Source: Octopus vulgaris (lineage: Eukaryota). Taken from it: a stretch of 64,000 bases of DNA. How positions within the stretch are numbered: the first letter of the stretch is position 1; each line of letters starts with the position of its first letter. Below, one piece after another: positions 1-64,000 of the stretch. The notes below the pieces were generated by a model. It searched no databases and was not told the origin of the DNA. It saw only the letters and a list, made by a program, of their open reading frames with translations. The translations under genes and the position numbers were made by a program. Location of the stretch: the NCBI GenBank assembly GCA_951406725.2, contig OX597825.1, forward strand, positions 52,514,001-52,578,000. The letters run 5' to 3'.

Positions 1-1214
1 AAAAGGTTTTGCTGGAGTATTCTCATACTCAAATAAGTCTGATCTGTTGTTGGAGAAATATGGTTTGTTAACTGACAGTAATTTGCTTAAATCATTTTAT
101 GTTTTGTGTATGGAGTTGACTGGATTCTATGACAAGAATATTTTTCAGCATGCTGTACATACAAAGAGAGATGTCTTTAATGAATGGTGACCCAACAAAC
201 TGACAGTTTATGGCAAACTTTAGGTGTTTTTACAAATTCTAACCTTGAGCATGTCTTTTTATTTCTACTTAACTCCTCAAATGTCACTTGAAGTATGTTG
301 AGATAGTGGCTACCAATGATGTTTTATTCTCAATTGTTATATATCATTCACTTACGCAACTTTAAGAAGCTCTTCCTATTTTTATTTTTATATTCTAATC
401 CAAATTGCTTTCAAATACTCATAAAAAAATCAACAATACACAATTTCATATGATAATAACACAAAAATAGAGAATAACTATTAAAAATATTATATAAAAA
501 ATAAAACAAAGATAATGATTCAATTTTAACAAATTTAAAAGTAAAATATCAAATTAAAATTTCAATATCAGAATCAATTTATTTGCAATTTTTGTACTGT
601 TATTTTATTTGCTTTTTGTATATTTTTCTCCCATATTTTCAAAATTGATCATTAAAATTAATTTCAACTGAAATCAAGAAGTGTTGCATTTTTAATGTAA
701 AAGATATGAAAATGGTAAGATGATGACAAAGAATTAGCTGATGATGATGATTTACTAAAAAAAAAGAATGTCAATAAATTCCAGTTAAAAGTCAACATTG
801 ATGAATAAGCAGAATTCAGGAAAATTACATTTAAATAGAAAATATTTAGAAAAGAAAAAATCTTTAGATAATTAAAAACATTATATCTAAATACCAATTA
901 ACAGATATAGAAGAGTTAGGAATGTCTGATAATGAGAGATAGTGGTCAGTAAGTTTAACCGGACAACACTAAGTGATAAAACCTGATTAAACAGAGGTTC
1001 TATGGTACCTGTGTATAGTATAAAAAATAGTGCAGGATGCATGGTTAAAAGAGCAACAGACTTGTAGGATTTAATTATGTTCTCTTATGTTCTATGTAGC
1101 AGCTAGCTATCAGGCTGGTTATAATCAAGTATGCTGTTTCTCTAAAGGTGTAACTGTGCCTAAATTAGAAATTAGGATAAATTTTATCTTCTTGGATGAA
1201 GAAGGTGTCAATCA

Positions 1215-1358
1215 AATACTGGGTACTGATGCTTGCACATTAGAAATCCTTTTCTCACAAATTGCAGCCACATATAAACTGAGTGACCTGGGGTCATTTA
1301 GCAAGTGGCCTTGCTTCCAAGCTGACTTCAGGCCACAAACATTCACAATAAATATGTT
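1215..1358 (-). pseudogene. Decayed non-LTR retrotransposon APE endonuclease N-terminus (L1/Tx1-like)
   Basis: Minus-strand translation NIFIVNVCGLKSAWKQGHLLNDPRSLSLYVAAICEKRI resembles APE motifs I (NVxGL) and II (xxxxET); a stop follows. Confidence 0.5.
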
Positions 1359-1622
1359 TGTCAAAATATCATTACAAGTAGAAATTTCGTATTAATGAAA
1401 GAGAAATATGGATGTGGCTCATTGATTCTCTGGTCTCTGATTAAGGGGTTTTGCATTTATAAATTCCACATTTTTCTTTCAGTGCCAGTGTTTAGTTGCA
1501 GAAGTAATACCTTGTGTACTTCTGGAGACTGTGATGCTTTTCATTTATCAAAATTGATTCCAAAACAACCTATTTTGTCCAATCTGTTGTCAAAGGATTC
1601 ACAGGGTCTCTTTCCATGAAAC

Positions 1623-1718
1623 TTAACATCCAAGTACCATCCTCAAAATCCTCAGTGTCCCCAGTAAAACAGTTTTCTGAATATGTTCTACCCTCATGTC
1701 TATCCCAATTTCTTGAGA
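1623..1718 (-). mobile_element. Dong/R4-clade LINE extreme C-terminal fragment
   Basis: Minus frame SQEIGIDMRVEHIQKTVLLGTLRILRMVLGC*, homologous to IGAAIRVEHLQKTALLG of the Dong/R4 copy near 47545-47600. Confidence 0.7.
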
Positions 1719-2430
1719 AATGGTAAAGTCGATAAACTATTAGATGATATGTGTGATGAAGTATAGGAGTTGTAATCTGCCTTAGTTTGGGATATAATAT
1801 GGCTTCAGTTTACATATCTATGAGTCAGATGGTAACAGAGTAACCTTAGTATGTTACTGGTTATAGACCACACATATCTTGAGCATTGTGTGTATCTCAT
1901 CCAGGGAAACATTTATTTTATATGTTTTGTTTTTGGTTTGATGGGAGGGATTGTACTCTGGGTCTTTGCTGACCCACCAAGATCAAGCACTTAGAGATCC
2001 AGAAAGAGATACCCAATATATAATCATTCTCAAGAAATACAAACAGATTAAGAATGTTAGCTAGTCAAATATTGTGGAGATTGAGGGTAAATTTGCGGGA
2101 GGTGTCATTTTAAAGGAGAAAGAAATTCTCAAATATTTAATTATATGTTTCTCATTTAATATAGTCTTACTTCCTTATATTATGTGGAATTTTGATGGAG
2201 AGCTGTCTACAAGATCTTTCCATCTATTGTCTTGTTACTGCTCCGACAGTAGCACTTCATGGCACTGAGGAATGGCAGGTTAAGAAATGATGAAGATGAT
2301 GATGATGATTACCATAACTTGTCAATGTCAAAGATAGATGAAATTCTATAAAAAGCAATTTTTAATTATGTCTCCAAGTTATGATAAGGTATTTTATGGT
2401 ATTTAAGTGTCAGCTGTCATCTTTTATCAG

Positions 2431-2431
<1 letters not shown>

Positions 2432-2488
<57 letters not shown>
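2432..2488. repeat. (TAT)n microsatellite
   Basis: About 19 perfect ATT units; source of the poly-Y and poly-I ORFs. Confidence 0.95.
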
Positions 2489-2676
2489 GTTCCTGCTTTA
2501 GAGTTTTTATTTGTTATTTTTTGCTTGAGATTTTTTTTTATGTAGCTCTTGCCAAATATATTGGTAACTGCTGCTGCTGTGTATATAACCATTCTCCTAT
2601 TGTACTGTAGCTGACCTTCCTGTTAATCACTGCTAACATCTAATATATACATGTGCATGCACACGCACACCCCCAT

Positions 2677-2678
<2 letters not shown>

Positions 2679-2733
<55 letters not shown>
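2679..2733. repeat. (CA)n microsatellite
   Basis: Seen directly. Confidence 0.95.
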
Positions 2734-2735
<2 letters not shown>

Positions 2736-4049
2736 AGACAGTGGTCCATATACATAAATCAGACAGATATCTTATTTTGACATGGAAAGAAACTAAGTCC
2801 TGAATAAGTAATGTATGATAAAATGGTACAGAAGAGTTTACAGGAATTCTTGTGAGTAATCATGCGGTATCCACTTACAACACACACACACACACACACA
2901 CTACCAATGCATACATCAATGCTTAAGTAAAAGTGATCAACAATGAATGGTTGTTAAATAAGCAGATCTGTGTTTGTATTTTCTGTTGTAGCTAGGTAAA
3001 ATGGGGAAAATGTGTATGAGCATGTTTGTTAGTGCAGTGTAGTCAAATTGTTAGGTTCACTTAGCAATCATTTGGCCTTGATTTCAATTCTGATACGTTG
3101 CATCTTGAACAAATGTAACTTTTATAGCCTCAGCTCAGTCCATATCTTTAGAGTGAAAGTGGGTTGGCAGGAACTGTACAAAAGCCTGTTGGATGGATTA
3201 CATCTGGAATTGAAGGGTCCACCCTTCTTGTCACACTGTGTGACATGCACTAATTCTGCCTCAGAATTAATTTGAGATTACCTAAAAACTATTTTCTCTA
3301 CACACATCACCAATATCATTTAATGAACAGCTTCGAAGCATTGACAGGATTTGATATGCTACAGGCTTGCTCTGTGCTCCAATGATTCCTTCCTATAACT
3401 GGACGCTCTCTTTAATGTCATCCTTCATACTTTGTGCATGACACTAACACTAATGAGATCACATTGAAGCTTGCAACAATAAGAGCCCAAAGGGATCTCT
3501 TTAACCAAAGGAAAATAGAAGGATGGTTCCATGATTCTAGACGGGATAACAAAGGAGAGCAAAGGAAGATGTGAGGAACAAATTTGTAACAATAAGAGAG
3601 GTCGTATTGGAGAGAGTAATAGAGTAGGCACTATTAGGAGAGGCATTTTGGCAGAGAAAAGAGGAAAAGGAAGTGATTAGTGTCAGAAATTAGTGAGAAA
3701 GGAAGGGATAGAAAGGAAAGGCAAATTGAGATGGGTAGGGCTGGGCTATCCCATATTACAAAGGTATGAAACTGTGAGGGAGAGAGGATGAGAAAAGAAG
3801 AAATAGATGAAGGGGATGATAATACAGAAGAGAGGCACTGGAGGAAAAAACAAGTGCAGGGATTATGGAGTATATCAGAGGGGGAGGTACAAGATGAGCT
3901 GTTGAGAAGATAGAGATGTGGAGAAAGGAAAAAATAAAGTAGAAAACAAATTTGGCTGAATCAGTAAATTTAGATAACAACACAACAGAAATAGTCACAG
4001 AGACAAAAACATAATGAAAACATACAAAAAAGGAAATGGAGAGACAACC

Positions 4050-4715
4050 ACTCTACAGCCAATACACAACAAAGTTCAGCAGAGAGGGTTAATATTAAAA
4101 ATGGTTCAAAATTTCTGGCTAAAATCAGAAATGGAAGGGTTGATTCTCCCTGTGCAAGATCAGTGTCTGGCAACAAACAATTTTAAGAGCAAGATAATGA
4201 AAACAGATCCTAACACCAAATACAGATTGTGCCATCAGCACCATAATATTGTTGACTGCATCATTTCTGGTTGCCCATTGCATGTCAAATCTGAACATCT
4301 ACACAGATATAATTGAGTGAGTAGCTGTATCCACTGGATAATATGCCAACATTTCAAAATGAAAGGAGACAAAAAGTACAAAAATTTACCAAACATGATA
4401 TATGACATGAAGTTGAAGACAGTCATCTGGAATGCACATGTGGAAATTGAGAGAGAAATGAAGGCAAACTAAACATTATCAAAGAGAGGAAAATAGAAAC
4501 CCTGCCTAAAAAGAAGTTGAAAGAAAACTATCAAAATCCAAGGATCTTGATATCAAAATATTCAAGAAGTAGGGGATGAAGGTAAAAATGGTGCCACTAA
4601 TAATTGAAGCATTAAGCATCATATAAAACATAGAAGACATTCGATGGCTCACAACACTACACACAGTCAAAGAACAATTCTGCTAGTTTCAGTTCATATG
4701 CTGCGCAAGACATTT
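4050..4715 (+). mobile_element. Dong/R4-clade LINE 3' fragment (zinc knuckle plus decayed restriction-like endonuclease)
   Basis: ORF 4014-4316 contains LKSEMEGLILPVQDQCLATNNF...YRLCHQHHNIVDCIISGCP...HRYN, matching the decayed CCHC region of the copy near 50580-50790; frameshifted downstream. Confidence 0.8.
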
Positions 4716-6569
4716 TTGATTCATTAGCTCAGCCCTATCTTCACAACATAGACTTTATTCACAACACACTCCCTATGTAATAAACACCCAATCATGTGAA
4801 GCAACTCCTGCAGCATATACTCTCCAAGATTTATAGCCAATAAAATAAAACAACTCACATTACATGCAATGGAACAAATACTAATATAACACACACACAA
4901 AAATGAATAACAAGTGAAAATCCATAACAATCAAACAATCTGAGGCAGAACATTATGTGTGTGTGTGTAAAATGTGCAGTCTATAAGGAAGTGTCTATGC
5001 TTCTCCAACCCCAACAAAAGATAAAATACACAATGCTGCATATACACACTGGGAACAAGGTGAAATATATGGTGCAGTGAAAAAAATCACCTGAAACCGT
5101 CAAAAAAAAAAACTGTCAAAAAAGAGAAAATAATAGTAGTCATCATTGTTATCATCATTATCTTTATTAGTATTTGTAAAGAATCTAAGTAGATTTTTAG
5201 ATGACATTTTCCTCTCCTACTTTCAAAGAAAATTCATTAATGAAATGAATGTTTATTTCTTTCAGAATGAAAATCAAAATAGAACAATTTATAAATCTGT
5301 CTTATAATTTCCAGAGAATTTTAAAGTACTCAGTATTTGAGAGATTTTCTCAAGTGTGGCTTGCCTAATGTTTTTATAGAAAGGATTCTTTTAAAAGTTA
5401 TTCCAAGACAATGGTTTAAGAAATTTGTTTTTCTATTAAAATTACAAATTGTTGAAAAGTATTTTCATATAAGAATGTACTCCATATCATGTTCTTCTCA
5501 TACTAATTAATAATTACATACCATTAGATTATATATATTGGTTCATGGGTATTGAATATTATACAAACAATAAACACGTAAAAACTAAAATACAATAAAA
5601 CTAGTACTTGTCTCAAAACAACAGTTAATAAAGTACACTAAAAAATATATCTCATAAACAGAGAGATGATGATTCCCAGTAGTTTAGAACAGATACAAGT
5701 GATTGATCTTACATCTGCTAAGCATTAAATCAATGCTGAATCTTCTGAAAGTCATCACATCTAACAGATGTCCATACTGAAGCTACTGATGATCATTTCA
5801 GCTACAAGATGTCCATATTAAAAAAGTTGTTTTTAATTATTCTTTATAACAATGTTGTTCTCCATTAAATTTTACTAAATGATTGCTGTAGTTTCTGCCT
5901 CTCATATCCATTTAGATTCACTAGCAATGTTGCTCATGAAATAAGACAATACACTTTTTTTTATTGCTTAATGAAAGGTGGGTGAAGAAAATCTTCATGA
6001 CTCTATAAAAATTATCCATAGCTGGTAAGAGGAAGGAAGGGATACTCAGAGTAGAGACATTTCCTGAATACTTGCAACTCTGCTAAAAGTACACAAGGAC
6101 CAGGTGATGATGTTAAACTGAGAAAACAGATTAAGTCTAACTCTGCTCCACCATCATCAAAATATGAGAAAAGAAAGGAAAAGAAAAAGGAACAGGAATG
6201 TGCCCTTTGATAAACTTCCATTACCAAGACTTTGGCCAACAGTTGTAGACTCAGGCCCAAGAACTCACACAGAAGGGTTAAACTTAAAACAATGTAGGTG
6301 TGAATTAAACATTTAAGGTACAAGGACAATGTATGTCTTTACACAATATTTAGATATATTTAAACCACGTTCTGAGAATATGTGGCACTGTGTAGTGACG
6401 TTACTTTGCCTGTAGCTGGAGTCCAATTGAAATATGTAAAAGAGGAATTATTTCAATTGGAATAGAAGCATCACATATAGAATAGTGCATGCCTTAGTAA
6501 CAAATCACTAGGTTACTCAGATATTGATTACCTCTATTTGCTGTAGTATTTAGGGAGCTTCACTTTGAC

Positions 6570-6785
6570 TGGTGAGAAATTACACTGAATAATGATGGAT
6601 GAACACTGAATGATTGGGACTCATTGAGTGAATAATGGAGAGTTACATTGAATGATAATGAATTACATATTAAACAATACAGAAAAACTCATCGAATGAT
6701 GGAGGACTACAAACATTGAATGATGGGTAACTGCTCACTGATTGATGGAGAATTATATTGAATAATGGAAGATTATAATGAGTGT
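6570..6785. repeat. Degenerate ~20-bp minisatellite
   Basis: Repeated ggagaattacattgaatgat-like units, about 10 copies. Confidence 0.6.
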
Positions 6786-8139
6786 TTTACAGTATTTCCT
6801 TTCATCCAACTATGTCTGGAAGTTGAAATAATGTGCATTGTTAATAACAGTGAATTACATATCATTGAGCAACACCTATTTTACAGTTAGAGAGACTTGG
6901 CCACATTGAAAGTAGTTGTTTAAACCTATGTCAGCTACGAGTGAGCAAAAATATGACTAAAAGCCTCATTTTTGCTTCTGTCCTTAACTAATAGAACATT
7001 ATCCAATGCTGCCTTTTGATATTTTTTTTGAAGCTGGTACTGTGTAAGTTAACTAAAATTTGGCTGCTATTTTTTGCAGTTGGAGCATCTCCACAGGGGA
7101 ACCTATCAGGGCTCATTGAGAATTATCTTGCTAACAGGAAATGAACTACTGCCTGTTTTGCTGGTTATGTGGTGTGTTAATGAATCACAAATATTCTGTG
7201 GGTAATTAAAACATCAGTTAAGCCTCTTCCCCTCTGCTATATCTCTGCTGTTATACCAATATACACTGGAAGATCTTTTAAAAACGTTTATATCACTATT
7301 ATTTAATGAAGACTTTCAAATATGTAGAGAAATGGTGCTGTGTAGCCAAACTGATGAGTTTATGAATGTTTTCTTTTGATGTAGAATTTGTTTAAATTGA
7401 AGATCAAGAGAAGCATGTTAAAACCACTTTGATAAAATAATGCAAAATGTGTTCATAGAACTGTTAAAGAATTGGAAGATTGCAGACATTGTATTGTTAT
7501 TTTGTTGTTGCTTTTTTTTTATTTCTATTGGCAGCATTAATCATAGCAAAATATGCTCTAAGGATTTTAAGTGTTCTTTGTTATCCAACTATGGAATCTT
7601 TTATTCAATAAATAGAGCTTAAAAAGTGTAGTATGTCTTGAATGAAATAATAAATGGTAAATTTTTAAGGACATCTGAAAGAATTATTTTAGCTTAGCAG
7701 CATGGGTGATCTGCTGAGGAAATGATGTTTTGAGGTAGAATGTATGTATGTGTGTATATTTCAAGAATATGGCAATCAGAGAGTACTTTACAGAATATGA
7801 AGAGAAGATTGCATATATTTTTCTATGCAACAGTGAGGTATTTTGAATAGATTTCTATGACCAAATCATTGTTACCACACTACCCATGTACTGGGTGGGT
7901 GGGGGGTCGATATGAACCTAAATCAATGAGCTGTTATTAGGGAAACATATCTAGTTAGTTGTGAAAACTTTGAAAGATATTTTTCAGAACAAATTTATCC
8001 TGAAAGGACTTGAAGATGTTGGTGTTTTTTTTTTCCAGTGTTTCTTGATTTTGGAGCCATTTGAAGTGAAAAATGCATGATGCAATATGTTTGTGTGCAA
8101 ATGTGTGTACAAATGTACAGTAAGTAATTTCTGACATCC

Positions 8140-8290
8140 CCTTTTAATGCCTATATTCCATGCTAGCATAAGTTACACAATTCAACAGGACTTCATTGAA
8201 CTTCAGTTTCTGCTTTTGCATGGTTTCTACAGCTAGATGCCCTTCCTTATGCCAACCACTTTAGAAAGTGTAATGGATACATTTTTCATA
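8140..8290 (-). mobile_element. SINE family C / RTE-type 3' tail
   Basis: ggtttctacagctagatgcccttccttatgccaaccact, shared with copies at ~17.7, 23.4, 28.6, 54.8 and 57.2 kb. Confidence 0.65.
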
Positions 8291-9189
8291 GCACTGGTAC
8301 TTTTGAGATGACTGAGTAAATCATAAAACAGGGCCTCTTGATAGAGTGGGAATCCTGTATTGAGGGAGGTGTCTTTGTGCCAAGTGTTCACAGGCTAAAT
8401 TAGGATGGAGGGACAGGAACTACTATCTTTAGCAGAAAAATGAGAAAAGTTGATGGAGATGAAGTGTCAAGGTTTCGCCTCATGGTAAAAATAAAAAGTA
8501 GATAAAGAGAGAATAGGGACAGAAAATCGAGGGTTGCTGGGTGGGTAGGTTTGCAAGAGTGTCACAGGAGAGTGATAAATAGTATATATGAGGATAGAGG
8601 CAAATGCAGTGAATTGTGAACACGGGTAGGAGTATCAGAAATGGGGAATCTCCATTTGGGGGAAGGTAAAGATAATAAGAGAGGGAAAGAGAGGAGAAGG
8701 TGGTTGGTGGCAATACACAAGAAGGGAACTAGGAGTGGAGACTAACAATGTAATAAAGTCATAGATAAATGAAAGATAAGGAGTACGGGAGGGACAGAAA
8801 ATGTACAGAGACAGAGACAATGAGCAGAGGTAAAAATGCATGGATATAGTGAGAGACAAAAGGATGAAGTATTGAGGGCAGCTATGCGAGGGTGTTCAGG
8901 GGAAAGGGACATTCAGTGGAAAATAAGAGGATATGTAATGATGTTCAGTGTAGGATGAGTGGCAAGGAAATTGGTTTAGAGGAGAGGGATATTGGCATCA
9001 CAAAAATGCAAATAGAATATGTGCAGTTCTGGTGTCATATAATTACAACAGCTGAGGAGATTGTAGCATAGATACAAGGCTAAAAGAGAGATGGGTGTTA
9101 CAAAGCATGTTGTGGGAATGGCTTCAGAGACAGTGATTGGGTGCAGGGACATGGCATTAAGGATATACTTTTAGGACCTTTACTATCGG

Positions 9190-9890
9190 GGTGGTTTTTC
9201 TCAAGCACGACGAATTGCCAATCATCTTGGTCCTTTGTCATCTCCTCTGCAAGGCTCAACAACATGTGAATAGTGTCACTACTTTGTCTCAAATCTTCCT
9301 AGGTTTCCCTCTTCCAAGAGTTATATCTGCATTTCCCAGTTGACTCTTCTTTATGCAGCTATCTTCATCCTTATGCATGACATGACCATACCAAAGCAGT
9401 CTTCTGTCTTGAATACCATATCTGATGCTTCTTATGCCCAATTTTTCTCTCAGCACATTTGCAATTTGTTGTACGTACACACTGGTATTGCACATCCAGT
9501 AAACTAGTTTTATTTATTTCTAGTCTTCACATGTCTTCTGCTTTTGTGGCCCAAGTCACACAAGTGTGTAGCATTGCTGTTCATTCACAAGCATCATACA
9601 ATCTACCTTTCACTCCAAGAGAAAGGCCTTTTGTCACAACTGCAGAAATAATTCTCTGAACTTTCTCTTGTCAGTTTTTATTCTAGCAAATATACTTTCA
9701 GAATGTTCTCTGCGTGTATTCTTGGTGTGTTTTGCTCCTATGAATCTGCCTCATATAAAGCCTACTTTTCCAGTTAAATCTTCCTCTGATTTTACTGCAC
9801 CTCTTGAGTGTCCAAAGCTTACACTGTATCAAGTGATGCTATATTGTGATAGTAAGATTTTAGTAAACCAAGCCTGGACAACATACTTAT
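9190..9890 (-). mobile_element. RTE (BovB-like) LINE 3' fragment, decayed
   Basis: Minus ORFs LREKLGIRSIRYGIQDRRLLWYGHVMHKDEDSCIKK...GRGKPRK and LAEEMTKDQDDWQF, a typical RTE C-terminus (RLxWxGHV, RGRP). Confidence 0.8.
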
Positions 9891-9954
9891 TTATTTTGGA
9901 TGTTGATGATAATGATGATAGTAAAGTGTACTAAAGAATATATTGTGCAACAAT

Positions 9955-10245
9955 GTAACTGACACTCGGCTGTTATGATGATGAAGGTTCCAATTGATCC
10001 AATCAGTAGAACAGCCTGCTCATAAAATTGATGTGCAAGTGGCTGTGCACTCCATAGACTTGCATACACTTAATGAAGTTCTTAGGGATATTCAGTGTGA
10101 CACACAATGTGACAAAGCAAGCCCTCTGAAATACAGCTACTACTCATTTTTGCCAGTTGATTGAATTGAAGCAATGAGAAATAAAGTGTCTTGCTCAAGA
10201 ACACAATGCATCACTGAACACCCTAACCACTCAGTCACATATCTT
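9955..10245 (-). mobile_element. tRNA-derived SINE (family D), degraded
   Basis: Minus head gtgactgagtggttagggtgttcag; body aataaagtgtcttgctcaagaacacaa is shared with the SINE at 21625-21945. Confidence 0.6.
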
Positions 10246-11238
10246 CAATACCAGTGTATTTCATGGTAAACACATTAGTGCTCCAATGTCATTTGTGTGA
10301 AGCAAACACACATGTATAGTGCTAATGTACCATGGAATCATTGAATACACTGGTATGTTTGTACAAGTTCGTTATGCAATTTCAGTAGTATGATGTAACC
10401 ACACACACACACACACACACATATCACTAATGTACCAGGGTGCCGGGTTGGCTAATGATGTCAGTGATACAATATATATATATATTTCTGTAGTGTTAAT
10501 ATCAGTATTTCAATAGCATTTATTATCGGGGTGGTGTATATATTCTAGTAATGCTTCACAGATGAGACTGGTTATGATTTAGATCAAACACTTGACATGA
10601 AGTACGTTCTAGGGAATCAGAATAAATGCTGTGAATATTTCATGATAGATTTGAGAAAAGGTTCCTTAGAGATTTGGCTTTTAGCTCTAGCAAATACTAA
10701 GTATCTCATTCTAGTCCTTGTAGAGTGAAAGTAAGGAAAGTAGGCTGGAATTTATGAAGACTATAGGCTTCAACTAGAAGTCTTACCTGAAAGCCTTGCA
10801 CTTGACTTATACAACAGGTCAGCATATATACCACAGGTATAATTTAATAATCATTAACCAGAATGATATTATTATTATTGCTGTTTGTAAATGCTTTAGT
10901 CTTTATTGCTATTTATAATACATATATATACAAATATAACATATATATACATTCTCTCCAAGATCACTGATAATTGCAGAACATACTTAAGTGTTATTTC
11001 ACAGCTGGAAACCTACTTCACTATCAACTACTTTGGCATTAAATAAGAACATCAGGTTTCTGGAATGGTAATATTTCCATAGCAACACACTACCACCAAA
11101 CCATACATACAAATGAGTCTGTGTGTGTGTAAGTATGCATGTATGTATAAACATATAAACACGTGTATATATCTATCTATATCTTTATATATGTATGTAT
11201 ATATATATATATATATATATACACAAAGATATAGATAT

Positions 11239-11270
<32 letters not shown>

Positions 11271-11625
11271 GCACACCTATATGTATGCATATTATTTATT
11301 CGATGTGTTCTGTCAACATATTCATTCAAATCTACATTAAAGACACAAATTTATTTTTCTTTTCTGCCTTGCCTCTAATTCACATATGCCAGCAATATCA
11401 TGCTGAATTCTTCTCCAACATGAAAAATATTCTACCAGTCTTGTATTCTTTAAGTGCTTCTCACTTTATTGAGTTAAGAAACAAAATTATAAAGAAAAAC
11501 TCAAATAAACACTATAAATTAATAATAATAATAATAATCATAATAATAATAATATTAATAATGAATAATGACCAAAATAAAATGGTGAAATGCGATAAAT
11601 TATGATAAACTTTTGTACAACATAG

Positions 11626-11680
<55 letters not shown>

Positions 11681-11703
11681 CAGCTCCTCCAATTTCTTAT
11701 TTG

Positions 11704-11742
<39 letters not shown>

Positions 11743-12489
11743 TACAAGTGCATGCATGTATGTATAATATATATTAAGAGAGAGCAAAGTATAAAAGAAA
11801 TCTTCACAGAAAAAAAGCGTATAAAAAATACTAGCTTGGAAATCTATAGCGACGAACCATTAATAAGGTGTAAATAAAATTAAAAAAAGACAAATAGCAT
11901 AAGTTTAGAGAAATGTTCTTGAAATTTCTTTGAAATATTCTGTTAGCAGCCAAGAGGTTTTAGCATGTTCAAACAACACTGTTGGCAAAATATTTAACCA
12001 AGTTTGCAAAAGAGAAATGTGACAGCCATGTTATTTGAATACAGATTTATTTAGCTAACTTGGATGTCTTCTAAGGAATGGTGCTTCTAACCTTGGGATA
12101 TATGGTTCTCTAATTTCGTTAACTTGGCAGAATTATCGGAAAGAATGAAGGTGATTTGTACAGTGTGACATAGTTGATTGATATATGGTAGCTAATGATT
12201 GAGTTGCATACATTAGCTGGCTGTTTAAGAAGTTGTTTTCATATCTGTGAGGTTTCAGGTTCAGTCCCACAGTACAGCACCTTGGACAATGTAGCCTTAG
12301 GCCATCCAATGAATTGTGAGAGGATATGATAAAAATGAACTATACACAGCCCTTTGTGTGTGCATGAGAATGTTTACATTCTGGAAAGAGCTAAACCACG
12401 GATGATGATGTTTGTTGATATTTCCTCAGCAAAAACATCATCCAGTATGTAGATCTTTATCATCATCCACTTCTTTCAGTCCTTGGGCT

Positions 12490-12653
12490 CTGATCATGAA
12501 AGGGTGCTGCTTTGGAGAGTATTCAATTGAATGGATTAACCCCAGTACTTAATTTTTTAAACATGGGACATATTATATTGGTCACTTTTCCTGAACTGCT
12601 AAGTTATGGGGATGTAAACAAACCAACATCAGTTGTCAAGTGAGGGTGAGGGC

Positions 12654-12731
<78 letters not shown>

Positions 12732-12895
12732 GAGCTTTTTTTTCAGTTTCCATCTTCTGAATCCACTCACAAGGCTTTGGTTGGCCTGAGACTTAAGTAG
12801 AAGACACTTGCCCAAAGTGCCTCACAGTGGGACTGAACTTGGAACCATGTGCTTGGGCACTAATCTTTTTACCACACAGCCATACCTGCACCTAT
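12490..12895 (-). mobile_element. tRNA-derived SINE family B with internal (CA)n
   Basis: Reverse complement of ggtatggctgtgtggtaa...gttcagtcccactg...ttgggcaagtgtcttc, matching 45143-45515; CA array at 12657-12728. Confidence 0.85.
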
Positions 12896-13047
12896 AAGGT
12901 ACCTTCAAAAATGAGAGAAATGAAAACTCCCTAACTCAAAAGAAAGGCAAGGGTTAATGATAGGAACAGCAATTGACCGCAGGACCAATGCCTCAGTAAC
13001 ATGTATTCGTCTAATTAAAAGAAATGAATGTAAAATATACAGGCGAT

Positions 13048-13346
13048 GCCTTGTGAGTGGATTTGGTAGACGGAAACTGATAGAAGCCTGTCGTATATAT
13101 ATGTATATATATATATATATGTGTATGTGTGTGTTTGTGTGTCTGTGCTTGTCCCCCTAGCATTGCTTGACAACCGATGCTGGTGTGTTTACGTCCCCGT
13201 CACTTAGCGGTTCGGCAAAAAAGACCGATAGAATAAGTACTGTGCTTACAAAGAATAAGTCCCGGGGTCGATTTGCTCGACTAAAAGGCGGTGCTCTAGC
13301 ATGGCCGCAGTTAAATGACTGAAACAAGTAAAAGAGTAAAAGAGTA
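13048..13346 (+). mobile_element. SINE family B, 5'-truncated, CpG-retaining (young)
   Basis: gccttgtgagtggatttggtagacggaaactg...gactgaaacaagtaaaagagtaaaagag. Confidence 0.85.
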
Positions 13347-13659
13347 GAGGAAAACAGCCACAAACAATGGGGCAGTTGTTCTATTGGAACTGAGAATGGA
13401 ATTTTTGGTGCATGACAGGGTTAGCAGCATCACAAGAATTTCCTATTTTATAACACAAAAGACTCTACTGTAAAAATTGGAGTTTGCTGAGAGAGGTGAG
13501 AGAGGTATGAAATGGATCATCTTAAACAACTTCGAAGATATTCTAACTCTACATTGAATGAAAATAGAGTAAAATAGAACTAAGTACCTTTTGATATTAT
13601 CCCAGTATTCTTTATCAGTAGAATCCATATTTTGTGCTTAGAGTAGAAAGGATTATTAT

Positions 13660-14547
13660 TTGTTGGTGAGCTGGCAGCAAGTTGCAGAATCATTAGCATG
13701 CCAAACCAAATGTTTAGGCGGCATTTCATTGGTCTTTATATTATTCTGAGTTCAAATTCTGCTGAGGTCAATTGTGCTTTCCATTCTTTGAGGGTCGATA
13801 AATTAAGTACCAGTCAAGGGCTGGGGTTGATGTGATCGACTATCCTCCTCCCTAGAAATTCTAGGTTTTGTGCTTAGAGTAGAAAGGATTATTTTGTTGG
13901 TGAGCTGGCAGAATTGTTAGCATGCTGGACAAAATGCTTAGTGACATTTCCTGTGATTTTTACATTCTGAGTTCAAATTCTGCCAAAGTTGACTTGGCTT
14001 CCATCATTTTGGGGTTGATAAAATAAGTATTAATTAACCCTTTCATTACTGTATTTATTTTGAGATGCTCTGTGTTTCTTTTAATTATTTTAAATATAAC
14101 AAAGAATTTAGTAAAATAACTTAGTTACCATTAAGCTAGTGTTAGGAACATAAATTGTGACTAAGATTTGGTGGAAGATTTTAATTCAAAACGTATGAAA
14201 ACAAGACATTTGTACTACAGAGCCGGTTTCAGCTGGGTTGGTATCGAAAGGGTTAAACACTAGGGTCAATGCAATCGACTCCCCCATTCCCCTGAAATTG
14301 CTGACCTTGCGCCAAAATTTAAAATCATTACCATTGTTCATTGTTATCATTAAGGCAGCTAAATGGCAGAATTGTTAGGACACCAGACAGAATGTTTAAT
14401 GAAATTTTGTTTGTTTTACATTGTGAGTTCAAATGCCACTGATGTCGACTTCACCTTTCAATCTGTCAGGGTTGAGAACTGAGGTCAATGTGACCAATTA
14501 GCCCCCTCCTTCAAAATTTCAGGTTTTACACCTATAGTAGAAAGAAA

Positions 14548-14582
<35 letters not shown>

Positions 14583-15150
14583 GTAGTAGTAGTAGTAGTA
14601 GTAGTAGAAGGTGGTGAACTGGCAGAATCGTTAGCATATTGCATGAAATACTTAGCCTTATTTCACCCATCACTACACTCTGAGTTCAGATTCCACTGAG
14701 GTCGACTTTACCTTTCATCCTTTTGGGGTCGATAAATTAAGTACCAGTGACACACTGGGGTCAATGTGAATGACTTAATCCCGTACCCCAATCTGCCCTT
14801 GTGGCAAAAATTTGAAATCATTATTATTATTAGTAGTAGTACTAGTAATAGTAGTTGTGGTGGTGGTAGTGGTGTTTGTGGTAGTGATGGTGGTAGTGGT
14901 GGTGGTGGTTGTCACACTAGATATTTTCCTTATTAGTTTCAAATTTTAGCATGAAGCCAGCAATTTGGGGAGAGTAGGTAAGTCAATTACATCATCCTCA
15001 ATGTTCAACTGGTACCTATTTTATTGACCCCTAATGAATGAAAGGTAAAGTCAACCTCAGCAGAACTTGAGCTAAGAATGTAAAGACAGATGAAGTGCTG
15101 CTAAGCATTTGGCTTGGCATGCTACCAATACTGCCAGCTCACTGCCTTAG
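13660..15150. mobile_element. Cluster of five family A SINEs (four on +, one on -)
   Basis: Unit gagctggcagaat(c/t)gttagcatg...ttctgagttcaaattc...gtcgataaattaagtaccag at ~13665, 13897, 14352 and 14609 (+) and 14940-15150 (-). Confidence 0.85.
14038..14252. mobile_element. piggyBac-type MITE nested in a family A SINE
   Basis: TTAA|ccctttcattac ... gtatcgaaaggg|TTAA (TTAA duplications at 14034-37 and 14253-56, CCCT/AGGG ends); the SINE resumes after it. Confidence 0.85.
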
Positions 15151-16929
15151 ATATTTACGACATTGGTAGTAAATAACATCTGTTAAATGTCCATTAGGTG
15201 TTCCTCTCACTTTATTTAGGATTCATTAATTAAAACCATAGAATTAATTCCTGTGCTCTGTAGTGTCTTTTGTTCCGTCTCTACTGGCCTGTCTTTAAGG
15301 ACTGTTATATCTTTGACTTAAAGCAGCTACATACAATTGCATTTCTTCTGTACACAGAAGGTAAATAAGTAGATACTGGTTCATCTGTAAGCTTGCTTCT
15401 GAGGAAAAATAGCAGCCTATCCAGGGGTGGTGGGTTGTCAGTACTGCAACTGGTCTCTCATTTTAAAACTATGGGAAACACGGAATCAACGCTTCATTCA
15501 TGATGAGCTTGGAATTGTGAAATTTAAACTACGAACAACACACACACACACACCTTCACATGCCTTCTCTCTTTCCTGCTTGCACACAAAGATATTCACT
15601 CTCTAACACAAACATACACATTCTCACTCTCTCTCTCTCTCTCTCTTTCTCTAACATACACACACACTGTCTATCCCTCTCACTCAAACACATACATTTG
15701 TCTGAAGTGAAAATTGAAACTGAACTTTACTCTGAAGTTACTCTTCTCTTCCCTTCTTCTGTCACCTTCCTCCTCCTCTCTCCTTCCTTCTGCTCTTCTC
15801 CCCTTCCTGCTCCTCTCTCCTTGCTCCTCCTCGATCCCCTCTCTTCTTCTCCTTTCCTCTCTCACTCACACCTCTTTCTTTATCCCTCCACCTATTCTCA
15901 ACAATTTTTGTGATTCCGCCAGCTTACTGGATCTTCAGCTGGTAATAACAGCAAAAGAGATTTTAGCAAATCTTTCATATATTTATTTTTCCCTGAGATA
16001 ATCAAGAATGATCAGTGAACCATTATGGAGATTGAGAAATTGTGTAACAACAACAACAACAACAACAGCAAAACAACAACAACAACAACAACAACATTGA
16101 AAAAGAAAGGAATGCAACAAGAAGAAAAGAAAAAAATGAAAAAATACTACTAAAATGGATGAATATTTATTAAGTAAGGCAATATAGAAAAATATAAATA
16201 ACAAGGAAAGAGAATATGTTTTATCACTATTGGAAAAGTTGAATATGAGGAGCGGAGAGCAAAATATCAACGAACATTAATGGAAGAAGAAAATAATATA
16301 AATAATGACCAAACAAACAAACAAACAAAAATAAATGCATAAGCAAATAGAGAGGGAGAGAGAGAATATTCAAATTAGATAGTTGAACTTGCATACAGAA
16401 TTCAATGAGCCATGAAAAGCAGCTGTTATTAGAAAAATATCTTTAGCTTGGCGAAAAAATCAGCTATCCCAGGTGAAAATGGAGAGCAATATAGAAAGAG
16501 GTTTGTGTGAATAGATGGAAGTGTGAGACAACTTAACATTGGTTATAATAACAAGAACAGAGCAAAGTTAAAGAAACATCGAGATACGTATAATAAACAA
16601 AATGAGACAAAAAAAAAAGAACAAAACTGGTGTGCAGTGTTTTCTATTCTGGCAGACTTGTATTAACAGCTGAAGTATTGTCTGGTTGACACATTCTCTT
16701 GACAGACTCACTTTCTGATTGCTTGTTTAGTAATATATATATATATGTTGGGTAGATATTGTAGTAGTAGTAGTAGTAAACATACTTTGGCCTGAACAAC
16801 AGGAGAAATTATTGTCTAATTCCAAGGAGGTTGACAAAATATTAAGAAAATGAAATGGAGGTGGAGGAATGAGGAAGATAAAGTAAATTGTAAGGTGAAG
16901 AAAACATAACTTTATGGAAATATACAATA

Positions 16930-17600
16930 AAACCAGTTATTTGAGGAGATCATAGGAATTAGAGATGACCAACGGATGAGAGGAAATAGGTGTGTGGTCA
17001 ATAATCTATTCAAGTTCAAAAGGACCAATTTGCATCACCAAAAAATCATTCCACTGGCTACATTGCAGAGGCGTATCATCTATCAACAACATACGCTTGC
17101 ATAGAATACAGAGACAAGTGGACCATATAGCTTGTTCCATCACCAATATCCAAAATTAATCAGCTCTCACAGTAAAGTTGTCCTATATAAAAGTCTTTGA
17201 CCATGGTTTTGGAAGGATGCCAGTGGTTCGTCCTCCTAGTGAGGGTTTGGCTGATAATTAAATCTATGCATTTCAAACAAAGCTGGATAAACAGTAGGTG
17301 TCTTCCTGTTATTTTAGGAGTTAAATTAGGTGAGAAAGATCTCTATAATGCTTGTTCCTTTACTTTTGTGACCAAAGGCTTCCTGATATTGGGTTCTTCT
17401 TGGTAGGGGAGGGGTATGCTTAATCCAACAGCCAGTTCAGCTTTCCCCAACTGACTTTTTGGTGGTCTCCATCTTGTAGGAGTTTGGGCCAGGCAGTTGG
17501 TCAAAGGGTTACTTTTTCTGATCTGTTCAGAGGTGTTGGAAACAATCATGAATGCAGTTCTTACTTCTGAATAAACATTGGAATAAACCATGAGCTTCAT
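16930..17600 (-). pseudogene. Highly decayed LINE reverse-transcriptase-region relic (tentative)
   Basis: Fragmentary minus-strand peptides (IPLP..., HYRDLSHL, SKTLYRTTLL*ELINFG) loosely follow RT subdomain order; many stops. Confidence 0.3.
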
Positions 17601-17920
17601 CCATCATCATCATCATCGTCATTGTTTAACGTCCACTTTACATGCTGGCATGGGTGGGATGGTTTGACTGAGGACTGGCAAGCCAGGAGGCTGCACCAGG
17701 CTCCAATCTGATCTGGCAAGGTTTCTACAACTGTATGTACTTTCTAATGCCAACCACCCAGGTAGTGGGTGCTTTTTATGTGCCACGGGCACAGGGACAA
17801 GTCAGGGGGCATTGGCATCAACCACACTCAGGCAGCACTGGCATTGACCACACTTGGGCGACACTGGCATTGACCATACTCGGGCAGTACAGGCATCGAC
17901 CATGCTTGGTGGCACTGGCA
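17600..17920 (-). mobile_element. SINE family C with (CAT)n tail and internal short tandem repeats
   Basis: catcatc...gtttaacgtccac...catgctggcatggg...ggtttctaca; repeated cactggcattgacca units. Confidence 0.75.
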
Positions 17921-18353
17921 CCCTATTCATTTAATGTTATATTAGAATATTATTATAAATGACATCTGAAATAATATCTGAAATCACTGTTGATTTTATA
18001 GATGTTGGGCAACTGGACCTGTGATTGTCAGTTTTATAAATAACCGAGTACATCAAAGTGAGCATATATGTACGTATGTGTGTGTGTGTGCATGCATGTG
18101 TGAGTATATATATATATATATATAATAGACATACAGATATATACATATATATATATGTATGTTTACACACACACACAAACATAATATACATATATACATG
18201 CATGTGTGTATATATAATATATATATGTGTATGTGTGTGTGTGCATCCATGTGTGAGTATATATATGTATGTCTATAATAGACATATATATATATACATA
18301 TATAATAGACATATAGATATATACATATATATATATATGTTTACACACACACA

Positions 18354-18395
<42 letters not shown>

Positions 18396-18784
18396 TATAT
18401 ATACATATACATGCATATGTGTATATATATAATAAATCAGAGTGTGATAAAAACCAAAGCTTTGAAGATTTTAGAGCATTTATAAATATACCTATTTATA
18501 AATGTTCTAAAATCTTCACAGCTTTGTTTTTTTTATCTCATTCTGGAAAAAGTTGTTTATATATACACATGCTGATATATTACCTACGTTGGACTCCTTT
18601 TTCGCATAATCACCAAACCTGGAGCTTAACTATGGTCTGTCCATAGCACTTATTCAGCATTACCTGATACCCTTGGTCTTATTGACACCATTACCCCTCA
18701 TAACCTCTATATATATACATATATATGTATGCATATATATACAGATACATACATATATATACAGGTATGTATGTATATATATAT

Positions 18785-19552
18785 ATATTGTTATATTTCG
18801 GAATGGTCATTTTGCCAGTTTAGCCAATAAAAACACACGCACTATATATTTGGTGTTACTTTGTTTCAGTGTTATTTATTTTTTACATTAATCTTAATCT
18901 TATTTCGGCCAGAGTTCTTTCATCACACTCCTGTGACCGCATCAGTGGTCCTTTGTTTTCTTCTTTCTTATTTGTGTCTCTCCTTACTAACCGTCAGTCA
19001 TTTTGTATTTCTATTGTATGTTTTCATTTGCGCATGCTTATATCTCTATGTGCATCTATGTTTATTTAGTGTGTGTGTATTTACTAGTATTTGTTGTTAT
19101 ACATACATACATCCATACAAGCATATGTAATGATAATAATAAGTGGATTTAAACACATGAACAAAATAAGAATAAACAAAAACAACAACAACAACAACAA
19201 CAAATTACATGAACGTATATAAACAGAAGATACAAATATTACAGGCATCCCCCCCCCCACACACACACTAAATAAACATAGACACACATAGAGATATAAG
19301 CATGCACAAATGAAAACATACAATAGAAATACAAAATGGCTGACGGTTAGTAAGGAGAGACACAAATAAGTAAGAAGAAAGCAAAGGACCACTGATGCGG
19401 TCACAGGAGTGTGATGAAAGAACTCTGGCCGAAATAAGATTAAGATTGATGTAAAAAATAAATAACACTGAAGCAAAGTAACACCAAATATATAGTGCGT
19501 GTGTTTTTATTGGCCAAACTGGCAAAATGACCATTCCGAAATATAACAATAT
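18785..19552. repeat. Long inverted repeat (arms 18785-19078 and 19259-19552), Penelope pseudo-LTR-like
   Basis: Arms of ~294 bp are near-identical reverse complements; the ORF track shows the same peptide on + (18861) and - (19476). Confidence 0.92.
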
Positions 19553-19686
19553 CTGTTTCAAAAAACGATTTCATATAAAAAATCTTGCACAACAAATATA
19601 TAAACGTATATATGTATTTACACATATATGCATGTGTTTATTTATATTTACATATATATGCAAATGTATGCATACACTTGTATATA

Positions 19687-19732
<46 letters not shown>

Positions 19733-20283
19733 ATGAGTATTATGCCTACTCATAATAAATTATAGATTTTTCTCCAAAATGAATAAATATTAGATTTATA
19801 ATTTCTCCTTTAATCCAACATATCAAAATATTCAACACCTACCAGCTAAGTATAAAACATGCAGTATATAAGTATAAAGGGATCTCTGTATTCTCTATAA
19901 CTTTTTGATTTATAAGTGGTCACTGTGACCATCTGACATTGACCTACTTTTCCTAATACAAAATCTGTTTGCCAAATAGTAGTAACAGCTTCTATGGCAT
20001 TACAACCCCCTCTCTAGCTTAATTTCTTTATGAAGACCTTCTGACATTTATTTCACCCCTATTTCTATAAATAGAAAATCTTTTTGTCTTCATTCAACTG
20101 ATTATACTTCCCAACCTTCTAGCAGTTCAAAATAACTTAATGAATATTCTTCAGTCGGAAGATAAACTCTACTACCTTAATGTTCTTAAAATTTAAATTG
20201 ACATCTTTGTCTATATATCTACCTTCTCTATAATGTTATCAACTGATATGAAAATTATGTATTAATGGAAAAACCTCTATAAA

Positions 20284-20367
20284 TGGCTGATGATTGCTCA
20301 ACATATTAAAACTGTCGTAATACTTAAAATATTTAATAAAATTATGTAGCATGAAACGATTGTACCA
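20284..20367 (+). ncRNA. Minimal type-I hammerhead ribozyme motif, slightly degenerate
   Basis: tgg-CTGATGA(20287-93)-ttgct..acata / tatgt agcat-GAAA(20353-56)-cgattg-TA-cca; stem III ACGATTGT is near-palindromic; stem I only 3 bp. Confidence 0.6.
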
Positions 20368-20408
20368 AATTACCGAAGTTATTTTTGTTGCTTATTTTTT
20401 ATGATATA

Positions 20409-20469
<61 letters not shown>

Positions 20470-20524
20470 TTTACTAAAACATATATCTGGAGAAGCACAC
20501 TAAGAAGTAGAGAAGTCTATATGA

Positions 20525-20710
20525 TTTTCTCTGCTAGAGGCCAGTTTATGGAGTTACCCTGGGTATCTTGTTCATAAAGGGTTTAATTATATGATACATC
20601 ATCAAACCCCAAGACCTGATGGCCTAAAACCGTATTAAAATGTGGAGAGGAAAAATTTTTCTGCACGGGAAACACATGGTAACCTATAAACTGGCCTCTA
20701 CCAGAGAAAA
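20525..20710. mobile_element. MITE-like element with ~40-bp terminal inverted repeats
   Basis: ttttctctgctagaggccagtttatggagttaccctgggt versus acacatggtaacctataaactggcctctaccagagaaaa (near-exact reverse complement). Confidence 0.75.
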
Positions 20711-20784
20711 AAAAATATATATACATACATACATGCATATAGATATATATATATGTGTGTGCACATACATGTGCATGTGTGTGC

Positions 20785-20879
<95 letters not shown>

Positions 20880-21164
20880 ACACACACATACATACAGATC
20901 AGTGAACAGTGTGTCAGTTAAAATTCCTGACTGAAAAGTTTATCCAAGAGAGAATGGCAAGGTGGAACAATGTAGAACATGATGATAACCTTAAAATGGG
21001 AGGAGGGCATTAATTTGAAGTCCTTTATCTAAAGATGACATATACAGCAAATAAGTTCATCCTGTGAAACAGTAATTAAATATTTTGATTCATCAGCAAA
21101 TGAAGTACTATAGGCATACAGAGGCAAATTAGTCCACAGCAACAACAGTGATCTTTAAATGAAG

Positions 21165-21500
21165 TGGATGTAACTGATGTACTCCACATATAACATTTTC
21201 CTTAATGGGTATCGAGACACTAATGGGGTCAGCAGATGTAACTACAGTACTTTTTTTCCTACTGTGGCCCTTTTGTGAAGTATTTAGACATCAGTGGAGT
21301 ATTTAGATGTAACTACAGTCCTGTTTCTTCTCCCACTACAACTGTTTTGTGGTATATGTAGACATACCCCACAACACAGTTGTAGTTACTGTACTGCCCC
21401 CTCCTCAGCAAGTATTTTGTGGAGTTTTTAGACATCAATGGGCTAGATAGATGTAACTACTTTACTACCTCTTCCATCCCTAAAATTCTTTTGTTGGGCA
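21165..21500. repeat. Degenerate ~70-bp tandem repeat
   Basis: Recurrent gatgtaactacagt...ttttgtg(g/a)agtatttagacatca units, 4-5 copies. Confidence 0.6.
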
Positions 21501-21624
21501 TTTAAATAGTACATATTGTTCTGCCTTGATCAGTTTTATCAAATTGTTGGCTACCAAGAAGACATTGCAAGTGAAAGGTGTGAACTGTCATAATCAAATA
21601 ATGCAAGGGTCTAGAAAGGGTAAA

Positions 21625-21945
21625 GACTGCCTTCAGTCATGAATGACCTTGGGATTGCTCCTAGAAAGTTTCCCTCCAAGGCAAAGTCCAGGCAAGGCTG
21701 TTTATAGAAGACCAGCAGTTGCCTGTGCATACCAGCTTCCCCTCTCCACACTGCTGATGTTATCCAAAGGAAAGGCAAAAGCCAATACAGCTTAACACTA
21801 GTGACATTGCAACTCATTTCTACAGCTGAGAGAACTGGAGCAACATGAAATAAAGTATCTTGCCCAAGAACACAACACAACCCAATCTGGGAATCGAACT
21901 TACTACCTCATGTTTGTGAGCCCAACACTCTAACCACTGAGCCAG
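21625..21945 (-). mobile_element. tRNA-derived SINE (family D) with Pol III A and B boxes
   Basis: Minus head tggctcagtggttagagtg...gttcgattccc (A box TGGCTCAGTGG, B box GTTCGATTCC). Confidence 0.8.
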
Positions 21946-23254
21946 GAAAATTCACAATGCAAGGGGTCTGATATTGACAATATTATCTGCAGGAATGGCC
22001 ATCTTTTAGAAGGTAGATAATACCTTAAAAGTGGTACTGAGTATCCCTACCCCTCTAAAAATACAGTGTACAAATTATGCTCTTCCATAACAAATATGAT
22101 TCCACATGTAGCAAATAATTCTAAGGGAAAAGTATTTTAGGAAAAAACAACAAATTATCTATGTATTCTGTTTCATATTTCAGAGTATTGCATTAAATTA
22201 GAAATCTTAAATTAAACATTAATTGTGATTAATTTTGTGCAATTACACAAATTTGCGTACTTATATAATCTATTCCAATCATGTATAATGCTATTATGGA
22301 AAAAATAATTAAAGTAGAGAATTTTCCAAGTTTTATTTCAACTTATTTTTTTTATAAGAATAATGTCTTCTCTGCCAGCACGTGTGTGTGTTTCAGCAAA
22401 GTTTACAGAAAACTGGTTCATATAATTAAAAGAAAAGATCTTCACTAATTATGGCACCAAATTGAAAACACAAAACTTCTCTTCTTTAAATACCCAAGAG
22501 ATTTGCAGCAATAAAATGCATCTTTTAATCAAAAATTCATTTTAAACCGTTAACCAGTTTCTTGACTAATCATGTCACACCCATAAATAGCTTCCAAACC
22601 TAACAGATTCCAATTAGTATATCCAATTCAAACAAATCGGAATTTGCACGAAACAATAGAGGAAATAAAGAGACAACATAGGTAAATTCTTCACACTGAT
22701 TCTATCCTGCCAGATTTTGAATGCATGGCCACAGACGTTTTGTGCCTGAATAGGTTTGTATATGTATATACTTTTGTATGTATGTAGGTATCTGTGTGTG
22801 TGTGTGCATGAGTATATATATATATGTGTGTGTGCATGTGTGTGCGTGTATGTGCATGTATGTGTGTGTATGTGTGTCTGTGCGTGTGTGTGTGTGTGTG
22901 TGCATATATATGCATATATAGATATATACTCACACACACACATTCAATGACTGCCATGCGGACATGCTACTCATAGGAACTTTCACCTCAATTTCTTTTA
23001 ATTATATAGTTTAAGTCCACTTTTAAGTTGTGAAGTGGATGACAGACATATCAACCCCTGCATAAGATGCTAATATCTCATTCATAACATTCTCTGACCA
23101 CCTCTACAGGGATGATTTAAAGTGATCTAGAAGAAAGTATTCTCTGCAGAAATTTAACAAAACGAACCAATATGGTCTCTCCCTATGCTTAACAAAGAAA
23201 CCTAATCTCCCTCAAATTACACCAAAGCCTGTTAAACAGGAAGGAAACTGTCAC

Positions 23255-23600
23255 CATCATCATCATTTAATTACCATTTACCATACTGACATGGGGTGGA
23301 TGGTTTAGCAGAAGCTGGCAAGTAAGAAGACTGCACCAAGCTCTAATGTCAGCTTTTGCATGGTTTTTGCAGCTAGATATCCTTCCTAATGCCAACCACT
23401 TTACAGAATTTATTGCACCAATAAGAATGGTCATAGCTAGATGGCTCAAAAACGCACCCAGTACACACTGTAAAGTTGTTGGTGTTGAGAAGGGCATCCA
23501 GCTATAGAAACCCTGCCAAAGCAGATGTTGGAGTACGATGCAGTCTTTAAACACATTTAAACCTGTCAAAGTGTCCAATCCATGCTGGCATGGAAGATGA
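23255..23600. mobile_element. Two family C SINE/RTE tails in inverted orientation
   Basis: Left ...gcagctagatatccttcctaatgccaaccactttacag; right ctgtaaagttgttggtgttgagaagggcatccagcta... is its reverse complement; ~60-bp spacer. Confidence 0.75.
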
Positions 23601-24859
23601 GCCTTTAATAATTGTGACTATTGGTGCCTGCAGTGGATTTGAGCTCATGATTTCTTTAAAACAGTTGTTGTTCAATACACTTACCTATTCATACACTTAC
23701 CCATTCTTCCCATTCAATTAACTTCAGATCTCCTTCGTACATTCAAGTGAAACGTAAACCTTTCATAGCATTTGCAATGAAGACACACAGCTCGATAACA
23801 TACACACATAAACATCAAAATAGAGAGAGAGACAGAGAGACAGAGAGACAGAGCAACAGAGAATGTGCGAAATATGACACAGAGAAATGAGTATCACTTT
23901 ACATAGAACTCATCATGTCTTTCAAAAGAAATAATGGTGTGAAGAATGCAGAAAAGAATATATTAGCATATTAACAGTCTGGACAGGTTGAGCACAATCT
24001 TATATACAAATACACACACACACACACACGTGTGCGCGTGCGTATGTATGTACATAAATACATATATATGAGTGTTTGTGTGAGTATGCATTTCACTGCA
24101 CTTGGACATATGTCAATATATGTGTCTGCATGTATGTGTATATTTTATATTGCTATTACTTCAGTGTATGCATACAAGTGTATAAGTGAGTGTATATGTA
24201 TGCATGTCACTACACTTGGGTATATATGAATATATGACTGTATGTATATGTATATCATGTATCGTCATTACCACTATATTTATAAACACACATAATATAT
24301 TATATACATGCATACATGTGTCTATATAATTTAGGGTCCTGTCTATAATATTTCAGACAACATCCTATCTTTTATTTATTATCACAAAGAAAGAAGATGA
24401 GGAAATTAGTAACATCACACATGATAAGATATCAGTAATTGTGGCAATACATGGAGTGGGTGTGACTTGAAATACACATACAAGCACACACACACACACA
24501 AACACTTGAAATACATGTACAAACACACATACAAACACATACAATATCCACAGCCTCCTGTCTCAGGTAATTTGTACCTGATAACAGATTCTCATTAACA
24601 TTTACTCCCAGCCAACATTTCATTTCTATCTGATAGCATTAATGTTCTTATTATTATTTATGTAGCATTATCATTTCATTTATCATTGTTACCATGATTA
24701 TGTCTATACAGAGAGCAAAAGAGGAATTCCAAGTGCATATCCAACCTTGGGTAGATTTTGTTTTTATCTATCCTTGGTGAATAAAACAATTACTACCAAT
24801 TATGTCCAACAAATAATTAAATCAAGAATTAAAATTTTTGTCCTGATATTTTTGTTGTT

Positions 24860-25190
24860 TAAGGCAGCAGGCTAGTAGAGTTGCTAGCATGCTATAGAAA
24901 ATATTTCATGGTGAGTTTCTTTGAGCTCTTTACCTTCTGAGTTCAAATTCTGTTAAAGTCAACTTTGAATTTCATCCTTTAAAAAGCAGTGACCTAGTAG
25001 AATTGTAAGCATGCTGGGAAAAATGCTTAGTGGCATTTCGTGTCTTCATGTTCTTAGTTCAAATTCCACTGAGGTTACTTTCCCTTTCATGATTGATAAA
25101 ATAAGTGCCAGTTGAACTCTGGGGTTGAATGTAATCAATTTGGCCCCTCACAACAAATCTGCTGGCCTTGTGCCAAAATTTGAAACCAAT
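24860..25190 (+). mobile_element. Two tandem family A SINE copies (first is 3'-truncated)
   Basis: Two heads with ttctgagttcaaattc / ttcttagttcaaattc and a family A tail ggccttgtgccaaaatttgaaac. Confidence 0.75.
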
Positions 25191-25881
25191 ATTTCTGGTG
25201 TTTGGTATGTGGAATATGCTGCAGATAAGATGAACCTATCATCTGAACTGACCATCGGAAAGAAGTTTAGGAAAATAAAAATATCTTGCTAGAATATGTG
25301 GGTAGCATTACAAATGAGGTGTGTCAATTGTCTTAAATGAATTCAGTTTGGGAGCAATGGCACTACATGGCACCTTGAGCAAGTGTTCTCTATTAATGCT
25401 CTGGGTCATCCAAAGCCTTACAAGTGAAATTGGCAGTGTGTGTGTGTGTATACGCTTTTTCTGATATCATATGATGGTTGTAAATGAACATCATTGTTGT
25501 ACAAGTGATGTTATTTATTTCCAGTCTTCCATAGAAAACATATCTGACTGTAAAAATGTTATCTTAGCTGGAAGCAGCTCATGTTTGGTGACAAGAAGGG
25601 CATCAAGCTAAAGTAGACACTCAACACTAGGCATGAGTGTAACACCTTAACCACTAAGCTATGCATCTTTTCACACACACACTCACACACACACATTTAT
25701 GTATCATGCTTAACGAACATACATTGTTAACAAGCAAGTTTCTGTGCTTTGTTTCCATGATCAAATCTCTCATGGACTTGCTGTATTTGCAAACAGAGAC
25801 GCATTTTAGCCCTGTTGGGCCCTATCTATGACATGCTCGCTGTCAGCTAAATGCCTTAAAAAGATTCATTCCTCCAATATG

Positions 25882-27542
25882 CAAGGGTCACTGTAAAGTT
25901 CATAGGCTGACTAAGATACTTTGAAGGAATGTAACCATATGAGGTTTATTTCTCAACAAAGTCCTTTTTACAGTCTACACACATTTCTTCCATTGGAGTT
26001 GCATGCTTGGATCCCTTTGGTGAAAAAGCTTTCATCTTGTTGCTTAAAATGTCATCCACAGCAGATATGACATCATGATCATCACAGTGATACTGGTTCC
26101 CAGCCAATTGTTTTTACATCATGGGGAACAGATAATAGATAGGGCCAAGTCATGAGAAATAGGAGGGTGATTAACCAGTTCAAAGCCACACTCACGCAGA
26201 GTAACCATTGAAACCAAGGACTTGTGTAATGGAGCATCGTCCTGATGAAACAAGACCCCTTTCCTGTTTTCCAGGGCATTGGTCTTCATAGCCTGTCATA
26301 ACTGCCTGAAGTTGACATAGTACTCTCTACTAATGGTGTTGTCCTGCTGAAGATAGTCAATAAACACAATGCCTTTTGCATCCCCCAAAATCTGAGGTCA
26401 TAACCATCCCTTTTTTTTAGCAAGTGAGGAGGGGTGTTTCCATTGCATGGATTGACTCTTTGTCTCTGGCTCAAAGTGATGAAGACAACACTTATCCCAG
26501 ATTAGGAAATGTTCAAGGATACCAGCTGGATCTACCTCAAACTAGATCAGATTTTCCTATGATGTGATCAGCCTGTTGCACTTTTGATCAGGCGTCACAT
26601 GTGGCACACACTGAGCAGAATCCTTCATCATGCCATGTTCATAGTGCAGAATATTTTCAACTCTTTCATGGAAAATGCTAAAAGCATTGGCTATTTGATT
26701 TATATTAAACTAGCAGTATCGCCCGGCATTGCTCGGGTTTGTAAGGGAAATAACTATATAAGCATTTTTAGAGATGTAAAGTATAATAGCCATCTCAATA
26801 TGGCTAACCACAAAGGGGGGTGTTACAATAGCTTTTTACGTTCTGAGATTTAATAATACATTTTTAGAGTTACTTCCTTTATATAAACCGAGTGAAAATG
26901 CATTAAAAATGCGGAAAAATTATGGTAAATGTTTTTTCTAAATCGTAGACTCATTGTAGACACGCGCTAATACCAAGAAGGGCTCGATATAAATCACGAC
27001 TATAAGACACCCGCTTTTGGTTACACTGCACCGCAAAATGTGGGAGTAGTTAGGAATCTAAATCGTAGGAGACAGACACCACACAACCTCTCTTTTATAT
27101 ATATAGATTTCCTGTCATCCATCACTATGTGATGAACATGATCAATGTTTTCCTTAGTGATGGCAGTTGCAGGACAGTCAGAATTTTGGTCATTTTCAAG
27201 ACCCCCCCTCTTCCCCTCCTAAATTCAGATGCCCACTTTTGCACAGCTGATACAGCTAGAACATCATCCCCTACTGTAGCAACTACGTCAACATGAATGT
27301 CCTTGCAAACTAAAACCCTTTTCCTACAGGTACTTTGTAACATCACGAAGCTGAATTTTGTTTGTTTTTAAAGAGAAGTTACTATGAGTTTCATTTGAAG
27401 TCTTCTTTGAACAGTCAGATTTCAATTACTGGAAAAAACATTGTTGTTATTAATAAGAAAAGTTGAAATTAATGCAGGAAAATTTTCACAGCTCTAGCAT
27501 CACTCCTTCATAGTCAGCCTATGAAAATTTTAGCCCACCCTC
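25882..27542 (-). mobile_element. Decayed mariner transposon with TIRs
   Basis: TIRs aagggtcactgtaaagttcataggctgact / agtcagcctatgaaaattttagcccaccctc. Minus peptides KDIHVDVVATVGDD...VQKWASEFRRGR, HHFEPETKSQSMQWKHP, HQDDAPLHKS and DLALSIICSP-like (SPDL) region; stops and frameshifts. Confidence 0.9.
26710..27107 (-). mobile_element. Non-autonomous Helitron nested in the mariner transposase
   Basis: Minus strand a|TCTATATATATAAAAG ... CCCGAGCAATGCCGGG hairpin ... CTAG|t; AT target, no TSD; removal restores the transposase frame HIVMDDRKFNINQIANAF. Confidence 0.88.
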
Positions 27543-28021
27543 CCTTTTAGAGTTTTTAAACACACAATATCCATATGAGATTATATCTGAGATAAAAATG
27601 CAGTAACTTTCCTGTTAATAGTGTTTCTACATTGAGTATGATACATACATAGATATTTAATACAACATCAATTGCTTTCTCTGGATTATTTATTGAGCCC
27701 AGCAGCTATTTGCAATATCAGTGGATGGTTTATTTATTTTACCTATATTGGAGGTGATATATCTCATCCACAAATATGTCTGACTCCAAGAACATGTCAT
27801 TGATAAGACTGCAATGCATCTGGTGTTTTTGCAAGCTGATTCCAAGACAATTTTAATTTTTCATCAATATATACTGTGTTAATAAGCACAACACATCCAT
27901 AAGAAATTTACCTCAGATAAAGCTGCAATATATATATATACACACACCTATGACAGGAAAGTGATTGCAGTTTTATCTGAGATAAATTTCTTATGGATGT
28001 GTTGTGCTTATTATATATGTG

Positions 28022-28056
<35 letters not shown>

Positions 28057-28136
28057 AAAGTTTACGAAAAAAGCAAAAGACGAAGACAGGTTGTGTACAA
28101 AAGAAGACATATACATATACATGTACATATACATAT

Positions 28137-28258
<122 letters not shown>

Positions 28259-28464
28259 GCGGTGACAATAGAATGAATGATTGTCATATGAGCTTCATTA
28301 GCTTACAGCTGTGAAGATTGTTTGTTCCTTTGTCATCTCATTTTCTTATTACCGCTCTATACTCAATTAACTCTTCATTCTGAAACATATATACATTGAG
28401 TTCTACACCAGGTTATTAGTCTCACAAGCAAAATAACAAAACAATGTACACACACACACACATC

Positions 28465-28960
28465 ATCATCACCATCATCACCTTCATTTAATGTCTTCTG
28501 TTGTCCATGTTGGCATGAGTTGGCTATTTTACTCAGAGCTGGCAAGCTGGAGAGCTTCACCAGGCTTCAGTCTAATAATGCATGGTTTCTATGGCTTGAT
28601 GCCCTTCCTAATGCCAAACTCTTTGCAGAGTGTGCTGGCTGCTTTTACATGGTGCTGCACAAGTACTTTTATGTGGCACCGGCATGAGTACTTTTTATGT
28701 GGCACCAGCACAGGACTCTTGAAAGCCAATTGTCTTCACCAGGATAAGGGGCCTTATCACTTCTGCAGTGGGGTGAAAGTTCTCTTGAGCACAGTAAGGT
28801 GCCAGTCATCTTGGTCCTTTGTCATCTCATCTGAAAGGTTCAGTATCTTGAGGTTCTTCAATACTTTGCCCTATGTCTTCCTGGGTCTCCACTTCCATGT
28901 GTTCCATCTACTTTAAGAGATTGGCACTTCTTTATAAAGCCGTCAGCATCCATCCATATC
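28465..28960 (-). mobile_element. Family C tail joined to RTE LINE 3' sequence
   Basis: Family C tail plus ccagtcatcttggtcctttgtcatctc, which matches RTE relic 9218-9244 (ccaatcatcttggtcctttgtcatctc). Confidence 0.7.
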
Positions 28961-28979
28961 ACAGATAGGCACTTTTTTT

Positions 28980-29205
28980 TAGGGCAGCAAGATTGGCAGC
29001 AACATTAGCATGCCAGGCGAAATGCTTAGTGGTATTTCATCTGCAGTTACATTCTGAGTTCAAATTCCACCAGTGTCGATTTTGCCTTTCATACTTTCAA
29101 GGTCGATAAATTAAGTTACGCACTGGGGGTCGATGTAATTGACTTAATTCCTTTGTCTGTCCTTGTTTGTCCCCTCTATGTTTAGCCCCTGGTGGGAAAT
29201 AAGAT
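28980..29205 (+). mobile_element. SINE family A
   Basis: ttggcagcaacattagcatgccaggcgaaatgcttag...ttctgagttcaaattcc...gtcgataaattaag. Confidence 0.8.
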
Positions 29206-29246
29206 AGGCACTATTTATGGAGCAGATCATTACTTGTTTATATATA

Positions 29247-31130
29247 CTAACAAATCTACCCATCTATGATGGAGGCATTAAATCAGAAAGGAAGTCATAA
29301 CAGCAGTATTTATTGAGAAATGTGCAAATGGACTTGATAGATTACTGGGTGGTGTCTGTAACAGGATCTGGAATCGGTATCACTGAAGGGGTGTCCGATC
29401 TGATCCCGTCACATTCAATTTAGTTAGATATAACAGACGAAGTCAGGTTATCTGGGAAAGACAGCAAATTGTTGTTTATTACTCGTGATGGTGTGCGTAT
29501 TTTCTGAGGGGAAACGACAGCCGAATCTTTGTACTGCTTCTTGTTGGTTGATTGAAGTGATTCGATGTGGTCCGTTGCTAAGCCGGTCTAGAGTTCTCAG
29601 AGACTACCAAATGCACGTCTGTTCACGAGGGCTGAAAGCGCCAGAGAGAGTGAGTGAGTGGACTGTGCCTTAGGGGTCAGTTTCCTGCACATGCGCATGG
29701 GGAAGACTTCCGGTGGCCACCCGAAAGTAGTCCCATTCTGCGCATGCGCGCTGAACCTTACACAGTAGCATCACTACGTGTCTTAGAGAAATCACATTAT
29801 TGTTGGTGATACGACATTCTATTGCAGCTATATGACGTGTTTGCAACTAAGCGACATGTGAGGACTATTAACCCCTGAACTGAAATAGACTCCCAGCCTC
29901 TGTATCATGTTTATGTGGACCATTCCTAATGAAAGCGAGAGCTTCCTTTGACCACTACATAAAAAGTATTAAGAAAATAATGTTATTTAGACATACCTTT
30001 ATTTTAGTTATCTACATTATTTTACATTTGTTTACACTCTTATACATTCAAAGTTCACAAATTTCCTTATTTAAATTATGAATCATATTCCTTTTGATAT
30101 CAATATGATTACAAAACTTCTTTGTAGATGATATTTTTGTTTGGTCGACACTAATTTTCAAATTACTGGAGTTCGTTACTCTACTCATAGTGACCTCTAA
30201 TTGGCCATGTGTAAACATTGGAGTGAGTAAAAATGCACGTACACAATCCAGTGGCTACTGCTGTGGCTTGTTTGCTGTGAATGCATGAGCAGAATCTTTA
30301 GGGTTGCAAAAAATCAAACAAAGACTTACCTCTCACTGTTCTGTGTGAATAATGTCTGGATGTTCTGGTACCATGGGTTATTTTGATTGGCAAAACTGAG
30401 ATGTAAACAACATCCACTTTGATTAACCATTTCGAATCCTGCTCAAGACTGGCTCACTTCAATAACCACTAAATAATCATGCACACTATATACTGACACA
30501 CACTTTTTCCATTTTATTTTCCCTATTAACCATCTTTGCAACCCCCTTTGTATCTATGATGGGGCCATGAACTATACAATGAAAATCCAGAGTTACTCGT
30601 GGTCGGTGAATTTTTTGAAGGTGGTTTAACAATTCAATTTTCGATATCCACCATATAATCATACTTTCTGGTTTTTTAATGCTAAAAACCTTCCTGACAA
30701 CCGTCTTTGTAATCCTGGAAAATATCGTTACCATTATTCCGGCTATCTGGCCATGAAGAGGGAACAAAGAGATGGACAGACAGATGAACATAACACCCAT
30801 TATAGTAAGAAAGCAAATCTGCCCATCTATGATGGGAAATAAAGGGAACGTATCACAAATCTAAACCCTCAAAATTCATGAACTATATGGGCGGGGGTGG
30901 GGGAATCCAGAGTTAATCCTCATCTCTGGAATTGTAACAAGAAAAATCAAAACGGATTCATTAATATAAAACTCAGTATCCACTAAATAATCATACTTTT
31001 TCACATTTTTTCACTAAAAACCTTCCTGACCACCTCCTTCACAATCCCTAAAAATATCGTAACCATTGGTCCAGCTGTTTTACCATGAAGTGAGAACAGA
31101 CAGATGGACATAATGCCCATTATAGTAAGA
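29247..31130 (-). mobile_element. Helitron-type non-autonomous family, two diverged units head-to-tail
   Basis: Minus 5' ends TCTTACTATAATGGG at 30810 and 31130; 3' hairpin ccatc-ata-gatggg followed by (c/t)agatttg(c/t)t at 30811-30836 and 29247-29272; shared aaaaaccttcctgac...aaatatcgt block. Confidence 0.65.
29357..29959. mobile_element. Putative solo LTR, CpG-rich, with promoter-like motifs
   Basis: TGTAAC...CACTACA termini, ~600 bp, CpG retained relative to flanks; TGCGCATGCGC, ACTTCCGG and a minus-strand AATAAA near 29475; no clear TSD. Confidence 0.55.
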
Positions 31131-31132
31131 TA

Positions 31133-31179
<47 letters not shown>

Positions 31180-31182
<3 letters not shown>

Positions 31183-31560
31183 CAAAACAGTGCCCCCACC
31201 GTCCAATGGACAGTGCTGAGTTGTCAAACATTTAAACCAAATTTTCTCAAAACAACTTGTCTGACCGTCCCATTTTGTGGCATTCAAGCCAGCCAGCTTT
31301 TTTTGTGCAAACCGCACATGCATTTTTCTTGCATACGCATAGTATCGATCACAACAGCTGATGTACTTGCACGTACAAATGCACGTTCCCACGGCTTTAT
31401 CGATCACATTCTCACCTGGAATCGATTTTGTCATTTTTTCAAGACTTATACACGCCCTGTTACCGTCAGTATCTACATGTCAAATTTAAGCGCAATCGGA
31501 TGGAGGATGCCCGAGATCCTAGAAGACACACACACAGACAGACAGAACAGATTTTATATA
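31180..31560 (-). mobile_element. Helitron/Helentron-like non-autonomous element flanked by (TA)n
   Basis: CpG-rich insert; hairpin caccgtcca-a-tggacagtg at the left end; acagacagacagaacagattttatata right end resembles that of the Helitron at 27070-27107. Confidence 0.5.
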
Positions 31561-31561
31561 A

Positions 31562-31606
<45 letters not shown>

Positions 31607-32493
31607 TCAGTCATACATTAAAAATGATACATAAATGGATTTTTTACCAGCTTTAATCTCCTCTGAATTATACCTTGTTTTATGTACTTTTAATGCTTTC
31701 TAAGAAAATAACTGTGCTTTTTAAACCCTTTGCATTAAGTCTTTTACCCACTAACTATTGCTTTTGAATTTTGTGTAACGTATCCTCCATATTTCACACA
31801 TTTTCCTTGCAAACTTCATGTTTTGTTCTATCTCTTAGAACCCCTATGGCTAATACAGAAAATATCATTGCTGTTGCTATTACTGATTAGCCGATATTTT
31901 CCTTATTTCTTTGTCATTCATACATCAGTCCTTAATACGATATAATCTAAATGTATATGTATGTGTGTGCATGTGTGTCATAGATATATTATACACAACC
32001 TTTCATGCAAGTGTATAGCATCGATATTGAGTTACATTACTTTGTATATCAAATTAAAGAATAAGATCCAGGAATCAATTATTTTGCACATAGATTTTTG
32101 CCTTCATTATTCCCAGAAATCATTGCTGTCATCATCACCATCCTCTTTATTGTCAATTTTGTGATTTGGTGATATAGTGTCCAGAAGAAAGTGTATCAGA
32201 CTGTAGTTAAGAAAACATCCCTGTTCTCCCAACCAGCAATCATCCATGGTCAAACCTGTAAGTGGATCTGTGTATGGACTAATGAAAAGATGATAAACTG
32301 AAACTGAGAGAGTCTTGTAAGTAATTAACGATAGGTGGGACCATTGTATGAAGTGGGTGTTAGTGTCTTGAAATAGGGCGCCTTATTCTACACTATTGAT
32401 CCTTTCTTTTGTTCCTGGAACCTATCGGATATCCTGGCTGTCGTTTTGCATCTCGCAAATCTTTACAAGCACACACACACAAACACACATGTA

Positions 32494-32535
<42 letters not shown>

Positions 32536-34298
32536 TATTATTATTTACCATACATATATATGTGTATGTGTGAGTTGTGTATATATATAAGGATATATAT
32601 ATGTATATATATGATCGCTAGTTTCTTGTCTCCCTCTACAGCTTAATCATCCGTCTGTTTTAGATTTCAACGAATTTCATTGTTTTCCCTCTATTATCAA
32701 CACAGTTATTACTATTATTATTATCATCATTATTGTTATCATCATCATCATCATCGCCGTCGTCGTCATTACAATTATCATCATGTATGGGTGCGTGTGT
32801 TTGTGTGTCTCCATTTCCTTCAGAAGTTCAAGTAAATTATGTGTCATTGACAGAATAAAGAATTACTTCCAGAGACTGAATAATTCATTACAGTCAGTGA
32901 GACAATGACTAAATAATCTCACATAGTGAACACTCAACTATTACATCACCACCACCACCACTGACACCACCATCAACACCTTAAGCTACACTGATGATGG
33001 AGATTCTGTTGGTTTTGACAATGAGCACTGAGTTGTTCAATCAACTGAAATACTTCTTCATTAAATTATCACTTAAGTGGTTGAGTATTCCAAGGATGAA
33101 GCTCTCCTTAACAAAATTCACAAGCCAAATGAGGGTAGCACAATATGTAATAAGGCTGCACCTTTTAATTATATATATAATCCACCCAATCAGATTTCAT
33201 GTAGTTTCACTCCTAAGGCTGTGATTGATCCAACAAAACGGTAAAAGACATTTGGCCTAGATGTCAAACAGCTGGATTGAACCCAAGATCTTGTGATTGT
33301 AATGCAAACTCATAAGCCTTTACTACACCACTAAAGACTTAATCATGTATGTAGTGTATCTAGGATCAGCTCAGTTGGGCCCTTTGCTGATGGTGCATGT
33401 TAGCAGCATCAATGAAGTTACCATTTTTGTGGAGTGTTTGTTAATCAAACAATTTTCTGGGCAAGACATCAAGTAGTACAGCTCCAGCTCATGTGTTAAG
33501 TAGTTTAGGGAGTGTGGAGTTGCTCCTTAATTATCACTACTCCCAAGTCCACTTTGGTCTGAGATGGCAGTATTGTTAAGGGCCTTAGTTACTGGGTAAA
33601 TAGTGGGAGCTGATCTTGTGGCTAAGGCATGCAGGACTTGGAGAAGGACTGGTCCATACATGTATCACACTGGCCCCACTGATGTTGAGCATGCTCTGAT
33701 GTCATGTGAACCAGTACCACTGTGTAAAGATTATATAGGCCCTGTGACTCAGAGGGAAGCTCATGGAAGAAGGAAACTAGCAGAGTGAACTGTAAATAAA
33801 CTGAAAGAGGGTATAACTCTACTGTAGCTTGTCCCTCCTTCATAACCAGCACTAAAAAAAACAAAAAAACTCGGAAGCTTAAGATTTTGATATAAAGATT
33901 TCTGATTACAGATGTCTGTAGTAATAACACAAGAAGTGAGAGAGTGAGTGAGTGTGTTCAAGACAGGTTAACTAGGCAAAGCCCACAACCTTCTCTAAGC
34001 TATACTACTTAGAACAGAAGCTGAATAGTTGGATTCAGCTCTCTAAATACTTCAAAATCAATTTCAGAGAAGTACTTTAATTTTAGTAAGGAGTTGTTTA
34101 GGCTGAACCAGCAAAATATCAGACAAGAAGACATGAACTGTTTATCCTTTGCAACATTATTATCAGTCTGAATATGCTCAACGTACATTCAAACTGGGGA
34201 ACAAGCTACTCACTGCATTTTGTCACAGAGAATATATCTCACTTGTTGACAAATGGTGTGTATACATTTAGATCAGCTCGCAGCACCACCTACTTAGA

Positions 34299-34346
34299 CT
34301 GTGAAATATTAACATTTCAGAGTAGTTGTCTCCTCATCAGTTACAG
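34299..34346 (-). ncRNA. Minimal type-I hammerhead ribozyme, core intact
   Basis: Minus strand ctgtaa-CTGATGA-ggag acaacta ctct-GAAA-tgttaata-TT-tcacag; the consensus of both arms gives palindromic stem III ATGTTAACAT and perfect stems I and II. Confidence 0.75.
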
Positions 34347-34403
34347 ACACTAAGACAAATGGTGTGTATTCACCTAGATCAACTCGCAGCACCACCTTAG
34401 TGT

Positions 34404-34451
34404 CTGTGATTGATGAGGAGACAACTACTCCAAAATGCTAACATTTCACAG
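34404..34451 (+). ncRNA. Mirror hammerhead copy with core mutations (probably inactive)
   Basis: ctgtga-TTGATGA-ggag acaacta ctcc-AAAA-tgctaaca-TT-tcacag (C3>U, G12>A). Confidence 0.6.
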
Positions 34452-35337
34452 TCTAGGTAGGTGGCACTGCGAGTTGATCTAGGTGTATACACACCATTTG
34501 TCAACAAGTGAGATATATTTTCCATGATAAAATGTAGTGTGTAACTTGTTCTCCAGTTTGAACGGGCATCAAACATGTTTGGACTGTTGATAACATTGCA
34601 ATTTCATTTATCACTGCTTAGTGCTTCTCTTACATGTTTATCCTTTGTCCAGCAGTGAAGATGGCACAACTGTACATGACATATGCAAATAAACACTAAC
34701 ATTGTCTTCTTAATGATCAAAATTCCATGTCTTTCTACATAACTATCACAGCACTTTACTATGATGTTTACATGCAGCAGGAGTCATTGGGTGATTTATG
34801 CAAGTATTTTGTTCTTTTATTCAATAATCCAAATACATTGACATCATTTTTCAAAATTTATCACCTCAACTATAATATAATTGATCAATATTGATTATAT
34901 CTAGCCATGCTACCCTATACCATAACATCATATCCTACCACTTTCACATCTTACTATATCCTCATCATATTCCACTCCATCACACTACAGAACATCACAT
35001 CCCATCTTACATCCTGCCACACCAAACCCTACCTCTCAGCGACAACCAGTTCCACACTACGTCATAGTTCAGTTCTTATTTTAGTGATGACACTTCTCTC
35101 ATGCAACCATGTATCCTGAATCACTGATCAACTGTGTCAATATGGACACTCACACACACTTGTGCACACAGGTCTTCCGTGCAATTTCTGTCAACAAAAT
35201 TCCATTCACAAGGAATTGGCTAAATAAGGGAACAAAGACACTTGTCAGAAACAGAATTAAGCACCAGGTGTTTGCAAAGTCAACATCTTAATTAGACAAA
35301 TATGAGTCTGTCTGTCTCTTTCTCTCTCTCCCTGTCT

Positions 35338-35373
<36 letters not shown>

Positions 35374-35729
35374 CACAAACACCTTCATATATAAATAATA
35401 TACAAGTGCACCAATATGATCCTAAATACATATTGTTGGAGGGCCGATGACTCTCCTGAGTTCATCTGCACTTTGATAGGTTTGGTAGGTTTACCAGCTC
35501 AGTCACTGACGAACTGACCATTAAACAGTTTGTACTGGCTAACACAGAATAAGATGAGCTTGTGAATGCATGCATGTGTGCATATGTATGTGTATGTTTC
35601 CTTTTATCTCTCAACAATAAGTCTGTCCTTTTCTTTAATACCATTCAATTTTGGAGAATTCTTGAATCATAATCTCAAATGAAGTTGGTCTTAACTGCCA
35701 TTTAGCAATAAGGATTCTGGAGCTACAAG

Positions 35730-36720
35730 GCATATCTATCTGACTGGTTGGGCTGAAGGCAGCCTTGTATACTGGAACAATGAGCACTGTTCTGATTGAG
35801 TAGGAGGCATAGCATCTTATTTTTGTCAGTTAGATCTCGGGTGTGTGAGGGTTGTGTTTTGGATCCCACTCTAGTCAATGTCTGCATGGACTGGATACTT
35901 GGTCAGATGTAGGTTCAGTAGAGTTGTGGAGCACTCATTGGTAAAACTAGGATTACTGACCTAGATTTTGCCAATAATGCAGTTATTCTTGCTGAGTTTC
36001 TGGATTAATAAGTGTGAGGAAGCAGTACCACATGGCCTTAGAATTTCTAAAATCATTTCAAAGATCCAGTTTTTTTTTGGTGGACTTCATCTTATCTGTT
36101 GTGGGTGAGAATGTCAAAAGTGTTGACTGCTTCACTTACCTTGGCAGTGTAATCTATAACAGCATTAGATATGACTCCAAAGTCTTAAGAATTGGACATG
36201 CTGGTGCAGTTGTGAACTCACAGGAGAAGTGTGCTTGGCACTGCCAATATTTGAGCAGGGGGACAAATATTTGGGTCTTCAAGTTTTAATCCTCCCTACC
36301 TTGGTCTATAGTTAAGAGTCTTGGACATAGTTTGGGGCCCTTAAGACCTGACTAAACTCCGTTGAAACCAGGATGCTTCACAGGATTATAGTTTACCATG
36401 GGTTAGATTTCATATCCAACCCTTGACAATACATGGAAACTGGATGTGCCTTGTTACTGGTATGATTTGGGAATGTCAGTTCAGACTGTCTGATCCTGTT
36501 TCTTGGCTTTTTGAGTTGGATCTTGTGTATCATGCTCTCATTTCTGGGGATTTGGCTGGGATGATGGCTTACATGTCACAGCAGATGAGGAAGTCCCTTC
36601 CAGAGATGGAGACTGACTGGAACACTGCTTGGAGAGTTGCTTGGAATGACCCAAGGAAATATCAACAATTGGTTGATGCAGTGATCTGTTGCAATGGTGC
36701 ATGCCCCCACACTTGAGCTG
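35730..36720 (+). mobile_element. RTE-clade LINE RT to 3' fragment, decayed
   Basis: Peptides SGVCEGCVLDPTLVNVCMDWIL, ITDLDFANNAVILAE (decayed FADD), VDCFTYLGSVI, LRIGHAG. Confidence 0.8.
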
Positions 36721-37155
36721 ACCTGTAATAAAATAACAATCACAGATGCAAAACAATTACTTTTAGCACAGATAACTATTTCCATGCAAAAAAAAAAATA
36801 TCTTTTCCACTCTACTGTCAATTTTCACAAAAATCAGAGCACCTGTTGCAACACTAAACATTTGGATAAAGAAACCACTCTACAGTATTTCCTGCTCAAT
36901 TCTTACAAGACAGAGTTTTGATTTAGAAAATTTTCAAAATCTTCAATGCAATGTTAAAAGTTAACATATAAACTTTCTTTTTGTGTTTTAAGTTATATAG
37001 AGGGCAGCAGCAGTAGCAAAGTACCAGAATCATGAGAACATAGACACTTTACAGTTTTTACTTACATGTGGTTTCAAATCCTGCTGGGGTTGATGCTTTC
37101 CCTCAGTCTTCATATATTGTTATCAATAACAGCTACTGCTAAAATAATGGGTCTA

Positions 37156-38004
37156 TGAAGTGGTGTCAAAAGGTTCCCAGACTAGTTCTGTAGTGCACCA
37201 ACTGATGACAGCACACAGTTGTGTGTGTGGAGTTCGAGCTGCTGGATACCTTTGTAAGGTAGTGTGCCAAGTGACATTGCTCTGTTTACTTCACAAGTTG
37301 TAAAAGTTGTGTTTATGTCATCATGTGTATGCTGTAGTCTGCGATTTTTGTCATGGACAGGAAGTTGGAACAAAGAGCCAACCTGAAATGTTGCTTTACA
37401 CTTGAGAAGTCAACTACAAAGACATTGTGCATGCTTTGGCAAGCTTATGGTAATGGGTTGTATGCAATGTTTTGGGCAGCATCTGGAAGGCTGCCACAAG
37501 CTTTACCCCAAGAAATGTGGAGAAAATTCATCAGCTTGTGCATGAGGACCATCAGAGGATAATCAATGATATTTTGAAGCATTCAAGGGAGGACATTCGG
37601 CTAAAGCAACAAGATCTGTAGAGCACAAAGAATTGGATTCTTCATGATGACAATGCACCCTGTCCCCAAGCTCTCCTTTCTTGCCAAAAACAATATATCA
37701 CATCCACATCCACCCTGTTCACCAGATTTTACATCTGTGGACTTTCATCTCTTCCCCAAGATGAAAATGCATCCCAAAGGTTGCCATTTTAACACTGTTG
37801 TTGAGATTAAGAACAAATCCCAGAAGGTTCTTGACTTCCTTACAGAAAATTACTTCCAGGTCAGATTCCAAAAGTGGCAGGAACAGTGAAACTGGTGTAT
37901 TGCTGTGCAAGGTGACTATTTCAAAGGAGATAATGTTAACTCAGGTAAATAGTTAGTCTTTTATGAAACATAACTAGTTTGAGAATTTTTTTGATACCTC
38001 CTTG
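37156..38004 (+). mobile_element. Internally deleted mariner transposon
   Basis: TIR-like ends ggtgtcaaaaggttcccagactagtt / aactagtttgagaatttttttgatacc; MDRKLEQRANLKCCFTLEKS, WILHDDNAP, HPPCSPDFTSVDFHLFPKMK. Confidence 0.85.
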
Positions 38005-39324
38005 TGTTTAATCAACTATACTACTTACTTCTTTCTTCATTTATGACTGTGTCAAAGTCTCAAATCCATGTATATGAGGCAGTAACAGTGTTATTGAAAC
38101 AGAATTTAACAATGTGAATCCACAATCTACATAAGTCAATTTTGCTTTTGGTGTCAATAAAAGAAGACAGCGATATCTTGGACTCAAATTACTTGTTTGT
38201 ACCATCTTCCTAGTCTTTTTGTCTGTGTACTAGCATTGCTGTTACGTAACCCCAAGTTAACCATCTTCAGCAAGCCTGTACTCAAAGACATTCTAAATCA
38301 ATGGTTCTCAACAGCTTTGACATGGCCCTTGGAGGTCCTCATAAGATTCTGTTGCTAAAGTTTACATACAATAAATTGGTTATACTTTTACAATACACAA
38401 ACTGTTTTAACAAGTTTTTTTTTATAGAATTCCAAATGATATTTAATTGTTAAAACATAATGAGATTTTTTAAACTTCCCATGATTATGGAGGTTCAGTA
38501 GGGTAAAATATGAATTAAAGGGGTTCATGGATAAAAAAACGTTTGCAAAATACCGTTCTAAATCATTAGCACCATTAAATTATCAAATGATTCTCTTTTT
38601 GAAGGTGCCTTGATGTGATATGAAGAAAATTTGACTGCTATTTTATCTGATTACAACAACTTTGATGTCTAATTTTGCCTTTGGCTAAAATCAGCAGAGA
38701 AATCCGACCTACATTTACATCATAGAATATTTAGCACAGTCATGTCACCAAAAACTGGCTTCATGTCTTTGTTGGCAACAACATCTGTTAATTCATCGTG
38801 AGACATTCTTTAGTCTGTAGTGAAAACAATATTTAATTTATAAGGAAGCAGGAATTAAATTCTGATAGTCTTCTTTCCAAGTAAGCGATCTCCTGTTACC
38901 TGTAACCCCACTATATAAAAGCGATAAACCCTCCAGGCAGTTATTCACAGCACTAAATAAACTCCTACTTATAAATTTAAACATGGCTAAGCATTTAAAG
39001 CAAAATAAACTTTGTGAATGCTAGCATGCAAAACATTTAATTCTTCTATGTATGATTGCACAATAGATATTAAACAGTTAAGTAGCTACAATATTGAACT
39101 TCTAATAGGTTTTGTGTTCAAATCCACTGAAGGAGTACATCTACGATATATCTGGCACAGGGCAATATTTTTACCTGAAGATTTTTATCTGCCTCAGACT
39201 AAGATATTTTTAGAATACTTTTGAGTTTACAGATCTAAGAACATTGTTATATTTAAAACTGCCTTTTACATTTGTTGTCATTTTCCATCAGTTATCTAAC
39301 CCTATCTATGTACATGTGTGCATC

Positions 39325-39540
39325 TTATTATTTACTTGTTTTAGTCATTAGGCAGCAGCCATGCTGGAGCATTGCCCTGAAGAAATGTTAGTCATATGAC
39401 TCCAGTACTTAATATTTTTGCAAAGCCTGGTACTTATTCTCTCATTCTCTTTTGCCAACCCGCTAAGTTATGGGAACATAAACACACCAACATTGATTAT
39501 CAAGCAGTGATTAGGGACAAACACAGACACTAAGACATAT
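39325..39540 (-). mobile_element. SINE family B 3' half
   Basis: ttacttgttttagtcatt...gccatgctggagc...cgctaagttatggg...aacacacc. Confidence 0.75.
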
Positions 39541-40058
39541 ACATATATATGTATATATATATATAGGTTTAAGAGATAGAATCACCCTCAAGCAACTCAA
39601 TCATCATTGAATGACATTATCCACAATAGGTACATATAGGACTAAATATGAAAATTGTCAAAATTAATACCTACAATTCTTATTTCAAATCATATACTTT
39701 ACTACGCACATTTCATGACAACATATTCCTCGATATTGCTGAAATAGAATGTCTCTAAATACAATACCATATTAAAACGATTATATTGCTAATCTTCAAG
39801 TCTATCATATATGAACTTATGTTGCTATTGACATCCTATATAAAGACATAACCAACTAAAATTATATAACTAGAAGTTGTTGGAAGAATTTTACTTTAGT
39901 AAATACTGAACAGAAATGTGGAATAAAAATACAATAAACAAATTTTTTTTGAAAATTGTATATTATGTAATGGTTGGCCTGGATAGGAATTGAGCTGAAA
40001 GTATAAATGGAAATAAATATCAGAGGAGTTATAGCTTTAGACCAAATCAGCTCTCTGT

Positions 40059-40455
40059 AGTAAAGATTGTTTGCCAACATAATATGGCAGTCCTGATTTA
40101 GGATGAATGTTGCTGTAATTTAGCTCTAGGAGACATCGTCTTCAGCTGGCTCTACAACATGATCTGTGTCCTTATATTTTCAAACAAGGGAATCTGGCAT
40201 CCCTACTCAGCTCAAAACAATATCTGTGTATCGCGATTCCTGGGTTATTTCTCTTCATCAGCACAGAATAACCCAAAAATTGTGATATGCAGATATAGTT
40301 TTGAGTTGAGTTGGGGTGCGAGATTCCCTTGCTGATAATATAAGGACACAGATCATATTGTATAGCCAGCTGGAGACGATGTCTCCTGGGGCTAAATTAC
40401 AGCAACATTCGTCCTAAACTAGGACTGCATTTTATGCTAGCAAACAATCTTTACT
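40059..40455. repeat. Fold-back element, ~190-bp inverted arms, 17-nt loop inside an HHR motif
   Basis: agtaaagattgtttgc...tgggttatt | tctcttcatcagcacag | aataaccca...gcaaacaatctttact. Confidence 0.9.
40224..40266 (-). ncRNA. Degenerate minimal type-I hammerhead motif
   Basis: Minus strand ctgtg-CTGATGA-agagaaataaccca-GGAA-tcgcga-TA-cacag; perfect stem I and palindromic stem III ATCGCGAT, but GAAA>GGAA and a poor stem II. Confidence 0.6.
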
Positions 40456-40599
40456 TCAAAGTACTGCTGCTGAATACCTCACAACGTGAGATTTAAATAT
40501 AGTAATTTTCCAAATCAGCTGTCATTGAGAAAACTTGTAAAACAAGAGCATGACAGACATGACCTGTCTGTCTTTTATTTATTCTTGCATGTTTAATGA

Positions 40600-40640
<41 letters not shown>

Positions 40641-41428
40641 GGCTCCCTTGCTTGCTCACAGTTGAGAAGGGGTTCATTGCTGGGGTACCCAGTTGATTTG
40701 TAAATCTCCAGTAATGACATGTTGATACAAAAATTAAATGATGTTACAACAGCCAATGTACATGTGCTGCCACCTTGTTGTATACAGTTGCACTAGAGCC
40801 AACAAGAGGATTAATTATCAATATGAACCACTCATTTAAGCTAATAATGCTATGATGGAGAGAGAGAGAGAGAGAAGTGGATGATCATCATTCACTATTG
40901 TAGTGATGATGTAATGGTGTGTGTGTGTTATTGTTGCAGCTGGTTGTGCATACAGGGCTGAGATTTAATCCTCCTCTGGAGAAAGGAACCACAGAGACAC
41001 AAAAATGTGTCACACCAGTCTCAACAATAAAGAGAAGAGAAATAAATGAATTATGGAAACAAGAACAACAACAGGCTAAATTCTGGGGAAACGGTAAAGA
41101 ATTGTATTTGTTTTCTGTGTTCCAAGATTGCATTTCTTTGCAGTATAAAAGCACCAATATCTGACACTAATATTGAAGATTATTTGAATTGCAGAGTTAA
41201 TGCTTGGGTTCTGGAAATATGTGTGATTGCTATAAATATAATATTGCAATAAATTTGTGTCATGTATTTTGGGAAGTCACATGTTCATGTGCATATGAGC
41301 ACACACACGCGCGTTTGTGGATATATGCATGTATGTTAGTATGTATATATGTATGTATATGTATATATGTATGTATATATATGTGTGTGTGTATATATAT
41401 ATGTGCATAAATATGTATGTGTATATAT

Positions 41429-41472
41429 ATGTATATATGTATATATACACATACATGCATATTATATATATA

Positions 41473-41529
<57 letters not shown>

Positions 41530-41585
41530 GTATATATAATATGCATGTATGTGTATATATACATATATACATGTCTGCATATATA

Positions 41586-41629
<44 letters not shown>

Positions 41630-41643
41630 TATATATGCAGACA
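41429..41643. repeat. Two adjacent palindromes centred on (TA)n
   Basis: 41429-41470 is the exact reverse complement of 41531-41572; 41572-41643 is a perfect 72-bp palindrome. Confidence 0.85.
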
Positions 41644-42194
41644 CTTCATGTAGAGAGGTACTTCAAATTAAATAGTTGGTGACCATTAAAATTAATTTGC
41701 TATTTTATCTCGAACAGATTTTCAAAGTTTAATAATATTCAAACCATAAATATAATATAAAGGAAAATTGTGAAGAAAGAACAACAAAAACCACTCCCCA
41801 CCTCCTTTGCCAGAAAAAAAAAGCATACATGCAAAATATTTTTGATAATTTTATGTCAAGAACAAATTTCCAATCCCCAAAAGACTATGGTAATATCTAA
41901 TTCGTCTTTCTCTAGAATTATATCATGCTCGATGTACACGCTTGTTAAAATGTGTATTTCGAACAATGCAGTTGACATTTTCCATCCGAAAGATTGCATT
42001 AAATCTAGAAATCTTACAATAGCAATAAAAATATTTAGAAAATAAAAATCAATGTTTAAAAAGTATAATTCTGTTGTAGATTACTCTCAGGAACAGAACG
42101 AATCGATAGATTTTTAAGATTTTATAGGATTTTACTGTTTTCCAGTTTGTTTCATCATTTTATTAATTTTACTTTATTTTTATTAGGGAAGATT

Positions 42195-42231
42195 TATTAT
42201 TGTTATTGTTATTTTTATTATTATTATTATT

Positions 42232-42264
<33 letters not shown>

Positions 42265-42405
42265 GTATTATTGTTGTTATGATTGTCATTATTATTGTTA
42301 TTCTTATTCTTACTATGATTGTCTTTTATTATTGTTATTCTTATTCTTACTATGATTGTCATTATTACTGTTATCATTATTGTTTTCATTATTATTATTT
42401 TTATT
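42195..42405. repeat. Compound (TAT)/(CAT)/(TGT) trinucleotide microsatellite
   Basis: Seen directly; source of poly-Y/H/M ORFs. Confidence 0.9.
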
Positions 42406-42937
42406 AATTTTGTTGTTTATGTCTTTCTTTCCACAAGGTTATTTGGAAAAGTTTGCTTTTATTTATGATTTCTGAAACAAAGAAGTAGAGATCTTATAGC
42501 TTCTATTTACCTCTTATTTTTCCTTATTTTCTTTCTACTCCCTCCTACATCCCTGTGCATGTGTGTGTGTGTTTGTGTATGTTTTGTTCTTGTTTGTATG
42601 TTTATTTTAGTGCTCTGAACTCTACAACAAGCAGTCGTCCATCAATGAATTATGAACGCAATTATACTGCACTGAGAAAATGCAATCTGCAACGAAGGAA
42701 CATAGAATGCATGCATGCTAGATTACCTTTTTGCCACCCTACACTCTCACCATAACCCACATGTCCCCTTTCCCTCCTCCTCCCCTCCCCCCCTCCTACC
42801 ACCACATTCCTCCTATTCTATTCTCCCCATCTTTATCTCTACAATTCTCCCCTCTTTCTGTTCCTCTGCATAGTTCCAGTTTACTTGTTGCAAAAACAAG
42901 TCCAAGGAAATTCTAATTGAAAATCTGATATGCCTCC

Positions 42938-42999
<62 letters not shown>

Positions 43000-45142
43000 C
43001 TCTCCCCCCTTTTAAGGTGGAGTAAATGTGAGATGGTTAATGTAGTGGATTTGTCATGTATAGTTCAGCAGATCAAGCCGTCATTGCCACAAGCATCAGT
43101 GCACCATTGTGGAACTCCCTTATTTATGCATCTTTTCTTAATCAACTTGCCTTATTTTCCTGAGTTCCAGCCTACAACAACAACCAAAAAGAAATCCCTG
43201 TAAAAAACAAGAGGAAGAGAAAAGAAAGAAAAATCACCAAGCGCTGAAAGCTAAACTAGTAAAATAGCTACAATAGCTACTGATTTCCCATTATACGGTT
43301 GAGTGGTTATTGCTAGGAAACACAACGAACTGTAAAAACACCTGGCTTAACAATTCATGCAAATATTTAAGTGTGCAGAACCATCCTAGCAAGGAACAAT
43401 GGAAAGAAAAATAGAAAATTTAACATAAAAAGACAAAAGTGAAATAAATTCTAAAAAAAATATATAATATAAATTTAGAGGTAAAAAAAGAAAACTTGAT
43501 TTTGAATTTGCATGAAAGAGACATTAAAATTTAACCTCTTCAATTTAGATTGAAAATACTTTTGAGACTTTTCCAGGTCGTCTAATCAACGTTGATAAAA
43601 CTAAAAAGGGATTATCTTGGCAGATCTTTCCAGATCCATCTCCATGCCATCAGTAACTCATTAGGAGTAGTGTGAACATGTTTATCAAAGCAGCTTTGCT
43701 TCCAACTTCAAACTATTCAACTTACCTGTCTTTAGTACATTTCATATTACATTGTTTGCCTTTACAGCACATCAAATTACCTGTCATTAATCCCTTAACA
43801 CCCTAGGTTCCCTGTCTGTCTATCTCTACTATCCATATTATCTGTTTTTCTACCTATTCCACATGCCACATAACCTCCTTTTTAATGCTTTACACACACC
43901 ACTTTTTTTTTATCTTTCTATCTCTTCTATAGACCATATTAAATATCTTCGTACCCCTCTGTACCAAGTTTCCAGTTTTTCAGCCTCCAAAGATAGAATA
44001 AAAATTACTTGCACTAAAGACCACCACGCTAACTAATAATTGTCAATCTTTTCTACAGGGGTACACTGATACTTATGAATTAGAAACCCCATGAATCAAA
44101 GTTTATTACTCACACTCCTTTTATATTGAAGGGAATGTGGTGACAGTGACATAGATCTGTTAGAAACTGCAGATCTGAATCCTCTTGACCACACTACTAC
44201 AATTATTAGCCTCTTCACAAACTCTGCATTTGTATGAGATACAGGCCATAAATTGTCGATAATGTCTCTCTTGTTGGCAGCCTTCCTCAGCAGTGCTACC
44301 TAACAAAGCTAGAAAAATGCTTTTACTTGGTTGCCAGTTGTAGCAGATGTCTGCTCAGAGAATGGTGAACCAATCTGGCATGTATCCATAAATCTGTTTG
44401 AATAAAACATCCAAAGCAGATGGTTTGCTCCTTTCACAACCACCTGTTTCTGACTATGTCTGAATTAGTTTTAGGTTTTTCACAACAATCCACCCTTTCT
44501 GCCAGAAGCTGTAACAGACTTTTGACATAGGCTCTGAATGTCATCACTATATGGTTCATCCTGAGCTGGTGGTCATATTATTGCTAGAAAATTACACACA
44601 CACACTAGCCCAGAATTAAGTAGCTTCCTCTAAGTCCTAGTTGTAATTTTGTTATGATGTACATCTGCCACCTGAATCCATCAAACATCTTTTCCTGTGC
44701 TTGTGTCTAAGACTGAGAAATGTGGTTCTCCACTACCTTTCTTTCTTCTACACTTCTCCAACTCTTCAGAATAAAGAGCTCACAAGTGACTCTTGTGACC
44801 ATAGGTATAACACCTTGGTTTTCAGCTTCGTATCATCAGTGTTGTGCTCTTTGTGTCAACTTGGCAAAACTTTTTGGAGCTCAGTGGTTTTCAAGAGTCA
44901 TAAGGACTTGCAAATCCATGGTGATCCTTCCTAGTTTCCTGCATACATATTACCCATTCGTCTTTCTCTATGAAAGTAACAATCCAAAATTTAAAGAGTG
45001 TTTTTGACTGTTGTTCCTGTAAAGCTTATGAGCAAGTAGTTTTGCATGAGATCTTTGACTGTTCAGCATCTCAGCCTCGGTATTGAAAGACAGGCAGATG
45101 GTCAATGGAATTCATCCATCTCTATGCATAAAATGCTTACTC

Positions 45143-45515
45143 ATAGGCATGGCTGTGTGGTAAGAAGCTTGCTTTTCAACCACATGGTTCCAGGTTCAGT
45201 CCCAATGTGGCACCTTGGGCAAGTGTCTTCTATTATAGAGTCAGGCCGACCAAAGCCTTGTGAGTGGATTTGGTTGACAGAAACTGGAAGAAGCCTGTCG
45301 TATATATGTGTGTACGTGTCTTTCTGTCATCCCCCCCATCATCACTTGACAACCGATGTTGGTGTGTTTACATCCCTGTAACTTCGAAGTTCAGCCAAAG
45401 GGACTGATAGAATAAGTACTAGGCTTAAAAAGAATAGGTCACTTGCTTTTACTAAAACCCTTTAAGGTGGTGCTCCAGCATGGTCACAGTCAAACTGACT
45501 GAAAGAATAAAAGAA
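45143..45515 (+). mobile_element. Full-length SINE family B
   Basis: ggcatggctgtgtggtaagaagc...ggttcagtccc (Pol III A/B-box-like) through gactgaaagaataaaagaata. Confidence 0.88.
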
Positions 45516-46114
45516 TACACAAGCCAGAGCCTCACTTTCTTTTAGTCCTTCGAAGGTACAGTAAAAGTCCATCTTTGCTTAGAAAAACAAAAGTCGGCAA
45601 TTTGAGCAAAATTTTCATCTCCATCTGTGCATTTCTCATCCAATGATTCTGCATGTGTGCAAATCAACATAGTTGTTGTTGTCACCAAGTAAGTCTTCAA
45701 GGACACTCTTATTGGCAACATGAGCAAAATTAAAGCTTGTAGATAATAAGTATATGTGCCTGTGTGCATTGCTGTGAATACTTTTGTTTGTATAATGCTA
45801 AAGTATCTCCTTATACTTTCGAGTGTATCTGTTGTTTCCGTTTTCTTTTTGTCTCTTCCAAATTACTGTATAACTATTTTTAACACTCACTTTCATGTAG
45901 TCAAAGTTTTGTCTCCAGAGCTGCTGTCTTTCTTGCTGAGATCTTTCACTAGTTCTCTCAGATTAAGATGACATGCTGACTTTCTGAAGTCCTCTCTTAG
46001 TAAGGTGTTTTAAAGAGAAAAATTTTCCATCCAGTAAAATCTTGATAATAATCCAATTTCACCTGCACTTGCATGAGAGATATATATACAGACATCAGAA
46101 CAATAATGTAATAT

Positions 46115-46497
46115 TTTATCTTTTACTTGTTTCAGTCGTTTGATCATGGCCATGCTGGGGCACTGCCTTCAAGAAATTTTAGTTAAATGAATTGATCCCA
46201 GTACTTACTTTTAGTTAAACCTGGTACTCATTCTATCCGTCTTTTTTTGCCAAACTGCTAAGTTATGAGGATGCAAACACACCAACACTGGTTGTCAAGC
46301 AGTGATGGGGCACAAGGAGAGACACACACATACACACACCTTCTTTCAGTTTCTGTCTACCAAATCCATTCACAAGACTTTGGTCAGCTTGAGGCTTTAG
46401 TGATGACACTTGCCCAAAGTGCCATGCAGTGGGACTGAACCTGGAACCATGTTCTTGGGAAGCAAGCTTTTTACCACACAACCACACCAGCACCTAT
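46115..46497 (-). mobile_element. Full-length SINE family B
   Basis: Reverse complement of 45143-45515. Confidence 0.85.
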
Positions 46498-46803
46498 ATG
46501 TATATGTTCCATTGTGTCTCAGGTGGGTTATTATGCCAATAATAACTATATTGTGCTGATGCTATTTCACTTCTTTTATTATTAATGAACTAATAAACCA
46601 TTTAACCAGTCAACTAATCAAATGCCTGATTAGTAATTTGATCAATCAATCAGTCAGATAGGTTTGTCAAAGTCCTGAAATTTTGTCTAAGTCTAAAATA
46701 ATGACTCCAAGTCTACTGCAGGCATCTATCTGTCTGTCTGACTATCTCCTTGTTTACAGGTTTTGTATATGAATGGAACTGAGAATGTGTGTGTATGTGT
46801 GTA

Positions 46804-46834
<31 letters not shown>

Positions 46835-46874
46835 GGGGGGGGATAATGCTCATGTTTCTGCTGGTGTAAGCACA

Positions 46875-47740
46875 AATGTGCAACTATGTGGCATGATAAT
46901 AGATGTTGCAATATCAGACAATTCGAGGGTGAAATGTAAGGAGACAGAAAAGAGTGAGAAATACCAGCCACTACAGGAAAAGATAGGAAATTTATGGGGC
47001 ATGAGGAAAATAATGATGATACCTGTGGTAAATGGAGCATTAGGAGTAGTTTTCAAGGGTTTTGAAAAACAAAGAATATTGGAGCTACTGTCAGGCTCGA
47101 GGTGGTCCAGAACATAGCATTGTTGGGTACAGCTCACATTCTAAAGAGAGTATTGTATCGTTGAGTCACAGGGGAAGGCACTGCTTGAAACCTTTGGCAA
47201 TTTGGTATTGTCTCCTTTCAAACTACCACAAATCTGAAGGCATCATCGAAAATGATAATGCAAAGATCTTGTGGGAGTTTATGATTCAGTGCAACCATGA
47301 GATAGAAAATAATAAGCCAGACAAATTGTTATTTGTCAAAGAAAGCAAACTATGCTGGATCATAGATATAGCATCCCCAGTTGACAACAAGGTATGCAAT
47401 AAGGAAGAAAGAAAAGTTGACAGATGTGACAGGTTCGCTTGGGAGGTTAAGCAGTTGTGGTCAATGAAAATGGTGGTAATAGTAACAATGATTGTTGGAG
47501 CCCTGGGAACAGTGAGTAAAAATCTTGAGAAATACATGGAACAAATAGGGGCTGCAATAAGGGTGGAGCACTTGCAGAAAACAGCACTGCTTGGAAAACA
47601 GCACTGCTCCAGAAGGTGCTCGAAAAATAAGAGGTGTTACCTTAGTTCACTGGTAGTGAACAGCTGATATCATAGTACATCTCCAGTGTTAGAATCAGTG
47701 CAAAGGCAATAATAATAATAATAGCAATAACAACAATAAT
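46875..47740 (+). mobile_element. Two tandem Dong/R4 LINE 3' ends (restriction-like endonuclease) with TAA tail
   Basis: First copy IIDVAISDNSRVKCKETEKSEKY...GALG; second copy ILWEFMIQCNHEIENNKPD...IIDIA...EHLQKTALLG (PD..D..K); (TAA)n at 47708-47740. Confidence 0.88.
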
Positions 47741-47942
47741 TTTGGCACAAGACTAGCAGGTTTGGGGTAGTGGTGTGCTAGTCGATTACATCATTCCCAG
47801 TGCTCAACTGGTACCTACATTATTGATCCCTAAAAGAATGAAAGGCAAAGTCAACCTCAGTGGAATTTGAACTCAGAATGTAAAAATGGATGAAATACCA
47901 CTATGCATTTTATTCAGCATGCTAATGATCTGCCAGTTTGCC
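47740..47942 (-). mobile_element. SINE family A
   Basis: gaatgaaaggcaaagtcaacctcagtggaatttgaactcagaa is the reverse complement of the family A body. Confidence 0.8.
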
Positions 47943-48703
47943 AATACCTTGACGCAATACCAGGCAGTGGCTCTAATGGCTTCTTATCTCGAGTGATTTG
48001 AAGTGATAGCATGTATGTGTTTCGTCTTGGTGTAAAAGATGGGCTACAGAAAATATTCTGCTCAATACCATAGGTTTGCCTGTCAGTTGCTTGACCTTAA
48101 CCTGTTAAGAATGTCACTTATGTGCATCTTTGATCATGAGCCAAAGAAGTGGGGGAGCATCATAGCTATGCATTCTGAGGGGTTCTTTAGGGCTTGAATA
48201 AATTCATTCCTAGAAACATGGGTGTTTTCTTCATCATCCTTAAACAACTCTTATTCAGTGACCTTTTCAGTGGGATGGGCTACTCAACCTGAAGAAAATT
48301 CTGACTAAGACCTACCTGCAAGATTATGCACTCATGATCTTGATATGATATTACCATATTGCACACATATGGTTGTGATACATGTACCTAGATTACCCTT
48401 TTTGCATGGGTAGTCATGCTGGGTATAGTGGGCTTTGTATATTTGTACCCCAACATTGCTTTGATGGTGTGTGCTGATTTCTCACTCAGTAATAACATCA
48501 ACAACAATAATAATCCTTTCTACTAAAGGCACAAGGCCTGAAATTTCATCAACCATGAAAGGATGAAAGGCAAAGTAAACCTTGGTGAAATTTGGACTCG
48601 GAACATGAAGGAAGATGAAATGTCACTAAGCATTTCACCCAGCCTGCTAACAATTTTGCCTGCGTGCAACCTTACCAATAATAATAATAGTAATAATAAT
48701 AAG

Positions 48704-49005
48704 TGGCTTACAAAAGAGATTACATATCTCTTACCCAAAACAAAAGAAACTACTAACCCCACAAAAATACCAACCCATAACATGCCACACCACCATATTC
48801 TTTTCTTTTATTTGTTTTAGTCATTTGACTGTGGCCATGATGGAGAACTGCCTTTAGTTGAGCAAATCGACCCCAGAACTTTTTCTTTGTAAGCCTGATA
48901 TTTATTCTATCAGTCTCTTTTGCTGAAATCCTAGGTTACAGGGATGTAAACACACCAGCATCGGTTATCAAGCAATGTTGGGAAGACAAAGACAGAGACA
49001 CAAGC

Positions 49006-49036
<31 letters not shown>

Positions 49037-51411
49037 GCTTCTTTCAGTTTCCAGCTACCGAATCCACTCACAACCCGAAGCTATAGTAGAAGGCACTTGC
49101 CCAAGGTGCCATGCAGTGGGACTGTACTCAGAACAATATGGTTGGTAAGCAAGCTTCTTACCACACAGCCATTTTTATAATAGCGAATAGAGCATATGAA
49201 TTCTTGGACAATAGGAAGTTATTCCCAGTGGAACAAAATGGATGTAAAAGGAGTGCATATGGAAGTAAGGACCAATTACTGATTGATGAAATGGTCATTG
49301 AAAGTTGCAATTCCAAACACAGAAAACTTAGAACCACTTAGATTACAAGAAAACTTTTGACAGTTTCCCTCGTGCACGGATCATCAAGGCCCTGGAAATT
49401 TACAAGACAGCTCAAATAATTGTGAACTTTCTATAAGTAATCAGGAATTCTTGGAGAACTAGCTTCATTTTAAACCATACATAAGTATCAGTATCGTCTG
49501 TGGTATCATTTCAAGGTTACTCATTATCACCATTACTATTCTGCCTCACCCTGTTCCCATTATCCACACAACTGAATAATGCTAAGAGAAAGTTTCAGAT
49601 CTTTGACCAGAAAATTAGTCATCTATTCTCTATGGATGATCTAAAATTGTTTGTCAAAAAGGACAAAGAATTAGAAGAGCTCCTAAATACTATCAAAGAA
49701 TTCAGCTCCAATATAGGTATGGAGTTTGGACTTGATAAATGTGCAAAGGTTACTTTCAAAGCAGGAAAGTTCATAAAGGCAGAAAACATAGAACTTGATA
49801 CTACCAGTTATTCGAAAACTAGGCCAATCCGAAGTATAAAAATATCTGGAAACCAATGAAAGTTGATAGTATCCAGAACTCTAAAATGAAAGAGAAATTC
49901 CACAAGGAAAGGGTAAGAATGGTCCTAAACTCAGAATTAAATTCTGCTAACAGAATTAATGCGATCAATTCTTTGGCCATACCAGCAACCACTTATATCT
50001 TCAGTATCATAAAGTGGAGTTTCACTGACATGCAGAATATGGATGGAAAGATTCTTAAAATCCTTACAAGGCACCAAATGCACCATCCAAAATCAGATAT
50101 AGATAAGATTTATCTCACAAGAAAAAGAGGAGGAAGAGGCCTGATACAGCTCAAACAAGCCTTCAAATCAGCAATAATAGTCCTTGAAATATGCCATAAT
50201 ACAGCAAGTGATGTGCTCTCATAAACTACACTGAAGCATGAAGATTCCAAGCAAGCTTCAATCATGAAGCTTAGCAAGAAATTTAAAAATTCTCTTGGCC
50301 TACAAGTTAACAATAAGAATGACCAAAGACACCCAAATACTGACAGACCTACTATTGCTTCTCCTGATTTAGAAACTAACAATTAGAAAGACCAGTGAGA
50401 TCCAAATAGTGATAAACCTATTACTGATGCAAAAAACATCAAACAAAAAGCAAAGAAGGCTTGCATGAGTAATATTGAAGACAACTGGTAAGGTAAACTC
50501 CTGCATGGAAAATACCCCAACTGCCTGTCCAAGCCAGATATTGATCAACATCTAATGCACCAATGGCTACAAAGGACAAGTCTAAAAGAGGAAACCGAAA
50601 CGTTTTGTTATTGCAGTGCAAGATCAGAGCTTACCTACCAGAAACTGCCATGCAAACGTCCTCAAAGTTGAATCTCAAAGTTGAATCTCACTCCTCATGC
50701 AGAATTTGCAGAGACAATTGATCATGTTGTTTCTGGCTGCCCAGTCCTTGCTGAAAAGGAGTTCCTCATAAGACATGACAGACTGGGGCAGTACATCCAC
50801 TGGAATGCTTGAAAATACTACAAAATTAAATCCCGTGATAAGTGGTGCAGGTATCATCCAGTGGATGTAGTAAAAGGCAAGGGCATCACCATCCTTTGGA
50901 ACTTCCCAATACAAACAGACAGACAAATTGGCTCCTATCAACTAATCATTGTGATCAAGGACTACAACAGAGGAACTTGTATGTTAATAGATATGTCTGT
51001 CCCACAAGATCAAAATATCTCAAGAAAAGAATATGAAAGCTTTCTCACCAGAAAGATCTGCAAATTGAAATCATAAAAATGTGTAAGCTTAGTACTACGA
51101 TAATAACAGTAGTAACTGGTGTGGTGAGAATGATAAAGAAGGGAGCTTAGAAGTATATTAAGCAACTCCCTGGTAACTCCAATCTTTGTGAACTACAAAA
51201 GATAACCTTTATGGGTACGGCCCATATACTATGGAAAGGAATCTCCATCTAAAATGGAATAAATGTGGTGATAATTTTAGCATGCATAGCAAAAAAAAAA
51301 AGTGCACTTGCTACTCTTGGCCTCCAGTGGATGCCAGGTACTAAGGCAGCTGAAATAAAGTTCTAATGAAAGGAAACCATAAATGATAATAATAATGATA
51401 ATAATAATATA

Positions 51412-51510
<99 letters not shown>

Positions 51511-51521
51511 TTAATAATAAT
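48704..51521 (+). mobile_element. 5'-truncated Dong/R4-clade LINE (RT, CCHC, RLE), pseudogenised, flanked by (TAA)n on both sides
   Basis: WLTKEITYLLPK, EQNGCKRSAYGSKDQLLID, FQGYSLSPLLFCL, HLFSMDDLKLF, GMEFGLDKCA, RGGRGL, CRICRETIDHVVSGC, LWNFPIQTDR, LIDMSVP; TAA arrays at 48677-48702 and 51385-51521. Confidence 0.93.
48798..49172 (-). mobile_element. SINE family B nested in the Dong/R4 RT region
   Basis: Family B sequence interrupts ITCHTT / IIANRAYEF. Confidence 0.85.
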
Positions 51522-52255
51522 TCTTTCTACTATAAACACAGGGCCTGGAATTTTGGTAGCTGGTGGTAAATTATATCAACCTCAGTGCTCAGTGGCTACT
51601 TATTTTATCAACTTTGAAAGAAAGGAAGGTAAAATTGCCTTTAGTGGAATTTGAACTTGGAACATAAGACAGTCGAAATGTTCCTAAGCATTTTGCCTGG
51701 CATGTTTCTGAGTTAAGGTACTAGGCCAGTGATATTTATGGGAGTTATTTGATTCTCATGACTAGTATCTCTCTTTCTCACTAAAAGTTACAAAAATCCT
51801 TTCTTCTATAAGCACAAGAGCTGAAATTTGTTTGGGGTTGGTGTGTATGAGGTGGGGAAGTTACTAATTTGTCTTGAACTCAGTACTTGATTTCTACTTA
51901 TTTCATTGACCCAAGAGATGAAAGTTGACCTCAGCAGTGCTTCAGCTCAGAATGTAAAACCAGAAGACACATCACTTCATATTTTGTTCAGCATGCTAGC
52001 AGTTCTGCCTGCCAGCTTGCTGCTTTAATGCCAATTCTATCTCTTCTACAATAGGTACAAGGCCTGAGATTTGGTCGGAGGGGGCTAGTTAATTACATTG
52101 ACCCTAATGCTCAACTGGTGCTTATTGTGTCAACCCTGAAAGCATGCAAGGCAATGTTAACAGCAGTGGTGTTTGAACTCAGAATGAAGAGCTGGAAGAA
52201 AATGCTGTAAGGCATTTTGTCCAACATGCTAATGACTCTGCCAGCTCACCACCTT
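51522..52255 (-). mobile_element. Three family A SINEs in tandem
   Basis: Copies at ~51522-51705, 51800-52025 and 52040-52255 share ttct(a/t)c(t/a)ata...cacaag(g)cctga and gaactcagaatg-like blocks. Confidence 0.75.
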
Positions 52256-53688
52256 CATACATTGTAAGACAATTGAGGATATGACAGTGTGAAAGTAAAT
52301 CCTCTTACAAAAGGGAATTATACAGTAGACATTGATTTGAACAAACAGAAACAATGCAATGAGAATTCATCAGTCTTATTGAGTACAGAGAAACTCAGCT
52401 AGCATTGTGTCAAAAAAGATGCATCCTGTATACTCTATAAAGTAAATGGAAATTGGCAGTGACAGTATTGGTTTCAGAGTATGGTTTAGTTTTACCGAAA
52501 ACATAGCAACCTCTCTTGTGCTGGTGTTATTGTAAAATACATCCAGTAAGCTCAGAAAAGTGTTTGGTGTTAGGAAGAACATTTAGCAGTAGGAACCATG
52601 CCAAGCATGAAACATGCATCTGATGTGATTCTCCCATCTATCTAGGGCTTTAATTATCAAGAGCTTTAATTATGAACAAACTCTACCCTGGCAACAGTCT
52701 AGCCTATGCTACTATGGAAAGCAAATGTAAAATGATGGTGATGACTCTCCTGTTAGACCTACTACCAGCTAAACTGTCTGAATCATCAAAAGTTAACTGC
52801 CTAAACTTCGGACCCATTGCAGTTTTGATGCAATGGCCTTTCGTGTTTTGTACATTACACTATTAATTCAACCATATCATATGTGTGTGTGCATGTATGT
52901 GTGTGTATGTTGGTCCTTTAGTTCAATTAGACTAATATAGCCAGGCCATACAAGACAGCACCATCATGTGCTTGTTTACACACACACATACACACAAACA
53001 CACACGCACACAAATATACATATACAAACAGCTGTGTCTGTATACATATACTCAAACACGTGTATATTACATACATAAACACTAAAATTCTAACCTCACT
53101 GACTGGCAATATATTAAATTATCTGTAAATATAGCTTTATATTAGGTTCAATAATGGAGGAGTTGTGCTTTAATATTTCACATCAAAACTTCAGATTAAT
53201 TAACTTAAAACACTAAAAAGTCCTTAGTTGAGGTCAACTTGGTTCTGTTTCCCTTGTGACCTGCTGAAAACTAGTGAAGGTTTGAGATAATCTAATACAG
53301 AAAGAGCAATGGCTGTTCCCAACTTTCATTTAAGTCACATTTGTTCATATTACGATAATTTAATTTTTTAACATTTGGTGTCTGTAAAACTAGAGAGGAA
53401 ATTTGGCGCTTGAGTGAAGAATGAACAGTATATTTTATAAATGTTTGTTGTTATGTGGCATCAAGGTTTTATTTGATCTATAAGTTACATACATACAGCC
53501 ACACATACATGCATAATCACATACATAGTCACTGATGTGTTTCAGCAGATACACACACAACTATGTATTTATTCACAAGCACACCAATCTACCATACACA
53601 TGCACATTCTGTATATGTATATACACCCTGATTACACACACACATACATATATACATCCATCCATTCATTCTCCATCCATCCATCCAT

Positions 53689-53729
<41 letters not shown>

Positions 53730-54559
53730 GTAGGCTGTTCAAGAATTTGGACCTGGAGATCTCCATTTCCAGTGAGTTCGAGGGCCACCTCTCAGTGGTG
53801 TCGGGCATCAACGAAGAGCCCTCGACTACAACAAGACAGCCAAAGTTTTTTTTTTCCAAGGTCTGGGGTCTCCTGCCCCTAAGCCCTAGACCATCACCTA
53901 ATCACCCTTACCCGGCTTGTTGCTTAACAACAACAACAACACACAGTGGCAGTGGCCAAAGTTTATGCTGGGCTCATCTGGACAGACACATATAATTATG
54001 TTATTGTTACTGTTATTGTTTAACCTCTGATCAGTCCTGATTTTGAAGACTTTGAGTTGTGTTTTGAGGAAGATTTAATCACTATTGTTTGCAAACTAAG
54101 TGTCCTAGTAGTGACCCCCAATTTTCCACAGCCACATGTAACATGTACATGTTAAACCTGAACTAAATGTCTACCAAACTGTGAGGAACATTTTGAGTGC
54201 CAGTGCTTATCCTTGGATTGGTTTCATGCTGTTGTTTTAAACATCCTCATGGATAGGACATGTAACACTTCTATGTGACCTTATCACAGCTAGATAAGAT
54301 AAGGTAGAATATAGTGCACTGACAGACTTAAAATGATTGGGAAGAAAACTGAGAAAATATTTAATATTTCAAATGGGACAAAATACCTTGGCATTTGAAG
54401 AGGAAGATTTAAGAATATGTGGGATGAGGTGGCGAAATATTATCTTTGAATGTTAAGTCTCAAATGAGGCAATGAGAAGTGACAGAGACTTTTGGTAATT
54501 TCCTGTACTTGAGAAGACATATCAAGCTAAGTGAAATCATTGTCTTGGTGACACATGAA

Positions 54560-54925
54560 AGCCACTCATGCTGTGGATACTTAGAAAGCACTTGCATCAG
54601 TGACACATAGGAGGCACCTATTCTAGTGACATACAGAAAGTACTTGTGGTAGTGACACACAGAAGGCACCCACATTGGTGGCATGTAAGAGACACCCACA
54701 CTGGTGACATGTGAATGGCACCTGTACTAGTGACACACAAAAGGTACTCATGCCAGTGACATGTAAAAGACACCCAGTACACTCTATAGAGTGGTTGGCA
54801 TTAAGAAGAGCATCCAGCAGTAGAAACCCAGCCAAGACCAAATTGGAGCCCGCTGCAGCTCTCTAGCTTACCAATTTCCAGCATGGAAAACAGACACTAG
54901 ATGATAAGGATGATGATGATGATGA
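54560..54925 (+). mobile_element. SINE family C with internal ~26-30-bp tandem repeats and (GAT)n tail
   Basis: Repeated agtgacaca..aggcacc units, then gagtggttggcattaagaagagcatccagc...gatgatgat. Confidence 0.75.
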
Positions 54926-55422
54926 TTTGTATCATGAGTTCAAATCCAGCCAAAGGCATTCTTGCTTCTAATTATTTTGAGTATTGTTAAATTGAAGTTC
55001 CTGTAAGGAAGGTTGATCTTTCCCACTATAACCTCCCCACCTCACCCACACACCCACACACACACAAAAGGCCATGGCATTGTACATAAGAAATCACTAT
55101 TTCAAGTTGTTTCAAGAATTTTTGCTTCTGTCTAACAACAATGACCATTAAGAATCAATGGTGAGACCTTAATCTTGGTCCTCAGCCTTAATACAGCTTA
55201 TGTCATTTTGTTTCAAACATGAACCCATTGAGCACAATAAGGACACCCAATATTTCCAGCAAATACTTTTAGAGTTGAGCTATTAAATGATTGCTTAATC
55301 CCTCTTTATCCTAGCTAATACCATTCGGGATTTCCTCTAAAATGGAACATTCTTCTCCTATGAAGGTATTACTCGTAAATTTACAACCTACAACAATAGT
55401 TGAATGTGTTAGTTATCACTAA

Positions 55423-55473
<51 letters not shown>

Positions 55474-55829
55474 TATTATCTCCATTTCTGTTTCTTGTTC
55501 TGTTTCTTCATAATCCAAACCAACCTCCTATTATATTAAATTTCTCTCTTTGTTTACCATTTATTTTCTGCTTTCCTGATGTTTCCATTCTATTCCCTAC
55601 TTTGTAAAACCATTCTTCTTGTCATCATAAACAACAGATATTCAAAGTGAGTTCTCCATTTTATCTGTATTCAATAGGAATGAATCAACTGTCATAGTAT
55701 TTAAAGTACTTTTCTATGTTAAATTATTTGCTGTTTTCAGCCAGAGAAAACATACAGAAAGAACAAAATAGATCTACAAAAGAACACAACAGAAATCCCA
55801 AGAAACAATTTGCGATCTCTCTTGAGAAG

Positions 55830-55861
<32 letters not shown>

Positions 55862-56039
55862 GCGGGAAAGAGAGAAAGAGATCTGAAGAGAGGATAACAA
55901 CATCTTATTGAATCTGGGAAATTTAAAACATGTTGCAAACTATTTGTTAACAGATTAGCAAATGAGAATGAATTTTGTTGGTAAAATCCACAAAGTACTG
56001 AATATTTTCTATATAGATAAGTATGCATGGGTGGGTGGG

Positions 56040-56091
<52 letters not shown>

Positions 56092-56424
56092 TACACACAC
56101 ACATACACACATGCACACACAAACACTCACTCACATAGACATAAACGCTAACACAGAGTGAATTTTATAAATAAATATGTATGCCTAGATTATCTTTTTT
56201 CAACTTAGATTTTCTTAAGGAATGACAGAATACAGTTGGCAATACTTTGCTATCAATATACACCTAACAAAATGATATTCAAATAAAGTAGTATTTTGTT
56301 AAAAAAAAGCACACATGCATGTATGCTCGCATGTATAAATATGTTGGAATACATGTACACATATGCATCCGATAAATTCTCTTTTATCATCTCCTTACCT
56401 GAAGGATGCAATTTAGATACTCTT

Positions 56425-56826
56425 TTACTCTTTTTATTCTTTTTACTTGTTTCAGTTATTTGACTGTGGCCATGCTGGAGCACCGCCTTTAGTCGAGCAA
56501 ATCAACCCCAGGACTTATTCTTTGTAAGCCTAGTACTTATTCTATCAGTCTCTTTTGCTGAACTGGTAAGTTACGGGGATGTAAACACACCAGCATCGGT
56601 TGTCAAGTGATGTTGGGAGGACAAACACAGATACACACACACGCATGTGCACGCGCACACACACATATATATATATGATGGGCTTCTTCCAGTTTCCATC
56701 TACCAAATCTACTCACAAGGCTTTGGTCGCCTATAGTAGAAGACACTTGCCCAAAGTGCCATGCAGTGGGACTGAACCTGGAACCATGTGATTGGTAAGC
56801 AAGCTACTTACCTCACAGCCACTCCT
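56425..56826 (-). mobile_element. SINE family B
   Basis: Reverse complement of the family B consensus. Confidence 0.85.
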
Positions 56827-56887
56827 TTCCATAAATATGAATATGCATGCATGCATACATACATACATACATACATACATACATACA

Positions 56888-56922
<35 letters not shown>

Positions 56923-57069
56923 GCATATATACAATTATACATCCATACACATACACATACCTACATGAGCACTGGGGTCAATGTAATTGACTTAGCTGCT
57001 CTTCTGAACTTGCTAGCCTTGTGACAAAATTTGAAGTCATTATTGTTATTACTATTATTATTATTATTA

Positions 57070-57370
57070 TTGCCAGTGACATTTAAAAGGCACCTGTGAC
57101 AGTGACACTTAACAGGCACCAGTGCTGGTGACAAATGAAAGGTACCCATGCCAGTGACACTTAAGAAACCTATGCTGGTGATATGTAAAAGGCAATCACT
57201 ACACTTTTGGAGTGGTTGACATTAGGAAGGGCATCCAGCCATAAAAACCAAGCCAAAATCAGACTGGGGCCTGGTACAGCTCTCCTGCTTACTAGTTTTA
57301 GTCAAACCATCTAACCTATGCCAACATGGAAAATTGATGCTAAATGATGATGAGGATAATGAGGATGATG
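57070..57370 (+). mobile_element. SINE family C
   Basis: gtgaca..aaaggcacc repeats plus gagtggttgacattaggaagggcatccagcc...gatgatga. Confidence 0.75.
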
Positions 57371-57388
57371 ATTATCTTTATTGTTATT

Positions 57389-58595
57389 ACCTTCGCCTTA
57401 GTGAAGGCAAAGGTATTGTTTGTCAGTCGTGTTTGTTTGTTGAAGGACAATATATCTTAAGAACTGCTTCATGGATTTGGATGAAACTTTCAGAGATGTC
57501 TGGCCTCATGACTAACACAAACTGATTAGATTTTGGGATCAATCTGGTATTGGACAAGGATTCTAGATTATTTATTATATTTACTTTACATGAAGCATTA
57601 CAATCTTATCTTGACTTTCAAGTCTTTCTCTGATTAACTCCCTTGAAAGCATGCTCATGGTTTCCATGTAAGTTATGGAGGCATTGCTGTTTCCAAAGTT
57701 TTATTTTCATTTCACTATTATTAATTTTACTCATGTTGCTATATTAGTAGAAACTGAAAATCAAACTACATAAACAAATGGCAGCAAAACTATTCAGAAA
57801 TTAAAAAACATTAACATGTTCTGTAACAATAATAAATTTAATTTATCCTCAACAAGTTTTAGTTTTACCAATTTTGAATATATCGTTCCTGTTTAAAACC
57901 TCTTACCTACTTGATAATTGCATTCCTAGCTCTGCCCTGAAAGAAGCTTTACTTCTTTGACTCATGTTTTTTGTGTGCAATGATGTTGTTAAACCTCCAT
58001 TAACAGCACCGTATGCAGGCCCTTTCCATTTTCTTTCACACATAGATAAACTTTTCACTATAGACCTTAATGGCCATAAAGATGCTATATCAGTGAATAG
58101 ACTAAAAAAGGCCTTCATAGAGAAAACTGTCCCTGTTCCCACTGTAGACAACACACACACGGCATTACAAACACAGCGCATATTTTTGGGGAGGAGTAAG
58201 TCAATTGTATAAACCCAAGAACTCAACTCGTACTCATTTCATAGACCTTGGAGGAATTTGAATTCAGAACATAAAGACAAGCGAAATGCTGTAAACATTT
58301 TGCCCAGCTTGCTAACGATCCTGCCAGCCCATTGCCTAATGAATAAGGATAACAACAACAACAACATTCCATGACAAACATTAGGATCGATCAGGTACCA
58401 GACAAGGATTCTGGATTATTAATGTTTTTTTTTAACTAAATTTTTGAGAGCATTCAGGTTTATTTTTAGTATTCTTGTCCGTGAAGGCAGTCGAGTTTAT
58501 TTTAGATATTCTCATATTAAAAAGCATCTCCAGCTAATCGTTGAGAGGAGGACATTAGTGTTGCCTTGGTGGAGTTTTGTGCTCTCTGAGTGCTC

Positions 58596-58600
<5 letters not shown>
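57389..58600 (+). mobile_element. Helentron-associated (HINE/DINE-1-like) termini
   Basis: 5' stem-loop accttcgcctt-agtg-aaggcaaaggt; 3' ccttggtggag subTIR-like plus gtgctc-tct-gagtgc palindrome; block gacaaggattct(a/g)gattatt occurs at ~57553 and ~58401. Confidence 0.55.
57960..58125 (+). pseudogene. Ty3/Gypsy integrase C-terminal GPY/F fragment
   Basis: FVCNDVVKPPLTAPYAGPFHFLSHIDKLFTIDLNGHKDAISVNRLKKAF (PYxGPF...VxRLK motif). Confidence 0.8.
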
Positions 58601-58631
<31 letters not shown>

Positions 58632-58904
58632 TATTATTATTATTATTATTGTTATTGTTGTTGTTGTTGTTGTTGTTATATATAGATATATAATATATAT
58701 AAATTAGAGAAAAACCACTATTATGTAATTCAAACAATGATAGACATAAACTAAATCATAAAGAAAAAATATATTATAAAACATATAACTATATTACAAA
58801 AAAGTACAAAAAATGAATAAACAATATATAATAAGTATATATATATATTCATACATATATATATATGCATACATATATATACATACATATATATACACAT
58901 GCAT

Positions 58905-58938
<34 letters not shown>

Positions 58939-58961
58939 GTATACATATATATATATATACA

Positions 58962-59007
<46 letters not shown>

Positions 59008-59019
59008 TACATACATATA

Positions 59020-60252
59020 CATGGTCTGATCAATAAGTATCTGGACTGTTGCCATAGTAATGAAGCTAATGCTTACAGAGTAAAGTTGCTTGGGACAGAT
59101 TGAACTTAAACTTTGCATAGACCCTAAGTTTTACCATTCTAGCTCATTTCCACTGTTTACAGCAGTGCTTGGAAGGAATGTATGTAGCATGTGATCATCA
59201 CACTGACCATAATAGAGAAAGTTGAGCAGAGAATCTGCATCAAATTTTGCCAAAAGCTTGGTGATACCTGGTCAGAGGCCTATGCAAAGTTGCAGAAAGT
59301 GTATGGAGAGGAGTACATGAGCCACACACAAGTATAGGAGTGGTTCAGATATTTCTGAGATGGCTGACAAAATGTCAATAGTGACAAACGTTTTGGGAGA
59401 CCTGCGACCAGCAGAACTGAGAAAAACATTTCAGATGTGTGTGCAGTTGTGAGAAGAAATTGTCGATTCCCCATCCATGAGTTATCAGAGAATGTGCATA
59501 TTATTTACAGTTCAGTCCATAAACACTGAAGATTTGGGTATGAGATGTGTGTCTGCCAAGTTTGTGCCAAAACTGCTTTCAGCTCACCAAAAAGACACTT
59601 GGGTTTCTGTTGCACAAGATCTCCTTGATTGTGTCAATAATGATGAAAAGATGATGAATTGTGGGTCTATGGCTATGACCACGAAACAAAGGCTCAGTCT
59701 TAACAGCAGAAGACCCCAACCTCTCTGAGACCAAAAAATGTATGAATGAGTAGATGCAATGTGAAGACATTGCTGACCCTTTTCTTTGATTTCAAGGGGA
59801 CTTTTCAGACAGTAAACAAGGAGTACTACCATGACATTTTGCAGGATGCTATTCATCAGAAAAGGTCACAATTGCATGCTTCTGGTGGGTGGCAGTTGCA
59901 CCATGACAACTCACTTGCCCATGTTTTTGGGTAGGCACAGCATTCCCCAGATTCAACAGGCACCATTTTCCCCAGATCTTGCCCCTTGTGACATTTTCCT
60001 CTTTCCAAAAATCAAATCTCACTTGAAAGGAAGAAGATTTCAGGACGTCGAGGAAATCAGTCAATGTGGCAAGGCAGCTGCTGATTATCACGGGAAACAA
60101 GTTCCAAGAATGCTTCCATTAATGGAAACAATGCTCGATTAAGTGTGTGGCTTCCGAAGGGGACTTCTTTGAAGGAGATTAAATGTCAAATTGCTATGTG
60201 TTGTAGTTTTGTTTTTATAGCACCAGTCTGGATATTTATTGATCAGATCTTG
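59020..60252 (+). mobile_element. Decayed near-full-length mariner transposon
   Basis: TA|catggtctgatcaataagtatctggactg and cagtctggatatttattgatcagatcttg TIRs; EQRICIKFCQKLG, SAKFVPKLL, DELWVYGYDHETK, HHDNSLAH, PFSPDLAPCDIFLFPKIK. Confidence 0.92.
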
Positions 60253-60253
60253 T

Positions 60254-60752
60254 GGTAGTTTTTCTGGTGTTTAAATGTACACTATTCTATATTGAGAATA
60301 TGTTATCTATTCACATTTTATACATGCTAGGCCACTGGTTGTGAAATTAAAAAAAAAAAAACTCGCTACCCTATATTTTATGTATATGTTTTTAGCAATT
60401 ATTAGAAGAATAGTTCGGCATTCATTCATTTACTGCCGACTGAAACTATGCTTGCGCGGTGAATTGAAAAATTATAATGTATAATAAGGAGACACGTGTT
60501 ATTTGTCTCTTAATTATATATTAGTGTTATGGCGCGGTCACTGATGAGAATTTCGCCTGGCAAATTATTTTATTTGCTACGAAAATTTGAAACCTAGGTT
60601 TGACCAGAATAAAATAACAAGGTCAAAGTTTTTATTTTTCCTTCCCTTTGAAAATTGCTCTTAAATGTTGTTTTGATCGTTTTGACTACTTCTTCTAGCA
60701 TGTAAAACTGCCTGTTGAAGGTAGTTTCTCTTGTGTTTAAATGTACACTATT
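60254..60752 (+). mobile_element. Retrozyme-like / Penelope pseudo-LTR unit: 466-bp period with 33-bp terminal direct repeat and central HHR
   Basis: ggtagtttttctggtgtttaaatgtacactatt (60254-60286) versus ggtagtttctcttgtgtttaaatgtacactatt (60720-60752), 2 mismatches. Confidence 0.65.
60536..60605 (+). ncRNA. Minimal type-I hammerhead ribozyme, all core nucleotides intact
   Basis: ggtca-CTGATGA(60541-47)-long stem II (gaatttcg..tggcaaat / atttgcta..cgaaaattt)-GAAA(60589-92)-cctagg-TT-tgacc; stem I ggtca/tgacc, palindromic stem III ACCTAGGT, predicted cleavage after 60600. Confidence 0.85.
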
Positions 60753-61020
60753 TGATATATATACATACAAATAACAAGCAATATATTAAATAGAGATTCA
60801 ATTGACAATCTAACAATTTATTTATATTATAACATAACATAATATACAATGAATATAATATAAGATAGCATAAAAAAACAACAATATATATATATACATA
60901 TTTAAATATATAAACTAAACATATATATACATATATATGTATATATGTAATATGGATATATATGTACCTATATGTGATGTGGATATATATGTACATATGT
61001 ATACATATATATAAATATGT

Positions 61021-61135
61021 GGAGGCGCAATGGCCCAGTGGTTACGGCAGCGGACTAATGGTCATAGGATGACAGTTTTGATTCCCAGACCGGGCGTTCT
61101 GAGTGTTTATTGAGCAAAAACACCTAAAAGCTCCA
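61021..61135 (+). mobile_element. tRNA-derived SINE head
   Basis: ggaggcgcaatggcccagtggtta (A box) ... gttttgattcc (B-box-like); no complete cloverleaf. Confidence 0.65.
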
Positions 61136-62467
61136 TGCCCTGTTCTTGTTACCACTTTCACCCTCCTCAAAAAATCCCAAATTTTATTTAATTTACTTTG
61201 CAGGAAGGATTGTTTCAACGAAGTCGCATCTTGTCCTTACCTTCGAAACGTGAAGTCAATGAAACAGATACAACTGAAGAAGGGGAATATTCTATATGTT
61301 GTATGTCTCCTTTCTCTATTCTTTTCATTGTTTGAAAAGAAGTTCGTTTCTATGTTTTTGTGTTTATGTTTTCATTTCTTACTGTGTTCAACATTTTTTT
61401 TATGTTCTGTACCCATATATGCATGTATATATACATATATATGTAGGTATGTACATATACGTATGTATATGTGCATACATTTATATATTATTCATATTAT
61501 TATATGATCGAACGCCATGCATCCTTTCCCAAGTAAGTTTTATCTATCTATCTATCTAAATATATATATATATATATGATATTAATAGATAGATAGATAG
61601 ATATACACACACGTATATTAATATACATCTATCTATCTATCTATCTATCTAACTATCTATCTATCTATCTATCTATCTATATATATATATATATATATAC
61701 ATATATGTATATATGTGTGTGTGTGTGTACACACACGCATATATATGAATTGAATTAAATTGAACTAGTTTCAGCTCATGAGCTGTCATTTGGTGTTGCT
61801 ATATATATGTTAATCAGCAGAAGTTACAGTATGACTTAAAACTAAGAGTCTTGTACATTGATACCAATGCACAGAACTCTCAGGCCTTAAGTCACAGTAA
61901 CTTGTGATGAGATGTGCGTGTGTGTGTGTGTGTATGTGCGTGTCTGTATCTATGTATATATAAGCACACATTATCTTCAGCAGATTCAATTGAAATTATG
62001 CCATTTATTTATTTCTTCATTTTTGTATATTTGTTAATAGATGTGTCGCTATGTTATTGACAGCAATTTAGTTAAAGATAAACATGAAGTAATTTGCATA
62101 TAAATTGTAAAACTACTCTTGTTTATATACTGCCCACCTGAATAACTTTGCTGTCTGAAGCCTATCAAAACATGAAAGCTTGTGTGAATGGAAAATTATG
62201 GTTAATGTTTGTCAATAGAAAATAATCACGTAATTATGTGACATTGATTATAATTATTGAAGAATCTATTCTGTGTAATATTTACATGTACAGTTTAGAA
62301 AACTATAGCTGGCAGGAGATAATAAATTGAACGCTCAATGTTAATATAATATATATATTGTGTGTGAATCTTTTATATAATTAGTTCAGGATTGTGTTTA
62401 GATTTTGTTGGCAACTAAATTAAATTGAATAAATGTTGAGAGAATCAAATGCCATAATTACTTCTGC

Positions 62468-62720
62468 ATAGTACAGTATCAGAAATAGAAAGATTGGCTT
62501 ATAGTCATTAAACTTATATATAGTACAGTATCAGAAACAGAGATAGACCCATAGCCATTAAAGTTCTATATATACTGAATCAGAAATATAGAGACACACC
62601 TAAGGCCATTAACTTCTATAGAGTACAGTTTCAGAAATGCATATACAGACTTATAGCCATTAAAGTTTTGTATTGTGCAGTATCACACATGCTAAGACAG
62701 ATGCATAACCATTAAACACC
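62468..62720. repeat. ~50-bp tandem repeat, about 5 diverged copies
   Basis: Unit tagtacagtatcagaaa...atagccattaaa recurs. Confidence 0.8.
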
Positions 62721-63339
62721 TTTCTTACTATCAGATGTCAGATATTGAAACACAGATCAACAATCATTAAATTTCAGTTTGGTTGTGAGGTACTTCAATA
62801 TCAGTTGAGAATGTATTTATGGAGAAATGCAGGTATCCTCTAGCTGGAGAAACAATTCCTCTCCTAGTGAAGCTGATTGATTGACTCCTGGGTGACAGTG
62901 ATGCAAACATAAACAAAGAGAGCCTACATCTTATATTTACAGCCACATCATATGTCCTATGAGAACCTTGAGGATGAATACATGGCTGAAAAAGACAGAG
63001 ACATGATAGGCTACCAATGCCAAGTTGGACACCAAGCAGAGGCAAAAGAACTTCATGCAAAATCTTATAGCCTGTTAGTGTCACTGGAAATGATATTGCT
63101 GGTGATTTTCTCACACAAATGAATGGTGGCACTCTTCCATACCAGATCATCTTATTTGGCTTCCAGGTACTCTTGGTTGGCTTTTGGGAGAATGAGTGAA
63201 CCAAAAATGCAGGTATCATCCATGGGAGTCAGCCAAATTTTGTTCAAGACAGATCATAATGCCACATCATCATCATCAAATTGATTACCCTTTTAATTCA
63301 AATTTAAATTTATCTTGAGTCCATGGAACAATAAGCCTA

Positions 63340-63610
63340 GTGTAGGTTAATGAAATCACAGATTGATAAGGATTAATGTGATTGATAGGGATTAAAGCAA
63401 TTAATTGTAATTAATGAGATTGATCAGGGTTTATGAAATTGATGGAGGTTAGTGAGATTGTTTGAGGTTAATGAGATCCCTTCATGTTAATGAGGTTAAT
63501 GATATACAAGATAGCAAGTTTGTTAGAGATTTTGAGAGCACTGAAACTGATAGAGGTTAATGAAATAGAGGTTAATGTATCAAGGGTTAATGATATTGAT
63601 AGAGATTAAA
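63340..63610. repeat. Degenerate ~20-bp minisatellite
   Basis: Repeated ggttaatga(a/g)attgat units. Confidence 0.7.
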
Positions 63611-64000
63611 GAGAAAATTCCTTGATATTTCTCTCTATACTTCTCTCCATAACTCTTCATTCAGTTAACACCTCTCACTTATAACATTAAGAAATTAAAA
63701 TAAAATACCATATTTACACACCACCCCTCAAGGGACAAAAACTACTGTTCAAGGAATGTCTGGAAGGGGAAAAGAATTTAACAGCTGCTATTACCAAAAG
63801 TGTGGAAGAAGTAAATCCAAAAGAACTAGTCTTTAGTGATGTAATAGTTCTAATAATTAAAAGAAAATATATAACAGCTACTTCAACAACCATTCCATTC
63901 AAGAATTCAATGTTACCATAAATATCCCTTAAGAAACTGTGTCTTTTACAGCTCACCTCAATCCAATTCTAAGCAGCACCAATATTCTTCCATATATCTA

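Follow-up and report, generated by a model that had tools for sequence, protein, structure and literature searches.

The window analysed here, a stretch of 64,000 nucleotides from Octopus vulgaris, contains a 483-bp insertion (34152-34634) that is flanked by identical 13-bp target-site duplications at 34139-34151 and 34635-34647 (plus strand). The insertion is built around two inverted arms of 206 nt (34149-34354 and 34396-34601), which are 83% complementary and lie 41 nt apart, in agreement with the ~205-bp arms of the preliminary description. Aligned to the consensus of the repeat family described below, both arms cover unit positions 1-206, the left arm on the minus strand, where it stops at a tail-less end (~206), and the right arm on the plus strand. 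The insertion is asymmetric: only the right arm continues into a 33-nt “tail” (34602-34634, plus strand), which aligns to the family consensus as unit positions 207-239. Its end had been placed at 34601, but the element continues through this tail to the right-hand duplication. The last 3 nt of the left duplication overlap the end of the left arm and constitute a microhomology.

The sequence between the arms had been taken for a loop, but is a third copy of the same repeat. These central 44 nt (34354-34397, minus strand) represent an additional antisense copy of unit positions 64-107, form a 91% direct repeat of 34248-34291, and their identity is backed by a three-way comparison. The junction of this segment with the right arm matches, to within 3 nt, the register in which the extended stem I of the unit pairs, and the segment is likely the product of a cDNA fold-back. 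Read along the plus strand, the left duplication is followed by unit positions 206 to 2 and then 107 to 64, both in antisense, by positions 3 to 239 in sense and by the right duplication. The locus lacks a direct tandem, and each arm is shorter than one full unit. It thus falls outside the “active” retrozymes, which the available part of a preprint defines by two consecutive units with complete hammerheads (10.64898/2026.07.22.740005).

The inverted layout is not an assembly artefact, because contigs of two runs span the centre of the inversion. One contig of run X15 covers 34218-34503 with nine differing letters, one of run X19, labelled as another organism, covers 34325-34460 with seven differing letters, and in both runs other contigs cross both outer junctions; the X19 contig extends 29 letters to the left of the first inner junction, slightly short of the bridging limit. 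A scan for a host gene around the locus, covering 70 of 160 low-complexity-filtered frames, gave a single match, one RT fragment. Several other candidate repeat remnants lie in the window. A partial tandem at 30459-31130 (spacing 320-332, 74% identity) ends directly in a TA microsatellite and resembles another pseudo-LTR remnant. Broken LINE-like coding fragments are found at 49485-50224, 47050-47667 and 3978-4316, where 49485-49856 matches RVT_1 and the rest was judged by eye, and a frame at 59816-60142, with no Pfam match, resembles by eye a fragment of a mariner transposase.

Each arm carries a type I hammerhead motif beside the centre, and both motifs, which the preliminary description had pointed out, are real. 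The minus-strand motif (34299-34346) has canonical core bases, with CUGAUGA at 34340-34334, GAAA at 34318-34315 and a predicted cut after 34305 (AUU). Its core had been called intact, which holds for the bases, but the three stems and the cleavage site are altered: the second pair of stem I is an A-C mismatch, a G-U pair replaces G10.1-C11.1 in stem II, another G-U pair is present in stem III, and the cleavage-site triplet is AUU rather than the AUC of the family. The predicted pair probabilities of stems I and II are 0.00-0.13, even without the other arm. The plus-strand motif (34404-34451) reads UUGAUGA at 34410-34416 and AAAA at 34432-34435, and hence carries C3U and G12A, as claimed; its stem III also contains a C-A mismatch. 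According to the available part of PMC6155905, G12 acts as the general base of the hammerhead, and the plus-strand hammerhead is predicted to be inactive. A consensus of the two arms indeed restores complete stems and the palindrome AUGUUAACAU. At E<=10, none of the four Rfam matches in 34100-34700 was to a hammerhead model, and the hammerhead assignment therefore rests on covariation within the family. The whole window gave 166 Rfam matches, those among the 150 listed being microsatellite-type miRNA or snoRNA matches below the gathering score.

A first look at the same genome (2.8 Gb) returned 566 candidate copies, 40 of which were scored. Direct tandems set the unit length at 338-343 nt, and the 343-nt consensus holds no open reading frame, the longest stop-free frame being 68 aa. 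Folded as a circle, the consensus reaches -137 kcal/mol, compared with -83.0+/-5.5 for 60 shuffles, and one real unit folds at z=-4.46. The hammerhead has a stem I of 6 bp with a 25-bp extension; its stem II is 4 bp long and its stem III palindromic. Its consensus pairs fully, and the three helices, the open helix I and covariation identify it as type I. In the 71 cores, which come from 49 loci, the inner pair of stem III is C-G (36), U-A (29) or other (6), and the free position N7 is mostly U (40) or A (29). The helices are 87-96% paired in 44 aligned copies (stem III C-G in 21, U-A in 17), and 46 cells of this alignment are changed on both sides of a pair, as opposed to 21.1+/-4.7 in shuffles, none of 500 being as high, although relatedness alone can beat this control value. 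The states of stem III track subfamilies and thus reflect few independent events. There is one core in the sense polarity of the unit and none in the antisense polarity; eight of the 49 core-bearing loci have two cores in direct orientation, and 14 have cores on both strands. A mean non-CpG divergence from the consensus of 8.7% indicates that the family is old.

With its non-coding unit of 343 bp (150-450 bp in such retrozymes), a single type I hammerhead, head-to-tail repeats, a short palindromic helix III, a strongly self-paired monomer, target-site duplications of more than 4 bp and Penelope-like elements (PLEs) in the same genome, the family resembles the metazoan non-LTR retrozymes, as far as the available parts of the respective papers describe them (PMC7229834; 10.64898/2026.07.22.740005); units of mussel retrozymes measure 350-390 bp in the same texts. 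Metazoan retrozymes form long tandems there, while the copies sampled here are short (the longest one-direction run is ~2 units) and mostly two-armed; the U4C core and the age of the family also set it apart. In the accessible text of the preprint, the word “inverted” occurs in one reference title only. Our literature search, mostly of open-access main texts whose supplements could list variants, found no paper on the 343-nt family or on U4C in retrozymes. About 6% of RNA run X20, from another organism, yielded 31 family-like reads, 94% of which continue into unlike sequence; they show no pile-up of ends, none is at least 95% alike and none lies on the unique sequence adjoining the element, in a type of library that need not contain small circles. 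Two pairs of loci, L003 and L004 (13 kb apart) and L092 and L093 (4 kb apart), share their match pattern and represent local segmental duplications carrying the element.

Conservation of CUGAUGA and GAAA throughout the family had been expected for the element as first proposed, an expectation that is partly refuted. GAAA and the remaining core features (NUH included) are indeed conserved, but the family core reads CCGA(U/A)GA rather than CUGANGA and departs from the canonical core at position 4 only (U4C). Among 14 exact matches in the whole genome, 13 have C at position 4 and none has U; of the 71 cores, 51 have C there. Positions 4-5 read CG, CA and TG in 15, 8 and 2 of 25 matches, and CG, TG and CA in 16, 11 and 9 of the 40 cores found by similarity alone; three control CpG sites behave alike (CG/TG/CA 18/9/10, 18/7/10 and 23/9/7). 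Because positions 4-5 vary like control CpG sites and nearly all exact matches have C4, CCGA(U/A)GA must have been the core of the family ancestor. The window arms cluster with the CCGAUGA subfamily, and U4 in both arms is likely the result of CpG deamination, which may have struck the source copy or the copy already inserted.

A looser pattern retrieved 46 matches, 20 of them with U4, nearly all (19) as CUGAAGA; most of the U4 matches that were examined belong to a related subfamily, which is ~64-78% identical to the consensus and has a different stem III. This canonical CUGAAGA core is found at L085, L092, L098, L102, L111 and L114, together with the stem III UGCUUGCA. The variant CCAAAGA (G5A with A7) occurs ten times among the 71 cores, versus five times for CCAAUGA, and may be due to nothing more than CpG decay or to a sublineage that multiplied despite an inactive core. 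U4C is a viable natural variant, which in the available part of PMC3088659 lowers activity in vitro yet permits viroid infectivity; the U4C core of the family may be weak.

Among 57 loci of the family, 32 are divergent (back-to-back), 24 have a single orientation, one is complex and none is convergent, proportions that are not genome-wide rates, since the loci were chosen by best similarity or core patterns, favouring long, well-kept copies. Duplicates (L004, L029, L032, L038, L045, L047) were dropped from this set, and only seven close, non-redundant loci were added from 30 found with the looser pattern. The inverted loci of this sample and the contigs of X15 and X19 dispose of the concern that the inversion is confined to this locus or this assembly. 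Head-to-tail runs of the unit extend up to 675 nt. The divergent loci are 176-862 nt long, and their inner junctions differ at every locus.

The outer ends, by comparison, cluster at unit positions ~206 and ~242, 36 nt apart. Each of the 17 scorable divergent loci combines one ~206 end with one ~242 end, and two ends of a kind occur in none, given end classes (195-217 and 229-251) that were set after seeing the data. The other 15 of the 32 divergent loci are unscorable, one or both of their ends lying outside these classes, and L050 (192/213) comes close to having two ends of the same class. Abutting duplications of 8-15 bp (score >=8) flank 10 of the 17 two-ended loci, as opposed to 2 of 272 swapped-flank controls; a convincing duplication is absent in the remaining seven. 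Finally, 10 of 32 inner junctions have an end at positions 52-83. A clustering of inner junctions at stem I is suggestive, but is biased by the choice of loci and not claimed here.

We consider it very probable that the locus is an old, neutrally decaying insertion of a protein-free repeat of ~343 nt that carries a type I hammerhead motif and is likely a non-LTR retrozyme, and that a Penelope-type RT-endonuclease, using both strands of a staggered cut as primers, likely produced the back-to-back arms. The locus shows an inverted 5'-truncated copy and a tail within the range of 30-40 bp at one end, which is the scar of PLE insertions in the available part of PMC8557442. The Penelope enzyme, as far as the accessible text of PMC11167929 goes, cleaves both strands and extends each of them, and the tail is bounded by two RT start sites inside the element. 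The likeness to PLE insertions in these two sources thus includes an inverted copy adjoining the 5' end, the 30-40-bp tail, two internal start sites, extension of both strands and an AT-rich target; the element described here differs in that it carries no RT/GIY-YIG ORF. The arms use different start sites in all 17 scorable loci, whereas the Anolis enzyme in vitro showed no difference between the strands in its use of start sites, according to the same part of PMC11167929.

Under this mechanism, a Penelope-type endonuclease would cut the two strands ~13 nt apart, and cDNA synthesis would start at unit position ~240 from one DNA end and, aided at this locus by the 3 nt of microhomology, at ~206 from the other. 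The template could be either a circle or an uncut multimer. Both cDNAs would extend through the ribozyme to positions 1-3; the right-hand cDNA would then fold back on its own copy of stem I (position 1 pairing with 62), copy positions 64-107 and be joined to the left-hand cDNA. A second hammerhead would be a by-product of every insertion in which both cDNAs extend far enough. The locus has behaved as inert DNA ever since it was inserted, and a read-through transcript would form a duplex of ~200 bp and not cleave itself.

We infer a Penelope-type enzyme from the insertion scar only, because the search for an autonomous partner whose pLTR matches the unit was negative. The genome harbours many RT+GIY-YIG elements, some with open frames of 781 aa, and 25 sampled GIY-YIG loci showed no DNA similarity to the 343-nt unit. 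With one genomic PLE ORF as query, tblastn gave no RT/GIY-YIG match beside the 57 loci (~3 kb each) or in the window. The young family with 781-aa frames was considered as the autonomous partner, but it ends in TA microsatellites, its pLTR lacks a hammerhead by core regex, and a partnership is unsupported. One young PLE of the genome, L082:1745-4087 and 4788-5172 (C16), has an open 781-aa RT+GIY-YIG frame, an upstream frame of 359 aa and a 385-bp terminal repeat, which is 99% identical, ends in a TA microsatellite and contains no core by simple regex; many near-identical copies exist.

The preliminary description had offered, as a simpler reading, an inverted Penelope pseudo-LTR. The inverted insertion of Penelope type stands, but the unit itself is non-coding and retrozyme-like, and the search with one query protein found no RT/GIY-YIG ORF beside any of the 57 loci. 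A closely related alternative would view the unit as the solo pseudo-LTR of an autonomous PLE whose ORF copies are rare, decayed or missed, and the locus as a doubly 5'-truncated PLE insertion. The signature of tail, inversion and duplication is the same as in PLEs, and retrozymes have been reported as derivatives of PLE pLTRs, according to the available part of the preprint (10.64898/2026.07.22.740005). Yet upstream of a unit another unit is found, and not coding sequence (in runs up to 675 nt), the tblastn search with the PLE ORF remained without a match in the 57 loci, and the hammerhead of canonical size, the 25-bp extended stem and the self-paired unit also speak against a solo pLTR. The unit fits non-LTR retrozymes better, and we regard the alternative as unlikely.

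Hardly credible is a hairpin that formed after insertion, by local inverted duplication or a second insertion, or a fold-back DNA transposon (MITE). The single 13-bp duplication frames both arms together, 17 loci share one polarity and one pair of ends, and the termini, with a 33-nt tail on one side, are not mirror images; the lengths of 176-862 nt likewise speak against the fixed ends of a MITE, and a fold-back DNA transposon was rejected on both counts. What could be cited for a post-insertion origin is that the arms have few template-specific changes in common, with one rare non-CpG change, which is within chance. A single template for both arms was also considered: the arms share five C-to-T changes and one subfamily change, yet four of these are CpG changes, and a common template is unproven. 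The shared CpG changes match the decay rates of the arms themselves (8/10 and 5/10).

The preliminary description had further proposed an ancestral element that encodes a ribozyme whichever strand is transcribed and that is switched off by the long hairpin. Both motifs are present, the full hairpin folds at -289 kcal/mol, cores on both strands are found at 14 of the 49 core-bearing loci, and the locus is retained in a second organism. Nevertheless, a functional two-strand element is very improbable. The arms are divergent, and read-through from either side thus makes the antisense arm first, so that the ribozyme is predicted never to fold in such transcripts: in both full transcripts and five co-transcriptional prefixes of the minus strand, the stem probabilities of seven hammerhead pairs are 0.00, as computed for equilibrium folding and not for kinetics. 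If transcription started in the centre, stems I and II of the minus copy would form with the probabilities of 0.00-0.13 given above, and the plus copy would fold, but without C3 and G12. The 31 reads of run X20, thin evidence from ~6% of a run of another organism, likewise include none at least 95% alike and none on adjoining unique sequence.

Nor do the arms bear marks of a conserved switch. There is no homogenisation or compensatory bias between them, and their mismatches favour neither strand, with 15 G-U pairs when read on the plus strand and 16 when read on the minus. They differ at 25 of 184 non-CpG sites (13.6%), compared with a between-locus mean of 15.2% (5th-95th percentile 11-21%), and from the consensus at 13/184 (left arm) and 16/184 (right arm). 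Compared with the second organism, 7 of 136 positions (5.1%) are changed in the centre, a rate like that of the flanks (5.5-6.8%). Nothing in these comparisons points to selection on the hairpin, and its decay is neutral. The insertion would be roughly twice as old as the split of the two organisms, because each arm has changed by ~7%, and each lineage between the organisms by ~3%.

In ambisense-ribozyme circular RNAs, such as viroid-like agents and ambiviruses, both ribozymes have a set place in a single replicating RNA. The locus shares with them a ribozyme motif on each strand of one stretch, and a resemblance had been noted. It does not extend to membership: in the unit described here, one polarity alone has a core, and the second copy results from an inversion in the genome, with a junction that varies from locus to locus, which also argues against an ancestral element with a ribozyme in either strand. 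Closer to the present case are Schistosoma PLEs, in which the available part of PMC4209133 describes hammerhead pairs on opposite strands, 100-700 bp apart; these hammerheads are minimal and reside in pLTRs, in contrast to the full-size motif in a non-coding unit found here. As a dead copy of a repeat, the locus illustrates that ribozymes on both genomic strands need not mean an ambisense element.

The scars of the family, with their ~206 and ~242 ends, duplications of 8-15 bp and consistently divergent arms, provide genomic evidence for a Penelope-type mobilisation of animal retrozymes, which has hitherto been proposed mostly from phylogeny. The use of one of each of two start sites is testable in the existing in vitro Penelope system. 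Tentatively, and with more doubt than confidence, we suggest how a retrozyme lineage in which C took the place of the uridine-turn base U4 might have spread to hundreds of sites: a Penelope RT dimer would bind a single RNA molecule (uncut or circular) at two fixed positions separated by 36 nt, each serving one DNA strand, such that mirror-image ribozyme pairs would be the standard product and fast self-cleavage would be dispensable or even selected against. The U4C family and the related subfamily with a canonical CUGAAGA core invite a comparison to find out how much cleavage retrozymes need.
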